The notes under the pieces were generated by a model. The model ran no database searches, was not told where the DNA came from, and saw only the letters and a list, made by a program, of their open reading frames with translations. Shown here in pieces: positions 1 through 14,203 of a stretch of 14,203 nucleotides of DNA (positions are counted from its first letter, which is position 1; every line of letters begins with the position of its first letter). Location: IMG/VR virus record IMGVR_UViG_2695420646_000007; one strand, given 5' to 3'. This DNA is from a virus. Taxonomy: Duplodnaviria; Heunggongvirae; Uroviricota; Caudoviricetes. The translations under genes and the position numbers were made by a program.

Positions 1-705
1 CGATGCGCGAATGTCGCGGCGAAATATCTGGGAACAGAGCGGCAATAAGTCGTCATCCCATGTTTTATCCAGGGCGATCAGCAGAGTGTTAATCTCCTGC
101 ATGGTTTCATCGTTAACCGGAGTGATGTCGCGTTCCGGCTGACGTTCTGCAGTGTATGCGGTATTTTCGACAATGCGCTCGGCTTCATCCTTGTCATAGA
201 TACCAGCAAATCCGAAGGCGAGACGGGCACACTGAATCATGGCTTTATGCCGTAACATCCGTTTGGGATGCGACTGCCACGGCCCCGTGATTTCTCTGCC
301 TTCGCGAGTTTTGAATGGTTCGCGGCGGCATTCATCCATCCATTCGGTAACGCAGATCGGATGATTACGGTCCTTGCGGTAAATCCGGCATGTACAGGAT
401 TCATTGTCCTGCTCAAAGTCCATGCCATCAAAATGCTGGTTTTCATTGATGATGCGGGACCAGCCATCAACGCCCACCACCGGAACGATGCCGTTCTGCT
501 TATCAGGGAAGGCGTAAATTTCTTTCGTCCACGGATTAAGGCCGTACTGGTTGGCGACGATCAACAATGCGATGAACTGCGCATCGCTGGCATCGCCTTT
601 AAATGCCGTCTGGCGAAGAGTGGTGATCAGTTCCTGTGGGTCGACAGAATCCATGCCGACACGTTCAGCCAGCTTCCCAGCCAGCGTTGCGAGTGCTGTA
701 CTCAT
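1..705 (-). CDS. bet: Bet (Red-beta) single-strand annealing recombinase; partial, C-terminal end lies beyond the window start
   Basis: Reverse-strand translation from ATG at 705..703 gives MSTALATLAGKLAERVGMDSVDPQELITTLRQTAFKGDASDAQF...IYDKDEAERIVENTAYTAERQPERDITPVNDETMQEINTLLIALDKTWDDDLLPLCSQIFRRDIRAS, which I recognise from memory as essentially lambda Bet. About 235 of about 261 codons are in the window. Not in the ORF track because it runs off the edge. Confidence 0.9.
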   Translation of the reverse strand, partial: MSTALATLAGKLAERVGMDSVDPQELITTLRQTAFKGDASDAQFIALLIVANQYGLNPWTKEIYAFPDKQNGIVPVVGVDGWSRIINENQHFDGMDFEQDNESCTCRIYRKDRNHPICVTEWMDECRREPFKTREGREITGPWQSHPKRMLRHKAMIQCARLAFGFAGIYDKDEAERIVENTAYTAERQPERDITPVNDETMQEINTLLIALDKTWDDDLLPLCSQIFRRDIRAS

Positions 706-710
706 CCGTT

Positions 711-1007
711 TTATACCTCTGAATCAATATCAACCTGGTGGTGAGCAATGGTTTCAACCATGTACCGGATGTGTTCTGCCATGCGCTCCTGAAACTCAAC
801 ATCGTCATCAAACGCACGGATAATGGCTTTTTTGCTGGCCCCGTGGCGTTGCAAATGATCGATGCATAGCGATTCAAACAGGTGCTGGGGCAGGCCTTTT
901 TCCATGTCGTCTGCCAGTTCTGCCTCTTTCTCTTCACGGGCGATCTGCTGGTAGTGACGCGCCCAGCTCTGAGCCTCAAGACGATCCTGAATGTAATAAG
1001 CGTTCAT
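711..1007 (-). CDS. gam: Gam, RecBCD inhibitor; 98 aa, equivalent to the short GamS form
   Basis: ORF track 98 aa [98 protein letters not shown], near-identical to lambda Gam as I recall it. Stop lies 5 bp upstream of the bet start. An in-frame stop at 1062..1064 upstream of the ATG rules out a longer form. Confidence 0.88.
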
Positions 1008-1083
1008 GGCTGAACTCCTGAAAATGGCTGTGAAAATATCGCCCGCGAAATGCCAGGCTGATTAGGAAAACAGGAAAGGGGGG

Positions 1084-1494
1084 TTAGTGATTCAGGCCGT
1101 TACCGCGTCCGTCGAGAAAAACTTCTACGAGCAAATCACGGGTATAAGTGCGCTCGATGCCGCGATGCAGATAAAGCCGTCCGCGTAAATTAGCTGATGC
1201 AGTCCAGGTACCATCTTTGTGTTTGACCAGCATTCCTGGCATGACCGCGCCGCGATTAACGGTCTGTGTTCCGTAATGTTGATGAACCATAAAAACTCCT
1301 GCCCGTAAGCTGGGCTGCTGAACATATAGAGACTTCTGCGCGTATTCAGGCGGTGGATGGCCGCCGGTTGTCATAACTAAGCCGCCTCGTTGAAGCGACT
1401 GAGGTATGAAATGTTGAGTTAATTTCAGCTGGTCACACCGACGTTCACGCGTCCGTTTCACCCCTCGCACTCCCCGAAGCCTGCTGAAATTCAA
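1084..1494 (-). CDS. Early-left operon protein, possibly an N-like antiterminator; start uncertain (TTG at 1494 or GTG at 1461)
   Basis: Only sizeable ORF between gam and the predicted pL, on the correct strand. N-terminal region is arginine-rich (VKRTRERRCDQLKL), reminiscent of the arginine-rich motif of N proteins. The track start is a TTG; a GTG at 1461..1459 preceded by GGGAG would give MKRTRERR... No family match I can assert. Confidence 0.4.
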   Translation of the reverse strand: MNFSRLRGVRGVKRTRERRCDQLKLTQHFIPQSLQRGGLVMTTGGHPPPEYAQKSLYVQQPSLRAGVFMVHQHYGTQTVNRGAVMPGMLVKHKDGTWTASANLRGRLYLHRGIERTYTRDLLVEVFLDGRGNGLNH

Positions 1495-1567
1495 ACTGCG
1501 GATCTAAGCGGTCATCGCAACGGTGAATCAGGTGGTTGCCGTATCGTTGTGTTGTTGCGATATGGTG

Positions 1568-1596
1568 ATAATAGCTATTGCTATTGGTGATATCAA
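1568..1596 (-). promoter_or_regulatory. Candidate pL early-left promoter (TTGATA, 17 bp spacer, TATTAT on the minus strand)
   Basis: Minus-strand read: TTGATA (plus 1596..1591), 17-nt spacer TCACCAATAGCAATAGC, TATTAT (plus 1573..1568). The spacer contains the repeated operator-like motif. Position and orientation match lambda pL relative to N and the rex slot. Confidence 0.45.
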
Positions 1597-1646
1597 TACT
1601 TATTGCTATTGACTGATGTGTTTTGATATTAAATGTTTGATAGCAA
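1573..1646. promoter_or_regulatory. Candidate OL operator cluster: repeated TTGCTATTG motif
   Basis: TTGCTATTG at 1578..1586 (within a tandem GCTATT GCTATT G) and at 1603..1611; inverted near-copy TGATAGCAA at 1638..1646. The same 9-mer recurs in the cI-cro intergenic region. Confidence 0.45.
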
Positions 1647-1735
1647 AAAGAATTAATTTTGTGACTTGCATCGCATAGCGATAACTGAAGCAGGGATGTG
1701 GTGGTTTTTTGAGCGGTGTGTGATGAGGGGAGGGG

Positions 1736-1764
1736 ACAAAAGAAAACCCGGCACGGTGGCCGGG
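1736..1764 (-). terminator. Intrinsic terminator ending the cI-linked cargo operon
   Basis: GC-rich hairpin CCCGGC-ACGGTG-GCCGGG (1747..1764); on the minus strand it is followed by TTTTCTTTT (complement of 1736..1746). Lies 27 nt past the stop of the 1791..2597 gene. Confidence 0.6.
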
Positions 1765-1790
1765 TTATTAATTAAATTAGTCAGTTTTTT

Positions 1791-2597
1791 CTACTGTAAC
1801 ATAGAGGCAGCATTCAGCATCTTTTCGTAATATGAACGCATGTCTTCTTTGCTATATGCGTTGATAAGATTATCAGCGTGTTTTTCCAGTAGATTTAGCT
1901 GCTGTTTTGCTGACTTTTCTTGTGCTGTCGTTTCAGCGGCAAAAATTACAAATGAATCAATATTTGAATTGTATAATTCGTAGGCTTTAGTAATTGTTAA
2001 AACACTTATCGCAGCTTCACCCATTTGTTTTTTTATATTTTCAGAACGAAAATCTAATGTTTCTGTAAGATGGTATTTGCCATTTTTTAACAAAAAATCT
2101 GCAACTAACCCTTCTTCATTACTAATTGGATAATTAGCTACGATTTTATGTTGGGAAAGATCTTCAAAATACTTACTGAAAATTCCATGTTGTATAAAGG
2201 TGGATTTTAATTCAGAAAAAACCTTTTTTTTCAACTGTTTATGTGGCTGTTTTTGTGGGTTTACTAACCGATTCATTAGATCAGTAACTTTAGCTTCGTA
2301 ATCTTCGTTGGCTTGAAGAGTGAACATGCCAAATGACGATAACGATAATGCTCCCTTAAAAAGACAAGGAAGAAGTTCAGCATTGTTGATTTTTTGTGAC
2401 AAATCAAAAAGCGAGGTCGAAAGATCCTCTAAGTAATCTAAGGTAAGATCTTTGTCAATCGCTTTAAGTTTTGAAACTGAATTGAGCATACGTACGTCTA
2501 TGTCAGAGTCATGGTAAACGATCAAACCAACGTTAATCGTTTCACCTTTCTCTAAGTTCGGTGTAACTCTGATTAAGCTGTATTTGAAAGTTTTCAA
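1791..2597 (-). CDS. Hypothetical 268-aa protein, partner of the HipA-like kinase; N-terminus resembles what I recall of the DUF3037 family
   Basis: ORF track 268 aa. The TTG start overlaps the upstream gene's TGA stop (TTGA), with GGAG 10 nt upstream, indicating translational coupling. AT-rich. N-terminus KYSLIRVTPNLEKGETINVGLIVY. The next in-frame ATG is 36 codons in, so the TTG start is preferred. Confidence 0.65.
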   Translation of the reverse strand: MKTFKYSLIRVTPNLEKGETINVGLIVYHDSDIDVRMLNSVSKLKAIDKDLTLDYLEDLSTSLFDLSQKINNAELLPCLFKGALSLSSFGMFTLQANEDYEAKVTDLMNRLVNPQKQPHKQLKKKVFSELKSTFIQHGIFSKYFEDLSQHKIVANYPISNEEGLVADFLLKNGKYHLTETLDFRSENIKKQMGEAAISVLTITKAYELYNSNIDSFVIFAAETTAQEKSAKQQLNLLEKHADNLINAYSKEDMRSYYEKMLNAASMLQ

Positions 2598-3442
2598 GAT
2601 GTTATCTCCAGTCTTATGGCATTTAGCCTATCGATTCGCTCCTCGCTGTCCCACCACTTCAAAAAATACTCCTTATGCATTGGTGGCATCCATGCTTCAG
2701 GCATAGAGTTAAGTATATCAGATATAGCCTCAACTCCAATTTTTTCAATTTTGTCAAGGACAGATAATGCGCACTTTCTCAGATCATCAGTGTCGCCAAT
2801 GAATTGTTTAGCAATCGTCCAGTTTGTTGTTGTACTGGAGTCTGTTGGTAGTATATGAGGGGTATTTCGTGGCCAGCCTATAACAAAAGAGCTTAGACTA
2901 AAATCGAATGTTTTAACTATAACATTGCCTCGGGTGTTTTCCATGTATAAGTAGTTGTTGAGGTGTCTGTCAATGTTATATACAAACTGATCAAATGCAT
3001 AAATTGCCCAGAGTTGCTTCTTTAAGGATTCAGAAGCATTTGAGAGCAAATTTATCCATTGAGGACTATTGAGACCAGATTTCCAGGCTGAAAACTCTAT
3101 GCGAGAGCCAAAAACATACTCCCCATTAGCAATACACTTGAGAATTTTGCACACAGGTGTAGCGATGCCGCATTTTTCAGCTAAATTTGTGCAAAACCAT
3201 TCCGCTGCCGGTACTTGAGTTGGGTTTTGTACAGGAAAAGGTGGGGTGGAGCGCATGCTTTTAACTGCATATTCCATTTCATCAGTGGCAATAGCGAAAC
3301 CAGAAAGGTGTGCTGTGCCTAAGCTTGAAGGTGTATATTCATGAAATTCTAATTCAAACAAACTTCCTTGCTCTGGTTTCACTTCATCAGTGTTTGACTC
3401 TTGTTCTTTCGTCATCAACTTTTTTCCCCAAATCGAAGACAT
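2594..3442 (-). CDS. Atypical HipA-family (PI3/4-kinase-like fold) Ser/Thr kinase-like protein, 282 aa
   Basis: ORF track 282 aa; ATG at 3442 preceded by AAGAGG. Contains FVYNIDRHLNNYLYM followed 13 residues later by VKTFDFSLS, matching the HipA-type catalytic loop (N-x-D-x-H-x-x-N) and Mg-binding [FY]-D-[FL]-x-S pattern as I recall them. No recognisable HipA N-terminal domain or glycine-rich Q-x-K loop. AT-rich, immediately downstream of cI on the same strand. Confidence 0.7.
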   Translation of the reverse strand: MSSIWGKKLMTKEQESNTDEVKPEQGSLFELEFHEYTPSSLGTAHLSGFAIATDEMEYAVKSMRSTPPFPVQNPTQVPAAEWFCTNLAEKCGIATPVCKILKCIANGEYVFGSRIEFSAWKSGLNSPQWINLLSNASESLKKQLWAIYAFDQFVYNIDRHLNNYLYMENTRGNVIVKTFDFSLSSFVIGWPRNTPHILPTDSSTTTNWTIAKQFIGDTDDLRKCALSVLDKIEKIGVEAISDILNSMPEAWMPPMHKEYFLKWWDSEERIDRLNAIRLEITS

Positions 3443-3488
3443 GCGGACCTCTTAAATTTGAACAACATCATAATGATTAGCTAATCCG

Positions 3489-4181
3489 CTACCCATGCTT
3501 CCTATACGTCTGCGGCATGCTCCCAATAACCTTACCGAAGATGAACACCCGGTTCATCTCGTCTTTCTCGATCGGGTCCCACGGTGAGTAGCTCTTGTTA
3601 TCAGAGATAACCAGCAGCTTATCCTTCATCATTTGCAGACGCTTTACATGGGCTGTGTCGTCGTACAGAAACGCATAGATACCATCACCGTCGAAAGATT
3701 TAACCGTGATATCAACGAACAGCAGATCACCTGGTTCGATCGTTCCTGACATGCTGTCACCACGCACGTTAATGATGCGGATATTTTCCGCCTTCCTGCC
3801 ATCGAACATGTGACGAGCATCGTCAAACGAGTACTCAACCGAGCGTAGAACTTCTACAAACTCACGGTTGATTACACCCGGCCCGGCACTGACTTCTATA
3901 TCAAGAACGTCAATTTTGAAGTATTTGGAATGGCTGACAGCAGGCTTCCCTGATTGTTGACCGTCATTTCTCATCGGGCCTATGCCTGATGAGAGCCATT
4001 CTGTTCGAACACCCAATGCATTAGCTATTTCAACAATTTTTGTTGAGCCGCGCGCGTTGCCGCTTGTCAGTCTCCAGATTGTGGGTTGAGCTACGCCAGA
4101 CGCCTTTGCAAGAGCGCCTTGAGACATTCCAGATTGTTCCATCGCTAGGTTTAAGCGATCAGCAAGAGTTTCTTTTTTCAT
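3489..4181 (-). CDS. cI: CI-like prophage repressor (N-terminal HTH_XRE, C-terminal S24/LexA-like autopeptidase)
   Basis: Translation from ATG at 4181..4179: MKKETLADRLNLAMEQSGMSQGALAKASGVAQPTIWRL... (HTH), a possible Ala-Gly cleavage site in EVSAGPGV, and RGDSMSGTIEPGDLLFVD...VKRLQ (Ser/Lys dyad context). The track's 4217 start is a TTG 36 nt upstream; the ATG is preferred. Divergent from cro. Confidence 0.85.
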   Translation of the reverse strand: MKKETLADRLNLAMEQSGMSQGALAKASGVAQPTIWRLTSGNARGSTKIVEIANALGVRTEWLSSGIGPMRNDGQQSGKPAVSHSKYFKIDVLDIEVSAGPGVINREFVEVLRSVEYSFDDARHMFDGRKAENIRIINVRGDSMSGTIEPGDLLFVDITVKSFDGDGIYAFLYDDTAHVKRLQMMKDKLLVISDNKSYSPWDPIEKDEMNRVFIFGKVIGSMPQTYRKHG

Positions 4182-4188
4182 AAGTTTT

Positions 4189-4217
4189 AATTTATACGCT
4201 TGCGTATTGATGGTCAA
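4189..4217 (-). promoter_or_regulatory. Candidate pRM (maintenance promoter) giving a near-leaderless cI mRNA
   Basis: Minus-strand read: TTGACC (plus 4217..4212), 17-nt spacer, TAAATT (plus 4194..4189), ending 8 nt before the cI ATG. Overlaps the palindrome ATACGC-TT-GCGTAT (4194..4207). Confidence 0.35.
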
Positions 4218-4225
4218 AACACGTT

Positions 4226-4283
4226 TTGCTATTGCTTGGATTAATACGCATTGCTATTATTCATTCATTGCAATACCAATAGG
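4226..4283. promoter_or_regulatory. Candidate OR operator cluster: TTGCTATTG motif copies plus palindromic ATTGCAAT
   Basis: TTGCTATTG at 4226..4234, TTGCTATTA at 4251..4259, and CATTGCAATACCAATAGG at 4266..4283 containing the palindrome ATTGCAAT. Same motif as in the pL region, as expected for operators bound by one repressor. Confidence 0.45.
4232..4260 (+). promoter_or_regulatory. Candidate pR early-right promoter (TTGCTT, 17 bp spacer, TATTAT)
   Basis: TTGCTT at 4232..4237, 17-bp spacer, TATTAT at 4255..4260, 31 nt upstream of the cro ATG. The -10 hexamer is embedded in an operator motif copy, mirroring the pL arrangement. Confidence 0.45.
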
Positions 4284-4291
4284 AATTGATA

Positions 4292-4519
4292 ATGACAAAT
4301 CAAACCATTCAACTCGCAATCAGTATTACAGGTAGTCAAAAACGACTGGCAGATCTATGCGGTGTAGCCCAACCCACTGTTTGGCGTTGGCTACACGGTG
4401 GCGGAATTGATGCCCGCTATGTAATGAAAATTGTCTCAGCCACTGGTGGAAAGATTAAACCAGCAGATATTCGTCCCGACCTCGCACCATTGTTTAACGC
4501 GAGTAATTCTGCCGCCTAA
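4292..4519 (+). CDS. cro: Cro-like HTH repressor
   Basis: ATG at 4292 with AGGAA 7 nt upstream; MTNQTIQLAISITGSQKRLADLCGVAQPTVWRWLHGG... has a Cro/CI-type helix-turn-helix. Divergent from cI across a 110-bp operator region. The track's 4286 start is a TTG. Confidence 0.8.
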   Translation: MTNQTIQLAISITGSQKRLADLCGVAQPTVWRWLHGGGIDARYVMKIVSATGGKIKPADIRPDLAPLFNASNSAA

Positions 4520-4527
4520 ACTGCGGC
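4511..4527 (+). promoter_or_regulatory. BoxB-like stem-loop (candidate nutR element) overlapping the cro stop codon
   Basis: GCCGC-CTAAACT-GCGGC: 5-bp GC-rich stem with a 7-nt A-rich loop and no following U-tract, so it is not a terminator. Sits immediately downstream of cro, where lambdoid nutR lies. I could not identify a boxA. Confidence 0.3.
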
Positions 4528-4543
4528 GTTAACTGATAAGGCA

Positions 4544-5089
4544 ATGACTATGCAACCACTTACATACCAACAGACTAGCGGATTTATCCCGACTGCGGTG
4601 ATAAATCGTTCTCAAATAAAACAGGTGCCAGGCCACGAAAAAATCCGTGATGCCATCCGCGCCTGGTCGGCTGTAGATAATCAGGATGTCGTTGCCGCAC
4701 TCATTGTGAATGAGTATCGAGCACAGGGCGGCGGCACTATCGATTTTTCTGATGATGTCAGTCGTGCACGCCAGAAGCTGTTCCGCTTTCTCGATAACAA
4801 ATTCGATTCTGAAAAATACCGAAATAACGTGCGTGAACTGACTCCAGCAATTCTGGCAGTACTACCGCTGAAATATCGCGGCCACCTGGTTGAGCAGGAT
4901 AGCTTCATGGCTCGGCTGGCTGAAATGGAAAAGGAACTCAGTGAGGCAAAACAGGCTGTCATTCTCAACGCACCACGCCACCAGAAACTGAAGGAGATGA
5001 GTGAAGGCATTGTGTCGATGTTTCGTGTGGACCCGGATTTGGCTGGTCCACTGATGGCGATGGTCACCACCATGCTGGGGGCAATATGA
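4544..5089 (+). CDS. YdaT-like (DUF1019) protein in the cII position
   Basis: 181 aa; ATG preceded by TAAGG. Motifs NEYRAQGGG and LTPAILAVLPLKYRGHL resemble what I recall of Rac-prophage YdaT family proteins, which follow cro-like genes. The family call is from memory and unverified. Confidence 0.55.
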   Translation: MTMQPLTYQQTSGFIPTAVINRSQIKQVPGHEKIRDAIRAWSAVDNQDVVAALIVNEYRAQGGGTIDFSDDVSRARQKLFRFLDNKFDSEKYRNNVRELTPAILAVLPLKYRGHLVEQDSFMARLAEMEKELSEAKQAVILNAPRHQKLKEMSEGIVSMFRVDPDLAGPLMAMVTTMLGAI

Positions 5090-5175
5090 CAGGTTCAGAA
5101 ATGGCGAAAGCCGGTCTGCGCGAACAGAACCGACTTTCAGGTGCAAATCGTAACACACTCATTGCGGGAGGAATT

Positions 5176-6105
5176 ATGGCAAACACTGCTGAGATATTCA
5201 ATTTTCCAGTGCCGGATGTGGCACAAAAGGAGCCGCGCGTGGCAGATCTCGATGATGGTTATACGCGCATTGCAAATGAGTTGCTGGAAGCTGTGATGCT
5301 GGCCGGATTAACACAGCACCAGCTTCTGGTCTTCCTGGCTGTCATGCGCAAAACATATGGCTTTAATAAAAAACTGGATTGGGTGAGCAACGAGCAACTT
5401 TCCGAATTGACCGGGATATTGCCGCACAAGTGTTCTGCTGCAAAAAGCGTTCTGGTAAAGCGTGGGATTCTTATTCAGAGCGGGCGGAATATCGGCATTA
5501 ATAATGTGGTCAGTGAATGGTCAACATTACCCGAATCAGGTAAGAAAAATAAAGTTTACCTGAAAGAGGTAAATTTACCTGAATCAGGTAAGAAAAGTTT
5601 ACCCAAATCAGGTAAAGGCGTTTACCCGAATCAGGTAAACACAAAAGACAAACTAACAAAAGACAATATAAAACCTTTTTCGTCCGAGAATTCTGGCGAA
5701 TCCTCTGACCAACCAGAAAACGATCTTCCTGTGGAGAAACCAGATGCTGCAATTCAGAGCGGCAGCAGGTGGGGGACAGCAGAAGACCTGACCGCCGCAG
5801 AGTGGATGTTTGACATGGTGAAGACCATCGCGCCATCAGCCAGAAAACCGAATTTTGCAGGGTGGGCTAACGATATCCGCCTGATGCGTGAACGTGACGG
5901 ACGTAACCACCGCGACATGTGCATGCTGTTCCGCTGGGCATGCCAGGACAACTTTTGGTCTGGTAACGTGCTGAGCCCGGCCAAACTTCGCGACAAGTGG
6001 ACCCAACTCGAAATCAACCGTAACAAACAACAGGCTGGCGTGACAGCCGGAAAACCAAAACTCGACCTGACAAACACAGACTGGATTTACGGGGTGGATC
6101 TATGA
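5176..6105 (+). CDS. O: Replication initiator O; C-terminal half lambda-type, N-terminal origin-binding half divergent
   Basis: ATG at 5176 with GGGAGG 5 nt upstream gives MANTAEIFNFPVPDVAQKEPRVADLDDGY... The C-terminal YSSENSGESSDQPENDL...NTDWIYGVDL is near-identical to lambda O as I recall it. The ORF track offers an alternative upstream ATG at 5086 overlapping the previous stop. Iterons lie inside the gene. Confidence 0.85.
   Translation: MANTAEIFNFPVPDVAQKEPRVADLDDGYTRIANELLEAVMLAGLTQHQLLVFLAVMRKTYGFNKKLDWVSNEQLSELTGILPHKCSAAKSVLVKRGILIQSGRNIGINNVVSEWSTLPESGKKNKVYLKEVNLPESGKKSLPKSGKGVYPNQVNTKDKLTKDNIKPFSSENSGESSDQPENDLPVEKPDAAIQSGSRWGTAEDLTAAEWMFDMVKTIAPSARKPNFAGWANDIRLMRERDGRNHRDMCMLFRWACQDNFWSGNVLSPAKLRDKWTQLEINRNKQQAGVTAGKPKLDLTNTDWIYGVDL
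5527..5639. repeat. Replication origin iterons: five copies of a roughly 19-bp element TTTACC(C/T)GAATCAGGTAAA, followed by an AT-rich tract
   Basis: Copies at 5527..5544, 5555..5573 (degenerate), 5574..5592, 5598..5616 and 5621..5639; each is internally palindromic (TTTACC...GGTAAA). AT-rich stretch 5640..5685 follows. Same architecture as ori-lambda inside O, but a different iteron sequence. Confidence 0.75.
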
Positions 6106-14031: not shown

Positions 14032-14127
14032 ATGAAATCCATGGATAAGTTAACAACGGGCATTGCCTACGGCACCTCCGCAGGCAGTGCTGGCTACTGG
14101 TTTTTACAGCTGCTCGATAAAGTGTAA
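14032..14127 (+). pseudogene. Truncated S21-type pinholin start (31 codons) with dual-start MKSM motif
   Basis: GGAGGTGAGG then ATG at 14032; [31 protein letters not shown] then TAA. The first 27 or so residues match the phage 21 / DLP12 EssD holin N-terminus from memory; that family is about 71 aa. No alternative frame continues the homology. Confidence 0.4.
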
Positions 14128-14160
14128 GCGTCAACGGAGCACCGTATTGACGCTTATTTA
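14128..14160 (+). terminator. Hairpin with T-rich tail directly after the truncated holin frame
   Basis: GCGTCAA-(12 nt loop)-TTGACGC (14128..14153) followed by TTATTTATTGG. Stem is 7 bp; the U-tract is interrupted, so this is a weak terminator call. Confidence 0.3.
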
Positions 14161-14203
14161 TTGGTGAGTACTACGTTCCATGGCAGGAGTTCATCAACTC
14201 GGT

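Follow-up and report, generated by a model that had tools for sequence, protein, structure and literature searches.

Gene Content of the Locus

The window (the whole stretch of phage DNA that was analyzed, 14,203 nucleotides in length) contains genes for three putative regulators. The first, on the minus strand at 3489–4181, encodes a cI repressor of 230 residues in which an N-terminal HTH_3 domain is joined to a self-cleaving Peptidase_S24 domain at the C-terminus (Pfam). The protein has Ala99-Gly100, Ser143, and Lys180 (motifs A-G, GDSM, and VKRL). Its N-terminal domain can be aligned without gaps to residues 4–63 of the 434 repressor (E = 1e-5 to 2e-6), and its recognition helix, QPTIWRL, begins at residue 32. 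Divergent from cI is cro (4292–4519, plus strand), whose 75-residue product belongs to the YdaS family of HTH proteins (Pfam YdaS_toxin, E = 9.6e-15, with a weak match to P22_Cro). The HTH motifs of Cro and cI are 40% identical, and the recognition helices are nearly identical (QPTVWRW in Cro). Next on the plus strand comes a gene for a cII-like regulator of the YdaT family (4544–5089; Pfam YdaT_toxin, E = 2.1e-28; phrog_163, "CII-like transcriptional activator").

Two cargo genes lie downstream of cI on the minus strand. The product of the first (2594–3442, 282 residues) is a HipA_2-like kinase (Pfam HipA_2, E = 1e-6, 28.7 bits against a cut-off of 27) with weak PADLOC matches to PDC-M03A and PDC-M66A, and its ATG is preceded by the Shine-Dalgarno sequence AAGAGG. 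The second (1791–2597) encodes a DUF3037 protein of 268 residues (Pfam DUF3037, E = 1.6e-9; PADLOC PDC-M66B, E = 2.6e-8; phrog_5137). Just downstream of its stop at 1791, a terminator scan located an intrinsic terminator of the leftward cI-cargo operon (1745–1766, minus strand), with a stem of eight pairs, six of them GC, followed by TTCTTTT.

Early Promoters and Operators

The gap between cI and cro is filled by three sites of 16 bp spaced 25 bp apart: OR3 (TATACGCTTGCGTATT, 4193–4208), OR2 (AACACGTTTTGCTATT, 4218–4233), and OR1 (AATACGCATTGCTATT, 4243–4258). The block has a GC content of 0.31. OR1 is an exact instance of AATA-N8-TATT, and OR3, at a distance of 50 bp, forms a direct repeat with it (74% match). 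The rightward promoter pR that an earlier note on this DNA had proposed, TTGCTT-17-TATTAT on the plus strand, is present in the sequence (−35 at 4232–4237, −10 at 4255–4260); it is missing from the list produced by our consensus scan because its −35 is weak, matching TTGACA at three of six positions. Promoter-like matches were not enriched over the region as a whole in that scan (5 against 8.2 expected).

The scan did return a candidate for pRM on the minus strand, TTGACC-17-TAAATT (9/12), with a −35 at 4212–4217 that directly abuts OR2 and a −10 at 4189–4194. Seven bases separate the −10 from the ATG of cI, and the candidate start would be at or beside that codon. The palindrome ATACGC-TT-GCGTAT at 4194–4207, previously described as a separate element overlapping the pRM −10, does overlap that hexamer, by one base (4194), but is not separate: it is OR3, which at its full 16 bp shares 2 bp with the hexamer. 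A further palindrome, CAAAAC-AC-GTTTTG (4215–4228), is invariant among the relatives described below and overlaps OR2; the operator model does not account for it.

The leftward promoter pL, TTGATA-17-TATTAT on the minus strand (−35 at 1591–1596, −10 at 1568–1573), was the top promoter-like match between 1300 and 4600 (10/12), in agreement with its earlier assignment. It is associated with OL1 (AATAGCTATTGCTATT, 1570–1585), again an exact AATA-N8-TATT, and, 25 bp away, OL2 (AATACTTATTGCTATT, 1595–1610). The overlaps are identical at pL and pR, which have the same −10 hexamer: site 1 covers 4 bp of the −10 and site 2 covers 2 bp of the −35. The two promoters had been called mirror images, and this is true of the geometry of promoter and operator but not of the consensus half-sites, all of which run in the same direction on the plus strand.

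The Operator Unit

The operator unit had been left open in the earlier note, which drew attention to a 9-mer, TTGCTATTG. Of the four direct copies listed there, those at 1578–1586, 1603–1611, and 4226–4234 are exact, but that at 4251–4259 is TTGCTATTA, with one mismatch; the inverted near-copy at 1638–1646 reads TTGCTATCA on the minus strand, with two. The 8-mer TTGCTATT occurs exactly four times in the window, always at OL or OR (0.76 expected), a number reached by 1 of 200 shuffles. When one mismatch was permitted, the 9-mer was weakly enriched, with 11 matches against 5.4 expected.

The unit is now best described as a 16-bp pseudo-palindrome, AATAC-N6-GCTATT, with a 14-bp core, ATAC-N6-GTAT, and the consensus AATACGyATTGCTATT. 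Within a site, one half (TTGCTATT) is well conserved and the other is looser, and the 9-mer is the consensus half plus one flanking base rather than the unit itself. All three occurrences of AATA-N8-TATT in the window fall in OL or OR (0.35 expected), and independent repeat finding returned units at 1570–1586 and 1595–1611 (25-bp spacing) and at 4190–4208 and 4240–4258 (50-bp spacing). When a scoring matrix was trained on OR only, the best other sites in the 14.2-kb window were OL2 (17.1 bits, the top non-training match) and OL1 (13.2 bits). Conversely, a matrix built from OL alone ranked OR1 first (17.3 bits) and OR2 third (14.2 bits), with a candidate at 4272 between them. All non-training matches of at least 10 bits were in or adjoining OL and OR.

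Asymmetry is pronounced in these sites, and an internal TATTGC direct repeat occurs in several of them, so that a purely palindromic reading is not forced by the window alone. The unit might instead be the direct repeat of 8–9 bp, TTGCTATT(G), to which monomers or head-to-tail oligomers would bind every 25 bp, as the unidirectional arrangement of the four exact copies in pairs 25 bp apart, the presence of GCTATTGCTATT within OL1, and the occurrence of TATT at positions 7–10 of several sites would suggest. We consider this unlikely. OR3, the best conserved of all the elements, is perfectly palindromic over 14 bp and yet lacks the 8-mer, and the left half, AATAC, is kept to the exact edge of the 16-mer whereas the adjoining spacers vary. 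Nor is the orientation fixed: in other lineages it is the other side of OL1 and OL2 that carries the consensus half (for example, AATAGCAATGGGTATT), and the sites of O157:H7 score on the minus strand. Finally, hetero-immune phages fill these same columns with a perfect palindrome of 16 bp, and the repressor combines a 434-type HTH with an S24 dimerizing domain.

Beyond the five sites, the 16-bp unit has weaker candidates. No third OL site is found at the regular distance of 25 bp from OL2, and its identity is ambiguous between candidates at +20 and +44, both of which score low in this phage. At the former position is a degenerate middle site (GATGTGTTTTGATATT, 1615–1630, below 7 bits), held with low confidence, of which only the right half-site is kept here; good sites occupy OL2+20 in Klebsiella, Raoultella, and Kluyvera loci (for example, GATAGCAATGGCTATT, 16.4 bits). 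The latter, a candidate OL3 of moderate confidence (AATTCTTTTTGCTATC, minus strand, 1639–1654; 13.4 bits, non-training), spans the inverted near-copy, and the corresponding element GATAGC...GAATT at OL2+44 is kept in nine of nine lineages. A doubtful fourth site on the right (AATTCCTATTGGTATT, minus strand, 4272–4287; 16.6 bits, non-training) covers the ribosome-binding site of cro. The element AATAC-N4-AGGAATT is kept in most lineages, at a constant distance from the cro ATG rather than from OR1 (28 or 29 bp), so that the ribosome-binding site may be what is being conserved.

Conservation and a Natural Exchange of Specificity

We compared nine lineages, from E. coli, Salmonella (ST104), a Klebsiella phage, Kluyvera (three), Citrobacter, and Raoultella. 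Across prophages of these six genera 44 of the 48 positions in the three OR sites are invariant (16/16 in OR3, 15/16 in OR2, and 13/16 in OR1, which varies at central positions 6 and 7 and at its last base). The spacers between the sites have 7 invariant columns in 18, and six of the seven are the candidate pRM −35 (GGTCAA), a hexamer that does not vary in any of the nine lineages despite its location between two operators. The positions of OL1 and OL2 and their 25-bp spacing are retained, with 10/16 and 12/16 invariant columns, respectively, and with the consensus half of OL1 on either side. The −10 of pL is kept in eight of nine cross-genus OL sequences (TATTGT in ST104) and that of pR in eight of nine lineages (TATCAT in one); the −35 is TTGATA or TTGCTA at pL and, at an unchanged position, TTGTTA, TTGCTA, or TTGCCT at pR. 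Part of this conservation reflects shared ancestry, given how little the E. coli relatives have diverged, and most of the weight is carried by the cross-genus loci. Among close relatives is Perceval (cI 97.8% and OR 96.7% identical), whose lysogen expresses cI and the cargo gene adjoining OL (PMC9928086).

Both clusters of sites accompany the recognition helix in the Salmonella, Klebsiella, Kluyvera, Citrobacter, and Raoultella loci, and a matrix search found them absent from hetero-immune relatives (group B loci), HK022, lambda, and P22. Four hetero-immune sister phages represent a natural swap. Their flanks are near-identical to those here and the C-terminal part of their cI is about 90% identical in DNA, but both recognition helices differ (SQAAIQKI in cI, SQQAVYKW in Cro), as do cro and OR. 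On the left, they are near-identical in our alignment A1 except in columns 81–175, which correspond exactly to window positions 1561–1655. This immunity-specific block (GC 0.26) holds pL and its operators and ends where candidate OL3 ends, and in precisely the OL2 columns the group B phages, to which PhiR5_1 and PhiR47_2 belong, have a 16-bp palindrome, AACAACAAAAGTTGTT. The comparison supports the earlier proposal that a single repressor specificity serves OL, over pL, and OR, between the divergent cI and cro genes.

Could the 16-mers be bound mainly by another factor, such as the YdaT-type cII-like protein or a host protein, with the sites for cI and Cro elsewhere? No site is defined here for the YdaT-family regulator, the early region contains no lambda-type TTGC-N6-TTGC boxes, and the palindrome overlapping OR2 falls outside the operator model. 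Nevertheless, ST104 has the same operators with a lambda/L-type c1 protein in place of YdaT; the sites co-vary with the helices of cI and Cro, not with cII, the cII-like gene being annotated as 540 bp in group A and group B phages alike (a comparison of annotated length); and the placement of the sites on the −10 and −35 at pL and pR alike is that of a repressor. We therefore judge such a factor very improbable. Equally improbable is the notion that the repeats are by-products of AT-rich promoters with recurring −10-like and −35-like words and no dedicated repressor binding: the blocks are indeed very AT-rich, the motif overlaps TATTAT and TTG-type hexamers, and the one-mismatch 9-mer is enriched only about two-fold, but OR3 and the non-hexamer parts of OR2 and OL2 are as conserved as the hexamers, spacers of like composition vary, sister phages with unchanged promoter positions have switched the motif together with the helices of cI and Cro, and the motif is missing from the early promoters of lambda, P22, and HK022.

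We conclude, with a probability of roughly 85%, that the region is the immunity switch of a lambda-like E. coli prophage with an operator sequence of its own, and we hold with the same confidence that cI and Cro would read one family of 16-bp pseudo-palindromes at OL and OR. The earlier annotation was correct and is refined here.

A Model for the Switch

The sites, their spacing and conservation, their co-variation with the helices, and the domain content of the proteins were read from the sequence and its comparison; what we infer beyond them is binding, the order of occupancy, cooperativity, looping between OL and OR, transcript starts, and activation of pRM. In the model, cI would be a dimeric, SOS-cleavable repressor and Cro its small counterpart, both recognizing the same family of 16-bp sites. 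OR1 would lie over the −10 of pR, OR2 on the pR −35 and against the pRM −35, and OR3 over the pRM −10, while pL, 2.7 kb to the left, would have two strong sites of the same geometry, with one or two weaker ones beyond them. In a lysogen, cI at OR1/OR2 and OL1/OL2 would shut off pR and pL, and pRM would direct transcription of cI and the genes for the HipA-like kinase and the DUF3037 protein as far as the terminator at 1745–1766. RecA-stimulated self-cleavage at Ala99-Gly100 would release repression, and Cro would then occupy the same sites.

Comparison with Known Systems

The overall design is an ordinary one: a repressor gene, an antagonist gene, and two matched sets of operators on the early promoters. 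The gene order (leftward operon, OL, terminator, two cargo genes, cI, OR, cro, cII-like gene, O, P) is that of lambda, as are the tripartite OR, which begins 12 bp from the cI ATG here and 11 bp from it in lambda, and the S24 self-cleaving domain of the repressor. Given how close the pRM −10 is to the ATG, the cI mRNA is probably leaderless, as in lambda. Each lambda operator likewise has one consensus half and one looser half. The operators themselves are not lambda-like, as had been suspected: our scoring matrix had no match in the lambda region, the unit is 16 bp rather than the 17 bp of the TATCACCGC type, and the spacing is 25 bp rather than 23–24 bp. Other differences are that Cro is of the YdaS family and the cII-like protein of the YdaT family, that just 24 bp separate their genes, that neither an N gene nor a nut site was found, that the third OL site is off the regular spacing, and that the kinase and DUF3037 genes replace rexA-rexB, which in lambda occupy the position of the first cargo gene.

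The order of a YdaS-family Cro-like gene and a YdaT-family gene, rightward and with no N-type antiterminator, recalls racR-ydaS-ydaT of Rac. RacR is not known to be a full-length HTH + S24 repressor, as cI here is. HK022 also has a lambdoid cI/cro region, but its cI is just 40% identical and its immunity region contains no cluster of matrix matches. The 434 operator is 14 bp, ACAA-N6-TTGT, and the 4+6+4 layout of the core is common to both systems. The outer bases differ (ATAC-N6-GTAT here), as do the helices (Q28 Q29 S30 I31 E32 Q33 in 434 and Q32 P33 T34 I35 W36 R37 here), and an additional conserved A/T on each side brings the present operator to 16 bp.

A literature search found no experimental study of this operator sequence (the paper on Perceval never uses the word "operator") and no binding, footprint, or transcript-start data for this operator type. 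The distinct immunity specificity suggested earlier does, however, match a known one that is itself experimentally unstudied, namely "ST104," a repressor specificity type in Casjens' table that is named for a Salmonella P22-like phage (PMC2629481). SE1, ST160, and a Klebsiella phage are grouped with it. At 86% identity over the whole of cI, the pair falls below the 92% used to predict the same specificity (PMC2629481), and the Cro proteins are 69% identical; yet the cI recognition helix is identical (VAQPTIWRLTSG), as is that of Cro (QPTVWRW). OR3 and OR2 are identical, OR1 agrees at 15/16 positions, and OL has two sites 25 bp apart. In its complete 41-kb genome, six matches scored at least 16 bits (0.06 expected), five of them in OL or OR. 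The ST104 backbone is otherwise P22-like, with gene 24 (N-like), an L-type c1, a different cargo gene, and a different sequence downstream of OR1, and its record labels cI and cro as "similar to HK022." About 13% of complete E. coli genomes carry the ST104-type specificity that it shares with the present phage.

Organization of the Immunity Region

The immunity region is organized around a regulatory gap of 110 bp from which cI (3489-4181, minus strand) and cro (4292-4519, plus strand) diverge. The inferred product of cI is a repressor of 230 residues with matches to the Pfam families HTH_3 and Peptidase_S24 (E = 1.3e-18). It contains the motifs SAGPG (from residue 98), GDSM (from residue 141), and VKRL (from residue 179), the first of which we take, by analogy with LexA and lambda cI, to be the Ala-Gly cleavage site and the other two to be the Ser/Lys dyad. 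The product of cro is a YdaS/P22-Cro-like HTH protein of 75 residues. Next after cro on the plus strand comes a gene for a YdaT-family, cII-like protein (4544-5089), followed by the genes for the replication proteins O and P and then for NinB, RusA, and Q. The minus strand carries gam (711-1007), kil (about 1084-1290), and, between cI and OL (the operator set over the leftward early promoter, pL), genes for a HipA_2-like kinase (2594-3442) and a DUF3037 protein (1791-2597), with an intrinsic terminator (1745-1766) after these two cargo genes. Prophages in about 22 complete E. coli genomes match the 3.2 kb around the operators at 100% identity, and isolated phages of the genus Bievrevirus (PhiR30_1, PhiR68_2, PhiR70_1, 4A7, Lambda_4C10, D2, 1W, 3W, and Perceval were compared) match it at 96-98%, cargo genes excepted.

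Downstream of Q are a lipocalin gene (11086-11610, minus strand) and a DUF1722/2-thiouracil desulfurase gene (11803-12762). Both are unusual for the interval between Q and the lysis genes; they may represent morons or else host DNA adjoining the end of a truncated prophage.

A Family of Predicted 16-bp Operators at OL and OR

An earlier note on this sequence had proposed that OL and OR (the operator set in the cI-cro gap, at pR and pRM) share a 9-mer, TTGCTATTG, an annotation that is right in substance and open to sharpening. The 9-mer is present exactly at 1578, 1603, and 4226, the copy at 4251 having one mismatch and an inverted near-copy at 1638, as reported, two. It corresponds to the better-conserved half of a 16-bp site plus one flanking base, rather than to the whole unit. 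An 8-mer, TTGCTATT, occurs four times in the window, only at OL and OR, as against 0.76 copies expected (one of 200 shuffles reached four), and 16-mers were defined by reading leftwards from each 8-mer. The sites are OL1 (1570-1585, AATAGCTATTGCTATT), OL2 (1595-1610, AATACTTATTGCTATT), OR1 (4243-4258, AATACGCATTGCTATT), OR2 (4218-4233, AACACGTTTTGCTATT), and OR3 (4193-4208, TATACGCTTGCGTATT). The pattern AATA-N8-TATT is found three times in the window (0.35 expected), every time at one of these sites. The spacing from site to site is 25 bp in both OL and OR. A palindrome at 4194-4207, which we confirmed in the sequence, had been considered a separate element, but the occurrence of 16-mers at 25-bp steps in OR identifies it as OR3, the third site of the same family.

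OL1 and OL2 sit over the proposed pL (TTGATA-17-TATTAT, minus strand), which was the best promoter-like match of the region in a consensus scan; OL1 overlaps its -10 element by 4 bp and OL2 its -35 element by 2 bp. The OR 16-mers, which begin at 4193, 4218, and 4243, overlap the -10 and -35 elements of pR and the -10 element of a candidate pRM. At pR, OR1 and OR2 overlap the hexamers exactly as OL1 and OL2 do at pL, and so the mirrored layout described previously holds. The sequence proposed as pR (TTGCTT-17-TATTAT) is indeed present. It was missed by the consensus scan because its -35 element agrees with the consensus at three of six positions, but was retained because its position is conserved and its geometry mirrors that of pL. 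The candidate pRM, on the minus strand, consists of TTGACC (4217-4212), which adjoins OR2, and, after 17 bp, TAAATT (4194-4189), which overlaps OR3 by 2 bp. Given that this -10 element is separated from the cI ATG by seven bases and that no Shine-Dalgarno sequence precedes the ATG, the cI mRNA would, as in lambda, have little or no leader. By analogy, we infer binding of the sites by cI and Cro, cooperativity, looping between OL and OR over 2.7 kb, activation of pRM, and the positions of the transcript starts.

A further palindrome, CAAAAC-AC-GTTTTG (4215-4228), spans the candidate pRM -35 element and the left half of OR2 and is invariant in all nine lineages compared. It may be the sum of these two elements or the site of another factor.

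Cross-Validation and Additional Sites

That OL and OR contain a single family of sites, as had been suggested, is borne out by scoring matrices (in bits, for 16-bp matrices built from the window's own sites), each set finding the sites of the other. With a three-site OR matrix, the highest-scoring sites elsewhere in the 14.2-kb window were OL2 (17.1 bits) and OL1 (13.2 bits); with a two-site OL matrix, OR1 ranked first among other sites, 4272-4287 second, and OR2 third. Further matches to the five-site matrix of at least 10 bits (1589-1604, 1639-1654, 4272-4287, and 4312-4327) were all in or beside OL and OR.

The match at 4272-4287 (16.6 bits) could be a fourth OR site. Since it includes the Shine-Dalgarno sequence of cro and its distance is fixed to the cro ATG rather than to OR1, its conservation may have another cause. 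Inside cro is a weak operator-like site on the minus strand (4312-4327, AATACTGATTGCGAGT, 10.4-13.4 bits), which repeats the left half of OR1 in inverted orientation; a comparable weak match at another offset is found inside cro of ST104, a P22-like Salmonella phage. In OL, a regular third site 25 bp from OL2 (1620-1635), mirroring OR3, was rejected, there being no match at that position. At OL2+20, good sites are found in other genera and a half-site alone in this phage (1615-1630), and farther on, at OL2+44, all lineages retain an element of the form GATAGC...GAATT (1639-1654, 13.4 bits).

Conservation across Genera

The cI recognition helix, VAQPTIWRL, is also present in cI of ST104 (86% identical) and of a Klebsiella phage (82%) and in prophages of Kluyvera (three species), Citrobacter, and Raoultella. 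When nine lineages were compared without gaps, 16 of 16 columns proved invariant in OR3, 15 of 16 in OR2, and 13 of 16 in OR1; the two OR spacers had seven invariant columns of 18, six of these seven being accounted for by the pRM -35 element. A second cluster is present in every cross-genus locus, 2-3 kb past cI, where two strong sites 25 bp apart cover a promoter of the form TTGATA or TTGCTA ... TATTAT. In several lineages the consensus half is on the opposite side, which fits a palindrome and not a direct repeat. Of 5426 complete E. coli genomes, 719, among them those of O157:H7 strains, carry this OR and the N-terminal region of cI, which also appear in prophages from five or more further enterobacterial genera. 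In O157:H7 strain 17B6-2 (L023, 9303-9525), cro is annotated as frameshifted and cI, OR, and OL are intact, which suggests a prophage locked in repression.

A Natural Exchange of Predicted Specificity

The hetero-immune sister phages PhiR5_1, PhiR34_1, PhiR47_2, and IdasGreatGrand (group B, as distinct from group A, the relatives with the same immunity region) have flanks that match the window almost base for base, and the 3' 557 nt of their cI genes (from about residue 46) are 90-91% identical to that of the window. They differ in the first ~46 residues of cI, where the helix is SQAAIQKI, in Cro, whose helix is SQQAVYKW, across all of OR, and in OL exactly from 1561 to 1655, where a palindrome of their own, AACAACAAAAGTTGTT, occupies precisely the columns of OL2. 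The exchanged OL block runs from the predicted start of pL, at its left edge, to the end of the 1639-1654 element, at its right edge. Between groups A and B, then, the operators, the cI helix, and the Cro helix all change together.

The mosaic junction lies inside the DNA-binding domain of cI, just past the recognition helix (about 4040-4181, codons 1-46), and the repressors of the two groups are nearly the same from TKIVEIANALGV onward.

Early Transcription

Neither an N-like antiterminator nor a nut site was found in 1084-1560 or 4519-4544. In the pL transcript, ~270 nt of leader precede kil, and cro is separated from the cII-like gene by 24 bp. A search of the leader against Rfam (E up to 1) returned no relevant structured RNA or antiterminator, and the fold of 1400-1561 (minus strand) was no better than that of shuffled sequences (z = +0.56). 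The open reading frame at 1084-1494 is assigned by PHROGs in its C-terminal part only, as Kil; its upstream part contains an arginine-rich stretch, RGVKRTRERR, and has no family match. ST104 has the same module beside an N-like gene, 24, indicating that the module works in either type of backbone. Lambda-type cII boxes were also considered and discounted: the single match to TTGC-N6-TTGY lay within the kinase gene, no more than chance would give, and TTGC-N6-TTGC activator boxes were absent from the early region.

Cargo between OL and cI

The two cargo genes overlap by 4 bp, have a GC content of 0.34-0.40, and match HipA_2 (28.7 bits, cut-off 27) and DUF3037 (38.5 bits, cut-off 22.6) in Pfam, with no Pfam match to DUF1829. 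The pair has the architecture described for DS-6/HipAD, one operon encoding a HipA-family kinase and then a DUF3037 partner, and HipA/HipD has been reported to act in anti-phage defence (PMC13092281). In pairwise BLASTP, the proteins are ~21% identical to the PhiR5_1 pair annotated as HipA/HipD (E = 0.015 and 0.004). The names GevT, GevA, and HipD in the PhiR phage records reportedly come from work by Brenes and Laub in 2025. Related prophages with the same immunity region carry other cargo: SIR2 (O157:H7), ASCH with a hypothetical protein ("GevA/GevT"), a transmembrane protein (Perceval), or DUF6414. The slot looks like a hotspot for defence genes expressed with cI. For this region, the Perceval study describes no more than the expression of cI and the adjacent cargo gene in the lysogen (PMC9928086).

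A gene for a DUF4145 protein (7382-8134) follows P and ren in the nin region. A prophage of identical immunity in strain Res13-Lact-PEA12-26 has a DUF4041 protein in its place, and the nin region may therefore hold a second variable cargo slot.

Discussion

The system is a widespread example of a well-understood type of switch and is mechanistically unsurprising. A more ambitious reading, to which we give little credence, is that a portable immunity cassette, an N-independent early programme, and a four-site OR together make it more than a copy of lambda with new operators. Were that so, the cassette would comprise about the first 46 residues of cI together with OR, cro, and the 95-bp OL block, and the extra site (4272-4287; about +5 to +21 in the pR transcript) would cover the ribosome-binding site of cro, where repressor or Cro would act as a roadblock downstream of the promoter or couple the control of transcription to cro translation. 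Strongly asymmetric half-sites in one orientation would, in addition, fix the order of filling along the array.

Regarded as a widespread example of a known switch, the system leaves our understanding of how such switches work unchanged. Knowledge of its operators makes homo- and hetero-immunity predictable from sequence among these prophages, allows pL, pR, and pRM to be placed in annotation, and allows the operon expressing any defence cargo between cI and OL to be marked. It also offers a clean natural case in which a recognition helix, Cro, and two operator blocks have been exchanged as a set.

Comparison with Known Systems

The earlier note had suggested a distinct specificity. The sites are indeed unlike lambda's, no match of at least 9 bits being found in the lambda region, and no cluster of matrix sites is present in the operator regions of lambda, P22, or HK022 or at the group B loci. 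Distinctness does not extend to ST104, whose cI recognition helix, OR3, and OR2 are identical to those of the window, whose OR1 is identical at 15 of 16 positions, and whose OL sites score 18.0 and 23.5 bits. The whole ST104 genome contains six matches of at least 16 bits, as against 0.06 expected, five of them in its OL and OR; in a 49-kb E. coli segment, matches of at least 14 bits are likewise confined to the prophage OL and OR. Judged by helix and operators, the predicted specificity is that of ST104, the prototype of a separate repressor type, "ST104," that had not been studied (Casjens and co-workers, PMC2629481). The two repressors are 86% identical, which is below the 92% amino-acid identity to a prototype that is the rule for same specificity (PMC2629481). 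Our literature search found no paper describing these operators.

HK022 immunity, which is suggested by the ST104 record, does not apply, the HK022 cI being 40% identical and its region having no site cluster. The DNA-binding domain of cI is homologous to that of the 434 repressor (phmmer, E = 1e-5 to 2e-6, 60 residues free of gaps). The 434 operator is ACAA-N6-TTGT, and the window core, ATAC-N6-GTAT, has the same 4+6+4 layout, which fits the gap-free N-terminal alignment. The immunity is nonetheless not that of 434: the window sites read ATAC-N6-GTAT or CTAT, and five of the six residues differ between Q28-Q33 of 434 and the corresponding Q32-P-T-I-W-R37 of cI. The layout of lambda, finally, is matched almost feature for feature, with the cargo genes at the position of rexA-rexB; what differs from lambda is the apparent absence of N and nut, the cargo, the YdaS-type Cro, the YdaT-type cII-like protein, and the operators themselves.

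Follow-up and report, generated by a model that had tools for sequence, protein, structure and literature searches.

A HipA_2-type kinase and its DUF3037 partner between cI and OL/pL in a lambdoid immunity region: a probable mobile defence cassette of the HipAD kind

Which function is carried by two AT-rich genes that separate a cI-like repressor gene from the early leftward promoter of a tailed phage (Caudoviricetes)? The window, that is, the whole stretch of 14,203 nucleotides that was analysed (IMG/VR record IMGVR_UViG_2695420646_000007), presents this question at the place that lambda uses for rexAB, and the initial annotation described the two genes as an atypical HipA-like kinase and a partner that corresponded to no described defence system or toxin-antitoxin module. 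Judged by profile comparison, the pair is a divergent allele, or a distant relative, of HipAD (DS-6). We consider it a toxin-antitoxin-like, probably abortive-infection defence system of the HipAD/DS-6/PDC-M66 kind, carried as a mobile cassette in a lambdoid immunity region, and give this reading a probability of roughly 0.7.

All genes and signals discussed here lie on the minus strand. The cI-like repressor gene (3489..4217) has Pfam matches to HTH_3 (E = 1.5e-6) and Peptidase_S24 (E = 1.5e-18) and is the upstream gene of the predicted operon; in RefSeq it has a later start and a shorter protein. Two open reading frames follow on the same strand, as originally described: gene A (2594..3442, 282 aa), after a spacer of 46 nt (3443..3488), and gene B (1791..2597, 268 aa). 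The ATG of gene A at 3442 is preceded at 5 nt by a Shine-Dalgarno sequence, AAGAGG, which is better than that of the RefSeq start at Met10 (273 aa, "hypothetical protein"). At the A/B junction (2594..2609; TCTTGAAA), the TTG start of B (2597..2595) runs over the TGA stop of A (2596..2594), as had been noticed, and the resulting 4-bp overlap (2594..2597) is consistent with translational coupling. The GGAG ahead of B is present at 2609..2606, with a spacer of 8 nt and not the 10 nt first reported. The GC content of the pair is about 37% (0.32-0.39 along its length) against about 49-50% in the flanks, which agrees with its initial description as AT-rich, and the same deficit recurs in nearly all of 81 related loci.

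The pair ends at an intrinsic terminator (1736..1766) with an 8-bp G+C-rich stem, a 6-nt loop and a U-tract; the hairpin occupies 1745..1766 and is followed by UUUUCUUUUG to about 1736 (-14.2 kcal/mol, z = -2.3). Beyond it lies the OL/pL region (1562..1610), where a pL-like promoter, TTGATA-17-TATTAT (1596..1568), is found among operator-like repeats; this 49-nt block (1562-1610) is repeated at OR (4210-4258). The strong terminator that had been placed just before pL, at 1736..1764, is therefore real, with coordinates off by 2 nt. It is not part of the acquired cassette, as had been supposed, and belongs instead to the conserved phage backbone, within a block (1..1772) common to PhiR5_1, PhiR47_2 and PhiR68_2. 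Two signal-like sites inside the genes were set aside: a promoter-like site at 2943..2916, in a region with 5 promoter-like matches versus 7.3 in shuffled sequences, and a terminator-like site at 2372..2351, whose hairpin contains just 3 G-C pairs and lacks a U-tract.

In the spacer between cI and A, no significant structure was detected in comparison with shuffled sequences (z = -0.17), and a scan of its coding strand for terminators and promoters gave no match. An Rfam scan of the whole window returned no RNA element. A terminator or an independent promoter that would uncouple the pair from cI, which the initial annotation named as evidence against its reading, did not turn up in these scans, and the absence of such signals in simple scans suggests that the pair is co-transcribed with cI. 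In non-enterobacterial genomes the A+B pair is found alone, without cI, which requires that it can be expressed from its own promoter.

Gene A is predicted to encode a Ser/Thr-type kinase of the HipA_2 family. It matches Pfam HipA_2 (28.7 bits, with a cut-off of 27) and PHROG 3162 (E = 1.7e-66), with no Couple_hipA match in Pfam and no HipA equivalog in NCBIfam; the earlier view of an atypical HipA-like kinase without the HipA N-terminal domain agrees with these results and with the predicted fold. The AF2 model (pLDDT 85, pTM 0.83; first 28 residues disordered) has CtkA as its best Foldseek match (2e-8), then HipA and HipT; a profile search of PDB sequences gave nothing significant. The two motifs on which the kinase assignment had been based are both in place, the catalytic loop YNIDRHLNNY at 2951..2980 and FDFSLS, a DFG-like metal-binding motif, at 2891..2908. 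Among 28 homologues, down to 32% identity, N156, D158, R159, H160 and N163 of the former and D180 and S182 of the latter are invariant, as are K61, in the EYAVK stretch (codon 3260..3262), and E81. K61 is the candidate ATP-binding lysine, with E81 as its likely partner.

The product of gene B consists of two domains. The protein matches Pfam DUF3037 (38.5 bits) and PHROG 5137 (E = 5e-73) and no HTH family, in accord with the suggestion that the partner is a DUF3037 protein and not a HipB-like HTH antitoxin, and its AF2 model is of good quality (pLDDT 87). The N-terminal DUF3037 domain (residues 1-115, 2253..2597) is homologous to HipD/DS-6B by hhalign (see below); fold searches gave no clear solved-structure match for it, and their matches were dominated by the C-terminal domain. 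The latter (residues 125-268, 1794..2225) is a family-specific domain with, according to the model, a restriction-endonuclease-like alpha/beta core of the PD-(D/E)xK-like type, and its conserved core reads HK.V.NY...EG..A(D/E)FLLKNG.YHLTE..D. Sixteen members of this domain compared with Pfam at E up to 10 produced only noise and no DUF1829 match, and profile searches of PDB sequences with B and with the domain alone found nothing significant. Among 1.84 billion proteins, no more than 336 cluster representatives contain the domain, all of them with the architecture described here.

The slot between cI and OL/pL is, as had been pointed out, the position of rexAB in lambda. The position is all that the two pairs share, and a homology to Rex was rejected, as no Rex family was found among the Pfam, PHROGs, NCBIfam and PADLOC matches. 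Homology between the sister phage PhiR5_1 and the window stops at 1772/1773 and 3489/3490, flush with the terminator and with the cI stop codon, and blastn breakpoints against three loci (L084, L085 and L086) delimit an exchangeable cassette at 1773..3489. In PhiR5_1 (GenBank PV340545.1), the gene order across the slot is cI, "HipA toxin", "HipD antitoxin" and then Kil; PhiR68_2 shares its cI and flanks with the window but carries another gene pair in between, and PhiR47_2 has GevT/GevA. The slot is known with four different cargos on near-identical flanks. Recurrence of the A+B pair beside cI-like repressors, suggested as a check, was observed in 57 of 61 viral loci, where a cI-like gene immediately precedes the pair on its strand. 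The repressors of all 64 loci with an upstream cI-like gene form 16 clusters at 50% identity.

DS-6 has been renamed HipAD, the system that Brenes & Laub are said to have described in Cell Host Microbe in 2025. Its proteins are WP_000389051.1 and WP_000210934.1 (E. coli; phage PhiR5_1). Comparison of family profiles with hhalign aligned the A family to DS-6A with 96.8% probability (E = 2e-10, 172 columns), and the B family to the HipD family with 96.1% probability (E = 2.9e-9, 135 columns, residues 2-140 against 3-151). At the level of single sequences the similarity is marginal: BLASTP gave 21% identity over 117 aa for A and DS-6A (E = 0.015), and about 22 residues align between B and DS-6B. 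The C-terminal halves of B and HipD are not alignable (hhalign probability below 1%, E = 0.08-0.29), so sensing or neutralisation may differ between the two systems. Against the PADLOC models, B matches PDC-M66B with E = 2.6e-8 (31.7 bits; profile positions 1-204 of 281, B up to residue 190); A has a weak match to PDC-M66A (E = 1.6e-3, 15.7 bits, about 40 residues) and scores higher with PDC-M03A. DS-6A and DS-6B reach 53 and 57 bits with the PDC-M66 models.

The combination of a HipA-like kinase and a DUF3037 protein is already known as the PADLOC candidate PDC-M66 (Payne et al., bioRxiv 10.1101/2024.01.29.577857) and as the validated defence system DS-6 (DeWeirdt et al. 2026, PMC13092281). 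The statement that the pair belongs to no described system has accordingly to be withdrawn, since its architecture is that of PDC-M66, DS-6 and HipAD, and PV340545.1 carries a pair annotated as toxin and antitoxin in the very same slot; the kind of module is characterised, and the divergent A+B allele itself is not. DS-6 protects E. coli, with a -log EOP of 3.9 on Bas1, and its D139A mutation abolishes defence (PMC13092281). Independent validation comes from the kinase/DUF3037 pair beside Retron-Sda1, in whose operon deletion of the kinase abolishes defence and deletion of the DUF3037 gene is toxic (PMC12548924). These findings on relatives agree with the early idea that the kinase is a toxin, or an abortive-infection effector, under the control of its partner. 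HipA and DUF3037 are not mentioned in the eLife 2020 paper that is cited alongside the main HipAD paper, and in the literature on relatives, Brenes & Laub 2025 aside, we found neither the phosphorylation target nor the trigger of DUF3037-linked kinases.

Most likely, by analogy with these relatives, the pair would be a lysogen-expressed kinase toxin that is held by its partner and protects the cell against superinfecting phages. We infer that A is toxic and that B neutralises it, and likewise the defence phenotype and the kinase target. The cassette 1773..3489 would have been inserted as a mobile two-gene unit, with the cI stop codon on one side and, on the other, the terminator of the backbone ahead of OL/pL. 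In a lysogen, transcription of cI from pRM would run on into the pair, as it does into rexAB in lambda, with A made as a predicted active HipA_2-type protein kinase and B translated from the overlapping TTG; B would then bind and neutralise A, as its relatives suggest. Infection by another phage would release the kinase, and the released kinase would phosphorylate an essential target of the host or of the phage and so arrest either the infected cell or the phage in its growth.

The distribution and evolution of the pair bear on whether it has any function. In 81 of 82 related loci B comes immediately after A in the same orientation, with the 4-bp overlap in 62 of 81, and in one 541-aa protein the kinase, DUF3037 and C-terminal domains are fused. 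Purifying selection is strong on both genes and acts at similar rates (pN 0.07-0.20 versus pS 0.69-0.91). If the cassette were an inert or decaying passenger, annotated merely for long open reading frames in AT-rich DNA, the RefSeq label of A as a hypothetical protein would be expected, and so would the rarity of the pair in E. coli (24 of 5426 complete genomes, versus 284 for HipAD, i.e., about 12 times rarer). Such a passenger is nevertheless highly improbable and is contradicted by pN values far below pS in both genes, by the invariant catalytic residues, by the confident AF2 models of both proteins, and by the finding of both genes intact in 81 loci across several orders of Proteobacteria; the homologues showed no frameshifts or stop codons, an unusual product of 326 aa (P0022) being the one exception. 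In the phage records, tblastn with A gave no match among 50,697 entries, and the only match in a DNA search was a flank of roughly 70 nt at the terminator.

Two further explanations assign a different role to one or both genes. The pair might serve mainly as a toxin-antitoxin module for prophage addiction or stabilisation, or as a HipBA-like persistence factor, with no part in phage exclusion. HipA-family kinases are classical persistence toxins, and a toxin-type kinase tightly coupled to a partner in a mobile element would suit this role; we regard it as unlikely, as defence phenotypes have been reported for HipA_2 + DUF3037 pairs in three independent studies, named defence pairs of other kinds are found in the slot, as is rexAB in lambda, and an exchange of cassettes next to a cI backbone that stays identical is what defence cargo typically shows. 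Roles in addiction and in defence are not mutually exclusive. Somewhat less improbable, and still only tentatively proposed, is that B is an effector or a DNA sensor and not an antitoxin alone. Its private PD-(D/E)xK-like C-terminal domain would then be an active nuclease or a DNA-binding module that senses or cuts phage DNA, in a distinct mechanism where either the recognition of phage DNA by B frees the kinase, or the kinase licenses B by phosphorylation. The most conserved stretch of B is indeed the beta2-beta3 hairpin of this domain, with an acidic residue at D/E167, a nearly invariant K171, and invariant H176, E179 and D182. The canonical (D/E)xK triplet was, however, not found there (T and L come after E179), none of the nuclease families was matched at the sequence level, and all Foldseek matches were above E = 1e-3, with ERCC1 and FAAP24 among them. 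Inactive members are common in the restriction-endonuclease-like fold. As for relatives, an AlphaFold3 model of DS-6B with DNA had a reported ipTM of 0.67 (PMC13092281), which counts in favour of this role; the toxicity of DUF3037 deletion and the requirement for the kinase Asp fit, on the other hand, the kinase as the toxin.

A prophage-borne kinase toxin-antitoxin defence next to cI is an already published idea and will not surprise a specialist. What the locus adds is a very divergent branch of HipA_2 + DUF3037 systems, and a view of the cI-OL/pL slot of the lambdoid backbone as a site that swaps two-gene defence cassettes at fixed breakpoints. Automated annotation could overlook kinase A, because it is barely found by the PDC-M66A model and is labelled hypothetical in RefSeq; given the weak match to PDC-M66A and the better one to PDC-M03A, a PADLOC run might not call it. 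The existence of alleles with a common kinase + DUF3037 core and different C-terminal domains offers a comparison that could reveal the infection-sensing part. A DNA-sensing B, if true, would mean a trigger logic other than that proposed for HipAD.

How does the pair compare with known systems? With lambda RexAB it shares the place between cI and OL/pL, the cI strand, the closing terminator, the presumed expression in lysogens and the presumed role in exclusion. RexAB consists of a sensor and a membrane ion channel, and has no sequence or fold relation to a kinase and a DUF3037 protein. To HipBA and HipBST the likeness is in the core fold of the kinase, in the D-x-H-x-x-N catalytic loop with a downstream metal-binding Asp, and in the toxin-like logic. 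HipA phosphorylates GltX, and HipT phosphorylates TrpS. Gene A differs in having neither the HipA N-terminal domain nor a HipS-like piece, and a canonical HipBA is rejected on the lack of this domain and of a HipB HTH antitoxin and on the gene order, which is reversed, the kinase gene standing first. PDC-M66 and the Retron-Sda1 pair have the same two-gene architecture; unlike the latter, the A+B pair has no retron or reverse transcriptase nearby. The closest system is DS-6/HipAD. Here the differences are that kinase A is found by profile methods only, at about 21% identity to DS-6A, and begins with about 28 extra residues that are disordered, and that B is homologous to HipD over its DUF3037 half alone, its C-terminal domain being without a Pfam match whereas that of DS-6B is called DUF1829-like by HHpred (78%). 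In both systems the gene of a short HipA_2-type kinase overlaps that of the DUF3037 protein downstream by 4 bp, and the catalytic D139 of DS-6A aligns with D158 of gene A. Each pair is richer in AT than its own flanks, and both occupy the identical slot of the same lambdoid backbone, from the cI stop codon to the terminator and OL/pL.

A lambdoid prophage has its immunity region in the window. There, on the minus strand, a cI-like repressor (3489..4217; HTH_3 and Peptidase_S24 domains) is followed, after a 46-nt spacer, by the kinase gene A (2594..3442; 282 aa), the partner gene B (1791..2597; 268 aa), an intrinsic terminator (stem 1745..1766, U-tract to ~1736; -14.2 kcal/mol, z = -2.3), and a pL-like promoter, TTGATA-17-TATTAT, at 1596..1568. 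A 49-nt block (1562-1610), repeated at OR (4210-4258), encloses this promoter. Beyond it lie Kil, then Gam, and to the right of cI are a YdaS-type Cro, a YdaT/cII-like protein, O, P, and Ren. The GC content is 0.32-0.39 across A and B versus about 0.50 in the flanks. The stop codon of A overlaps the TTG start of B in TCTTGAAA, and GGAG precedes this start by 8 nt. The feature is real, with clean boundaries: the ORFs and the GC dip confirm the AT-rich two-gene pair that the initial annotation had placed beside and behind cI, with small coordinate corrections, and the overlap and GGAG are as it described them, except for the spacing, which it gave as 10 nt. A terminator and non-random structure were both sought in the cI-A interval and neither was found, in keeping with the earlier proposal that the pair is co-transcribed with cI. 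An N-like antiterminator gene is not apparent between pL and kil (1084-1596), where a 136-aa ORF (1084..1494) matches Kil only in its last 77 residues; in the sister phage PhiR5_1, likewise, the slot is directly followed by Kil.

The map of PhiR5_1 reads cI, HipA, HipD antitoxin, Kil, Gam, Bet, Exo, and its "HipA toxin" is 100% identical to DS-6A, the kinase of the DS-6 (HipAD) system (sequences taken from the supplement of PMC13092281). Comparison of the window with this phage by blastn gives 96% identity at 1..1772, 91% at 3490..4045, and 95% at 4549..7066, with no similarity at 1773..3489; since the flanks are similar and the intervening segment is not, the window's pair and HipAD replace each other. 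The breakpoints abut the cI stop codon on one side and the terminator on the other, and the terminator belongs to the phage backbone. PhiR68_2 matches the window in cI, cro, and left flank (97-98%), yet has a different gene pair, and the slot of PhiR47_2 holds GevT/GevA. The cI-side slot is a cassette-exchange hotspot. Across the three sister phages the breakpoints are fixed at window positions 1764-1773 and 3489-3493, and four two-gene cargos are seen on near-identical flanks: the window's pair, HipA/HipD, GevT/GevA, and the unnamed pair of PhiR68_2 (341-aa and 149-aa proteins). The terminator flank occurs in ~970 complete E. coli genomes. The repressor itself is a mosaic: in its C-terminal (S24) part (3490-4045) it is 90-91% identical to the PhiR5_1 and PhiR47_2 repressors, and its N-terminal DNA-binding part, the operators, and cro are unrelated to theirs (4046-4548), which points to a swap of immunity specificity inside the gene.

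A second variable slot (7067-8876, between ren and ybcN) encodes, on the plus strand, a 250-aa DUF4145 protein (7382-8134; PHROG 1305, N-terminal CxxC pair) and a 160-aa protein (8391-8873; PHROG 27260) with an RNNLFH (Rx4H, HEPN-like) motif and no Pfam match. Neither has a PADLOC match; they are possibly further defence cargo. In locus L001 a gene for a DUF4041 protein, together with other genes, takes the place of this segment. The Q antiterminator (10538-10930) is followed downstream by non-structural cargo genes (11086-13844), all in PHROG families of unknown function: a Blc-like lipocalin on the minus strand, a DUF523/DUF1722 protein (YbgA-like, 2-thiouracil desulfurase), and an AraC-type regulator in very AT-rich DNA (31% GC). 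No complete E. coli genome covers at least 80% of 7000-14203 in one place.

Protein A matches HipA_2 (PF20613) with 28.7 bits, above the Pfam threshold of 27, and HipA_C below threshold; it is assigned to PHROG 3162. The initial annotation was right about this domain and about DUF3037 in B, both motifs that it quoted (YNIDRHLNNY and FDFSLS) are in place, and A indeed lacks the HipA N-terminal domain. The AlphaFold2 model of A, built on an alignment of 28 homologues, is confident (pLDDT 85, pTM 0.83), with residues 1-28 disordered; its closest PDB match is the HipA-like kinase CtkA (E = 2e-8), followed by HipA, HipT, and type II PI4-kinases. K61, E81, D151, N156, D158-R159-H160, N163, D180, and S182 are invariant in homologues down to 32% identity, the pattern that would be expected for an active kinase of HipA-like fold. 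A scores 26.5 bits on the PADLOC PDC-M03A models (PDLC04340, PDLC04344) versus 15.7 on PDC-M66A, which suggests a broader set of HipA_2-like kinases with varied partners in candidate defence systems; no PDC-M03 model matches B.

B is modelled as a two-domain protein (residues 1-115 and 125-268). The N-terminal one is DUF3037 (Pfam 38.5 bits; PHROG 5137), and the C-terminal one, which has no sequence match in Pfam or PDB, contains the best conserved stretch, HK.V.NY...EG..A(D/E)FLLKNG.YHLTE..D. A profile search with this domain found only 336 proteins among 1.84 billion representatives, nearly all ~270 aa long with the domain at residues ~125-270; of eight that were compared with Pfam, most proved to be DUF3037 proteins. 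One homologue, P0337 (541 aa), joins HipA_2 kinase, DUF3037, and the subfamily-specific C-domain in a single polypeptide, and is either a natural fusion or an assembly frameshift. Another, P0022 (326 aa), takes in 77% of A and 26% of B, probably through a frameshift in the gene call.

GTDB genomes and IMG/VR, scanned by pattern, yielded 82 loci. In 81 of them a B homologue comes directly after an A homologue, in the same orientation; 62 of these 81 have the same 4-bp overlap as the window, and the GC content of the pair is almost always below that of its flanks. Immediately upstream, and in the same orientation, 57/61 viral and 7/20 genomic loci have a cI-like gene, usually accompanied by a divergent cro-like gene. 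At 50% identity these repressors group into 16 clusters; S24-type repressors and short ones with only an HTH are both among them. Beta-, alpha-, and some gamma-proteobacterial genomes have the pair on its own, with unrelated genes as neighbours (LysR, UDG, IclR, NYN, FBPase, NERD-UvrD, SRAP). Because it is found both alone and behind diverse cI genes, the pair is an autonomous module, repeatedly carried behind cI by lambdoid phages of Enterobacterales and relatives. Among 5426 complete E. coli genomes, the window's pair is present in 24 and the HipAD allele in 284; tblastn of the kinase against 50,697 phage records gave no match.

On the best-supported reading, the pair probably acts as a defence module that resembles a toxin-antitoxin system and is expressed in the lysogen. 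Both genes would be transcribed by read-through from cI, to judge from the absence of signals between cI and A and from the analogy with rexAB, and the overlap and GGAG would couple translation of B to that of A. By extrapolation from relatives, B would restrain the kinase until infection frees it, whereupon the kinase, with D158 acting as its catalytic base, would halt the infected cell or the phage. The main rival casts the C-domain of B as active, a DNA sensor or effector: its predicted fold is nuclease-like and it has a conserved acidic/His/Lys cluster, but the (D/E)xK triplet is missing, and in a relative, the Retron-Sda1 operon, the kinase is needed for defence and deletion of DUF3037 is toxic (PMC12548924). 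A pure addiction or persistence module is less likely; in DS-6, a system validated by DefensePredictor that pairs a HipA-related kinase with a DUF3037/DUF1829 protein, -log EOP on Bas1 is 3.9 and the D139A substitution abolishes defence (PMC13092281). An inert passenger is also less likely; purifying selection is strong on both A and B (pN 0.07-0.20 versus saturated pS).

The initial annotation had regarded the pair as undescribed, and a new kind of system has to be rejected, as the HipA_2-DUF3037 architecture is already in the literature. PDC-M66 is a PADLOC candidate with a HipA-like and a DUF3037 protein (PMC12548924; for the PDC candidates see bioRxiv 10.1101/2024.01.29.577857), and DS-6 is, according to its authors, the HipAD independently found and named by Brenes & Laub 2025 (PMC13092281). 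The window's pair is distant from HipAD: BLASTP gives 21% identity (E = 0.015) between A and DS-6A and aligns only ~22 residues of B with DS-6B (HipD), and the PDC-M66 models score DS-6A and DS-6B at 53 and 57 bits versus 15.7 and 31.7 bits for A and B. Profile comparison nevertheless finds homology between the kinases (96.8%, 172 columns, D158 opposite D139) and between the N-terminal halves of the partners (96.1%, residues 2-140 against 3-151), whereas their C-terminal halves do not align (probability <1%). Judged from these sequence comparisons, the window's pair is a divergent, putative variant of the defence pairs that join HipA_2 to DUF3037 (HipAD / DS-6 / PDC-M66), and its partner has a C-domain of its own.

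Follow-up and report, generated by a model that had tools for sequence, protein, structure and literature searches.

Close to the end of the prophage DNA analysed here, a stretch of 14,203 nt which we refer to as the window, a holin frame of the S21 type starts regularly and stops after 31 codons, and a hairpin overlaps its stop codon. The original prediction, made from the letters of the window, had interpreted this arrangement as a lysis module that is broken or replaced at about position 14120, or alternatively as a remnant peptide. The question raised by this locus is thus what terminates the frame, and whether the remainder of the lysis cassette has been lost.

A class II holin frame that ends in the loop between its transmembrane domains

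The beginning of the frame is that of an S21-type pinholin. The Shine-Dalgarno sequence GGAGGTGAGG (14020-14029, plus strand) was read directly and is identical in intact essD loci. It is followed by ATG AAA TCC ATG, which provides the dual starts Met1 (ATG at 14032) and Met4 (ATG at 14041). The truncated frame, here called essD', comprises 31 codons and a TAA stop codon (14032-14127, plus strand; TAA at 14125-14127). Its bases 14032-14123 originate from essD, while 14124-14127 originate from the insertion sequence (IS) described below. The 31-aa peptide matches the Pfam profile PF04971 ('Bacteriophage P21 holin S') with 41.9 bits and an E-value of 9.8e-11 (score cut-off 26 bits), which bears out the S21-type N-terminus that had been predicted. 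The match covers only positions 1-27 of the 64 profile positions, and the intact 71-aa allele in L002 (3183-3398) scores 120.9 bits over positions 1-63.

Three characteristics of class II holins were compared. The dual-start motif behind a Shine-Dalgarno sequence is present in essD'. The context of a lysis cassette is also present, with the late antiterminator Q upstream in the window and with lysozyme and Rz genes which, outside the window, follow the IS in a complete genome (L017, see below). Two transmembrane domains (TMDs) in one polypeptide are not encoded: the frame stops after TMD1, as had been predicted, and ends in the TMD1-TMD2 loop, between LLDKV and TPSQ. The part coding for TMD2 is found in L017, 2.54 kb downstream of essD'. 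We conclude that essD' is a disrupted member of the class II holins (pinholins) and is a pseudogene.

The similarity to EssD of DLP12 and to S of phage 21 extends over the M-K-S-M dual start, TMD1 and the YWFLQ aromatic patch, and the location is shared as well, with Q on the upstream side and a 165-aa lysozyme and Rz on the downstream side. Unlike these proteins, essD' encodes only residues 1-31, with TMD2 and the charged C-terminus located 2.5 kb away on the other side of the IS. A homologue of the intact 71-aa EssD is present in 438 phage records, and for 435 of these at least 80% of the query is matched. The 31-aa product has already been deposited under the name 'phage lysis protein EssD' (CTT34386.1 and others).

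The frame is terminated by the right end of ISEc23

The breakpoint could be defined to the base and is located between the second and third base of essD codon 31 (14123/14124). The intact gene in L002 reads ...GAT AAA GTC ACG CCC TCA CAG TGG... where the window reads ...GAT AAA GTG TAA GCG TCA ACG G.... Upstream of this point, the 5' 92 bases of essD' are 100% identical to intact 71-codon alleles, and the more extended region 13850-14123 (274 bases) likewise agrees at every base with intact 71-codon essD loci from many E. coli genomes. When region 13850-14203 was compared by BLAST to 5,426 complete RefSeq E. coli genomes, hundreds of annotated essD loci matched at 100% identity, and all of these matches stop at window position 14123.

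Across the breakpoint, 14119-14203 (85 bases) is 100% identical to sequence in thousands of E. coli chromosomes. The same IS end also occurs in plasmids of E. coli and Klebsiella, and the annotation of this sequence reads 'IS66-like element ISEc23 family transposase'. Identities of this length on the two sides of the breakpoint are far more than chance would give. With the first bases of the IS, G-TAA-GCG, codon 31 becomes GTG (Val) and is immediately followed by the TAA stop codon. Because everything from 14124 onward is IS DNA, no other frame at the junction continues the holin sequence, and the earlier observation to this effect is thereby explained.

A truncated frame may also result from a sequencing or assembly error, and correction of one base near 14120-14130 would then restore a full-length holin frame. 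There is, however, zero similarity to essD after 14123; instead, 80 of 80 bases are identical to an IS terminus which starts with the canonical GTAAGCG. In addition, the same junction is found in separate assemblies (L004, L005, L006 and L017) and in deposited proteins such as CTT34386.1. On the basis of the IS terminus identity and of this recurrence an error was excluded as the cause of the truncation, its probability being practically nil.

The IS end in the window (14124-14203, minus strand) is cut by the window end and is 100% identical to annotated copies of ISEc23, an IS66-family element. The right terminal inverted repeat (IRR), GTAAGCGTCAACGGAGCACCGTAT, occupies 14124-14147. The other end (IRL) reads GTAAGCGTAAACTGACCGCCGTAT in L004, and a base-by-base comparison by hand of the two ends of this IS copy showed agreement at 20 of the first 24 positions. 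The last 16 codons of tnpC, which were also translated by hand and end with ...RVDELLPWNVVLTNK, are encoded at 14154-14203 on the minus strand. The stop codon TAA is seen as TTA at 14154-14156 on the plus strand, and the annotated tnpC coding sequence in L001 ends, on the opposite strand, at the base equivalent to window position 14154.

Both L004 and L017 contain ISEc23 at its full length of 2,532 bp. In L004 the element is complete and codes for tnpA (HTH_Tnp_1), tnpB (TnpB_IS66) and tnpC, with a TnpC of 537 aa that has all four IS66 domains (LZ, zf, DDE_Tnp_IS66 and IS66_C). It is 99.84% identical over 2,531 nt to ISEc23 copies annotated by PGAP, with a range of 99.8-100% among these PGAP-named copies. 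Target-site duplications of IS66 elements are 8 bp long (PMC6778807). Four further ISEc23 copies have the ends GTAAGCG...CGCTTAC, and the 8-bp duplication is clean for three of them (GACTAAAT, ATAATGTC and GTTAAAGT), while 7 of 8 bases agree for the fourth. The assignment to IS66/ISEc23 is thus based on the GTAAGCG terminal repeats, on the gene order tnpA-tnpB-tnpC with a DDE_Tnp_IS66 domain, on the 8-bp duplication and on near-identity to named copies. Terminal repeat, gene layout, the 537-aa TnpC, length and duplication are all the same as in other copies. Both partners, essD and ISEc23, are well known, and their combination is an ordinary IS insertion allele in which only the site is particular. 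A target preference for ...AAAGT is not claimed, as a BLAST query that includes six flank bases biases the top matches towards similar flanks.

Both sides of the insertion in a complete genome

The window ends 80 bp into the IS, and what follows in the source genome was deduced from identical sequences elsewhere. The most informative of these is L017 (CP010238.1), a complete E. coli chromosome of 4.80 Mb from GenBank, with 100% identity to window 3257-14203 over 10,947 bp. It was found by look-up of the 195-aa AraC-like ORF of the window and is outside the RefSeq set that was searched by BLAST; none of the 5,426 complete genomes in that set covers the essD-IS junction.

The IS is located at 10868-13399 in L017 and has the octamer GATAAAGT on either side. 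In the window, the left copy of this target-site duplication (14116-14123) corresponds to essD codons 29-31. After the second copy, essD continues with CACGCCCTCACAGTGG (CACGCCCTCACAGTGGGC...), and the 3' part of essD is followed by the genes for a 165-aa lysozyme, a 155-aa Rz, Nu1, gpA, gpW and portal. The stretch downstream of the IS is colinear with sister prophages that carry an intact essD (7,189 bp, 98.7%).

We consider it about 90% probable that the truncation is due to a simple transposition of ISEc23 into essD with duplication of the 8-bp target GATAAAGT, because L017 shows this octamer at both IS ends, resumption of essD, and colinear downstream genes. In this scenario, the 2,532-bp element would have transposed into the 71-codon gene for the S21-type class II holin of a lambdoid prophage and would have inserted with tnpA-tnpB-tnpC on the minus strand; it is therefore the right terminal repeat that abuts the 5' part of essD.

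On the evidence of the gene order in L017, the lysis cassette appears to be interrupted rather than deleted or replaced, and the prophage appears to be otherwise full length. Of the original alternatives, a broken lysis module is thus retained and a replaced one is not, since the rest of essD, endolysin and Rz follow the IS; the latter two had been proposed as genes to be sought beyond the window. The break placed at about 14120 corresponds to 14123/14124 and can be called a recombination junction insofar as transposition is meant. A defective domesticated prophage does not agree with the morphogenesis genes, which are intact after the IS in L017. It looks like a recently disabled, otherwise full-length lambdoid prophage and not like an old domesticated remnant.

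Four 1-bp homopolymer indels are the only differences between the IS copy in L017 and that in the draft, and they leave tnpC and tnpA of L017 fragmented in the gene calls. These indels are likely to be long-read errors and suggest that the L017 assembly is error-prone; genuine indels would mean that the IS copy in L017 is dead.

Exact matches to the essD-IS junction were not found in genome, metagenome or viral contig collections. The reciprocal junction (IRL, eight undefined bases and the 3' part of essD) was absent from metagenome and genome contig collections, and with a synthetic query of 102 nt no record among complete E. coli genomes exceeded 75% coverage.

A draft contig that continues into a genomic island

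A different continuation is found in a draft contig (L004/L018, from GCA_001285305.1), of which L004 is 100% identical to window 6032-14203. Here, the IS is followed by TAATAAAGCTTTTG... and a CP4-57-like island with genes for a 150-aa protein, a WYL regulator, a GTPase and AlpA as well as Dpd genes. The 8-bp duplication is absent at this IS, the island-side flank being TAATAAAG. Mismatched flanking 8-mers are an accepted signature of recombination between two IS66 elements (PMC6778807). Strain EC0430 has both regions but lacks the IS, and there a distance of 1.37 Mb separates the two flanks, whose orientations are opposite, as fits an inversion. The IS might thus represent a rearrangement junction, where recombination between two ISEc23 copies or a one-step intramolecular transposition inverted about 1.4 Mb. 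The 5' part of essD would then adjoin the CP4-57-like island, and the remaining lysis cassette would be far away.

We consider such a rearrangement improbable. In L017, the only complete genome with the junction, the insertion is simple and the duplication perfect. The contig L004 stems from a short-read draft and crosses a 2.5-kb IS within which the contigs of two other drafts from the same lineage (L005 and L006) break, so that a chimeric path is plausible. When the two sites are placed on the map of E. coli K-12, the inversion would presumably be within one replichore, and such an inversion would normally be selected against. Even if the rearrangement were true for that isolate, it would be secondary to the same insertion into essD. 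We therefore favour a chimeric short-read assembly through a multicopy IS over a real inversion as explanation of the join in L004, and retain the simple insertion of ISEc23 as the origin of the truncation. Short-read contigs through ISEc23 can be misleading with respect to what lies beyond the element.

The island of the draft contig adjoins a Dpd cluster for 7-deazaguanine DNA modification (L004 10625-16096, corresponding to L018 13400-20588).

The hairpin is part of the IS end

The hairpin (14124-14157) is located wholly inside the IS end. It consists of a subterminal palindrome with the arms TAAGCGTCAA (14125-14134) and TTGACGCTTA (14147-14156) and of an inner 4-bp stem. The RNA fold has 10+4 pairs and a dG of -17.8 kcal/mol on the plus strand (z = -4.6), where none of 200 shuffled sequences was as stable; on the minus strand, dG is -17.0 (z = -6.0). 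A hairpin with a 7-bp stem that directly follows the frame had been predicted. Its existence was confirmed and it turned out to be stronger, but it overlaps the essD' stop codon instead of following it, and it overlaps the tnpC stop codon as well. It cannot be considered a separate feature, being part of the IS66-family terminus which also supplies the TAA. This is a clean example of an IS end that makes a short in-frame ORF together with an apparent terminator hairpin and thereby mimics gene decay, an impression which arises if the sequence at hand covers a single side of the junction. Beyond correct annotation, the finding matters little.

The palindrome is absent from the other end of ISEc23 (IRL) and from the equivalent end of ISCro1, a further IS66-family element. 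A scan of 13700-14203 for the terminator consensus on both strands revealed no terminator-like site; the tail after the stem is ATTTATTGG. Interpretation as a Rho-independent terminator was rejected, as the hairpin is outside the terminator consensus. Within the IS, the hairpin could stabilise the 3' end of the tnpC transcript or be part of the end that is recognised during transposition.

Predicted consequences for lysis

For S21, TMD2 has been described as both necessary and sufficient to form the pore, with the timing set by the N-terminus, and the two TMDs are joined by the loop LDQVSPSQ (bioRxiv 10.1101/2021.04.20.440580). By comparison, the 31-residue product would consist of the cytoplasmic N-terminus, TMD1 and 4 loop residues (it ends with LLDKV), and would not be able to form a pore because TMD2 is missing. 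Translation of TMD2 by itself is not expected either, since ATG, GTG and TTG are all absent from the frame that leads from the IS into the 3' part of essD until the middle of TMD2 is reached. In L017, the gene call for a 72-aa 'holin' begins at ATA, which is not a start codon. A plausible C-terminal remnant (MLGSLVFGLL..., 31 aa) was absent from the protein collection upon exact look-up, a result that is uninformative.

The gene for Q (quuD-like, 125 aa; 10553-10930, plus strand) was assigned by its quuD annotation in L003 and by PF06530, and Q drives transcription toward essD. Polymerase modified by Q should still be able to cross the IS and to transcribe the genes for endolysin, Rz and structural proteins. 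We thus expect a holin-null prophage and not a dead late operon. After induction, lysis would be absent, or would be slow and ill-timed via spontaneous release of a SAR-type endolysin; the N-terminus of the L017 endolysin, AAAIGGGAIAIASVLITG, looks like a putative signal-anchor-release domain. An otherwise complete lambdoid prophage would then lyse poorly or not at all once it is induced. Loss of the holin would be one common first step by which a prophage is locked into its host.

It might be argued that the TMD1-only peptide is a retained functional product, such as an antiholin-like inhibitor which acts in trans on related pinholins. The Shine-Dalgarno sequence, both starts and the whole of TMD1 are intact in a frame downstream of Q, and the allele occurs in several isolates. 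If made from the Q-dependent late transcript, the peptide might delay or block lysis by co-resident or incoming lambdoid phages, and an IS accident would have turned into a small anti-lysis factor. We consider both the retained function and this effect on other phages to be very unlikely. There is no sign of selection, the stop codon is an accident of the IS end, and all carriers that were found are near-identical, as would fit a single recent event in a single lineage; a function is backed by neither experiment nor conservation. A disrupted holin gene thus remains our interpretation of essD'.

Related insertions and occurrence of the allele

In E. coli K-12, nmpC::IS5 in DLP12 is another case of an IS-disrupted prophage gene. 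A second IS66-family element, ISCro1, was found in three sister prophages that have an intact essD (L020, L022 and L024, at about 12210-14920); it follows the lysis cassette at a distance of about 150 bp and has the 8-bp duplication GGATAACT. These cases have in common with the one described here that an IS is located in the late region of a lambdoid prophage. They differ from it as here the holin gene itself has been struck, and the insertion should thus directly affect lysis. With ISCro1 in the sister prophages and ISEc23 in the window, the late region of this prophage family has been struck repeatedly by IS66-type elements.

Counts of the 31-aa product (648 blocks and 496 contigs) are unusable as a measure for the prevalence of the IS allele. 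They are inflated because L007-L011 are wild-type essD contigs which end at ...GATAAAGTCA and give rise to partial gene calls. The 31-aa protein cluster also holds many entries of 28-36 aa for 'partial EssD'. The five contigs L007-L011 are long and come from unrelated assemblies and metagenomes, and all end at position 8094. This corresponds to window position 14125, in wild-type essD and two bases beyond the IS insertion site. The shared end is probably due to a branch in the assembly graph that is caused by multicopy or mosaic lysis cassettes.

Prophage context and cargo genes

The upstream part of the window matches a lambdoid prophage that is integrated beside ybhC and carries bet, gam, the repressor gene, O, P, ninE, rusA and Q. 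L003 is 99.4% identical to window 1-10912.

Between Q and essD the window carries cargo genes (11086-13844). These are a Blc-like lipocalin gene (11086-11610, minus strand), a YbgA-family gene coding for 2-thiouracil desulfurase and DUF1722 domains (11803-12762, plus strand), and a gene for an AraC-type regulator which is split (about 13114-13248 and 13257-13844, plus strand). The AraC-type gene (13105-13844) is present as pieces of 44/47 aa and 195 aa in the window and as a single ORF of 243 aa in L007-L011, while the copy in L002 is marked 'frameshifted' by RefSeq. As it is split, a second cargo gene is also a pseudogene. The closest relatives among complete genomes have a porin gene at the position where the window has the lipocalin and YbgA-family genes (11086-12762). 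This pair represents a swapped cargo cassette, at the position where Stx phages carry their toxin genes.

Two further observations were made. A homologue of the DNA polymerase III theta subunit (8145-8393) is annotated as a pseudogene with an internal stop in L003 and has no gene call in L004, which is identical to the window in this region. Beside the repressor gene, a DUF3037 gene and a HipA-like gene are encoded on the minus strand (1791-3442), and these could represent a toxin or defence pair.
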